This document shows, piece after piece, positions 1-64,000 of a stretch of 64,000 nucleotides of DNA; the first letter of the stretch is position 1, and each line of letters opens with the position of its first letter. The stretch is from Cycas panzhihuaensis (lineage: Eukaryota; Plantae; Cycadophyta), in the NCBI GenBank assembly GCA_023213395.1, contig CM041465.1:70687741-70751740 (forward strand), read 5' to 3'. The notes under the pieces were generated by a model. It saw only the letters and a list, made by a program, of their open reading frames with translations. It searched no databases and was not told the origin of the DNA. Both the position numbers and the translations under genes were made by a program.

Positions 1-2369
1 CACTTTATCAGCCTATGACGACTCACAGCGGGGGCATTCCTTGGCGAATGCTATACTCTGTATGGCGCACAGCCACCCACGTTGTCTCCACGGTCTCCCG
101 GGATGTTTCCGTCAGTCCTGTTTGCTCCCGTTACAACATGTTACTTACATTGCAGTCCTTCCTAAGCTTGATTTAATCCTTAGTTAGGACTCTTTTCATT
201 ATTTTGGGCACTTGCCCATTACCTGGGTATTCCCCCAGCTACACCAGCTCTTTTTTTATCTTGATTTTTACTTCAAAACCTCATGTTTCTACTTCTTTTT
301 CTCTTTTTTTGTTTCCAGTCTAATCATCAGTAAACTTAGCTGCATCATGTCTTTGCTACAAGATCAGAGAGTTTATCACAGATTTGACTGTTTGAAATTG
401 AACAAAAGAGAACCACGCGACAATTTCCATTTTTTTTGTGGAACTGTTGTGTGGCGTCGATTGATTCGAGTCACCTTGACATCCCCAATGTTCACCTGCT
501 GTGAATAGGGGGATAAAGGGGATTTTGCTCCCCATTCTCAAGATCTTTTGGCCAAATTTCTGACTTTTCAACAAGAAAACACACAGAGAAAGACAATCTA
601 CATGCACAGGAACTTGACTCAGGAGAAAAGGGCTGCTACCAGTTGGATTTGCAGGGCCATTGCTGCCCCTCTGACTCTCACAAAGAAGCCTCATACTTCT
701 CTGCAAGGGCTCAAGTTTCCAAAGAACATTTCTACCCAAAAGCTTCTCCAAAGAGCCAACTTCCAAGGCTCTAAGTTTGCAAGGATTTTTCCTCATTTCA
801 CTCTTGCAAAAACCTGTCATGATCAGCCCTCACACATTAGTTATTGCTGTTGTTTCCTAACAGCAAAGCTCATGCTTGATTCTCTTCTTACAAGGTATTT
901 CTTGTTCCTACTTGCAATTCATTTTGTTCTTATTTTTTTGTCTGTTAATGAATGAAATCTTGGTTCGTCTAGTTTTCTTTATGTTGTTGCACTAAATTAG
1001 TGATATTCCCCCAATGTTCTTTTGGAGGCCTCACTATTTTCCTTAAACCATCTCTTTTACCCCTTCCTTGGTTAGCCGGTGCAAAGGAGCAAAATACAAG
1101 GATTTGAAGGAGGTAAGCAGGGTTCCGTCCCCCATTACTGTCCTTCTCCCCAAGGGTTCCGTCCCTTGTCCTCTTTCCCTTTGCCATTAGTGCTTTCTTA
1201 GGGAATGGGCTAAGGGAGTTTAGGGAATTTAGTTGTGGTATCCAAGTTAGCATAGGCAACCCGTCACTACGTCATTGCCAGAAGTCTCATCTGTTGGTGT
1301 TGGGCCCTACCTAAGCCCCAATTTTTTCTGTTATTCCTTTCCTTGTTATAGTTCGTTGCTTCATGACTTTGTGGCCAACTCGTTCCTCCTTCCCGAGTTC
1401 CGTGGAGGTCTTCCGTGGGTGAGTTAGCCATCCCGAGGCTATACTCTTTTCCCTTTCGAGTGTCTTTGTGGTGTATGGTGGTGAGAGTATTTCTTGTATG
1501 TTGCTATTTCATTTGGCTATATTTCGATGCTTAGCATAGATCTTAGTTCCATTTGATTTTAGTACATATATTTTGGTATATTTCGTGGCCTCTCTTCCAA
1601 AAGGAAGGTATTCTTCTCATTTATCTGCAGGATCGTGCGTTAGTGGAGCGATACGTGGAACAAACGCGTTGCAGGTTAGTTCCCCATGTAGTGCATTTCT
1701 TTTCTGTTTCACGCTTTTATTTCTTTTTTCCATTTATTCATTTTCACATGCTTAAGGGGAGGTAAGTAAGCCCCTCTTCTATCGCTTTTGGCAACTGCCA
1801 CCGATCGACATCGCATGCACGACGAACAGAGTAGAAAGGAGCGGGACTTAAAGAAATGAGCAGCACTCCATTCAGGCGCCGGATCCAGGTATTCTCCTTG
1901 TTTCCCATGTATCCCCTTTTACATTGCTACCTTTCATACATTTGCTTATGTAGTTAGGAAATTGTAAAATATTAAAAGGGAAAAAGGAAAAGTGCACTCA
2001 TTTTTACATTATCTCTTGCTTTAGCTAGCGTAGCATAGCGTAGTTAGCTTGTTTGCGTTGCATTCGAGTTACCCTTATTGCGCCCCCTTGTTGCATTTGC
2101 CTGTACGTTAGTTATCCGCTCTTTCGTTCGTTGCCTTCTCATTACCTTAAGGAGATGCAACGTGCAAGGTGCTCTCTCCTCTTTCTGGCCATTTGAGGGG
2201 TAGGAAGGCCTTGCTTTGCATGGCTACCTAGAAGCAACCAGGCACCTTACAGTTCTGAATCCTCTGGCACACAGACGCCCTGCGAGGTGAAGTCCTTGCT
2301 GCCTAGTTTAGTTAGCATTACATATTCTTATATCCTTTTTACTAGATGTAGGGACATCGCCCCGCAACG
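1..2369 (+). mobile_element. Probable 3' end of a Gypsy-like LTR retrotransposon (3' UTR plus a ~1.9 kb LTR at 445-2369)
   Basis: GC-richer non-coding block. TGTTGTGTGGCG at 445 is a 10/12 match to the reverse complement of CGCCCCGCAACA, the expected form of the CGCCCCGCAACG terminus at 2369. It is preceded by a T-run plus GTGGAAC (PPT-like). No protein domain is seen, so the superfamily is a guess. Confidence 0.4.
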
Positions 2370-3073
2370 AGCATTTCAGTTGAGATAAATGAGATAATGG
2401 TGATTCATATCTAATATATTAGATATGTGACAACAATATTTTGAAGGCTAAAATTTTGATAGGTTAGCAGTGCGGTTTCCTCTCTAAACTTCCTTGGGGG
2501 GTTCTAAGGGGGGCGAGAGCCCCCCTTGGCTGGGGGTGCGGGGGATGCTAGAACCCCCCTTGTAAAGAGAGGGTTCGGGAATGATAGACCCTGACCCAAA
2601 AAGCTATCACTGAAAAATATACTAAATTATAAAGAGAATCGAGGTTGTTTGCTCAAAATACCCTAGATTCTATGGTCAAGATTTGTGCTTTGTATGACTA
2701 TCTCATATAGCTTGATTTAGGGTGTTTTTTCATTATGTTGATGGTGTTTGATGTATTGGATGTATTGTGAAGAGTTGGGTAACTAGTTGTTGTTGCTGTG
2801 AGCATTTTACTATAGATTATGTATATTTCTCCATTCTTTGATAATAAAGATTGATACCTTTCCAGTGTGGATGTTTCCCTAGCACACTATTAGGGTTTTA
2901 CCACATTACATCGAGTGTATATGTGATACGTTAGTTTTTTAATTCATTTTATTATATTATCTCTAGTTTAAGAACTTTCATGTTAAATTTTAGTTTTGAT
3001 TCTTATAACTAGTTACAAAATTATTTAGATCTTGGTGACGAGTTCAGGTTATTGGGACCTTGTCTTCTCAACA
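2370..3073 (+). mobile_element. Truncated/solo LTR, same family as 47005-47673
   Basis: Ends ...TCTTCTCAACA. Colinear blocks are shared with 47220-47673 (ggctaaaattttga; cttccttgggg; gatgtttcccta; gttacaaaat..agatcttgg). G/C-run stem-loop at 2495-2560. Confidence 0.55.
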
Positions 3074-4549
3074 TAATAATGCACACTTTTCTATTGTGGA
3101 TAAATTTTAGTTAGCCCTAAAAGGAAGAGCAAACTACCCTCAACTAGTCCAACCACAATCATCTCAAAAGGAGGTTATAATCTACATCGATGTCAAGGAC
3201 TACAATGTCATTGAGGATAGTTTTATCCTCGAGGATAATGTCAGAGGCACTGATGCTCTTTGGGATCAAAGGTGATGACATGTTAGTTAGTGGGCAGGAT
3301 GTTAATTATATGGATGGGGGCTTCTTTATGCCTTAAGGTAAGATGTCCATCATGGAGTTCTCGCTAAAGGATAAATGAAGACAAATAGAGGTATAAAAGG
3401 AGAATTTCTTAAAATGATTTAAGTATTTATAAAAAAGGAATAATTGAAGGATGTAAGCCTTTGACAAGTTTTAATATTATCTAAATTACCTAAAGTTTAG
3501 ATGAATGTAATATATACAATCTCTAAGTGCATAGTTGTTAGGTAGTATCCTTTATACTTGTATATTCCTCATATGTGAGGGCAAGAAGTTTAATATTCCA
3601 ACTTTGTTACATTCACTCATCTTAAAGAATGTTGAGGCATGGGTTGCAATAGAAGGTAATTGAATAATTACTATTATACATCCTAATTTAATCCACCAAG
3701 TGATAGATTATTCTAGGAAAGGAAGAGAAGAAAATTAGATAGTAAAACTATGAAATAAAGCCAAATTATTATAGGAGGCTTCCTTAAATCATTATAAGAG
3801 GAAAATAAGAAGCAAGCTGGACAAATTACCAAGTTGTGACGAGAAGTAGAATACCTTAAATTAAAGTTAAGGGTAAACCAAATGGAGCAAAGGAGGCACA
3901 TAATTTGCTTAAAGACTAAGACAGCATGCTTGCATAGATTCAAAGAAAGAAGGCCAAGAAGATACAAGCCTTGATTTTGAAATTGGATGAAGAATTATAA
4001 GATTTGAAGAAGAAATTGGTAGTAAAACAAGAATTAGTAACATCTTCAGTCTCTAATGGAGATAGAGGGTATAAACTATAGCATTGAAATTGAGATCTTT
4101 CAGGACAAGTGGCCCCCCTATGAATAAGTCTTAGGATTCATTAGAAGGCATTTAGGAGATTTATGATGAGGATGACAAAGTTCTTTCAGTAGAGATGTTC
4201 CTTTGATGAGACTTTCAGGACCCAAAACAAGGTAAGTTAAATATTCTTTTAGGGAATATCCATATATAGTATTTGAGGTCAATTTAGGTTGTTAATGCAA
4301 TTATATGGTAAGGAACCATACAAAGGTAATTTTATTACATTTTCTAGATTAGAATTTATATTTTCATTTAGTAATTGTATTATATTTCTTTTTACCATTT
4401 GCAAGTCTATGTTCCTAGTTTGACACCACAAGTTCTAAGGTTTTCACTTAGAAAACCCATCACAAATATATGCAAAAGAATATTCAAATAATTGATAGAT
4501 ACTAAGAAAATCAAAATACAATATCATTTGTTTGATATTTATTAACCCA

Positions 4550-6130
4550 TCAGTGTTAGGCATTAATGACTTCAACCCCATCCATTCAAACCACTACCTC
4601 ATCATCGTGAAGCTTCAATGGATTCAACATCCTATATTAAGAAAAAAAATGCAGTAATCAAGAGAAAAAGTAGATAGGACAATGAGATATTATGAGACAA
4701 GGATCATGAAGAAGTAATTGTGTTATGATTTTAGAGAGGGTGAAGAAGTATAGTTAACATGGATGTAAGGATGATTCTTATATAAACAATATGAAAAGGA
4801 AGAACGTAGAGTTATTGGATAGTGTTTGGTAATGAAATAAAGTGGGGAGAAAGATGATGTAATAGAGTGCAATTTGTCTTTTTGATATATATTTGTATTC
4901 AAATGGATCTCAGATGCCATATTGGGTGTTCTTAAAGATGTTTTACCTGTGACTCCTATTAAATGATGGGTGAAATAGTTTTAGGCATGTTACATACTTT
5001 TATTATATTCCTTTATAACTTGTTGAGGTACAAAATAGCCACCATTCTTAGGCTTAATAAAATTTAGAAAAGCTTTTATGCAAGGGATGGGTGTAGAAAG
5101 AACATTCACTTTTGTGGAACATTAGCTCAACTGAGAAGAAACGAGCATTTTTATGGATCCCCGCATAGAATGGTTTGCTTTTAATGTTGAACCTTGTAAA
5201 AATTGTGATTCATATTGATCATTGATTATGCCTTTTATGGTGAGTAAGAAATTACAATACATCTATTTAAGACACAAAATACTAATTGTCAAATATGGTT
5301 TTGGATTTAGAATAATGTTTCTCCTTTTATTGCTCCTTTAGATTCTGAAATTATTTTCCTAATTGATTATCATATCTTTAATAAGGATTCTATCAAATAT
5401 TAGCATTTATATAGAATAAAATGTTTGTGGATAATTTAGAAATATATCAATGAATTAATGTTTGAGAGAAGTCATGAATTTAAATCATTCGATGATACTA
5501 TTAAAATTATCGCTCTACTACTTATATAGATGCATGTGGTAGTGTAAGCTCATATTGTTGAAACAAATATGTTAAAGTATCTCTTCTCCAATGTCAATTC
5601 TCTTATGGGTCATCCTATTGGTGGTGCAAATAAAGTGAGCAAAAATTACACCCTCTCTTAATATTTTCATGAAGTCATTAGCCATACTTCATTAAACATC
5701 TATCGTCTTATTTTAAAATTCAATAGAGGGACTCATTTTGCTCATTGTAATTCTTGATGAAGTTACATGGTCTAATACTTTGCCACGTTTGACTAACATT
5801 GCAAAATGTGCTAAATCTCCACAAGGATTAAAATGTACCGATTCAAGGTTTTGGTTTAGAGAAAATTAGTTGATATCCTCCCCATGCTACCAACATTAGC
5901 AAATTCGAATGGTTGTGGCTTTTTTAACACATTTGATTTTTCTCTTCTTTGTTGTGACATATTGAACTATTTACTGAAGCATAGTAAATTTGGTAAAATT
6001 TAAGTTGCCTTTGGTCATCCTTTTGGCATTTATTAGTTGTGTCTAATATAATTCAACCCATAAATAATGTTTAATATTTTGAAAGTTTTATATGCTTTGA
6101 AGAATTGCCACCAAACTTTTTAAGTGGTAT
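4550..6130 (-). mobile_element. Highly decayed hAT-like transposase remnant
   Basis: Broken minus-strand translation gives WWQFF near 6110 (BED-finger-like), VST..AY near 5560, P(K)EWW near 5045 (hAT dimerisation-like) and an acidic tail near 4600. Many stops; no TIRs identified. Confidence 0.35.
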
Positions 6131-6722
6131 TTTTGTAATTATTTTTTGTTAATATAATTTAAACTATTCCAAAATAATCTATAATGAAATATTCCAATGC
6201 AAATAAAAATGAACAAATAGAAAACAAAAATGGTTAGCTAAGTTCTTGCGCTACATTGAGTTTGAAAATATTAAATTATTACTATAAAAAACATTTCTTT
6301 CGAACTGTATCTTATATTGGAAGTTAAATTTGCACGACAATTACGTGTTTCGCAAAGTTGACCTATTCGGGTGTAATGAAGTGATTATATTTGATGTAAC
6401 TGTAATTTTATAGGTTTGCTCGTCAAACATCCAAAGTTTATCCCGCTCTATTCTATTGCCCGTTTTCTAAAACACGCTCAAAAAATGCTTTTTGACACGA
6501 TCCAAATTTTTTGACTTGGCCGAATCTTTGGGTGATGGCGTCCATACCTCTGAATCTAGTAATAGTTGTATTGACCAAAATGCAATAATCCCAAAAAAAT
6601 TGTGGAAATAAGCGCGTGAACGAAACGGTCATCGAATTTCTTTAATTTCATTTGAGGGAGAGTACTCTCCACTGGTTGAAGCAAAGAGCAAGGGCGCCTC
6701 TGGTGCAGCAGAGTAGGAAATG

Positions 6723-8859
6723 TCAAAGGGCGCTGGTGGATCCGTCAACAGCATCCCCATTTCCTTGCAACATCTGCACAACTCTGTTCATGGAGGGTCG
6801 ATCACTCGGTTTGGACTGAATACACCACAATCCCACTTTACTCATTCTTGTTGCTATTTCCTCATCTTCTGCTGATCCACATGATACTCCTCTCAACTTG
6901 CACAATTCTCCACCGTGCAGATGGCGGAAAATCCACTCGGGAAAGTAGAATTGGCTGTTAGAAATACCCAATCCCATATCCATGTTCTTCCTTCCGCCAA
7001 CCATCTCCAATAGCAGCATTCCAAAACTATAAACGTCGGACTTATCTGTTACAGGCCCAAAATTTCTGGACCACATCTCTGGTGCAGCGTAGCCAGGCGT
7101 TCCTCTGGCAGCGGTCATCGATATGTGATCGTTTGTCTTGCTGTAGAGTTTTGCCAGCCCAAAATCAGACACTTTGGGTGACAAATTCTCATCCAGCAGA
7201 ATGTTGTGGGGTTTGATATCCAAGTGAATGATACGCTTCTCGCAGTCCATGTGTAAATATGCAATCCCACGAGCTGCACCCAATGCAATCGAATGTAAAC
7301 GCACCCAGTTGAGTGTATGGCTTGTGTCCTCATAACCTGGAAATATGAACTTCTCCAGGGATCCGTTGGGCATATATTCGTACAGCAGTGCGGCTCGAGA
7401 GCCCTCAAAACAAAACCCCAACAGACGAACCAGGTGAACATGATGAATCCTGCCGATTGTACCCACTTCGTTCATGAATTGCTTCTTACCGTGTCTCGAT
7501 TGATCGAGAAGTTTTGCAGCCACCAGAGTCCCGTTCGAGAGCGCTCCTTTGTACACCACACCAAACCCTCCTTCCCCTAATTTATGCGAAAAGTTGTTGG
7601 TGATCCGCTTGAGTTGAGTGTATGAGTATCTGGTTGGCATCTCGTATGCGTAGTCTTCAAGGAATTTTTCTACCTTACAAACAGACATCCTCGAATTCAC
7701 CGGTTGCATTCCAATTACCTTAATAACGCGGGCAAGCCTCCTATTAGTTGGAGGTTTTCTCCTCCTAAGATAAAATGTTAGAATCAGTACTGCTACTGCG
7801 ATCACCGCAACACCCGCAACGCAGCTACCTGCGTCGTTGAAATGAACTACTTCAAACCTTCTGCCAAACCCAAAAGCCCTATGCAAATAAGAAAGACGGA
7901 TTCTGCCGTGCACAATTAAAATAAATCTAACTAATCTTTATACATTATCTTACCTATTACAGGAATAATTTTTGATCGATCTGTAACGCGTCCATCAGAA
8001 ATGTGAGCATCCGGTAAATTAAGATGATTCCACACAAGTTGTCAGTGGCATAGACATATATGCAAGAAACGTAGAACCTCAAATTAATAACCAAATCGAT
8101 CGATGTTTCGGGAACCTTACCATGGGAGCATTTCTTCCCATTCGAGCCGTCCTCGCAATAGCAAATAAATTCATCGCCGCTCGAAGTGTTATAACCGCAT
8201 GTTCCTCCGCTCGAATGGCATTCGTTACAATTTTGATTTTCATCAAAATTCAACATTACTTCAAATCCCCGTCGTAGCTGGGAAAGCAAATCGCTGGGCA
8301 AAGGGCTGATTAAACTCCTATTAATAGGCACTTGGCCATGTATTTTACACCCTGACTCACCCAAACCCTCCAATGGATCCAAAAAGTAGTACCAACTGCT
8401 GTTGCAAGACAATTTGGAAAATGAGGACCTGTTTGCTAGGGAATCGCAGAGGCTGAAAAAGGTTATGTTCTTGGCGTATTGATCAGAAATTATAAAGGCA
8501 GTGGTGTCCGAGAGGTCAATGAAATAATCCGATGGATTGCAATCTCCTTCGTTGGCCACATCCTTAACAATTGTAATGGGCCCAGGGGAAGGAAACCCCA
8601 ATTGTTTGGGCTGCAGTATGCTGTAGTTATTACCACCGATGGGGAGTAGCGGACGATTGTCGACACAATACACCTGAAATTGTCGGTCACCGCAGCCATA
8701 CTTCCCTATAACTCCAAAAGGATCTGAGATATTTGTATCGCCACAGGTGGTATTCTGGGGGCAATACTCGTAGGAAGAGTCTGCGTGGGAAATTGTGAGG
8801 GAGAGGGAGAGGGAGAGCGCGGAGAAGACGATAGAGAAGTGGATCGGCGGGCGAGACAT
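6723..8859 (-). CDS. LRK10L-type (rust resistance kinase Lr10-like) receptor-like Ser/Thr kinase with GUB_WAK/WAK-association ectodomain; exons 8859-8121, 7980-7954, 7828-6723; 623 aa as written
   Basis: ATG at 8859, signal peptide (MSRPPIHFSIVFSALSLSLSLTISHADS) and Cys-rich ectodomain (CGDTNISDPF, CG..QF...C, LRRGFEV, CNECHSSGGTCGY, FICYC). Two phase-1 GT-AG introns (8120-7981, 7953-7829) join in frame to a TM segment (VAGVAVIAVAVLILTFYL-RRRK) and a full kinase: PTRYSY, LGEGGFGVVYKG, VAAK, EVGTIGRIHHVHLVRLLG, HLDIKPHNILLD (non-RD), DFGLAK, GTPGYAAPE, DVYSFG, WCIQ..P..RPSM. Confidence 0.92.
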
Positions 8860-9028
8860 GGAGGGAGGTGGATGATAAACGAGAAGCTGTCTCTCAATCC
8901 GCAGAGGGGAGGGGAAGCAGAGTTGTTGTGAATCACAGTCACTCAAAACAAATATCGCAGAATAACGCGGAATGGGGTTATGCGAAAGTGCTGGGTAATG
9001 AAGTTTCGGGGGAGGACACAGAAGGGAG

Positions 9029-9106
9029 TGACGTGAGGGAGACGACGTTGAATTCCATGGTCATAAAACAATTGACCCCACGTTACGTGGGCGCGCCTTT
9101 GGTCAA
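9029..9106 (-). promoter_or_regulatory. Proximal promoter cluster: TGACG, two inverted W-boxes and an ACGT palindrome
   Basis: TGACG at 9029-9033, TTGACC at 9072-9077, CCCACGT-T-ACGTGGG, GGTCAA at 9101-9106. The cluster lies 170-250 bp upstream of the kinase ATG and is retained in the duplicate at ~31000-31080. Confidence 0.45.
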
Positions 9107-9643
9107 CCTTTTTTTTGTGTGTACGTATATTTTTTAATTTTTTATTAATAAGTAATTAGCGACAACCACTCATGTGATTGCTTTATTATTTTTTGGGTTT
9201 TTCAGTATGTATATATATTTTCTTGTAGGAGGGTGATTATAGGTGTAAAGAATTAATGTTTGTTCTTAGTCATAAATTGGTAGAATGAAATTAATTAAAA
9301 AATAAATGAAATATAAAAATAATTAATAATAGTAATTAAAATGAATAATTTATTTCATTTTGATTATAAATTAATTTAAAAAATTAATATTTATTATGTA
9401 TTTTTAATATTAATTATTTGTTATTATATATTTCTTATAAATTATATAATAGTAATTATTTAATATTTTTAATAATTATTTATTATTAATTATGTAGTAT
9501 AAAAATAATTAATAGGGTTTAATGTGATAATGGATTAACATGAGAATAGATAGAAATTATATATTCAACACTTAGAGTAGTTAACTAGTCAACTTTGTCT
9601 TGCTTTGATTTTTCCATCTTTTGGTATCTAGAACAACTCACTT

Positions 9644-10080
9644 TGTAACATAACCTCACATTCCCTTAGCAAGAGGAAATCACCAAGAAGTAAGGATGGA
9701 CCGCTAAGTCGTCCAATAAGATGTAAGGCTGCTAGGGCCACCAATAGAGTTATGTGTATAGACTGCTAAGTCGTCTAATAAGATGTAAGGCCGCTTAGGG
9801 CCACCAATAGAATCATTAAGGATGAAGACCCTTACTTGTGTATTTAAAGGGTTAAACTACTCATAATGTTATTGAGTATGATATCTTGAAAGGAGAAAGT
9901 ACTTCGGTACTCATTTTGGTGACTTATTTTCTGTGATCTGTTTGTGCATTCGTGTTATTTGGCTTCAATTTCTGCTAAATATAAATTCTACGAGCCCCGA
10001 TTGCTGAGAAGGAACGGTCCAAGTGGTATCGTAGTCGTTCGTGATCGTGGAAGTCCCTCAAATAGTGGGGCCTTAAAACA
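9644..10080 (+). mobile_element. LTR-like fragment starting TGTAAC, with an internal ~51 bp direct repeat and a PBS-like motif
   Basis: Begins exactly where homology to the 30-31.6 kb duplicate stops. Repeat units at 9699-9748 and 9761-9811. TGGTATCGTAGTC at ~10024 resembles a tRNA-iMet PBS. No TSD found. Confidence 0.4.
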
Positions 10081-10179
10081 TCACATCAAATTCTATGGGG
10101 AAGCTCGTAAACTATGGCAAGAGGAGCCCAAAACCAACCTCCTTCATTATATCCAGGTAATTTAATAGATATTTAACAA

Positions 10180-12712
10180 TAGTCATTGCTTGTAGGAGTT
10201 ATGCATCAAACTTAATGCTCTCAATGATGAATTCCTTTATCTTCAACAAATTGAGAAAGATAAATATAAGATTTGGGCTAACATTAACTAAAAGTTGAAT
10301 ATTGATTGAAATACTTTTTTTTTTTAATCACTTCTCAAAAGTTAGATATCAGTCACATTTTTTAAATTGTCTATAGTTGAAAAATAATTGGCTCAAGTTT
10401 GGACCACCCAAGGATCTTCCAAGTCTCTTTCTTCTATGACCAAAATATTTTTTTCTAATGTCTCTCCTTTTGATGCTAACTCCTTTTAAGCTCTGAATGC
10501 TTCCCTAAATTAGCCTGTCACTTCTACTAATGTTGTGAAAATAATGAAGAAGCTTCCTTTTGGAAAATCTCCTAGCCCTGATGGCATCTCGGTTGAATTA
10601 TTACTTTCCATTAATGGTTTAAAAGTTTCTCAGCTCCTTATAGTCATTGTTTAAAAGACCCATCATATTGGTTAACTATATCCTACAATTAATACTACCT
10701 TAGTTACGTTATTGCCCAAGACTCATCACCTTGTAACTTTAAATTAGTGGCAGCCTATTAGTCTTTGTAATACCTCATACAAAATTATTGCAAAGATACT
10801 TGTAGAATGTCTCAAAGTGGTTTTATCCCTTATGGTTAATAAAAATCAAATTGTTTTTGTCCATGGATATCAAATTATTGATGGTATCACCATAGTGGCT
10901 AAGGCTTTCCATTCCATAAGGACTCACAAGTAGGTAGCTTTAATTCTTAAACTTGACATGAATAAAGCATATGATATACTAGAATGGGACTATTTATTGG
11001 CTATGCTTTGAATCAAAGGTGTTGAATGAGATCATCTACTTCGGTTCAAGAGTTTACTCTCCATTGTCACTATGACTATTAAAATTAACAGTTCTATTAC
11101 TTGCTCTTTATCAATTAGTCATGGAATTTAACAAGGATGTCCTCTTTCTCCTTGTCTTTCTAGCTTAGTAGTGGAAGGGTTTTGTTCTCTCCTCAATTGG
11201 CTACAAAGTGTTCTACTCCATATCTCTATTGTTATAGACTCTATTGTTGTTAAATACATAGGTGTGCTTATTGGGCTTCAACAATTTAAGATATTTGATT
11301 GGTATCCTTATATCCTTAAGATGAAATCCAAACGTGAGGCTTGACCTATCTGATAACTAAAGTTGGCAAGGTAATAGAGTCTCATTTAGTCTACACTCTC
11401 TTGAATGTTGAATTATTTTATGTCTCTTTTAAAGGCCCCAAAAGTAATCTTGACTTCTGTGCAAGGGATGTTCTCTCATTTTCTTTAGAAACCATGGTCA
11501 AAAGAATCATGGTTTTATCAATCAGTGAGATGAAGCACATTTATTAGACATAAAGCTTGGGGTGGCCTCATCATTAGGGATTATTTCCTTATGGAAGAGG
11601 TTCATGGTGCTAAATGCTTTTAAGACTTTTGGACACGTGAAGAGGATAAGTAAGCCTGCATTATTTGTAAGAAACAATGCAACTCATTAAATATAAAGTG
11701 CAACTTGTTTACTCTCGTCCTATTTTAAAAGGCTCAAATATATGGAACCTTATTTTTAAGGCCTAGGATTATATGTAATTCAATACTCTTATGTCTTTTG
11801 GAATTGATAGTAACTTCCTCTTTGCATATAATCCTTTGCTTAATGCAATGCCTTCGAGCCTCTCTTTGAGTATTGTTCTAATCATAATCTCACTCATGTA
11901 TCCCATTTTTATGATTTTCAAAATAAAAAACGGCATGATATTCATCCTTTGATAATGAATGATGATGAGATGGTGGATCTTAATCTTCTTTAGGTTATTG
12001 ATCAATTGTCCTTCAAGTTACAATTGGTAGAGCCTCTGGTTGGCATTATGAAGTTGGAATGAGAGAAAGGTCTTTGCTTTTTATCTTAGGCAAAGTATTT
12101 TACTATTTGCATTGGCATAAAATAAGGCATGTTCAAATTGACACAAATTTGGATTGAATTTGATGGAATAAAACTTAATCTAAACATAATGCTACTCATA
12201 TGCATCACAAGGTGTTCATTCATGAGGATACTTAAGAATCGTGGTATATTCATAGGGTTTACCAGTGCCTAGTTTGCAAAACATTATAGGCCAAGCTTAT
12301 GAAAAATTTTAACCTTGATTTGGGTTTTACTGCCTATAATTGGTCATGTTCAACTTGCTTAATTTATTGTTAACTATACTTGGTCTTTTCTGTACATATA
12401 GTTTGATAATAGATGCCATCTAGTGGATCTTTGGTTCATTATCTTTAAAACTGTTCTTTATGAGATTTGGAGTATTCAAAATATGGCACATTTTAAAGTC
12501 ATTATTCCAACCTTCAAGTATGCTTTGCTCCATATTTGGAAGGAGATTCAATTATGGCTTCAATACTCTCCTTACTTTTCCTCCCTCTCAATTCCTCTTA
12601 TTACTATTTTTAATGTTTTCAATTTAAAGGACTAGATGTTGGCCTATTGATAACTATGTAATTTTTTTCTTAATTTAATATAAAGTAGCTCTTTATTTTA
12701 CCTTAAAAAAAA
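10180..12712 (+). mobile_element. 5'-truncated, decayed L1-type LINE (ORF2 reverse transcriptase)
   Basis: GKSPSPDG, (W)QPISLCNTSYKIIAKIL, NQIVFVHG, KLDMNKAYD.LEW, QGCPLSP, KYIG, GGL. Ends in an A-tract at 12705-12712. Many stops. Confidence 0.85.
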
Positions 12713-13699
12713 GAATAATAATTTATTTAAAAATAATAATAATAAATAATTATTCATTATAATAATAATTATTTAGTAAAAAATATTTTGTAATTTTAGA
12801 ATTTTAGAATTAATGGACATCACAAATCTTGCATAGTAATTGTATGTGAATTATAGATCCTATATACCCATTGTAGAATTAGAAGTTAGCTAACTAGTTG
12901 GTTATCTAACTACTTAGATGACATAGTTGTATGCATGTTAATTCCTTGGATGGTATGTCTCTTTTTGGTGGTTAATGAAACTCTGAGGCATGTAACCATG
13001 TCATGATAGTAATGGAAGGACCATGTTATTACTCTATTGTGTGCATAGGGTATGTTATATTGTGTGTTGAACCATGGCTTATGGTTATTTCCTAGATGAC
13101 CTAACATTAGTTCTATTTCCAAACATAAATCAAGGTTTTCAAGTTGGAGTATAATGGACACATGGAGCACAGGCAAATAATCTATAAACACCACCAAAGA
13201 ATATAAAAGTAATAGTAACAACCTAAGAGCAATGACATCAACGTTAAGACGAAATTAAAAATGTAACAAAAATAGGGAGAAGGGATAAGTAAGAAGCAAT
13301 GAGCGACATGTAGGTGATGAAGTGGAGACATATATAACCTGAGTAGAGAAGGGTGTGGAAGTTATGAAATGTGCACAAAATAAGAAAGGTACACCTCAAT
13401 ATGGCAAACCACTGATATTAGAATAACCAATAGCAAGTATGATGGAGAAGTCAGTACTCACATTAGAGAGTGTGTGTTCAGTGTAGATAAAACTAGTATT
13501 ATTTCAACAATCCTCACTAGAGATTTCCCCATGGGATTCTTTGTAAGGTATAACATTATCATTGATATCTCTTATGAAATTTTTGATGATAGGCTTGTTA
13601 ACAAGAGAATTATCACCAACCAACGCCCCATCACCATTAGTGTCATTAGGAGATCATCGATATCATCTTTAATGTCTTCAAGTAAGGGGGAGTTGTCTC

Positions 13700-15031
13700 T
13701 CTACCTACTGAGCTTTGATGGGAGTGGGGACCTAGAAGTACTTTTGTTCATATGCACATGAAATTAGAGGATTCATAAAATTGTTATCCAAGATGAGTTT
13801 GTCAATTGTTTTATAGTGACATTATGGGGATCAATAATGGCTCTAATTAGAGTGTTGGAGAAACAATTCAAAGGTTAAGGTGACATTTAAGAAAAAATTA
13901 AATATGGCCAGAATGATGCCTTGGTGGTGTACAATTTGAGTACTTTGAGTCAATCAAAGAGTTTAATAGAATATTATAATTGTTAGTATCCAAGCTGAAT
14001 TCTAAACTACAAGACAATTAGATTCAGCATTGGCTCATGGAAGGGATACTAACGAGGTATTAGGAAAAATTAGAAGTAATGGCATCTAAAACATGTGCCT
14101 AAGCCTTAAAAAGAGCCTTGTAATTATATGAAAGATATTGAGGGAGAGTAACTCAAGACAAAAGAGATAAAGAAGTAAATGGGGTAGTGACATTGAGTCA
14201 CAACCTAAGAATATCTATAAGTGTCTGAGGAAGTACTTGAAGTAAGAATTGGCAACACTTATTGTAGAGTTACAGAGCTCAGCATTAAAGAGACTGAATG
14301 TGTGGTACTTAGAATATAGGATGCAAGGATATTTTATGAATGAATGTAAAAATATACATTGGATTTACCACATCCTTTAAATAGATATTTTTGTGAGATT
14401 TGTGATAGACATGTTGGGCATGCCAATGTGAATTGCCCCTTCCACCCAAAGTATACTCGTGCACCACTACAAAGGAGTTTTACTAGAGGACAAAGATTAT
14501 TTTTTGAAAGTTGTGATCACCAATTGTCAAGAAGACCCTTATTCAAGGAGAGATCTTCCATGCCACAAATACCACCCAGGTGTTTTATATGTAATAAATG
14601 AAGGCATCAACTATAATGATACCTAGTTCTACAAAAAAGTGGAGATAATCTTTGTGAAGATTATAGATCAAGAGACCATGGCATTGAGTTCTATCCACTA
14701 AAAAAATTAACAACCATATAATTGTTGTAAAAAGATTTCTTATATGATAGTGGAACCATGATGTTGATGACTCAAAGTGACCACCGAACGTAGAGCCCAC
14801 AAATTGTATATGATTGTCCAAATCCCGCCAAGGATAAGAATAGGTTAATGGAAGTTACATAGGTTTTATAAGAGGAATTTAAGGCGATGCAAAGTCAATT
14901 TTAAGAATTAGGCGAAGTAATGACCCATCTTAGAGATGTTAGAAAAGAGGCAACAAAATAGTATGTGGAAAAGTTGGTTGGGGAAATTTTGTTAGTATGG
15001 GGCAAAGAACTAGTTGATAATGATAGGTAAC
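13700..15031 (+). mobile_element. Gypsy-like gag remnant with several CCHC knuckles; host of Copia A, probably continuing after 28669
   Basis: FCEICDRHVGHANVNCP (ORF 14359-14601) and CFICNK..H, plus a decayed W..E.RMQG.FMNEC knuckle near 14300 and FDGSGD near 13715. Confidence 0.55.
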
Positions 15032-15545
15032 TATTAAAATATTATTATATCTAATGTTACCTTTTATGTTACTTTATTAAATAATCTTATTATTGTAAGA
15101 TTCATTGACAAAAGGCAGTTATCTTTTCAACGAACGTCTCCATCTATTTATCTCTTCTTAGATTCTAAGAAGATGGTCCTAATGGTCATAATGGATGAAA
15201 TACTACTTTGAATGGTCCTGAGGTAGTCAGAATGGTCAGATTTGTTAGTTTGTAATGATGTTGGTTGGGATTACATAAGGATAGAACACTGCTCACATTA
15301 GAGAGAGAGGATGAGATCCTCCTAAACTTTGTAACGTTTTCTTACTTATTTATTAATAAATATATCTATTTTTTAGTTGTTTTTTTATCCCCATTAGGGG
15401 TTTTTTCCACCTATCCAATCTCTATGTCATGTACATGGTTTATTTGTACCTTTTTAGATAAAATGCAAACTATTATTTATTTGTTATAATTTTCCTGTTA
15501 CAAAATGAAAACACTACAAATAGAAAATAATTCCTCTTTCCAACA
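15032..15545 (+). repeat. Copia A 5' LTR
   Basis: TA(from TG)TTAAAAT...CAACA; direct repeat of 28149-28664. Confidence 0.95.
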
Positions 15546-15628
15546 TAGTATCTAAGCAAGGTTTTGTAGTAAATTTTAAATCAAAATACGTACATAAATA
15601 TGCAAAAATTAATAGGAATAAAAACTTG

Positions 15629-15672
<44 letters not shown>

Positions 15673-16361
15673 CTTTTTATATAAAAAAACTAACACCAAG
15701 AGGTGTCCTTTTTTGTCTCTTCGCTAACAACTATTTTGTAGGTCTAGCCTACTGAAATTACATACTGTTACACATTTAGACAGCCCATCTGTGAAGCTAT
15801 TACAAAAAAAAAAGTATATAAACTAGAATCTAAAATGCTCTCTCTCAAAGCTGGGAACTCATCTTTTGTTAATTTTTCAAAAAAAAGGAGAAGACTACTG
15901 AAATGAAACCCAAGTAAGAGAAAGCCCCTCCATACAGTCTCTGTAATTACTTGGAGCCACATGTCGTAGCTTGGAGAATATCCATGTAAAGTGTTTCTAC
16001 ACTATTTCTAAAATACATTGAGAAGCCTGCAGTAATTGCAAACATGAAGGAAAAGAAAACCCTTGTGTGATGGCATCTGTATGCAACCCAGCCATAAATT
16101 CATCTGAAAATAAAAACTAAAAATTATACATAGCAACTCAAGAAGATAACCTGAAGATGGACAAGGTTACAAAGACACCTTTTTCACTTGCTCGTTATGG
16201 TGGTGCTAAAAGATGTTGAATCCATATAGGGAGAAGAAACCCTAGTAAGGAAAATTAATGTGACCTTCCATCCACCAAAGATTAAGCACTGATCAACAGA
16301 GATCATTAATGACATTGCCTTTGAACCTACCAAAGAATGAAGGATATATGCCTACTAAAAC

Positions 16362-16496
16362 ACAGAGGAGCGATGCCTACCAAACCAAATCACAAAGGAG
16401 AGACGCCTACCAAAGCATAGAGGAGAGACAACTACCAAACCAAGGCATGAAGGAGAGACACCTGCCAAACCAAAGCATGGAGAAGAGATGTTACCG
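16362..16496 (+). repeat. ~4.5 copies of a ~30 bp tandem unit (ATGAAGGAGAGACGCCTACCAAACCAAAGC-like) in the Copia A leader
   Basis: Units visible directly; they explain the repetitive ORF 16309-16614. Confidence 0.7.
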
Positions 16497-18739
16497 AGGA
16501 TTTGAGAAGGGAAAGTACAAAGTAGAGACACTCATAGAACCAACATTCATGAAGGGAGTCAAGATATTTGCAACCTGCAAACACAAGCAAAGAACCAACA
16601 AAAACCAAAGATGAAACCCTAACGATATTCATAACAAGGCGTTGGACATGAAGATAAATCATTTTTTATGTAATATGTTTACAAACGTAAAAACATTACA
16701 TAATAATTAATAAACGTTTCGAGTCCACACCCCCCCTATTTCAACCTTTTAATTTATTTTTTATTTTTTATAAAGTTTAATTTAATTTAATTTAATTTTT
16801 AGATCCATAAAGTCCCCCTCCATTAGGCCCTTGGTTTCTTTACACCATCATGCGACCTCATTATTTTTTAAAAAGGGGCTTTACCTTTTAATTATTATTT
16901 TTATTATTTTCCTTAAGGGGTGTCAGGTTCTTCATTTATAAATTCATCATACAAAGTCCAAATTCAACTTTGAAAGAAACGTCTAATTCGTAGTTCAGAT
17001 ACATATGCATTGACTAGATACTCAAGCCATTTAGATTCCATCTTAACCTACAGAACCTTGCCTAAGGATATGCCTCCATTCACAACCAGGTAAGCTAAGG
17101 TACGTAATATTTTTAAGAAACTTTTCTTATGATTTATTAATTCTAGTATCTTAAGCTAGCAAATATTCATTATCTAATTTTAATTCAATGAAATTTATTA
17201 ATTTTTTGCATGATTTTCAAAAAATATTATGTAATTGATTAAAGACTAAAATGAAATAACTTTATGTCCATCATATGTTTCAATTTAAACTTTAATATAT
17301 GCAATGCTGACATGATTGCTTAAAATTCATTAAAAATTTAATATTTTTTAATTATTAAATATAAATATTAATATTAATAAGCTTATTTTACTTCATTTCT
17401 AATTAATGTTAAATATTTGAATGAACTGCCTTTGATTTTTTAGTGGTAAACTAATGTGTTAATGGTGAATCTTTTATGACTAAGTGGCAATGTTAATAAC
17501 TGTTTAATGTGAATTTATGTTCAGTGGCAATGTTGACAATTTAACTTCAGTAAAACATTTATTTTCTAAATACACCTTCATTTCCAATAATAATTTAATT
17601 TAAAATTCTTCCATTTTTTCATTCCTAAAAGAGGTTCTTTTCGTTGGTTTGTCCCAAAAATGGCACTCATGCGAGGGACTACCTCCTGTACATCGATTCT
17701 AATACTAATTGGCTCTAATTGTGTCGACTGGAAAACACGTATATCTCACCACCTAAAACAATAAAAGCTATGGTGATATGTAATAGGAGATTTTATTAAA
17801 CCAACAAATAAAACATTAAATGCCTATATGGTATACCTGATGAATTGTGATAGAGCCCTAGGCACCACTCTAACCTCTCTCTTCCCGACATTAGCTCTGC
17901 ATTTCTCAAATACAGATAATTTAGCCATAGTCTAAAACTCACTTAAGGAAAAGTATGATAAGGTTGATAATTAGAAGCTAGTCATTCTAGAATAACAAAT
18001 GTATGATTTAAACTATGAAGACTTCTATAAAGTTAAAGACTTCTTATCAAAACTTTAACTTATCAACAAAGACTTAGGTAATTGCATAAAGTCTTCCACA
18101 AAAGTAGATGATAAAATTGTCACTATAACACATGCAAAAGAAAACGATACACTTGTCCATCTTACAATCAATAAACTTCCAAAACAATTCAACCTTTTCA
18201 AAAATATTAGACAACAAGGTGACATCTACTAATTTCCTTCAATCAATTAACGAATCATCTAGTTGAACATCAAACAATATTGATTCAGACTAAAAAACTT
18301 AAAGATGCTTCATAGGCTCTTTTTCCCAAGTCAAAACTAATTAATAAACCTAAACATAAAAATAACTATTAAAATAATCAACATAATCATATTGAATCCT
18401 AAAAACCTCATAGAGGTTCATCTACTCTAAACAATCCTTATCATAACACTAAATATTCTAGATCACCTAAATCTTAGAATACATCTAGACATTCATTCTT
18501 AAAAAGGAATATTGCCAATCCTAATTCTAATCAAAACATTAATTATGCTTACTATTATAAAAATGGGCACACCATTGATATCTGTAGGAATAGAATTGCT
18601 TCTAAATCCTAGAAAGCTTCTAAGGGGATCCAATGATGATCCCACAATCTTAACCATTCTCTAACTGCTTCCACATCAGTTTTTTTTACTCCAACTTCTC
18701 AACCACCCTTATGGATTCTTGATTCTGGTGCATCCCATC

Positions 18740-21700
18740 TATTAACATGGCAGTTAATTGTTAAGCCACTATGTTAATGTTAATGTAGTTTAACTAAGGT
18801 GATTAAGTGAAAAGGTACGAGTTATTCAAAGGGTCACAACCCTAATTAGGGTGACAACTCTTAAAAGAATATAAATACCTTAAGCCTTTGTATATTCATT
18901 GTATCAAGCCATTATGAAATAATCAATATGATCTATCAAGGATCTTTTTGTAGTGGGTTTTTTCTGAAAAGGAATTTTCCATGTAAATCCTATATATTGT
19001 GTATATATTTTCTATGTGTACTCTTGTTTGCTTGTTGTGTATGGTTAAAGATTCTGCAGATGGGAACATTTGTGTATAATTTCATGTTCTTGAATATGGT
19101 ATCAAAGTCATAGGGTCCTACATAGTTGAAGCTTGACATTAATTAGGATAGTGGGATTGTTAATTGCCAAGTAATGTTATCTAACCCAAGACAAGTCTTG
19201 AGGGTCTATCAACCCCAACAACATGCGTAAGGTGCATCGTATCAGTGGTGGTTGAAGCAGTGAAGATCGCTATTTAACAGAGCATAAGCGTTTATTAGAG
19301 TTAAGATTTAGGTGTGAAGTCCAAGTTTGTAGTTGGAGTTGGCTCATTGGGGGTCATCCGGGTTGATTCAAGAACTATAGCAATCATTCAAGCTAGCAAA
19401 GCATGCACCAATGGTGATTCAAAGGACCATAAGGACACCCATCCCTGTATACATGTAAGTTAGTTTATTTCTCAACAAAATCCTCTAAAATTTTAATGAA
19501 ATAAACCTGTATTATTATCGAAGCTTCTTCTTTGCACTAGTGGATGTGATTAGAACCAAGTTTCGATGTTTTCTATCCTTATCCGAGTGTCGGCCTAAAT
19601 ACATAGCAATAACAATGACTAAAGTTCATTGAGTTATATTATCTTTGCATAAGTTTGAACCTTATTTACTATATGAAATAATCCTACATCTGGGATACTT
19701 ATCACTATTTGTTGTTGTTATCTATGTGCCTAGGTGGATTACAAGTTGGCTGGGTGCTATATACATGAACATAGCCATATTTGTGTGTTAGACATTAGTT
19801 GAGTGTGTTTTTACAGCGCGTGTTTCTATACTAGCTAGCCATGTTTTATGTTAGCTAGGCATCCTGCCTCATGGCTAAGCAATCGATAATAAGGTGGTTG
19901 GGAATTTTGAGGGACCTGCTGGAGTGAGTGTAGGTTGTTTACTACCATATAGGTCTATGTAGACCCATTCCTTTGGTGGCTAGTCTGCGTGAAGCTCACA
20001 AGCTATACAGAGAAGTTACTGAGCTACACCCCTTATCATGTGCTTTGTGACTTTTGTGAGATCTCTTTTGGTGATATTTACTAAGGCTTGATATTTAGTA
20101 AATATTCTAAATATTGTGTCTTTTATTTTTGGCACGTGGTTTAAGTTAAAAGGGCATATGTATATTGAAAGGTCACAACTTAACGAATATACCTTTTGGT
20201 ATATTCTTCTCAATTGAATTTTATAAAAGAGACCCTTAGACCTTTAATACATAATACATTTTTATATTATGAAGTATCTTGACATCATATGAAATCCTCA
20301 TGAGCTATTTTTAGCATGGATCAAGAGGATTATCATGGTTTTTTTTTACTTGGAGACCGTGCATCTTTGCTTGTGGAGTCATCCTTTGATCTACAAAATC
20401 TTTTTTTAAGCCTTTATTTATGTCAGTTGTGATATTTGCATGGCTATCTAAAGCTATTTATTGATAGTTGATGAGGGAAAAATAGTCGATGGCTCACTTA
20501 ACGTGGGTATAGTCAGTGTTGGATGCACTTGGAAGCGTGCTCGTGAGTCAAAGGAAGATACATGGGTCCACTTTATGCTGTAGATATTTATTTTTGGTAT
20601 CGATTAAATTATATTGAAGCTTGTTTCTCGAGATAGAGCATATTATGCCCAAAGTTATCTTTAATGGCAACAATTTTAGTGAGTGGAATGCTAATATGGA
20701 GTTTATTTAGAGATGAATCAACTCTGGGGAATTACTAAGGTGAAAGTGGATGTGATTCCATTAGACCATAAGAAGCGAATTCATCTCGAAGAGAAGAAAT
20801 TTATGGCCATGGGACTACTGAAACTGTCATTAGCACTGGACCAGAGAGCATTGGTTCATAATCTAGATGAACCAGATGAGATATGGATAAAATTGTGTGA
20901 TACATTTAAAAAGAGGTAGACGAATATGTGTCTTGTACTAATGCTGCAGTTATTCAACTTGCATATGGAGGATAAGAATAACATCAACTCCTACCTTAAC
21001 AAGATTACAGACTTGAAGAATAAGCTAGGGGAACTAAAGTTGAACTCAATTGATGATGTGTTACTATTCGCAATAATCATGTCGACACTACTGACTACCT
21101 TTCCTACATTCTAGACTATTTATGGTAGAGATAAAGTGATGGAAGTAGAGATATTTGATGGGCTTAAAAACCTGATTCTAAAAGAGGATGCTAAGCTCAA
21201 ACATCATGGTATACTTAGAGGTTTTGGTTCAAGTCAGGCCCTAACCATAAAAACTTAGACGAAGGAGGTCACTAAGGAGGAGAAAATCATATAGAGATTA
21301 GGAGAAAGTTCTTAAGACAAATAGAAGTTCAACAAGAAATGCAATTACTACGAGAAGGATAGTCATTGTGAGAAGAACTATTGGTTTAAGCATCGTGATA
21401 AGTTCAAAGTCAACCAGGATAATAAAGGGAAGAATGTTGCTACTCATTGCATCTGAGCAAAATCCTTATCAACTGAGTCAGATCGAATAGATTATTAGGT
21501 GCTTAACTCTAGAATGAAGAAGCACATTTCTTACCAAAGGTGGAACTTTGATATGATGTTTTTAAATTAGAGTGGTATTGAGATTTTCCTTAGAGATATT
21601 CACAATTTGCTGATAGAATGTATTGACGAAGTTTCCATTGTAGGAGGTAAATTTACTAGGGTATATTATGTATCGAAGATGCAGTTGAACCTTCTTTCAT

Positions 21701-24700
21701 CCTAAGATATCTATAAATAAGGTATTAAGGTGGAACTCTATGATGACAAATGACTAATTAAAGATCCAAAATAGAACTTTGTTGTCATAGCTACTGGGAA
21801 AGTCAAGACAACTTCTAGATGTTCGAGAAGTTTCAATCTTAGAGGAACTCCTATGCCTTCATTTCCAGTGTAGATAATGTGAGTAAGTTGTGGCATAATT
21901 ACGTAGGGTACCTTAATTATAGGAGTATTACACTGCTAAAGAGGTTGAAGATGGTGGTAGGATTATCGTAGGTTACCTACTTAGATGGTGTGTGCGAAGG
22001 GTGTATGTATGACAAGTACCACTACTACCCTTTTGCTCAGGATAATGCCTAGAGAGCTAAGGAGAAGTTAGAGCTTATACATTTAAACATAATGGGTCCT
22101 CTTCTTAACCCTTCAATATCAGGATCTCATTATATCCCTATATTTGTAGATGATTATATAGGAAGGCTTGGGTTTACTTTCTCAAGAATAAGTCAGACGT
22201 GTTTGATTGCTTTCATAATTGGAAAGCGATGGTTGAAATACATTTGATAAGAAAATAAAGTCATTAAGAAGTAATAACAGCAAGGAATACGGTAACCATG
22301 TGTTCAATCAGTTCTGCGGTGATCATGGTATAAAGTGGAAATTTATAGTCTTGTATAGTCCACAACAGAATAAAGTTGTTGAAAGAAAAAACCATACTAT
22401 GATGGAGATGGCGAGGTGTATGGTGCATGCTAAAAACCTACCATTGAAGTTTTGGGCAAAAGCTATGGCGACTACTATTTATATTTTAAACTGGGTACCT
22501 ACTCAAGCTGTTTGTAGCATGATCCTTGAAGAAAAATGGACTAGTTATAAGCTTGTCATTAGTCATTTAAGGACGTTTAGGTATATTGTATACACCCACA
22601 TCCCAGATGATACTCATAAGAAGTTGGATCTAAAGAGTCTAAAGTGCATATTGATGGGGTAAGAATAAAGCCTATAGACTATGGGACCCATAGGGGGAGA
22701 AGATTGTGGTTAGTTAGGATGTAAAATTTAATGAGACATTGACGTATCATGTTGACTGATCATCATAGAAGCCTTTTTACCCCCCCTTCTTCCATTCCTA
22801 AATTCATCAAGTGAAGAGGACAAGGAGCCCACATCGGAACACCTAAGGAAGAAGGATCAAGTGGGACGAGTAATAGTGAGGAGCCACCACAAGATAAAGT
22901 ACCTCTAACAACAGGTCCTTCAATACCTTTATGGGCAAGGAAGACTTTAGAAGATTTCAGTGTGGTGATACATACTATAACTGATTATTGAATAACAAGA
23001 AGTTAACATGCCAATCAAAATTTGTTGGTAGACACCAATGACTCCAGTGATCTTGATTCATTTGATGAAGTAAAAGGAGATCCATGATAGAGAGTTGCAA
23101 TAGAGGAGGAGTATAGTTCTTTGCTAAATAATGATACATGGGATTTAGTTCTATTACCTCTGATGAAGAACCTTGTTGGATGCAAGTGGGTCTACAAGAT
23201 AAAGTTTTGCTCCGATAGAAAGGTGGACAAGTATTAGGCTAGACTTGTTACTCAAGGATTAAAGAAAAAAGAAGGAAGTAACTATGAGGAGATGTTTACA
23301 CTAGTCTCTAGAATGATAATGGTCTGATTACTCATTTCCTTAGTAGCTGCTTAAAATTGAGAGTTACACTACATGGATGTAAAGTCTGCATTCCTTAATG
23401 GAGATTTAAAGGAGGAGATATATATGTCGTAGCCTCTAGGATTTATTAAGGATGGCTAGGAGCACCTTGTTTGTTGTCTAAAGAAGTCAATGTGTGGCCT
23501 AAAATAAGCACCTCATGCTTGGTATGAAAAGATAGATGCTAAGTTCAAAGTTAAAGGTTTTGAGATTTCAAAACTTGACCTAAATTTATATGTGAAGAGA
23601 AGAGGGACTTTAATAGTTACTTGTGTTATGTATGTGGATGATTTAGTCATTAGCAATAATTGTGGCAAGGTTATTTCTAAATTCAAATCTAATTTGGGAG
23701 CTTCATTTGACATGACAGGCCTTCGGAGACTTTACTACTTCTTAGGTATTCAGGTTAGGTAGAGAGATGACCAGATCGTGTTGTTGTAGTTACAGTATGT
23801 GAAGAACTTGCTAGAGAACTTTGGAATGTAGAATTGCAAACCAATTGCAACACCATATGTAAAAAGGTACAAAGTTGCAGAAGGATATGGCTAAGCCCTT
23901 TATAGATGGCACAAAGTATTTCCTGTTGGTAGGGAGTTTGATCTATTTGACTCATACCAGGCCTGATATCACATATGATGTCGGGTTAGTTTCCTACTAT
24001 ATGAAGAATCCTCAAGAATCTCATTTGGTTGCTACGAAGTGAATTCTAAAGTATTTGAAAGGGACAATCAATCTTGATCTTAAACACTATTGAGGTGAAG
24101 AGATACAATTGCATGGCTATACAAATGTTGATTGGAGAGGAGATTTCGATGATCGAAAGTCCATTGTTGGATATCTATTTCGTGTTGGTAATAGATTTAT
24201 TTTATGATGGTCAAAGAAGCAACAGACAGTGGCACTATCTTCTACAGAGTAGAATATTAGGGACTCAGTGCAGGTACAAAGGAAGTCATATGGTTACAAG
24301 GTCTCTTGGAATTTCTTAGAGTTTCAAATGGACACCTAATTATCTTTATTGATAATCAAAGTACCATTTACCTATCAAAGAATCTAGATATGTAATGGGT
24401 AAGCACATTAAGATTCATCACCATTACATTCATGAATAGATCAAATCAGGGAAGCTACAGGTCAACTACTGTCTGAGTGAATTTCAACTTATGGATGTGT
24501 TACCCAAACCTCTCACCGAAGATCAATTCATGAAGATGTATACTGGACTTGGACTTACTAATATTATCCTTAAGGGGGGATATATCAACAAGGATAAAGA
24601 AGCTGCAAGATAGTCCCAACCTTCGTGATAATATAGTTATTGCAGTTAGTAGGCTCCCCACATTTACATTAAGGGGGAATGTTAACATGGCAATTAATTG

Positions 24701-25036
24701 TTAAGCCACTATGTTAATATTAATGTGGTTTAACTAAGGTGATTAAGCAAAAAGATGAGACTTATTCAGAGGGTCACAACCCTAATTAGGGTGACACCTC
24801 TTGGAAGAATATAAATGCCTTGAGCCCTTATATATTCATTGTATCAAGCCATTGCGAAATAATCAATGTGATCCAACAAGGATCTTTTGGTGGTGGGTTT
24901 TTTCTTGAAAGGGTTTTCCCACGTAAATCCTGTGTACTATGCATCTGTTTTCTATGTGTACTCTTGTTTGCTTCTTGTGTATGGTTAAAGATTCTAAAGA
25001 TGGGAACATTTGTGTATGATTTCATGTTTCTAAATA
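18740..25036 (+). mobile_element. Copia B: full-length decayed Ty1/Copia element nested in the protease of Copia A
   Basis: LTRs 18740-19096 and 24680-25036 (357 bp, ~45 mismatches); TSD CCATC (18735-39 / 25037-41); PBS TGGTATCAAAGT at 19097; PPT AAGGGGGAA. Gag from ~20640, integrase ORF 22300-22662 (SPQQNKVVERKNHT), RT (WDLV.LP, HYMDVKSAFLNG, YVDD), RNaseH. Confidence 0.95.
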
Positions 25037-28000
25037 CCATCATATGATGAGACACCAAGAATACTTATTATCCTATCATTCTGACCTTAATTCCAATGAG
25101 GAAATCTCATTCAAAAGTGGCTCATAACTGAAAATCAAAGGAACATGATATGTTTCTTTGAAAGACGGTTCTATTAAAGACGTATTTTTCATTCCTAGAT
25201 TATTACTAAATCTTCTTTCAATTTATCAAATCTGCTAGAAAGATCTTATTGTCAAATTCTAGAAAGATAGATTTGTTACCAAACAACCTTTAAACAAATT
25301 AAAAATAATTGCTTCAGGACCTATAGATCATAAAATATGTCTCTATAATCTAACAAGTTTTTAACACTCCAAAGCAAAAGTTTTTAATGGCTTCATAGCT
25401 AAATCTAATCCAATCAGTATGTTATGGCATGTTGAGTTTGGCCATATAAGTTATGGCAAACTTTAGTACTTAAGCAAGTATGATATGGTTCATGGATTGT
25501 CCACCTTAAGTACAATCTATAGTATTTGCAAAGCCTGCATAACAGACAAGCAACACATAGATCCTTTTCTACATAAGACTATATTTAGAGTAAAAATTCC
25601 ACTTGAATTTATACACTCTAATATTTATAGTCCTTTCCAAGTATTATCGCATTCGCGTAAATATTTTGTTACTTTTATCGATGATTTTTCTAGAAAATAC
25701 TGGTTTTATATGCTTAAAATAAGAAGTTAGGTGTTTGACATCTTTGTTGAATTTAAAACATTAGTAGAAAATTAAATCAACTCTAAAATAAAAATTTTTA
25801 GATCAGATAATGTAAAAGAATACTTAAGTGATAAGCTTACCTCATACTACGTAGCATGTAATATGATTCTAGCATTCTATCGCATATAGCCCTCAACAAA
25901 ATGGTGTTTCTGAACATAAAAATCATACTCTCTTAGAAATGACCCATTGTATATTACATGTAAGATCTAAAGTTGTGGGCTGAAGTAATAGCCTGCTCCA
26001 ACTATCTTTTAAATCAATTACCAAGCAAATCACTATATAATGTTACACTAGAATAGAAATGGTTTGGTTAAATACCTTCTATTAAACATCTTAAAATCTT
26101 TAGAAGCATTACATAGGGCATGTTCCCAAAGAAAACATAAGAAACTTGACCCTAAAAGTTCTAAATACATCTTTGTTAGCTCCAGTAAAGAAAGTAAAGC
26201 CTATTGGCCTTTTAATCCAATCCCACACAAGATTTCGATTATGCATGATGTTGTATTTTATGAAGAGGAATCTTCATCAAATACCACTTATATAGAACTT
26301 CCTGTTGATAGTTTGTTAACTAACACTTGTTTATCAGACCCTTTTGATAAACAAGTTGATCCTAAATCAATAGAATCCCTGTCTAATCAAGTTTAGAATT
26401 AGACATTAATTGAACCTTCTATATCAAATCTGATTAATCAATCAAATTTGTCTAATTAACCCTCCACCTCTACTTCTACAAGGAATAAACAACCAGTATG
26501 GGTATAAAAGACTCTCTTTGATATTAGATCTGATGCTAGAAATCCATCAGATACTATGAAAACTCATTCTTATACTAATGGCCAAAGTTATAGCCATAGA
26601 TGATCTAAAAACCTCCAAGGAAATAAATAATATGGCAATAAGCCATGCAAGCTGAATTTGATACACTTAAAAAGAATTCAATTTGGGACTTAGTTACCCT
26701 TCCCCCTAGTGAAAAATATAAGGCTCAACTAGTAGCCAAAGGTTTCTCTTAAATTAATGGTATTGATTATACTGAAACCTTTGCTCTTGTAGCTAAAATG
26801 AATACTATTGAAACTATCCTAGCTTTAGCAGCCAAATTTGGCTGGCAAATTCATCAAATGGATGCTAAAAGCACCTTTTTAAATGGCAATCTCAAAGAAG
26901 AAATCTATATGAAACAACCACCTAGTTTCATAGATAATCCTAGTCTTGTTTGTAAGTTAAAAAAATCTTTATATGGTTTAAAACAAGCTTCTCGAGCTTG
27001 GTATATAAAGATAGATGACTACCTTACACAAAATGGATATACTAAGTGCATTAATAATCCCAATCTCTACTTCGAATAAGAAAAGAAGAATATTACTATC
27101 TTAATTCTTTATGTAGATGATATAATTATAACTAAATCTTCAATTTCAAACATTCATCAATTAAAAACTATCTTAATGGATAAATTTGAAATGACCAACT
27201 TAGGTCTTTTACATTATTTCTTATGTTTGCAAATTTATCAAGCTAATTCAAACATAACCATTTCATAACCTAAGCATACACTTGATTTGATTAAAATGTT
27301 TAATATGGAAAATGCTAAACCAGTCTCAAATCTTTTACAATCAGGTGTTAAACTATCAATTAATTATCCTACACCTCTATTTGACCCTATCACTTATCAC
27401 CAACTTATACGTAGTTCAATCTACCTAATACATACCTACCCAGACATCTCATATGCTGTAGCTTTTTACTCTAGATGCATGCAGAAACCTCATGTGTCTC
27501 ACTAGAAAGCTATAAAATAAATTTTAAGATACCTACAAGGTATAATATTCCATAACCTAACCTATCATTCATGTCGTACCAACCTAAAATTAATAGGCTC
27601 TTCAAACTGGGTAGGAGACTCAAATGATTGCAAGTCAACAATAAGTTACATTTTCTTTTTAAACTCCATAAATTACTTAGTCTAGTAAGAAAATATAAGC
27701 ATTAACCCTATCCATAACTAAAGCTGAATATTGAGTACTTGAAGCTAGTAAAGAATCACTCTAGCTTAAATCTCTATTAAGTAAACTTGAATTATTTTCC
27801 AACTCTCTAATTGAAATTAAAGTTGATAATCAAAGTGTGATTTCTATTACTGCTAATCCTATTGCTCACTCTAGAATAAAACACATAGAATTACATCAAC
27901 ACTTTATATGTAATCTTGTAAATGATAATATTATTTACTTGTCTTATTATCCTATAGACTTACATATTGCAAATATTCTCACAAAGCCATTGATTGAAGT

Positions 28001-28148
28001 AAAGTTCTTAAAGCTTAGAGAATTATTGAAGATTAAAAAAGTCATCTTTAAAGGGGATCAACATGCTAAAGCCTTCTTCATCTTTATCTTCTTTTCTTAC
28101 TTCTTCTTATCTATTATATATTGTATAAAAGATAATATTAAAGGGGGG

Positions 28149-28664
28149 TGTTAGAATATTATTATATCTAATATTACCTTTTATATTACTTTATTAAATA
28201 GTCTTATTATTATAAGGTTCATTGAAAAAATGTAGTTATCTTTTCAACAAACCTCTCCATCTATTTATCTCTTCTTAGATGCTAGGAAGATGGTCCTAAT
28301 TGGTAATAATGGATGAAATACTAGTCTAAATGATCATGAGGTAGTTAGAATGGTTAGATTTGTTAGTTTGCAATAATGCTAGTTATGATTATAGAAGGCT
28401 GGAATACCTGTCTATATTAGAGATAGAGGATGAGATCCTCCTAAACTATGTAACATTTTCTTACTTATTAATTAATAAATATATCTATTTTGAGGTGGTT
28501 TTTTTATCCCCATTAGGGGGTTTTTCCACCTGTCCAATCTCTGTGTCATGTACATGGTTTATTTGTACTTTTTTAGATAAAATGTAAATTGTTATTTATT
28601 TGTTATAACTTTCCTGTTACAAAATGAAAATATTACAAATAGAAAATAATCCCTCTCTCCAACA
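28149..28664 (+). repeat. Copia A 3' LTR
   Basis: TGTTAGAAT...CAACA, after the PPT and followed by TSD GTAAC. Confidence 0.95.
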
Positions 28665-30095
28665 GTAACAATGTTCTTATAAGTTAGAGGTAGAGAAAAT
28701 TGTAATGACTTGATTACTACAAGAAATAAACTAGCCTTTTAAGTTATGTATAACATATATACTAATAGTTGAAAGATAGACAATATCATCCTAATGGATG
28801 TAAGGAGATGTTATGGATCCTTCCTCTAAGAGGATGTAGATAGATTAAAATGATCACCCATCATAGAGGATGCAAAGATTTAACTATCTCCACAAATGTA
28901 GAGAGAAGTAAAGGATCAATCGGAGCTATTTCTTGCAATCTAGGAGCTTCATAGCCATTACACTAATAATTAAGTGAAGATATATACTTATTACTTTCTA
29001 GATTAGTTTAGATTAGCTTACCTTAGTTTGTTTACATGTACATGCTCTTATTCTCTTGTTGGTTTGTTACATGAATGTGTTTATTTTTAGTCAATAATAA
29101 TTATGACCATGGTTGGTGGCTTTATGATTATCCAATTGCTTAATGAGTTAAAGAAAGGCCTCTTAGTACCTCTACGAGACATGTGCCATCCTTCTCTTCC
29201 TTTCGTGTATAGCATTAATATATCTTACCTTCTTGTTTGGACCTTTTTTCATTAAAAGCTTTTATTTTTTAATGTTTTTCTTATTTTGATCATCATGATT
29301 GTTATAATCTTACTTTGGTTTTTTATTTTGCTTTTGCAAAAATCCTATTTGTAGCCTACCATAAAATTTACTATAATACTATAAAGAACTATGTGGTACT
29401 AATTCTTTGACTTCAATTTTTTTTGGCCTATGGGAGGCCATGCATTTATGGTGCCTACCTACAGACCAACTTCCTTTTCCCATTAAAACCATAGGCTTCC
29501 CATGAGTTTGGTTTTAAAACCATGGCTAATTAATACCTCTAGCATTAATTTTTCCTAAAACCATGGGTAATTAGCCCATGGTATTCCTCTAACCTATGAG
29601 CCCAAAGCCATGGGCCTTAGCCCCTTCATCTTTCTATTTATACCCCCCCCCCCCTCCCCACCTTTCATTAGAAAGGGGAGGTCAATTTTTGAACTATTAT
29701 GCTATTAAAATCTATGTAGAAACCTCATAACTTTTAAATTTGATTAGTTGACTTCCACTCTTGGCTCAAGGCTTAAACACTTGATATTATTTGATCACTC
29801 TTTGACTAGAGTAGATTGTCACTAATGTCTCTCCTTCACTCAAAATAAGAAAAACATCTCCTATATTGCAAGGATTTTCATCCTTCATTTAAGGCTTTGT
29901 TTCTTTACTTTTTAGTATTAAATTATCCCCCTTTATGCTTGCTTTTATCTTGGTTTTAATCCTCCTATTCTTTATGATTCACTCTCTTTGACTGATAGTG
30001 TCTTATAGAATAAAGGATGGCCTATATTACTCATTTAGGTTTAGAAAATGGTGGTCAATCTTCCATTTCTAAGGCCCCTCTCTCAATCCGGAGAG

Positions 30096-30831
30096 GGGAG
30101 CATTTCTTCGAATTTGCGCCATCCTCGCAATAGCAAATAAATTCATCGCCACTCGAAGGGTTGTAACAGCATGTTCCTCCACTCGAATAACATTCCTTAC
30201 AACTTTGATTTTCATCAAAATTCAACATTACTTCAAATCCCCGTCGTAGCTGGGAAAGTAAATCGCTGGGCAAAGGGCTCGTTAAACTCCTGTTAATAGG
30301 CACTTGGCCATGTATTTTACACGCTGACTCACCCAAACCCTCCAATGGATCCAAAAAGTAGTACCAACTGCTATTGCAAGATAATTTGGAAAATGAGGAC
30401 CAGTTTGCTAAGGAATCGCAGAGGCTGAAAAAGGTTATGTTCTTGGCATATTGGTCAGAAATTGTAAAGGCAGTGGTGTTCGAGAGGTCAGTGAAATAAT
30501 CCGATGGGTTGCAATCTCCTTCGTCAGTCACATCCTTAACCATTGTAATGGGCCCATGGGAAGGAAACCCCAATTGCTTGGGCTACTGTATGCTGTAGTT
30601 ATTTCCACCGATAGGAAGTAGTGGAACATTGTCGACACAATACACCTGAAATTGTGGGTGACCACATCTATACTTCCCTATAACTCCAAAAGGATATGAG
30701 ATATTTGTATCACCACAGCTGGTATTCTGGGGGTAATACTCATAGGAAGAGTCTACACGGGAAATTGTGAGGGAGAGGGAGAGGGAGAGCGCGGAGAAGA
30801 TGATAGAGAAGTGGATCCGTGGGCGAGACGT
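30096..30831 (-). pseudogene. Exon-1-only pseudogene copy of the LRK10L kinase
   Basis: ~92% identical to 8124-8859. Start codon ATG>ACG (30829-31), CAG>TAG stop at 30583-85, first Cys>Tyr (EYYPQ). Truncated 3 nt before the exon 1 donor; no TM or kinase follows. Confidence 0.93.
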
Positions 30832-31614
30832 GGAGGGAGGTGGATGATAAACGAGAAGCTGTCTCTCAATCCGGAGAGGGGAGGGGAAGCATAGTTGTTG
30901 TGAATCACAGTCACTCAAAACAAATATTGCAGAATAACGCGGAATGGGGTTATGCGAAAGTGCTGGGTAATGAAGTTTCGGGGGAGGACACAGAAGGGAG
31001 TGACGTGAGGGAGACGACGTTGAATTCCATGGTCATAAAACAATTGACCCCACGTTACGTGGGCGCGCCCCTTTGGTCAACCTTTTTTGTGTGTATATAT
31101 ATTTTTTTATTAATAATTAATAAGTAATTAGCGACAACCACTCATGTGATTGCTTTATTATTTTTTGGGTTTTTCAGTATGTATATATATTTTCTTGTAG
31201 GAGGGTGATTATAGGTGTAAAGAATTAATGTTTGCTCTTAGTCATAAATTGGTAGAATGAAATTAATTAAAAAATAAATGAAATATAAAAATAATTAATA
31301 ATAGTAATTAAAATGAATAATTTATTTCATTTTGATTATAAATTAATTTAAAAAATTAATATTTATTATGTATTTTTAGTATTAATTATTTACTATTATA
31401 TATTTCTTATAAATTATATACTAGTAATTATTTAATATTTTTAATAATTATTTATTATTAATTATTTAGTATAAAAAATAATTAAGGGTTTAATGTGATA
31501 ATGGATTAACATGAGAAGAGATAGAAATTATATATTCAACACTTAGAGTAGTTAACTAGTCAACTTTGTCTTGCTTTGATTTTTCCATCTTTTGGTATTT
31601 AGAACAACTCACTT
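30096..31614. repeat. 1.5 kb segmental duplicate of 8124-9643 (exon 1, 5' UTR and promoter)
   Basis: Colinear alignment from GGGAGCATTTCTT to GAACAACTCACTT in both copies. Confidence 0.95.
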
Positions 31615-34600
31615 CCTGAGAGGCCATTGGCTTCCATTGATGTCATTCTTGTGGAGGGCACATCAACACCTATTCTCATCTTGGACACAAAATGGGAAAT
31701 GATTCTGACATCCATTCTTAAATGGGGTGTTATTCTCGAATAAAATCCTCCCCCCTTGAGGATCTTTCTCAATGCAATTAAACTCTGTTCAGTTGGTTGG
31801 ATGAATGTTTTGATTCTTAACTTACTTAATGGATAGTTTGAGCGTATCAACTCTTACTTGAAACATTAGAGGAATAGGAGGTTAAAGTTGCGATAAAAAT
31901 AAAGTCATCATCAACACAGTTGGCTTTAGAGGATGGTGAGCTAGTTAGGCAAAAAAGTTTTCTATCAAGAATTTTAGTCATAACCATAGTATTTGAAGGA
32001 GGGTGAATGACATAGAGAATCTGATTATTTATAGTTACACTCAAATCAAATCCATGAGAGACATGGGTGGATAGGGATAGTAGGTTTTGCTTTAAAGTTG
32101 AAATATATAAAACATCAACAAGGGTAAAATCTAGAAGGCCTAGGAGTTTTAGGCAAATGGTTCCAAGTCCATTGACTTACTGAGATAATTTTTTAGCCAT
32201 TTATATAACACCATGAACTTCATAGTTGAAATCTTGAAAGAACTAGTGATGGCAAGTCATATGTTGTGTTACTCTAATATCCACGATCTAAGATGAAGTA
32301 TTTAAGGTGGCATTATTGGCAACTCCAAGTGGTGGAGGAAACAATAAATAAGTATAACCACAATGACCCTCAATATACTAAGTGGATCTATCAATATCAT
32401 TTGATGAAGTGGCCATAATTCTTTGAAGGTATGCATAAGCAAATTATGTTATGCCAAAAGCATCTTCGAAAGTAGTATTATCAACATTATGTATACCATG
32501 GCACTATTAATATTTTGGTAGCTTATTAGTGCTAGTTTTATAATATTTGGCATAGTGTCATTTTCTGTGATACCTTTCACACATAATTATTTGATTTCCA
32601 ATTCCATAAGAATTTTTGGGCTGGCTAGATTATCTTTTATTATTAGATTTAGGTCTAGGTTGATTATTTTAGCCTTGGCCTTGAGACTATTTTTTTAGGT
32701 GTTGGGGAACCTGTTGTCCATGAGGATGTTGTTCTTGTTATCTATTTCTACCCTTTTCACAAGAATTACCACCTTTGCAAGAGGGTTAACCTTGATTTTT
32801 TGTATAAAAAATATCTTCTTCCACTTCAAAAGCAACATCGATAAAATTTGATGTAGTGGAAAAGTTGGTATCAAAGGTCTAATCAAATTTGATGAACTTA
32901 TCAATAAGATCCTTAAAGTTTAAGGTCTTTAAGGTGCTACTAGATTGAAGACTTCCTAGTAAATCTTTGTAGTTTGGGATATGAAGATATGACTAAAATA
33001 AGAAAGCTCATGTAATGCATTGAGTCTTGAAGTTTTTATCGATCGCTTGCTTGATAAGATGAAAAAGATTGATTATCTCACTTACGTGTCCTTTCTACAT
33101 TTTTAATTTATTCATCTTTAACACTAGGTGAATAAATTCCAAGTCTGATTTAATGTTAAAGTTCCTCTTCAAAACTTCAAAGACTTTCTATGTTGTATTA
33201 TGTATGACTTTATCAATGAGGTTATCTAGGGAATAAACAATTATAAGAAGTATCCCTACATAGATTTTATCATCATCAAGTTCCCATTAGTGTTTAACTA
33301 TAGTATCAGTGGGAGGAGTCAGAGTTCCTCTAGAGGTAGGTGTAGTAGTAATGACAGTAAAAATTGGTGTAAGTTATAGGTGATCTCTTCAAAGACCTTC
33401 ATATTTTGGAGTATTTCTAACACCAATGAACCACATGTCCAAATTTTCTTTTCTTTTAAGAATGTAATTCACATTTTGCTTAAACTATGAAGATATGGTA
33501 TCTTTTGAAAATGGAAGGAATAAATAAGGGACTATGAAAGTGATGGCAATAAATGACAAATCATTGTTTATCAATGGGAGATGCAATGAAGTAGTGTAGT
33601 AGAAGGAAGAATAAAGAAGTGAGAATGGTTGCTCAAAGATAAAAAGAGCAACTTAGAGAAAAGTTACCAACACTTATGATAAATATTAACCTAGCATAGT
33701 AGGAATATGAAAATACTATGATAAAATTGGCCACTAACACTTATAGTAGAATTATCTTAATGTAGAAAGAATGTAACACTATGAATGTGATTATACTATG
33801 GATCACTATTTGCAAATATGTAAGTGATCAATATATAAAATTATAAGCCAATGTAAAAACTAACATCATTGGGTGTATATAACTCTAAAACTCAAATGTA
33901 AGATGCATAATCAACCAAATAACCTCTAACTTATGTCTAATATGTAGTTGAGGTTACTGAAGGGATGTCTAAGCTTGTAGTGAAATTAAGTTGGCTTTCA
34001 CCTATGATACCCACAATTATGCTTAGTAGTAAAATCTAAGTTATAATAGAGCCTAGGTACTCCCAATCCTTATCTCATTTACCAATGAGTAACTATAGAC
34101 CTTCTCCAAAGAGTGGCATATACATACCCATGACTATAATGGATATTGAACTAGGTACATTTTAATCTTATATTAAGTTTTTAGTTTTCATAGTTAGTTA
34201 TCAGGATGATCCCTTATTGAGGCACAATGATATGGTTAATCAAGTCTCACCAATATTCTGGTTAAATCTAGTTCTAACTTGAAACTCAAACCATTTTTAT
34301 GGCATGATATTCTATAAACCACAGTATCTCAACCTTGGTGAGTATGTGTACAAGTACAAGATGATAGAAAATGACATAATCAATATGTTCCTTTTAGGGA
34401 GAGTGAAAAGATTATCATATTTGTATCAAACATATATATAACTGAAAATAGAGTGTTTGCTTAGAGTGCTGAAATAAAATGCTAAGAAGTGAGGTGAGAG
34501 GATTAGATATTATTCCAATCTAGGTATTTTTCACTCACTTTTACAGTGGGATTTAAAGCCTTAAAAAATGAATATATTTTTTTTTTTTTTTTAATTATTA

Positions 34601-35767
34601 AAAAAAAAAAGTCTTCACTAAAATAATAATAACTTTCTTCCACTGTAACAAAATTGAGTGTTACTTTTTATGCTAGAAACTAGACTCAGATTCACATATT
34701 TAAAAATTAGAATTAGGATAAAATAAGTTCTATAGAATTTTTGGCATCCCTATAAAGTGGACAAGATATATTTTTACAAAATTTTTGTTGAAAATAACCA
34801 TTATTCACTAAAATATTAATAACTTTCTCCTATGACAATGAAATTGAGTATTATTTTTTGCGTTGAAAACTAGACTTAGAGCTACATCTTAATAATTAGA
34901 TTCAATTTAATCGAGCTCTGTGAAATTTTTGGTAGACCTGTAAATTTGAATAAACATATTTTTACTTATGTAAAAAATCTAACTTACAAATATCTCATCA
35001 ATAAATGAAATTTCTATCATTTTTTTGTCACTAAGATCTCGATATAGGCAAGGTGAAAGTATATGATGATGGATATTATAAATGGCTCTATTTTTTTTTT
35101 TTTAAATGGGCAACACCTCCCCTTACAAATATTTTCCTTTATAAATCTACATGCTTGAAATTTTTTGACAACCTTTCCCCTTATTAAATAGACAAAAAGA
35201 GGGGAAAGGAAAGAAGGAATGGCTACCAAAGGATTGGAATCATTGAGCCTTATAATTCCTTATATTGTGCTCCCAAAACCTATAAAAGAGAAAGGAGGAA
35301 AAGCAAATAATACTAAATGTATGATGATGAAAACTTAGAAATTTTTCTAAATCCACTTAGACAATTTTGATTCACTATATGGATTATGGGGGAGAAGGAA
35401 GTGATGGCTCCATTGCAAGTGCAAGTGAGGAATAAAATGTAATTTAGCTCTGATACCACATGAAAGAAGTAGATCTAGTATTTATCTCTATATACTATAC
35501 ACAAAGTTGAACATTGGAGCAAGAGAGACTTGAGAGAAAAAGAGTAGCTCTCACAAAATGGGAAGGTAACAATGAGCCTCCTTCATTGAATTTTACTTTA
35601 TATTGATAAGGGAGTGCATTAGGATTAGGGTTTTTCCTAACGAGATGAAATTACACATAATGCACATAAAAGTTCATTTCACTTAAGTGATCTAATTTAA
35701 AGTTCACTTAATGCCCTTTTAGGAATAATAAACTAATGTAATGACCTTGTGGCATTAACTTGTTTCA
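31615..35767 (-). mobile_element. Copia J: 5' part (LTR, PBS, gag, protease) of a decayed element, truncated near 31615
   Basis: Perfect PBS reverse complement GCTCTGATACCA at 35447-58, next to an LTR-like TGAAAG...TTTCA (35461-35767). Decayed minus-strand gag ~33000-33500; protease-like IVDIRVTQHMT near 32280. Confidence 0.7.
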
Positions 35768-35789
35768 CTATAGACTTGTCTCAAATCTC

Positions 35790-35960
35790 ATGAAGATAAG
35801 TTTAAAATTAAAAGATCTAGATGTTAGAGACTAGATATATGGCTTATTATATAGGCAACTAGTTGATACTGATCTATTTGATTATAACTAGGCCTAATAT
35901 ATCCTTTATAGTTAGTATGGTGTTGAGATTTAAGGTAAATCCATTAGAAATATGATGAGC
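35790..35960 (+). mobile_element. Short Copia RT fragment
   Basis: LYRQLV..LIYL.ITRPNISFIVSMV.RF..NP motif, with a frameshift. Confidence 0.6.
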
Positions 35961-38900
35961 TTATATCCCCAACCAATTTTTATAAATAGTACCATGTATA
36001 TTTATTATTTATATTATAAAGAAATAATAATAGAGATAAATATATGTATTTTCCTTTTCATATCTTATTTTGTCTTTAATTTTCTAAGTATAAGAGATAA
36101 GAAAAGAATATAAAGAAAATTAATTTGCATATAATACATTATAGTTCTTTCAATAAAATAATTATTTCTTTAATACACAACTCAATATATATCTAAAAAT
36201 AATAAGCAATTATTATTAATTGAGTGAGGCATGCCTAATGGAGGTTCAAAAAACTTGTGCCTAAACTAGATTATTTCAACCTTTAGTAACATTGGATTTG
36301 GTAAACCATATAGAAATCAAACTCCTTATATCCTCAAATATCTCTCTAGGAATCCAATTGTGACTTTATAATCCCCTCAACTAGGAACTCAACCATGACT
36401 TTAGGATCCCAAAGCATGTTCTCCTCCCTCTTCCTTTCACATTATCTATAAATAGTACACAATCAACCCATAATAGATATGGTATAACCTTTCCTTAATT
36501 AATCATAACTTTTCACTTAATTAACTATACTTGAATAATATTTTTATACATTTTCTTTTATATTTTTTATAAAAGGGTAGTTTTCATTTTTTTCTTCTTT
36601 ACATTGTAGAAATTTTGGTATGTTGCATTTCTCCCCGTCTTAGCTTTAAGATGCCCCCAACTATTTCTACTTTATCTCTGTAAAAAATTAGGTCATCTCA
36701 AATTATCAGAATCTCATTACATTTATTATTATATGCAATTTTCTCATAGTAAGCCAAGAATTTAGATTCTACAATAGTATGACTTGAAGTAAATCAATGA
36801 CTTCTATATAATAATTTTAGTTATAGTTATACAAGAATCCTTCCTACTTATTTTTAATTTATATAAAAACTAAAATATATTATTTCAAAATTTATTCTCC
36901 CTTTAAATAATCTTGTATATGGAATATATTAGATTATACCTACAGTAGAAATATATTGCATAAATATATTGAAATATATGATTATTCTCATATATGTAAT
37001 GTTTATTATAAGGTCTAGTCTCATACAACCTCACATACAAAAGTATTAATAGATGTGGCATGCACACATATTCATATATACATCTTATTAGCTGATAAAA
37101 AGACCCAAAGGTATTATAGGCTATTCATGAGGTGACATAATTTATAAATATCTATATGTATCACTTGAGAAAGGATCAAGTTTAGAGATGTAATCATTTG
37201 AAGATATAATAAATTGGAGCTACTGAATCCAACCTTCTCATATGATTTTTAACATCTTAAGTTTTCCACATATAAATCTATTATCTTTTGTAATGTATAC
37301 TCATTATTTATTATGAAGATACTCATTACTTTATATTTATGATATTACTTAATATGTCGATCATACATTATATGATTTGTATATATAATCCTTATGATAT
37401 GATTAATTTATTATAATTAATTGATATACTTGTGCTATGAATGATAGATACTACCAAATTGATTAATAAGATTACTATTACAAATGTGTGTGCATATACA
37501 TTAAACTGAAAGTAGGAAACACAAATAAATATATCAAATATATGCAAATATCTTGTAAATAAGTATGATAGGTAAATTGATTACACGGTATATATAAATT
37601 TTTGTAGATCTTTTACATACACCAAAATTTATCATATAAATGAGAGGGATCATGCTTAATTTATAATCGTTTGAAATATGAATATAGAAATTTGATTGCC
37701 TAATATAAGAGGCTAATATTATTGGTCTATTTTTTAATAATTGGGTAGGCCTGACTATATTATAAATTATATTTGAATTATAAATAAGGATTTAAACCCA
37801 ATATTACATATGATATATAATAATATTACAAAGATATATAATGTATAATAACATATCAGAAATATATTACAAAGAGGTGTCATTAGTTATTTTAAAACCA
37901 TCCATTAATGATAGTTGTATTTATCAAGACATCAAGGTCATGTTGAAAGCATTTAAACTTTGGTCTCCTAAGTGCTTTGGTAAAGATAACTAGCACTTGG
38001 TCTTCAATCGATTAGTATACTAAGTTAACTTCTCCATTTTGTACATTCTCATGAATAAAGTGATGATTGATCTTTATGTGTTTGGTATAAATATAGAAGA
38101 TAAGATTCTTGGTCATCTTTAATACACTTTGATTGTTATAAATGAAAGTGGTGGCATGAGTTTGTTAAAGTCTAAGTTCAATAAGAATCCTACATATCCA
38201 AATTAACTCTATGGTGGCATGAATAGCTACTTTATATTCCACTTCCATAGAGGAGAGGGAAACACTTGATTATTTCTTACAGCTCCAAGAAATGATAGTT
38301 GAGTTTCTGTTAAAGTAATATCTAGAGGTTGAGTGATGTGAGTCTTGAAAACTAACCCAATTAATATCTGAAAATCCTTTTAGAATAGGATTATCAACTT
38401 AGTTGTAATCAAGATCAAATTGAGATATGACATAGATATATTTAAAGATTCTAATGGCATCCTTCTAATGAGATGCTTTCGGCTAGGACATATACCTAGA
38501 ATAGATTTGAACTGCATAATAGATGTCTAGTCGAGTGTGAGTGAGGTAAATCAAGATTCTAACCAATTTTTAGTATAAGGTAAGATTAAAGGGTTTTCCT
38601 TGTTCATCCAAATTTAGCTTAGTTCCTATTTCTATTGGTATTAGTGAAGGTTTGTAGTTACCCATTCTAAACTACTATAATAGTTCATTTGAGTACTTGG
38701 ATTATGATAAGAATACATGGATAGTTTTCTACCAAACTTTAATACTAGAGAAATATTGTAGCAACCCAAGATCTATCATCTTATAGTTGATTTTAAATTC
38801 ATATTAGAGACAAGCTATTCCTTTATCATCATTTCCGCTATAGCTAAATCATCTACATAGAGCACTTTGATAGTGATCAAGTTTCCTCTAATTTGAATAT

Positions 38901-41900
38901 ATAAGTCTAAATTAGAGGGTGAATGAGTGAATCCATGCTATATGAAAAGTCATCAATCTTAGTATACCAAGCATGTGGTGCCTACTTCAGTCTATATAAG
39001 GATTTATTAAGCTTGTAGACTAGGTTCTTTAGACCAAAGATACCGGGAGGTTGCTTTAAGGAAATCACTTCTATAAGCTCCCATTCAAGAAAGCACTTTT
39101 CACATCCATTTGGTACATAGGCCAGTTGAATTGAGCTATAAGTGACATAACTGAATGAAATATGGTCATGTTAGAAACTAGTCCAAAGGTTTCATCATAG
39201 TCAATCCCCTTTTGTTGTTTAAAACCTCTTATAACTAGGCACGATTTGTGATGTTCAATGGTGCCATTGATATAAAATTTTATCTTGTAAAGCCATCTAT
39301 AATTACTTAACTTCTTTCCAGGTGCTAGTTCTACTAGCCCTCGCATGTTATTCTTAAGAATAGAGTTTATCTCTTCATCTATTATAACTTTCCATATTTG
39401 GTCTTTGACTACCTCCTTAAATGTAGAAGACTTATAAGTCTTAAAGACAAGAGCCATTATAGAAAAGTTGGTGGAGTGTCTCATTTTAGACTCTCTTTTG
39501 GAAGTTATAGGAGGAGAAGTTGCATCCTTTATCAATTGTTATAACCATTTAGGAGATTTTCAAAAGCTAGTGACCTCCACCTAAAGATCATTAGGAGATA
39601 TAAGTGGCATTACTGTGGTAGCATCTAACGGTATGTTAAAGCTACTAGAATTGAAGGTGAACTTGTTGTATAAGAGGATGTGGGTGTTGGTGGCTCAAGA
39701 ATTGGTATAAGAGGCACCTCAAGTATCGACATCTTTATATATTACAAATTAAATTTGTGAAGGGTCAAAGTCTTGAGTATTTTGAGCAAATATGACATCT
39801 CTAGTGGTATATACCTAGTTTCTAATAATCTCATATACTTTATAGGCTTTATATCTAGGTGCATAGCTAATAAATATGCATTATAGGCTTTTATCATCTA
39901 GTTTCTTTCTATTATCCTTAGGAATGAATTTGTAGGTTATACAACTAAATGTCCTTAGGTGAGAAACTATAGGCTTTTGGCCTAACCAAGCCTCCTTATG
40001 AATGATATCTCTATCTACTACTATGGTACTTTTATTAGTCAGATAAGCAATAGTTGATATGGCTTTAACCCAAAACTAAGTAGCAAGGTTAGTAATACTC
40101 AACATGGCTTTTACCTTGTTCACCAATATTTGGTTCATTCTTTCTACTACATCATTTTGTTGAGATGTATGTGGGGCAAAAATTGAGCGTTTGATTCTAT
40201 ATTATTTATAAAAGTTAGTGAATTGATTAGATATGTACTCTCCTCCATTATTAAATGTAAGCACCTTGATGTTCATACCACTTTCATTTTCCACCTCATC
40301 CTTAAATACTTTAAACTTGACAAAGTCTTAAAATTTATTCCTAAGAAAGTAGACCCATACTTTTCTAGAATAGTCATCAATAAAGGTCATGAAAATAGAT
40401 TCACATTGAGTGAAAGAACTGATATGGGCCTACAAATATCTAAGTGGACTAATCCCAATGGTTATTAGGCTTGCCATACTATTTTTTATGGGAATCATTC
40501 TCTATGTTGCTTGCCAACTAAGCAAGCCTCATAAATACATCTATTTCTCCTAAGCTTTGGTAATCTATGCATCACATGTAGCTTATACATGAGGTTTAAA
40601 CTCTATCTATTTAGGTGACCAAGGCATCAGTGCCATAGTTAGTCCTTAGTACTATTAGAGGTGGATTTCTCTTTAGAATATGAGAATTCACGTTAAACTT
40701 AGTTAAGAGGTAGGTCTTCAACTATGATTGCTTTCCCCTTGTCAAGGTGATTATTTTATATTATGGAATAGTACTCTTGTGGTGGAGTAATAGTGAGGGG
40801 AACTCTATCAAGTTTGTATAATCCATTATCCTTATGTCATGTGACAACCAATTGACCTATGGCATGATTTGTAATTATGCAGATACTTTAGGTAAAGAGA
40901 ATATTTACGTTCTGTTTATTAATTTGACTAATTTATAATAGATTCATTTTCATATTAGGTACATGGAATATATTATTGATATATTGGCAGATGTTTTAAT
41001 CCTTTAGTATAATAGGGACTCGCCTAATCTTAGTCACATCATATATAATATTATCTCCAAATATTATAGTTTAGGCCCTTATTAGTTATGTCTCCTTAAA
41101 TAAGTCTTTCGTACTAATCATATGATGTATAGCACTAGAATTGATCAATTAAGAATTATCAAGATGTTGAGATGATAAGGTAATAAAGAATAAATTTTAA
41201 GAGGTAGATTGAGTATCATCCATATTGCCTTCTTGTAGTGAATTCTAATTATTCCTTAGGTTTCTTTCTTGGTACCTTTGTTTGTTTACTTGACACTAGT
41301 TCTAGTTCGCCTCTAGTTCTAGCTTTGTTAAAAGTTTGGGCCTCCTTATTACCTACTATGGTTCTAAAGTAGTTATATGTTAGCTTATCTTCTTCTACAA
41401 TCAACTACTAGGTGCCCATTTTACCACAAGACATGTAGGTGACATTTTATCTATGTTGTTGGTTTCTTGAAGGTTGAGATTGTTGTTGTTGTTATGGGTA
41501 TTATAGTTGTTGGGGCTATTGATATATAGTGTCAAACTATTGAGTATGAGGTTGTTGATAAGTTGGCTACTAACATGGTTATTAAGAGATATTTGAAGAG
41601 TTAAACTGATAAGTAAGGATTTACTAATAAGTTGATCGCTTACTTGGTTGTTAGGGTGGCTTGTTCCTTTTTGAAATCTTAATTGTAAATGCAAAGTAGT
41701 AAAAATGGATGCGAGTGGTTAGTGATTGAGTATATTGTCCTCCCGAGCAAGAGTCCTTCTAAAGTATTAAATTCTATTTTAGGAAAGGCATCATAAAGTT
41801 TAGATACAAAGCTATTATATTCTATAGAAAGGATATTAATGACACTTAACACTGAATCATGGTTAGAAGGGGGTTCATTAAGGATAATAAGTTATTTTCT

Positions 41901-44900
41901 GAATATTTTAATTTCAATTAAGTGGGTTGTTATGGTTCCAACAAAGAGTATACCAAAGAGGTAAGCCTTTAAAATGAGAGACCTAAAGGCATCGCTTTCT
42001 TATAAATGGAGCATATAATACTCTAAGCTTCATGAGAGGTTTTAGTAATTTCTATGTTTTGATCTACTTGGTCTTCTACAGCCAAGTGGAGAAATGAGAG
42101 GGCAATGTTATCCTTAGCTTTAAAAGCTACTAAGGCAACTAGATCTGGTGGTATGCCTTAGTTAGAGTTGTTTAGGTCTTATGTGGTTTTGATGGGACTA
42201 TGTCCCCATTGATATAGGCCCAATAATCATTCATTATAAGGATATTTTAACTTATTTTTTCCAAATTAAAAAAATCATTTATTCCACTAAGTTTAATTAC
42301 ATTAGACATAAGTATTTGAGCTACCATTTAAGTGTGTCTTTTAGTATCATATCTACCTAGGGGAATTTCTAAACTAAAATGTTATGCTAAAGGGTCTCTA
42401 AGAAGCCCTCAGTTGTTCTCTTGACTAGTGGTGCCTACCCACAAGTGGTAAATTAGGGACCTTATATACTAGTACATGACCTTTAGGCTCTATATACCTT
42501 AATACATGGGCTGCTAAGAAGGTCAAAGACTCCTTTGACTTGTTAATCTACCTGTGTAAGTCTTATACCTAGTGACAGGTCTAGCTAAAAGATATAAACT
42601 AAGGCACTCATCCTCTCTAGGTCTAATCTAGTCTCTAAACTCTAAGGTAGGGTTTTACACCTCAACCTACTACTTAATACACCTTATAGCTAGTGGTCTT
42701 CTAATAACCTAGAATTTAAGAAGAACTACTAATATCTATAGAGTGGTAACTTTAGGGTCCTAACCATTCCTCTTCAAGGCTAGTAAAGTTGAATTATAGA
42801 TTAAGAGTTATCTTTTTATCTTCAAGTTGAAATAGATTTTAAAATGTGTTCTTGCTTAAAAAGAGGGTTCTTTTTATGAAATAAAAGTAAGAAGACCAAA
42901 AGAAAAGCAATAAATTAAAAGAAATAGAAGGGTTTAGGGTGATCTTTCGTGGATTTTACTGCCAAGTAAAGATCAACCTACTTCACACAAGAAATTCACC
43001 TACAATCATAATGCACAAGTAAATGTCATCCAAAAACTATATAGGATAGCAAATAAGATGTAAATAACTAGTATTTAGTAAATAGATCCTTTACAAAATG
43101 AAAAACAATCCTTCAATTTATAAAAAAAGACTTATTATAGCCTAAATAAATGAGTCTACTTTATCTACTTAAAAACCATTGAAGAACTATTTAAAAATAA
43201 CTAAAACTAGCTCTAACCTATAGACCTCTAAACCAAGAATCCAACAGTTCAAACAATGCATAATACAGACCTCTTGTTGAAACATTGTGGCAAAAATAGT
43301 GCAAGGTATTCCTTATGCAAAGTGAACAAGAATAGTTTGGGCTTAATCCCCTTTCAAAGATTATCCTCGCTTCTAAAAAGTTTGCATATAACCATATACC
43401 CGACTATTGAGAGGATAGAGAACTTGAAAGAACTATGAAATATGGAATATAATTTTTTATTAAATAAAAAGTATTAAAAATAGCTTAATGTCATTTGAAG
43501 TCAGCCCCTTTGTATCTAAAGCCCCTAGTCATGAGGGGTTAATATAAGACCTCCAATAAGATATAAAGGACATTCAATGGATTTGAATAAAAGTTTAAAT
43601 ATAATTAAATTAAACTTAAACTTTGTAAAAAAAGGTATAAAATAAAATAAGATTATTTAACTACATGAATTTTTTTGACAAGCGTTGATAATGCAAGCTT
43701 CAAAAACTTGATTAAATCAAGTTACATTGCAATGATATGATTTTAAGATGAGATTAGAGACCCCCACAAGTGAATCATAGCCAAATTTAAGTGATGCAAG
43801 ACTGACAATAGTCATTCAAGGTCACCCAAGCTCCAAGGATTCAACAAGAATGGTAGGTATCTATATGGCGAATGGAGGGTTTGAATCCACCTAGTGGTTA
43901 GAGAAGTGATGTCTCAAGGCTAATAAGGAGACTATATAGTTGAGAGGAGCTCACAAAAGGTGATGGTAGGTACAAACAGAGCCAAATAGGTGAAAATAAA
44001 ATAGATGGCTATTGAAACTTGAAGAATGAAGCCTAAAATAGAAATGAAAATTATAGACAATGTATTATTTTTTCTTAAAACTACTATAATAGGACTGAGG
44101 ACTACTTATAACTGATCACACAATAGAGGAGGACAACAAATACACCCTATCGAAGTGTCAGATATACCAAAATTAAGCAAAATATACAAAAATAAAGGTA
44201 AATGAGATGTCAGCTTTTATGAACTAGCTCTTATTTCTGTTGGAATATATTATCGACTAATGTTAATATGTGGTGAGATAATATGTGGAATATTCTTGAT
44301 ATAATATTATGATGAGCCAATAGATATAATCCTAATTATTCAGGACACTTGAGATTTATAAATATAGATCAAAGTCCAAATTATGTATAATACTAGATTT
44401 GTTAAAATGTAAAATAATATCATTTTGGTGGGTTTTTACCCGAGAGGGTTTTCCATGTTAATTATGATGTCCCATATGCTTGCATTCTATTGAGATCTAC
44501 TTTGTGTGAAAGACTTTATTGACTTGCTTATATTTATGTGTTTCCTAACATGGTATCAAAGATACAAGTCATGCACAGGTAGAAAATCATTATTTGGATT
44601 ATTCAATCATTAGTGTTAGGTCACGTTGTCTTGCCCTATGAGGATTGGCATGTTCGATGACCTTATAGAACTTCCATGGAGGTGCAAATGATTGTTGGTG
44701 GATTCTATAGGCCCTTATTTTCTATTTTGTAAGATTTCAAAGCCCTATAGAGGTGTGAAAATGAGTAGAAGGTGTTTTACAAGTGTTGGAGCCCTTATTT
44801 TTCAATCTATAGGCCCAATTACTCTATTTCTAGCTATAGGATCCTATTGGAGCCCATTGAAGGTGCCAAATCCACTTATTTAAGATGCCACTAAGTTTGA

Positions 44901-45586
44901 AATTCCTCAAAGGTGATTTTAAAGTTTGTTGATTAATTTTAGAGGTATTTAAGGTCACCCATATGAGAAGAGATGTCATGCACCTAGTTGTGGATGTTTG
45001 TTAGCCCTCTATTAACATGTAATAACCAATTGGAGAGTGCAAAGCCCTAATGAGTAATTTCAATACCCATAGTATTTAATATTACCAATAAATATAAGGT
45101 ATGTTCATATGTTTTAAAGTATTATTCGTCGATGATGAAGTATTTATGTCTACATGTTGTATTTAGCATGTGTGTATGTTTTAGTCACCTGTAATGATGT
45201 GTTGGTTAATATTAGTCACTCGCTTGAAATATTTTAGCCATGAAGCTTTAATATAGTCACCTCAGTATATTCATTCAATCACATTTAATATAATATTTGA
45301 TCATATTCATATATAATTGATGGCTATTAATGATTACAACCAACTAAATTTGTTCATCGCCCACATATATATATTGTGTTTAATGTCACCCATGTTAAGA
45401 AATATTGCAGTCACTTTGATCTCATATATAATGCCTCCCTTTTTTATATATGTCGCTACAAATGCCTGTGTAATATTTAATCACAGTTTTACCATTTTTG
45501 TCGTTGATATTTTTGAATGTCATTTGTAATATATATATATATGGATGGTTGTAATATATTTACGTTCCCATTTTACATATTACAAC

Positions 45587-46707
<1,121 letters not shown>

Positions 46708-47004
46708 TGGTTTTAATTAATATTTCCAAGGTTTGCAATAATTATTGATAGTTTATTTCATTACATAATCAGATATTAATTGAAATTACTTACATTGATA
46801 TATTATTATTTTTGTCAATATTATTTGATACCAAGTCACCAACATATATTTAGCTACAATTGATTTTATCCATTTACTTTTATTTATCAAGTTTCCTTTA
46901 ATAATTATGAGACACCTTTTCACTAAGGTTTGATCACCATTTTTTTCATAATATGTTGTTTTCTTATATGAAATCATCTCTTTATGGTATTTCATTTTTA
47001 TTAA

Positions 47005-47673
47005 TGTTTTAAGAATTACCTTATGGTTGATGTGGTTGATGTAAGGGATGAGTAAAGATGACAAGTCTACTATATGTCTTTAAAATGTTTAAGTGATGGA
47101 TCATTTCATAAGGGCGCGTATACAAGTGTCATCCTTTATATGTTCCTCAGTATTCAATAAGGGATTCTTTAAGTTAGTATATTTTGGTGATTTGCATAGT
47201 AAGATGTGTTGGGTATATGACAATGATATATAAGGAGGCTAAAATTTTGACTTGTTTTAGTGTAGTTTCCCCACCAACTTTCCTTAGGGGACCAAGGTTG
47301 TTCATTAAAAGGACCTAGATCTAATAATTGAGATTTTACCCTCTTATGATACTTTTCATGCAACCTAAATTGGGTAATTTAGTTGTGTTATTATTGCTGT
47401 GAGAACTCTATGGTGACTACACATATAGATTTCCATTCTTGATCAATAAATCTTGATGTCTTTCTTGTGTAGATGTTTCCCTAACACCCTGCTAGTATTT
47501 TACCATGTTAAATATGGTGTACTTGGTAATGCTTATGCTTTTCTTGTGTATGTGTTGAATGATCTCTGGTCTATGTACTTGCATTTTATTATAATTTTGA
47601 ATCTTATTCTTGTTACAAAATAGAATAGATCTTGGTTGTATATTTGGTAATTTAGATCTAGGTCTTCTTAATA
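47005..47673 (+). mobile_element. Solo LTR inside D, same family as 2370-3073
   Basis: TGTTTTAAGAA...TTCTTAATA termini and shared blocks with 2440-3073. No clean TSD; left end uncertain. Confidence 0.5.
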
Positions 47674-50600
47674 AGACATATATAAGGAGATGTTATGATG
47701 AGACAAAGCTTTGTGATTCATTGGCAGTATGAGGCAATTATGCACTTATTACTTATATTAACAAGAGAGTGTTCATGGGAAAAATGGGTGATGTTAGGCT
47801 CTTTGTATGTGGTTACATATAAGAGCTTATAGGCAAGAGTAAGCAACGTAAGGCTCTCTAGCATGCAATTACATGAGAGAATAAGTTGGGTGAGAATAGA
47901 TGAAATGAGACAACATGTTAACTCTTTGCATGTGATTTATATATGAGAGGTTTGAGGGTGAGAAAGAAGAGGTCAAAGTAGTGAAGTATCACCAATTAAC
48001 TGAACTAAGTCGAGATTAGGCAAGATAGGGTGAAGAAGGCCGAGTTGATTGAGATACCTTAGTTACAAAATAAAGTAAACTCATATTATTGTTGCAAAGA
48101 TAGACCATTACACCAGTGTATATATATGTAATTTATTAATTAAAAAGGTGTGTTTTATTTGTGTATATTCAAGTTCTATTATATTAGATATGTATGAGGT
48201 GACAAGAGGTTTAGAATTTGTTGTTTGTATAATGATGGTAGACCATTATACTTTGCCGTTGGATTGATGTTAACATGAGGCTTTGTGTTCTATTTGATAT
48301 TGGTTCAACAAATGTGCATATCTAAACAAACTTGATGTAGAACTAAGATAAACTATTTGATAAAAAATTAAAGTATGAATCGAAGATCTATGACGAGATG
48401 CTTTAAAAATCGCTATGTCTTTATCATGGTATAGAATAGTTGTCCCATAAACTCTATAAGGTTACATCAGGTGAGTATTATGATGCGATGGTGAGGTGTT
48501 AGTGCATGTCATTGTTTACCTCCCATAGATTTATAGTAGAAGTTGTAGTAGATAGTTGCATGAGGCCTCTTCTAGTACTATTCATGGCATATTCCCATCA
48601 TATTATATATTAGACTAAGTTAGAAGCCTTCTATTTACTGTTTGAAGTAAATGAAGTATACACATCTTAGATGAAGATCACAATAGCAGGATTACAAGAG
48701 TTTGGAGTGTCTTTATGATCTGTAGGAAAATGCATTATGATTAGTCTAGATGCTAGTTTGAAGAGTTTATGATGTATCATATTAAGTGTCATCTAATTAT
48801 AGGTTTTATCCTTTATTGCTTCAGTTTTTTGAGCTTTGATTAAGTAATTGCATGAGGAGTTATTTTTTGAAGAGATATGGATTACAATCCCATATTCCAT
48901 TAATGGTTTGAAACCTGCAGGATGATTGAAAAAGAAGGAACAGCATGCTAGTCAAGCTCGTGATAGACACCAACGTTCCGACAAGAGAAGAATTATAATA
49001 GAGAGTTATATTAGAGGAGTGTTGTGTGGGATTTGGCCCTCTTATCTCCAAGAAAATAACATGGTTAGTTTACAAGTTGGCAAGACTTGTCGTGCAAGAG
49101 ATTTCTAATTGAAAGAAGGATTCAAATATAAGGAGATATTTGCACCTCTCTTTATGTTGCTTTTGGTCCATTTGAGCCTTACTTTAACAGTTATATAGTT
49201 GGAAGTCACATCATATCATGTTAGTATTCCTTAATGGAGGCTTAAAGAAGAGATTCACATGGCTTAACTAGCTTAACCTCTTGGTTAGTCAAAGGAAAAT
49301 GACTAAGTTTCATGGATAAAGTATTAGGCATAGAGAGACTTATATAGTTACAGAGACTATTAGAGTATAATCTAAAGAATTGTGTACATATGAGCATAGC
49401 ACCATTACATCCAAGAGTAGATCAAATCAAGGAAGATGTAGGTTGAAGTTTGTCTAAGTGGAGATCAACTGGTGAATATGCTCACCAAGCTCTAACTAAA
49501 GATCACTATATTAACATTCGCATATTAGGTAAGGTTATCCTCGAGAAGGATCTATTACCAAGGATAAATCTTAATACCCTACATTCATATTAAGAGGGAT
49601 GTTGGAATATATTACTAACTAATATTAATATGTAGTGAGATTGTTGAGTGAAGGATCTAGTTGCTACACTCTACTACACTAAAACAATGGTATATAATAA
49701 GAGTAAAATAAAGAGAACAAGATTGAGAGCAAAAATAAGAGGTTAGAATTATGACTCTCCCTTTTATATTCAACCTTATATAATATAGGATATACATTAG
49801 GTTTCTAAAGGAGTTTTCTACCTAATGACATGATCTTGAAATTACACTTAAATGTAAATGAAATTATATTTAACTATGTGACTTACCTAACCTAAAGTCA
49901 CCTTCATATAATTAATCTAATAACCTTGATATATTAACAACCATCAATCCCCTCCTTAATGATAAAAGGCCATTATGATAGAATCTATTCTTTGAGGTCT
50001 TTATTTGAGCTTCATTATTACATTAATACTTTTATGAGAAAACCTTCATGGGGAATAAAAATCCATAAACTTTCTAAGATCTATAGCCCTTTAAATCAAA
50101 ATGGCTAAGGTGACTCTTGATATAGACTAATGGCCAAGCAACTTAAATATGCAATTGATCCGCTGAGTCTCCATATACCATTTGGTCATTCCCCATGCCC
50201 TTTCAAGTTTTCATAGGTTCCAATTTTCTAAGACTAGTACAACCCTTATCCTTGTGTGCCCACAAGGGGTTTTCATAAATATGATAGAATAGATACTTAC
50301 TCTTATTCTTTCATGCCCACAAGGGGTTTTCAGGAATGGAATAGAGTATGATGATCCTGTTGTCATCTCCCCCAATTAGTCATAGATAGAGGCCTGAAGA
50401 TTAAGCTACCTACGATACTATTTAAGCTTCACCCTTTGTAGTGGTTTGGTGAAGATATTGGCATCTTGATTTGTTGAGGGGTAGTACTCTAGTTAAATTA
50501 TGTCGTCATGAACTAGTTCTCGAATCCTATAGGATTTCGTGATTTATGTATTTAACGCAATCATGAAATATAAGATTTTTTGCTATATAGATTACTTATT

Positions 50601-53600
50601 AATTATCTACACGAAGGCTAGTGGGACTTGTTTGGGTGATATTCAATATCTCCAATAATTTTCTAAGCTATATTCCCTTCTTGCTAGTCTCAAAAGTAAC
50701 AATGTATTCAACTTTGGTAGTTGAATCAACAACTATCTTCTGTTGTCTAGATCTCCATGATATTAGTGTTGTTTTAAGAAATATTACTTACTTGGATGTG
50801 GATCTCCCTATGTCTTTATCTCTGGAAAAGTCTGGGTTTATGTATGCATATAGTTTGAACGCTAAATTAGGTTCATATAATAGACCATATTTGTTGGTCA
50901 TCTTAAGGTACCTCAACACTCACACTGCTACGTACCTGTTGTAGGAAAAATAATGGAAGGAGAACAGGGTAGAACATAAAAGAGATAATTATAAATCAAT
51001 ACATCATTATTACATAAACACAAGATCCATTGTATTCAATCCATTTTTATAGAGAGAGTATTACAAATGTCTAAAATGAAAGCAGTGTCTAAAGACACTA
51101 AGGTTGCACACCCCTCAAAATATATAGTTTGGGGGAGGAGGGAAACTCCTCAACCCCTAAAATTTAAATAACAATAAAATAATAACTTAACTTAAATAAA
51201 CTTAACTCAACTTAAATCAAATCAACTTAAACTTACCGTATACTTACCAACACATGTGAGTACCCATATGTGTAAATTGATGAATGTAAGGTGTGCACTC
51301 CTGGTTGGAAGGTGGGAGAGGGGTGATGAGCATTAACCCTAACATTCTCCCCCTTAATGGTCATCACAAATAACTTGTCTTCTATTTAAACTTGTGGAAT
51401 TTGTACTTGAAAAAAACTTTGAAGATATGCTTTATAGCTTGATCTATATTAACTTGCTTCATCCTTTTGTAATGTATGTATCTTCACCATTGAGTGGTGC
51501 AAAAAAATCTGTAAGTGTAGCTTGATTCACATGTGGATATGTGGCTATAACTTTGACTTTGTCAATTGGAACTTTAAGAAAACTTTAAACTTGAACTTTG
51601 TCTTCTGAAAACTTTGTGTTATATGCAATCATATATTATTATATCTCTCCTCTCAAATGGAGGATCGTGTTCTTATACTATAAGATGATCATGCATTTGA
51701 CTCAATCTTCCTCGGTCTTGTCATTATAATCCACCTATTCTCCAGACTCTCACATGCTCAACATCAATGTTAAATTTATTGAGGGTATCTTCCCCATAAG
51801 TAGAAATTAATATGTCCCACACAGACTTAGAAGTTATTAGTTTACAAACTCTAGAAAAGACATTATCATCTATAGTGCAAAATAATAAAGCTAGGGCTTC
51901 ATTATCCTTTTTAATGTTGTCTCTAATACTAACATCATATATATCTTGTAAATATTTCTAAAGATCATATGTAATAAAATAATTTTTCATAGTCTTATGC
52001 CATAGTGAAAAATTATGGCCATCAAAAATAGGAAATTATACTTTATTAAGATTGATTACCATTTTACTGAAAGCTTTAGCACATAAAAAAGAATATGGTT
52101 TACCAAGTCAAAGAATTTAATAAATGAATAAATATGACAAACTTATAAGATATAATTTTAGATAAAATTTAAAATAAGTTATAGGTCTAATTAGCTTATC
52201 ACTTGCTTGATGATTAATTTATGTTAGATATACTGAATGCCAAGTTTAGTAGCTTCAAAGTTATACTAAATGAAGTCATAATAAAGTGAAACTATACCAG
52301 TATGAAGATCAACAAAAGAACTATTCAATAGAACTAACCGTTTTAAAAACGGGTTCCTACAAGTCAATATTTTAATGAATCAAAGATATAGTCATCTTTT
52401 TAGTTTAATAGAGCCTAGCTCAAAATATTATAAAATGCTAGTAAAACTTGTAGAATGATTTAAAATGGTTAAATATGGTTTAAAGAGCTACTTCATATAT
52501 TTTTCAGTAAGAAAAACTTGAAAAATAATATAAAAAGATGTAAAATGATAAATTGGAGGCTATTAAGTACCTCAACTTGATAGCTTTGAAAATTAGCAAA
52601 AACACTTCAAAACTTATAAAAAATAAAGTTTGAATAGGAGTGAGTCACTTCCCAACGAAACTAAAGGATCTAAATTCATGTAAAAGCAGAAAAGTTATAA
52701 TGAAATGACAACAAGTACTTTTGTGGTAAAAATGTTTAAAAAGTGTTAAAAAACACTAAGGTGTCACTTTGGTCGATTAAAATAATGATTAAAATAAATC
52801 CTAAAAAATAAAATAAATAGATGGTAATGAAGTTTGTTGACAATATATGACTACAGAATAGATCCAGGTAGAAAATAATCACCTGATGATAAAATATAAT
52901 CTATTAAAAAGATGATTTTGTAAAAATGTTTAAAAAAGCTCTAAAAATCACAAATTGACTTTAAATTGACTGAAAATTGGTCAAATCATCTCCAAATAGG
53001 TCATATGACTAGTCAAAATCATACTACAGAAAATTATGGATGCAATGGAATAGGTTTTATCAGAAATTGATGACCTAGTGAGAAGTTACAACAAAAGTTT
53101 ACCCAGTACCCTAAGTGAAATGAAAAATTAAAAAAAATAAAAAGGAGAAAAATGTTTATAAACGTTATTGGCCCCTTTAATGATAAGTTATGGTCACATG
53201 AAAAAGGTCACATGACTAGGGGCTTAAACTTGAGGGGGCTAACACTTTAAAAACCCCAGAATTCAACTTATATATAATAAAGTTTAATTTTTTAAAAACT
53301 TTATATATAAAAAGATATATATCTATATATAAATTATGTTTTGAATAAAAAACACCACTGTGCTCCTCATGTTCATCGCCGCAACCTTCATTATCTCATA
53401 GGCGGCCGTGCTCAGATCGAAAAATAGAGGCAAGAATGAGTTCAAATTTGGGCACATGAGTTAGAAGGTGTTATTGTTGGGTAGTTATGCTTCTATGCTA
53501 TCAACCTGCTTCTTTGGTTCACTTTAGTTTGGTTTTACCCTATTTTGCATCGCTCATAATGCTATATTCTAGTGCTTATAGGGCTATCACTGCAAGAGGG

Positions 53601-53693
53601 ACCCTAAGATAACAACATTCAGTCCTACAAATCCCTGCTTCCTCACTTCAATTCAGGCATAGATCTGGGTATTCGTGGTCAGAGCAAGTCAAG

Positions 53694-53968
53694 ATGAGGG
53701 GTCGCAATGAAGTAATTTAGAGGAGGAAAAGACTGATGTCCATATTTGTTACAATCCTTTTTCTGGGTCTTCTCTTTGTGTATTATGGATCTTTCTTTGG
53801 GCTCAGATCAGAGGGGCTCTTTAAACCTATGAAGATCAAAGTTAATAAAACCTTGGGTAAATATTCGAGGAGGTTTGGATCGAATACGAATGATGAAGAT
53901 GAGGATGTGGGCCAGATCAAGAAACACTCTCTGCTCAACGATGGGTTTCAGGATGATATACTGTTAAG
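53694..53968 (+). pseudogene. Captured fragment of a PMT1/3/8-like (DUF248) SAM methyltransferase, N-terminal exon
   Basis: MRGRNEVI*RRKRLMSIFVTILFLGLLFVYYGSFFG...RRFGSNTNDEDED...DDIL matches the MRGR..G..KKRL...[TM]..YYGSFFG start of this family as I recall it. Confidence 0.72.
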
Positions 53969-54045
53969 ATGGAGATCATAGGGCGCCATAAGGAGAGTCG
54001 TTGGATGGAGGGTAGACGTAGGTGTATTAGAGATCATTCAACACC

Positions 54046-54355
54046 ATCCAAATGAGTAGAGTATGATGCTGTAAAACTCTTCTGTGAAATGCAACAGGAG
54101 AGGATTTGTTCACTTTTGCCAGCATTCTAATGGCATGTAGTAGCTTAACGCTACCGATTGGGTAAACAGGTGCATGCCCACATAATCAAAGCTGGATTTG
54201 GGTCAAATGTCTGAGTGGAAAGTGCCCTTGTTGACATGTATATTAAATGTTGCAATGTAGAGGGTGCACGACAAGTGTTTGGAGAAATGCCTATGCAAAT
54301 CTGATCCCATGGATTGCAATGATTGCAAGATATGTCCAAAGTGAGTATGATGGGT
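54046..54355 (+). pseudogene. Captured PLS-class PPR gene fragment
   Basis: DAVKLFCEMQQE..LFTFASILMACSSL..G.QVHAHIIKAGFGSNV*VESALVDMYIKCCNVEGARQVFGEMP...WIAMIARY, with frameshifts. Confidence 0.9.
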
Positions 54356-54360
54356 ATTTA

Positions 54361-54545
54361 GTGCTGAGTAAATTTACAAGGATAAATATAATTCTTGAAA
54401 AAAAAGTTACTCTGCTTTAATACATGGCTTTTGTGATTATAAAATGGTTTAAAGCTACTTATGGAAATGTAAGACGGGCTTTTTAATCGCTTCACTTTAG
54501 GAACTATGATTTGTAATGTGTTTATCTATGGTCTTTTCTTGATAT
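54361..54545 (+). pseudogene. Captured P-class PPR-like fragment
   Basis: SYSALIHGFCD...KLLMEM...TMICNVFIYGL resembles the P-motif consensus TYxxLIxGxC. Confidence 0.55.
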
Positions 54546-54619
54546 GCCTAAACTCAATCTCATTCTGAGTATGAAATAAATAAGAAATCACTTCTCTTGG
54601 TGATCCTATTTATAGAAAA

Positions 54620-54733
54620 TTTCATAATGTTCTTTGGGGGGATAAAGATGTAGTAATTTCAACAAATCCATTTAGTTTTTCTGTAATATCAAACCTACTC
54701 AATGATCCAAGCATAAAGGAACTAGCAGAGTAA
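54620..54733 (+). pseudogene. Captured fragment of an AKR2-like ankyrin-repeat protein gene
   Basis: [22 protein letters not shown] versus the AKR2A/B motif [23 protein letters not shown], as recalled. Confidence 0.7.
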
Positions 54734-57700
54734 GTGCAACAGAAAAAAGAAAATAAATGCACTAATCCAAATGAAAAAAGGCTTTGATTATGAGCCAATG
54801 GCTGCTCAATCTTACATCGAATTTAATAGATAAGGCTTTGGTCACTAATATGATAATATGTTTAAGATCGTGAATAGTATATGTTTCATAGCAAAACAAT
54901 ATATGTATTCAATATTTAACTATGCAAAGATTGTGCTATAAAACCAAAAAAATTTCATATATGTTGAAGAAAGTATATCAAATAAATCTACAAAGTTTAA
55001 GCTTCTTTGAAACTAATCAAGCTTCCAATGCTACCAACACATAGATCTATAAAGTTTTAAGTTTTGAGAACAGATCTAAATATATTGATGAAAATATATC
55101 AAATAATATGCATATATATTTATATCTAATATTTTTCAAATGTATAAGAGAAGAGATATCAAAGAAATGAGAAAATATATATTTAAATCTGAAATAAAAC
55201 AAGAAACCTGGTAAGCAGAAAGTGCATTTGTAGTAGGTTGACTTCTAAAGATGAGATCTTCTTCCATATAAATCAAAGCTTCAAACAGATTTCTCTAGTA
55301 GGCATATCTGCTAGAATATATGGCCTGTTGGGCTGAATATGCACCAAAACTCAGATTTGAAAAGAATTTAAAAAATCACAAATATATGATAAAATAAGGA
55401 TCCTAAGAATGTGGCATATCTGAAGAAAACTTGAATAAATATTATAGATCTTAAAGTAAGTATTGCAGATGTAAAGTAAATATTACAGATATATACCCAA
55501 TATTGTAGATCCGGCAAATAAACCCAAAAATAGTGAAATATTTAATAAAATAAGTAGATCTAAAAATATATATAGCAAATCAAATAAATATTGGTATATA
55601 AAGTAAATATTATAGATATATAGCCAATATTATAGATCCGAAATAAATATAGTAGATCTAAAAAAGTAAACTACAAAATGGTGAAATATTTAATAAAATA
55701 AGAAGATCCAAGAATATATAATAGATCCAAGAAAACTTAAATGAATATTACTGAGCTATGCTCTTGCATCTTAAAAAGTATTAGATAAATAGATAAATAT
55801 ACTTGAAAAATATCAAATATACGATAAAAATATATAAAACTTGTTGATGAAACTTCTATAGAATGATAAAAGCTTGATATTTGTTATTTTGCAAATTATA
55901 CACTTACATAAATCAAGAAAGTTTAAAATATATTTATTATTTTCTAAGTATAACTCAAGAATAAGTAGATCTGATAAAAAATAATATAAGAAACTATTGA
56001 ATAAACTTTGTAGAAAATTAATATAACCAATTTTTGTTACTATGAGTAAATCATTTCAAAATACCGAATAAATCTTCCTTCTTCTTCAAAAAACTTCATA
56101 TGGAGATGCACTAGCCCAACAATATCTACTTGGATACTAAATGTAGGAAAAATAATGGATGGAGAACATGGTACAATATAAAAGAGATAATCATAAATCA
56201 ATACATCATCATTGCACAAACACAAGATCCATTGTATTTAATCCATTTTTGTAGAGAGAGTATTATAAATATCCAAAATGAAGGTGATGTTTAAAGACAC
56301 TAGGGTTGCACACCCCTCAAAATATATAGTTTAGGGGAGGAGGGAAACTCTTCAACCCCTAAAATTTAATTAACAATAAAATAATAACTTAACTTAACTC
56401 AAATGAACTTAACTCAACTTAAATCAAATCAACTTAAACTTACCTTATATTACTTACATATGTGAGCACCCACATGTGTAAATTGATGAGTGTAAAGTGC
56501 ACTCGTTGAAGGTGGGAGAGGGGTGATGAGCATTAACCCCAACACCTGTTACTCTACTTAGGATTTGTTATGTAAAGAGAAAGAATGCTAACAGAATATA
56601 CAATATAAGGTCTTGTGTCTACCTCTTGATCATCGTCACGCCTGTTAGTTTGATATTGGGTTCCATTAGAGTGGCTATAGTTTGAGCATCTTCTAATTGA
56701 AACTTCGTCAGAAGATCGTTGATGTACTTTTCTTGAGAAAGAATGATTTTTCCATCTTTCTAAGTGACTTTAATCCCTAGTTAGTATTTCATTAATCTAA
56801 GGTCAGATAGTTCAAATGTTTTAGCTAAGTCCTTCTCTACCGGTTAATCGCTCGCTTAACTTCCATGTTATAAGCATATTATCCATAAAGATTAAGAGAT
56901 AAGTGACTTTATCTTTTTGGCATTTGATGAGCAATGTTGCATCAATATCCTAGTAGTCACAAACCTCATATCGAAGTTGCTTTATTATTTCTAAAAACAT
57001 AATGAACCAAGCACAAGGGGCTTATTTAAGGCCGCACAAGGACTTTTTGAGTCTACACACCTTATGCTCTAGATTAGCAATCTCAAATCTTTTAGGTTGA
57101 GCTATGTATATTTTCTCTTCAAGATCAACATTAAGAAATGTAGTTCTTATATCGAGTTGGTGAATCTTTCAGCCTTGTTGAGTTGCTAAGGCCATAAGAG
57201 TTCTAATCAGGCCACTTAGTTGTAGGTGGAAAGACTTTAGTGTAGTTGATGCCTTCCCTTCAGGTGAATCCTTTGCTACCAACTTTGCCTTATGTTTTTC
57301 AAGGGTGCCATCAGATCTATATTTATTTTTATACACCCATTTCTTTTAAACTACCTTTGTTCTAAGTGATAGGTCAATGAGCTCCCATGTACCATTTTTT
57401 ATAAGAGATCGATACTCTTCATTCAAAACATTCCTTCAAGTTGTGTGTTTTATGCCTTCTTAGTATGAGAGGCTCTTCATCGAGAGAAAGATAAAATTCT
57501 ACTAGTTCTAACTCAATGAAAATTGATTCTTGTATCTTAGCTCTATGGGCACTTCAAATACTAATTTTTTCAACCTCATCAGGTCGTACATCCTTATTTA
57601 ACTAATAGGCTTCACGAGAACCTTAAGTTGGGAATGAGGACTTTATTTATCCAACTACATGGTCTTCATTTAGATCCTAAGAGGGATCATTTTATATATT

Positions 57701-59789
57701 TGTTGAGAAGGATATCGATGTATCCGAGGAGCATGGTCCATCTACCATCGCTTTGCCTTTGTCAACTCTATTATTCTTAAATGGTGGTGCATGATGTGTA
57801 CTCATTAGTTGAGAGTCATAGCTACCATCCTCTGTAACTCTATTATCAGATTCCAATAGTTTGAGTAACTCTTGAGTGTTCCTCCCCCCCCACCCCTTGC
57901 CAAGTTTTAGAATCTATACATCATATTGAGTAACATCATAATAATGGTTATTTGGTAATTTAGAGTCTAATTGTAATAATTGATCTTCTATTTCAGTAAA
58001 CACCACATCTCTAGTAATGATAATCTTCTACTATAAAGGTATTAAAAACTTGTACCCTTTCCTGTCCATGGGTATCCAACAAAGATGCCTTTAAGTGGCC
58101 TAGCCTAGAGTTTATTTCTATCTCCATCTAATATATGGGCATAATATATTAAGATAAATATTTTGAATTGGTGGTAGTGAGGGTCTCCGTCACACTTTTC
58201 ATTAGAGAAGTTCCTCCTTTAGATGGGTCACAACATTCATACAATAAATAATCGCCTAAATTGCCTCGCCCATAAGTGAGAAGGTACACTTTATAAACCA
58301 ATATAGATCAAGCCATATTCATAATAGACCTATTCATGTGCTCGACAATTTATTCTATTAGTGGGTGCCTACTATTGTAGTATGATGCTTGATGTCATTA
58401 TCTTATAGATAGGATTCAAACTCAAGAGAGGTATATTCTCCACCATTATATGTTTGGAGACACTTAATCTAATAACTGACTTTTCAAAGTAGCTTTAAAA
58501 GCTTTAAAGACACTAAATGCCTCATCTTTCTTAATGTAAAATTCACCCACACTTTCCTAGTAAAATCATTAATGAAGGATATGTAATATAATTTCATTAA
58601 TGATGAAATGGGCATTGGTCCACATAGATCAGAGTATACCAATTGAAGAGGATGACTTGATTTCCACTAACTATCAATAAAGGGCTATCTATAATATTTG
58701 ACTATGATACATGCTTCATATTTTAAGGGCTTGGAGAAGAACTTGGGTAGACCTGGAAGGGTATGACAAAGATCACTAAGTTGATTTATATGAACATGGC
58801 CCACGCGAGTATGCAAAAGATCTTCTAAAGACAACTTAAGGTGTGTCAAAGTGGTATTAAAAGCAAAGTCTTTATCAATACAACATATGCAATATTATGA
58901 TAAGCCAATAGATGTAATACTAATTATTTAGACACTCGAGATCTATAAATATAGATTAAAGTCTAAACTATATACAACATTAGATTTCTTTAAAATGTAA
59001 ATAATATAATTTTGGGGTTTTACCGAGAGGGTTTCCATCTCAATTCTAATGTCTTATGTGCTTTCATTCTATTGAAATCTAATTTGTGTGAAAGATTCTA
59101 TCGACCGCTTGCATATAGGTGTTTCCTAAGAGTTTCTCAATAGAACTTATAAATAAATAGATAAATGCACATAAACTTTCTTCGATACCATGCCAAATTG
59201 ATTAACATGATCACTATTATAAATTTGCATGCATATATATCAAACTAAAAGTAGGAAACATAAATAAATACATTAAATGTGTTTGTAATACCAATTCCAT
59301 TAGCCCTATATAAACTCTCTCTATCTTTTGTATTTTATATTAGAGTTATAACACCTTGATATGTGTGCCACCTTTAAGTAGTCCAATGGGGTTCTCTCAC
59401 TAGTGGTGAGCTTGTACTATAACTATATACTATTCTTTGCTCATAATTGTGTTTTGGCCAATTCTCCAACATGGTGTCTATTTTATACATACTTCATCTT
59501 TTTATTGCTCACCATTAGGGTTTGATATGCTTATTACATTCCTAATTCTAACATGGTATCAAAGCCCAAGGTTCAATCTTTAGAGGCATTTCTTGTAAAC
59601 CCTAGAACATGTTATCCTTGTTTTTAGCTTTCAAGTCTTGTAAATTTTTTATGTATTTTTATGACTTTGTCAAGTTGAAGATCATTTCAAGTTACATCTT
59701 ATGCATATTTTGCTATGGGACCTATCAAGTTTTGAAGGTTATTTTTATGTTTATGAGAGGTTGTTTCAAGCCTATTTTGAAGTTTTGTA

Positions 59790-59950
59790 GTTGTTTGAAG
59801 CATGTTGATGTCGCCAAGTGGATATCTTCTCCACATATAGTCACAATAAATGTGCATGCAGGTAAAAGTCCACAAAAGGTCATGTTTAGATTCCAATTAT
59901 TAGAAGACCATCTCCATTGCATGTCAATGGATAAGAATGCAATCAAGATT
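59790..59950 (-). pseudogene. Possible captured PLS-PPR fragment in G
   Basis: NMTFCGLLPAC....CGEDIH (ORF 59725-59946) resembles the PPR L-motif xTFxxLLxAC...GxxIH. Confidence 0.45.
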
Positions 59951-60392
59951 ATTGATAGTAGTTGAGAGAGTCCTTCTTAGCTAGAGTGACTTTATTTTGA
60001 TTTTTTTTTTTTAATCAGATCTATAGGTGGATAAAGGTCATGTTCCTTTCTACTAATATGTACCACTTTATGTGAAAATATTCAAAAAAAATATTCTATA
60101 TTTTGGCCTATGCTCTTATGTATTTTTTTTCAAAAAAAAAGGGAGTCTACCAAATTTGGAGTTCTAGATGAAGTTCTCAACTCTATGTCTGTTACAAATG
60201 AACACTTCTAGACTACTCTTGGTTCCAGTAATTCTTTTGCACTCCGAAAGTGAGCACCAATCCTAATAACTTCATTTCAGTCGCCATTATTATATTGCTT
60301 ACACTTCAAATATTTTTTACTATTTCGCACCTTAAAGGCTTGGCCTTGCGATTCAAGCCCTTGTTAATGGTCCGAATTCATCGATCAATCTA

Positions 60393-60830
60393 ATGGCCAC
60401 CACCAAGAGTACTTAGACCGTGATGTTATGTTTAGAAAATCAAGGCCAAGGTTGATAATAAGATGTGCTTGACTCAATGCAAAAATATGAGTTGGACTTC
60501 TATGACGTATAAGGTGTTTATTTGCCTTGATTATTCAAATGATGCATCGAGTCTTCGCGTTCATATTAGTTTTGTTACTGACAAACCTGGACACATGGAC
60601 ATTAGAATAGTTGAAAGTGATGGTTTTTGGTGGTAATGGACGTGCACAGATTTTCTCAAGCAACATGGTTGGATAGATGGTGGGAAGATTGAATCTAAAT
60701 ATACTTTAAGAGCAGTTGAGCTATATAGGCATCTTCTTGTCAAAGAAGTAAATAAGAGCATTAATGGTATCATTTCTTCATCACATGCATTACCTAATTC
60801 TCCTCAAAGCGTGTTGGTCCCATGGATGGT
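60393..60830 (+). pseudogene. Captured, apparently processed ArfGAP (AGD8/9/10-like, Glo3-type) 5' coding region; putative 5' UTR from ~60220
   Basis: With small frameshifts it reads DRDVMFRK.KAKVDNKMC...NAK..SWTSMTYKVFICLDYS..H.SLRVHISFV..TNLDTWTLE*LKVMVFGGNGRAQI..KQHGWIDGGKIESKYTLRAVELYRHLLVKEVNKS, the whole ArfGAP domain with no intervening sequence. Confidence 0.92.
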
Positions 60831-62851
60831 ATATGAATGCAAAAGCTTCTTAACAGGTCAGATCCTCACCATGGCTCCTCAAATACTTAACGACGACAAT
60901 TTAGAGATTCGACGACAACAATACACAGCGTCGTCATGTACGTCGACTTACATCCTAGGTAATGCCGTGGAAGAGGGCGCCACCATCGACAAAACTCCGC
61001 AAACTCTCTATAAATTCAGTGAGACCGCAAATTGACTTCAATGATGCACACCTTCTCCACTAATGACCTTCAAAATACCAAATGGCAAAGGGCCCTCTCA
61101 ATGGTGCATAAACCTAATAGGGTTTATTTTAAATTAATATTTTATTTTAGCGTATGATGTTTTAAACGTGCGAATGCGAATTATTATTAAAAGGGGTTAT
61201 TTTTTTTCAATTTAAAAAAATTAATTAAATCATATTAGATAATAGTTTCGAGTCTGATTAGCCCCCATCCACTTAGCCCCCAAGTCATATGCAGCATTTA
61301 TATGACCTCCAGCTCATAGTAAAAGGGGCTAATTCCTATTTTCAACTTTTTTTTAGGAGTACCTGTCACTTTTTTTACTATATCTTGAGATTGGGAGGTA
61401 TGATTTTAGTCCCGTCTGTTGTGTTGGATCCATGTAGAGACCTTTTAATTTGGTAGGTCATTTGACATATATTTGGAGTAGTTTCATGGAGATTTTTTCT
61501 TTTCATTCAAAGTCATACATTCCCACTTATCTTCATTGTTTCTCAGCTTCTATAGGCACATATTGTATTTTTTAGGCTTCTTGATGTAATGTACCCTAAA
61601 TGCGGGGGATATCATGTACTATGGATTTATTCTTGGATCTTGAAGAACCCATTGTGATCATATTATACTTCATTTATGAGAGAAATTCATATGTGCTACA
61701 TAAGTTACACATCATTTTTCAATCATGTAAGAATTTTTAATGCTGGTTATTTTTTGCCCATGGTGGTAAGTCGATAGCCCAGTGAGGCATCTTTTTAGCC
61801 TATATGGCATGTTTGAGGCCATAGTTCCATTGTATTTCTAGCCAATAGATGCCAAAGAAGTGCTAGTCCTATTGAGAAAGAGGTAGGACACATTTTTAGA
61901 AACTACTCTTGCCTGCCATGTGCTTCTTATATATATATATATATATATTCCTACTTACACTCCCATATGAGAAAGGGGTGGGATCTTATTCAACTACTCT
62001 TGCCAACTCCTGATTAATCCACATATACAAAGGGAGTTCCTAACCAACTGGCAGTTGCAGCAGCTAATAACCCATGCATTCTGGTAGATGGACTCCACTT
62101 TATATGGACTTCAAGAATTTCTTATTCGTGCGGCGCTTATGATCTAGTAGACTTTTGGAGACTTGAGCTTATCATTGATATGATGACATTTATGTAATTG
62201 ACTATTACAAGGGGGAATGTTAGTGTAATACTCCAATTCCATTAGCCCTATGTAAACTCTCTCTATCTTTTGTATTTTATATTAGAGTTGTGGGTCAATT
62301 GATATGTGTGCCACCTCAAAGTAGTCCAATGGGGTTCTCTCACTAGTGTGAGCTTGTACTATAAGTATGTACTATTCTTTATTCATAATTGAGTTTTGGC
62401 TAATTCTCCAATATGGTATCTATTTTGTACATACTTCATCTTTTATCAAGCCACCATTATGGTTTGATATGCTTACATTACTAATTTAATAAAATGTATG
62501 TAAATATCTTACAAATAAGTGTGATTTATAAATTAATTATACCATGCATATAAATTTTGGTAGAGCTTCTACATACACCATAATTCATCATACAATAATG
62601 GGATAGTACTTAATATATAAGTATTCAAAACCCAAATATAGAAATATGATTAACTGATATAATGGGCCAATATTATTGGCTCATTATTTGGAAATTAAAT
62701 GGACCTAACTACATTATGAATTATATTTAAATTACAAATAAGGGTTTAAACCTAATATTACATATGATACATAATAATGTTATAAAAGTATATAATATAT
62801 AATTACATATTAGAAATATATTACAAAGAGCTATTGCAAGTTATTTAAATA

Positions 62852-64000
62852 GATATATTCTGATATGGTATAAGAGATAATTAAAAATTCTAATATGGTA
62901 TCAAAGCCATGGTGAAGTATTAGAGATCAGGTTAAGAGCCATGGTTGCAAGCCTATACAGAGCCAGTTGACGAGTCAGTACAAAGCTAGTATATAAGTTA
63001 GTTTTAATGACTATTTAAAGAGTGAAGACTCCATTATGCTAGTGATATATGATGAATAATTTAGAGTATGATGAAGATATTAAGAGCTACATATAGAAGA
63101 TTAAGTCACATGAAGATGAATATAATAAAACTAATGGGTATATTGATTATTAAATTTATTGTAGATGTTTATATTATGCATGTAACACATATTCAATAAA
63201 CATGCAAGTTTGAAACTAGTCCACCAAATATGATCTGATGAGGAGAATTATTGCCAGTTGCATTTACTAATATAAATCGAATTTCTATAGAAATTATTAA
63301 GATCTAGTGAAGACCAACCATCCCACTAAACCTTATAATTAGCAACAACAAGATCATATTACATAAGTGATAATGACATCTCTTACCTAGATTTTAATCA
63401 TGGATTTTTTAATTTACATTTTGCTGATGGATTTTCTTCCAATTAATGGTATTTTTGTAATAGTTTGTTGTTGAGAGATAACAACAAAAATAAGATTGAT
63501 ATGAAGACATGAGAAGCAAATCAGTGAGAAGCAAGCTAATAACCCTATTAGAGTGAAATAAGTAGCAACATATACAAATGATATACGACGATGAATTTTT
63601 TTTATAAATAAGCTTTATTAATTTATTGCATGGTAAGTTAGTATTCAAATAAGGGATTCAACCTTAGTTAAGTGTGTAGATTCTTATGATTGTTAAGCAT
63701 AAAAATAAATTAAGGTTTGCAACTAAGGTTTATTAGAATATAGATTGAGTGTGAGAGCATAACCTAAGCTTGTGTATATTATAGGCCACAAGAAGGTATA
63801 CATTCTAATACTATGAGATATTATGGTATCAATTTAGGGATTTTCATATAAAAAGAATATTAATATAACTTGCAAAGGATACAAATCATTTGATGCTTTC
63901 TTATAGAAGATCATTAATGAATATGTGACTACCATTTAGAATGATGAAATTAGAGATACCACAGCACATCATGGGCCATCCTATATAATCCTTTCATAAT
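62852..64000 (+). mobile_element. Element I: end of 5' LTR, PBS and decayed gag of an older Copia element whose LTR was split by C (left part lies before 37452)
   Basis: ...AATTCTAATA followed by PBS TGGTATCAAAGCC at 62896; DEENYC(Q) gag-like start near 63235. Left LTR boundary not resolved. Confidence 0.6.

Follow-up and report, generated by a model that had tools for sequence, protein, structure and literature searches.

The interior of an LTR element that we call G, which occupies positions 59280–62491 (3,212 bp) of the 64-kb stretch of DNA analysed here (the window), probably contains a sense copy, derived from cDNA, of the 5′ portion of a host mRNA of the AGD8/9/10 class of ArfGAPs, acquired through LTR-mediated retroposition. 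The element itself is an LTR retrotransposon of old age, non-autonomous and inactive, in which nothing is functional now. Below we describe the boundaries and coding content of G, the identity and decay of its ArfGAP cargo, and the conserved intron positions that bear on the route by which the cargo was acquired, before weighing other origins and setting the element beside published cases of gene capture by retrotransposons.

Structure and classification of element G

The outer limits of G are set by a direct repeat on the + strand, formed by a 5′ LTR at 59280–59553 (274 bp, TG..CA; the motif ctatataaa, at approximately 59306–59314, is TATA-like) and a 3′ LTR at 62218–62491 (274 bp, TG..TA). 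The two LTRs are 87–91% identical, depending on the treatment of gaps, with a K2P distance of 0.096. Direct reading of the sequence places a PBS, tggtatcaaagc, at 59554–59565, abutting the 5′ LTR; it is of the tRNA-iMet type, one base off the plant tRNA-iMet complement. A PPT, acaagggggaa, abuts the 3′ LTR at 62207–62217. The same five bases, AAATG, are read immediately outside each LTR (59275–59279 and 62492–62496), constituting a TSD within the 4–6 bp range. These features (terminal direct repeats, PBS, PPT, and TSD) are the structural hallmarks of an LTR retrotransposon, and the LTR pair, PBS, PPT and matching 5-bp TSD together delimit a single insertion unit. Each part of the outline given by an earlier sequence-only reading of the region, namely a 3.2-kb element with two 274-bp LTRs, the TSD AAATG, a PBS, a PPT and no gag/pol, was found again in our analysis.

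Between the PBS and the PPT, the + strand carries a leader or other interior sequence without coding similarity (59566–60392, assessed by Pfam and shuffle-tested alignment), followed by a decayed, intron-free copy of ArfGAP mRNA covering codons 1 to approximately 143 (60393–60822, with the 3′ limit approximate and lying within 60803–60845), and then by the rest of the interior, in which neither gag/pol nor similarity to ArfGAP cDNA was detected by Pfam, tblastx/blastn or alignment (60823–62206). Outside the ArfGAP region, ten segments of 45 aa or longer are free of stops; none of them matched any Pfam entry at E ≤ 1, and coding capacity for gag, protease, integrase and RT/RNase H was likewise not detected by Pfam and tblastx, as is characteristic of a non-autonomous element. 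When the interior was compared with the rest of the window, including its other retroelements (tblastx, blastn), only a (TA)n run was matched, and G showed no similarity to the window's copia-like RVT_2 remnant or to the other elements. No second copy of the G family lies inside the 64-kb window, and there were no Rfam matches in 58500–63500. Repeats within the element are of low complexity throughout.

With regard to classification, the iMet-type PBS and the 5-bp TSD, which are the two features that speak to Copia descent, are compatible with Ty1/Copia yet undiagnostic of it. Membership of that superfamily turns on the order of pol domains, on RT phylogeny or on sequence descent from a Copia family, and Pfam detected no coding domains in the interior outside the ArfGAP region. 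The earlier description of G as TRIM-sized does not hold, as at 3,212 bp the element lies above the published TRIM limit of <1.5 kb (1,500 bp; PMC4717578).

Identity, extent and decay of the ArfGAP cargo

The cargo lies on the + strand, in sense orientation, and comprises the first two exons and the beginning of exon 3 of an AGD8/9/10-class ArfGAP. Similarity searches were run with stop-free pieces of the cargo, and were complemented by a codon-wise read in which each break is marked with an x; the L-numbered plant genomic and transcript contigs used for comparison come from a metagenome scan. Pfam returned an ArfGap match at 60436–60633 (E = 4e-5, 24.1 bits) that falls under the gathering score of 28.7, as expected because the copy is broken. 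A phmmer search of 60637–61032 against 1.8 billion proteins gave 71 matches, all of ArfGAP type (best E = 1.3e-10), and blastn against a conifer-like cDNA contig (L042) gave E = 7e-61 across 60405–60803. The codon-wise read against cDNA extends over codons 1 to approximately 143, that is, the entire ArfGap domain. The sense-strand copy of the whole AGD8/9/10-type domain that had originally been proposed is borne out by the codon-wise read. The AGD8/9/10 (ArfGAP2/3-type) class is marked by the ArfGap zinc-finger domain together with the class stretch FFKQHGW..GGKIE.KYTSRAAELY; the cargo is assigned to it on the Pfam ArfGap match to one piece and on phmmer and tblastn matches that are confined to this class.

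Relative to the L042 cDNA, the cargo is collinear from the ATG at 74.6% nucleotide identity, but is broken by approximately 10 small indels (1–3 nt) and by a single in-frame stop, at codon 75; mutation has also altered some of its zinc-finger cysteines, and the cargo is therefore a pseudogene. Its mismatch spectrum is biased from GC to AT (42 of 64 transitions), a bias that fits a silenced TE. At the 3′ side, a search of 60800–61300 for the downstream part of the cDNA found nothing exceeding shuffles. On the 5′ side, the sequence-only reading had described a UTR-like stretch beginning near 60220, which we could not substantiate: the alignment score to the L042 5′ UTR was reached by 73 of 200 shuffles, and the weak resemblance to that UTR is restricted to about 20 nt directly 5′ of the cargo ATG. 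The copy begins at the start codon, most likely preceded by a short piece of 5′ UTR. A LINE-made processed pseudogene, which would hold the mRNA 3′ end with poly(A) between TSDs of its own and would often be truncated at its 5′ end, was also considered as an identity for the copy and was rejected: the copy is 5′-complete and ends in exon 3, has no poly(A), and is flanked by no repeat other than a low-complexity T-run.

The seven top-scoring proteins against the cargo are all gymnosperm or gymnosperm-like: Ginkgo Gb_31196 (the best), Araucaria, Cryptomeria, and four close relatives of a conifer-like protein (L022). Taxa were not separated when the cargo was ranked against 190 proteins, mostly from angiosperms, but became so once gymnosperm proteins were added. 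The receptor kinase gene of the window, too, is nearest to gymnosperm proteins, and the shared affinity of the two sequences indicates that the cargo is host-derived. For the kinase gene, no protein is more than 70% identical; the GC content of the window is 32%.

The cargo is contiguous at two conserved intron positions

In the eudicot genomic contig L062, the homologous gene is interrupted by intron 1 at 2897–3084 (GT..AG, phase 0), located at ENK|MCFDC, and by intron 2 at 3206–5027 (GT..AG, phase 2), located inside the R codon of FVR|STNLD. Both introns are read in eudicot genomic sequence (L062/L060), and both are retained in a partly spliced transcript (L028). Breaks in predicted proteins fall at the same places: 16 proteins, comprising ORF fragments and gene models, change from unrelated residues to homology at or beside R-STNLD, exactly there in 14 of them; seven gene models begin at xCFDC, including a Taxus partial (P0320) and moss isoforms (P0010/P0312); and exon 1 ends at ENK in models P0042 and P0056. 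Introns near ENK|xCFDC and FVR|STNLD had been proposed in the sequence-only reading; they are confirmed in the eudicot contig, and the breaks in moss, Taxus and other plants agree with them.

At the homologous points in the window, by contrast with the interrupted genes, the copy runs through. The exon 1/exon 2 junction (..DNK|MC..) is contiguous at 60460–60465 on the + strand, at the point homologous to L062 intron 1, and the exon 2/exon 3 junction (..SFV[R S]TNLD..) is contiguous at 60574–60583 on the + strand, at the position of L062 intron 2, with a net loss of 2 nt. The cDNA alignment and the codon-wise read both bear out the contiguity at these two points that had been noted earlier. The 2-nt loss sits exactly at the exon 2/3 junction and is a point against the retroposition history proposed here, though small indels are common across the whole cargo. 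Contiguity at two conserved intron sites argues that the source was spliced RNA, and we regard an RNA-level origin as the best reading of the sequence, with the introns of the parent gene inferred from plants other than the host and, for intron 2, directly from non-gymnosperms only. A host fragment that lacks its parental introns, as judged here from those other plants, is what is expected of retro-transduction.

Proposed origin of the cargo and its alternatives

Template switching within the particle is the textbook model for such capture. Applied to G, RT copying the element's RNA in a virus-like particle would have changed template, moving onto exon 3 of a spliced ArfGAP mRNA packaged alongside it, copied to or near the 5′ end of that mRNA, and then switched back to the element leader. 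The chimeric cDNA would have integrated as a single unit, leaving one TSD, so that capture would have preceded the present insertion; the entire unit has subsequently decayed by neutral, GC-to-AT-biased mutation. From the single TSD-flanked unit alone, we infer that the ArfGAP sequence moved as cargo. Its sense orientation, its 5′-complete and 3′-truncated extent, and the lack of poly(A) favour template switching over a LINE retrocopy, and the overall pattern fits RNA-level capture ending at the mRNA 5′ end.

Three other histories must be weighed against this one. G might have taken up, at the DNA level, an ArfGAP sequence that was already free of introns (a processed pseudogene, a retrogene or an intronless paralogue), whether by recombination, by repair or by read-through transduction. 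Retro-duplicates and captured fragments are reported to abound in gymnosperm genomes (PMC13477047), and the interior flanking the cargo on both sides has no recognised similarity by Pfam or tblastx/blastn, as a DNA-level uptake would allow. We nevertheless consider this origin unlikely: a sense cargo that runs from the 5′ end of the mRNA, or close to it, into exon 3 is the pattern expected of RT switching, and the conservation of both intron positions from moss to eudicots means that an intronless source would itself need to be a retrocopy. Somewhat less probable still, in our assessment, is the entry of an ArfGAP cDNA into the already integrated element, either as a LINE retrocopy or through cDNA capture during double-strand-break repair, in which case it would never have moved as cargo. 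A 13-nt direct repeat, TATTTTTTTTCAA, at 60121–60133 and 61198–61210 does bracket a block of 1,077 bp that includes the cargo and is A-rich on its 3′ side. However, this repeat is a low-complexity T-run in DNA of 32–35% GC, and a chance match is therefore likely; furthermore, poly(A) is absent where the ArfGAP homology stops, the 3′ end of the mRNA is missing, and a 5′-complete, 3′-truncated cargo is the opposite of LINE products.

The LTR pair might, finally, not belong to one element at all, but represent a pair of related solo LTRs, or the product of recombination, bracketing a host ArfGAP processed pseudogene. The single copy seen within the window and the approximately 10% divergence of the LTRs are what such an arrangement could produce, but the PBS directly adjoins the 5′ LTR, the PPT directly adjoins the 3′ LTR, and an identical 5-bp TSD stands on either side, which leaves this arrangement very improbable.

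Beyond the template-switching origin itself, one may speculate that a copia-family RT in this genome repeatedly switches to co-packaged host mRNAs, runs off their capped 5′ ends and returns to the leader, and that G belongs to a lineage that took its cargo along as it expanded after the capture, perhaps as a source of siRNAs directed against the host ArfGAP. We give this wider scenario little chance of being correct; if true, run-off capture would supply a mechanism for the first/second-exon preference in gymnosperm TEs (PMC13477047).

Comparison with known systems

Gene capture by retrotransposons has ample precedent (PMC5131818, PMC4717578, PMC2774510, PMC13477047). The Bs1 element of maize is an LTR element that transduced fragments of host genes (PMC13317346, PMC5131818, PMC4717578). 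In those sources, Bs1 resembles G in being a non-autonomous LTR element with exon-only host-gene fragments inside it that are thought to have been acquired via RNA. According to the same accounts, Bs1 differs in that pieces of three genes are fused in a transcribed and translated ORF, and in being present in 1–5 copies that share switch points, whereas G has one recognised host fragment, broken by a stop and approximately 10 indels, and occurs as a single copy in the window.

Closer in form are the soybean TRIMs with gene cargo, such as GmaRetroS15 (Gao et al. 2016; PMC4717578), which like G are small and pol-less, have 5-bp TSDs and carry intronless runs of spliced exons. Their cargo also includes pieces of 5′ UTR and is approximately 70–76% identical to the host gene (PMC4717578). 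They are, however, only 1.17–1.45 kb long and mostly present in at least two copies, compared with 3.2 kb for G. LTR-mediated retroposition as described by Tan et al. (2016), with Ty1 assays in yeast and 27 rice retrocopies within LTR elements (PMC5131818), offers a further likeness: a partial mRNA copy replaces internal sequence while both LTRs are kept, which yields a chimera with the potential to be a non-autonomous element. That process is defined by microsimilarity at the switch points (PMC5131818), and G is likened to it on the basis of its overall arrangement.

Gymnosperm genomes reportedly contain very many retro-duplicates and captured fragments, the latter numbering approximately 400,000 per genome (PMC13477047). 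The G cargo is a real yet ordinary instance of gene-fragment capture, a process whose great frequency in gymnosperms is already known, and by itself it is a minor addition: another decayed host-gene fragment in a dead LTR element. It has modest value as a clean, junction-resolved example that is spliced, in sense orientation, and begins at the start codon. If many captures in the genome were to share this polarity, they would provide a mechanistic reason for the unexplained first/second-exon bias of TE-captured fragments. The survey of Platycladus orientalis (PMC13477047) parallels G in its gymnosperm-type host, in the old age of its captures, and in the tendency to capture first and second exons, the G cargo consisting of the first two exons and a piece of the third; but whereas that survey is statistical and leaves the spliced junctions of single cases unresolved, G offers one case in which the junctions are resolved.

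Structure and coding capacity of element G

Direct reading of the region 59100–62700, with repeats searched separately, resolves element G as an LTR element at 59280–62491. The 5′ LTR (59280–59553; 274 bp) starts with TG and ends with CA, carries a TATA-like ctatataaa approximately 27 nt in, and is followed directly by a primer binding site, tggtatcaaagc, which we take to be one base off a perfect complement to the plant initiator tRNA-Met 3′ end. The 3′ LTR (62218–62491; 274 bp) ends with TA and is directly preceded by the purine run acaagggggaa. The sequence AAATG stands immediately outside each LTR, and the whole 3,212 bp therefore represents one integration unit. All of the structural features named in an earlier, sequence-only reading (paired 274-bp LTRs, target site duplication, primer binding site, and polypurine tract) can thus be read directly. 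Of 267 aligned sites, 24 differ between the two LTRs, and their alignment has 13 gap columns besides (K2P 0.096); this divergence places the insertion roughly 20 million years ago if we assume the conifer rate used for LTR dating, ~2.2e-9 per site per year.

Across the six frames, 15 segments of ≥45 aa in the interior of G are free of stops. None of the ten that fall outside the ArfGAP region matches Pfam even at E ≤ 1. When the interior was compared by tblastx and sensitive blastn with the rest of the window, where an RVT_2 remnant lies among other repeats, a (TA)n microsatellite was the sole match. G is therefore non-autonomous, with its partner family absent from the window, and the proposed lack of gag/pol holds within these searches. 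The description of G as TRIM-sized does not, as its 3,212 bp exceed the published limit of <1.5 kb (PMC4717578). Its proposed descent from Copia is at most possible, an initiator-tRNA-type primer binding site and a 5 bp target site duplication being compatible with that superfamily but not diagnostic of it. The RVT_2 remnant is a copia-type reverse transcriptase on the minus strand (39071–39535; E 3e-16), unrelated in sequence to G. A long TA-rich, microsatellite-like array with 8–10 bp periodicity occupies 45424–46750 and produces spurious ORFs of ~390 aa in several frames.

Identity and decay of the ArfGAP cargo

Pieces of an ArfGAP domain are spread over three forward frames of 60380–60834; these pieces were searched separately, and a codon-wise reading shows the breaks as x. 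The piece at 60436–60633 matches Pfam ArfGap (E 4e-5), and that at 60637–61032 has 71 phmmer matches among 1.8 billion representative proteins (best E 1.3e-10), every one of them of the FFKQHGW..GGKIE.KYTSRAAELY type. Named full-length relatives are annotated as AGD8, AGD9, AGD10, or ArfGAP2/3, and tblastn of the relatives' proteins onto the window covers residues ~4–145. Together these searches bear out the plus-strand AGD8/9/10-type copy claimed for G.

Gymnosperm ArfGAPs were gathered using the ORF of a metatranscriptome contig, L022, and then added to the ranking against the fragment. With these included, the top seven scores all belong to gymnosperm or gymnosperm-like proteins, headed by Ginkgo Gb_31196: three bear gymnosperm names (Ginkgo, Araucaria, and Cryptomeria), and four are unnamed and close to the conifer-like L022 protein. 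L022 also gives the highest nucleotide identity to the cargo (80% over 233 nt). The cargo is host-derived. L022 itself carries, at 75–6104, a complete symplekin ORF (1,405 aa) fused to a conifer-like ArfGAP ORF that lacks its N-terminus and begins inside exon 2, a join that probably reflects chimeric assembly.

An LRK10L/WAK-type receptor kinase gene on the minus strand of the window (6723–8946; domains GUB_WAK_bind, WAK_assoc, and kinase) is closest to proteins of Pinus taeda, Cryptomeria, Taxus, and Ginkgo (64–70% identity, none higher), and the genome is therefore gymnosperm-like. Part of the kinase ectodomain, with its flank, recurs 21,972 bp away (8124–9643 versus 30096–31614, 93–98% identical, within a second copy region at 30055–31614) in what looks like a local segmental duplication.

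A metagenome scan with the ArfGAP alignment as query, which recovered mostly plant transcripts, supplied a cDNA contig (L042) whose full ArfGAP N-terminus closely resembles the conifer-like protein P0315. It matches the window at 60405–60803 (blast E 7e-61). Aligned globally from the ATG (60393), the two agree at 74.6% of 426 compared sites, with ~ten indels of 1–3 nt, a single in-frame stop (CAG to TAG at codon 75), and no intron-size insertion in the cargo. Among transitions from cDNA to window, 42 of 64 run from G or C to A or T, a bias that would be expected of methylated, silenced DNA. Taken with the whole-window GC of 32% and the gymnosperm-like proteins, this decay suggests a gymnosperm giga-genome that is heavily methylated and has drifted towards AT.

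Similarity to the cDNA ceases at ~60822, and the cargo thus breaks off ~80 codons within exon 3. On the upstream side, an alignment anchored at the ATG agrees with the cDNA 5′ UTR at ~17 of 24 positions, while an unanchored local alignment does no better than shuffles. Some 5′ UTR is likely present in the cargo, but the alignments lend no support to a UTR-like stretch starting at 60220.

Contiguity of the cargo at conserved intron sites

Intron positions were judged from other plants' sequences, namely genomic contigs (L062/L060), a transcript (L028), and fetched proteins. The genomic contigs, which match a legume AGD8-like protein best (97.6% identity in exon 2), have five exons. Exon 1 ends ..tct gaa aat aag before gt.., and exon 2 starts atg tgt ttc gat tgc after ..ttcag, giving a phase 0 intron 1 at ENK/MCFDC; exon 2 ends ..ttc gtg ag before gtaagg, and exon 3 starts g tct aca aat tta gac after ..tatgtag, giving a phase 2 intron 2 inside the R of FVR/STNLD. 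These are exactly the sites named in the sequence-only reading, as seen in another plant rather than in this species' parent gene.

The transcript is partly spliced, retaining both introns with the later ones removed. Sixteen proteins (ORF fragments and gene models, moss-type and angiosperm-type among them) show unrelated residues followed by homology from or next to R-STNLD, 14 of them exactly there. Seven models open with the first amino acid of exon 2. One of them is P0320, a partial model from Taxus chinensis, and two others are P0010 and P0312, alternative isoforms to P0311 from the same Ceratodon gene. In two mis-spliced models, exon 1 terminates at ENK. Intron 1 thus has support in moss, a gymnosperm, and eudicots from the genomic contigs, the transcript, and the protein breakpoints; intron 2 is supported in both angiosperm-type and non-angiosperm-type sequences, a bracket that would include gymnosperms.

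The cargo is contiguous at both points, as had been claimed: aag/atg at 60462/60463 and gtt-actg-aca at ~60577–60580, the latter albeit 2 nt short. This net loss (60574–60583) falls exactly on the exon 2/exon 3 junction and may reflect the general decay of the copy, a variant donor or acceptor site in the parent's splicing, or a reverse transcriptase slip.

Route of capture

The cargo is without the two conserved introns seen in other plants, lies in sense orientation to G, begins at or near the mRNA 5′ end, and ends within an exon, a set of traits that the template-switch model of LTR-mediated retroposition predicts (PMC5131818). Under this model, reverse transcriptase would quit the element RNA for a co-packaged mRNA during minus-strand synthesis, and would have to return from the mRNA by the time its 5′ end was reached. 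LINE products, by comparison, are 3′-complete, polyadenylated, and often 5′-truncated. The cargo has the opposite pattern, with the 5′ end present, a stop inside an exon, and no poly(A) on the ArfGAP fragment, which makes a LINE-made copy unlikely.

The single target site duplication implies that the chimera integrated as one unit, unless the cargo entered G later. Such a secondary arrival is hinted at only by a T-rich direct repeat of 13 nt, TATTTTTTTTCAA, at 60121–60133 and 61198–61210, which flanks a 1,077 bp block with the ArfGAP fragment and is the only candidate footprint of a secondary insertion; the repeat is, however, of low complexity and probably due to chance in DNA of 32–35% GC. 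Less probably, G took up the cargo as DNA, from an ArfGAP copy that had been processed beforehand.

Relation to known gene captures

Whatever the route, G is a further instance of the capture of gene fragments by LTR elements, which is already well documented. Gymnosperms are reported to hold ~400,000 captured coding fragments per genome, favouring first and second exons for reasons stated to be unknown (PMC13477047). In maize, 425 intact LTR elements with gene fragments derive from at least 189 captures (PMC2774510), and Bs1 is the classic case of gene fragments inside an LTR element, as described in PMC13317346. LTR-element-flanked retrocopies are known across animals, yeast, and rice (PMC5131818), and the cargo of soybean TRIMs is exon-only, examples being the spliced run of exons 5–9 from a casein kinase gene and a piece of 5′ UTR (PMC4717578).
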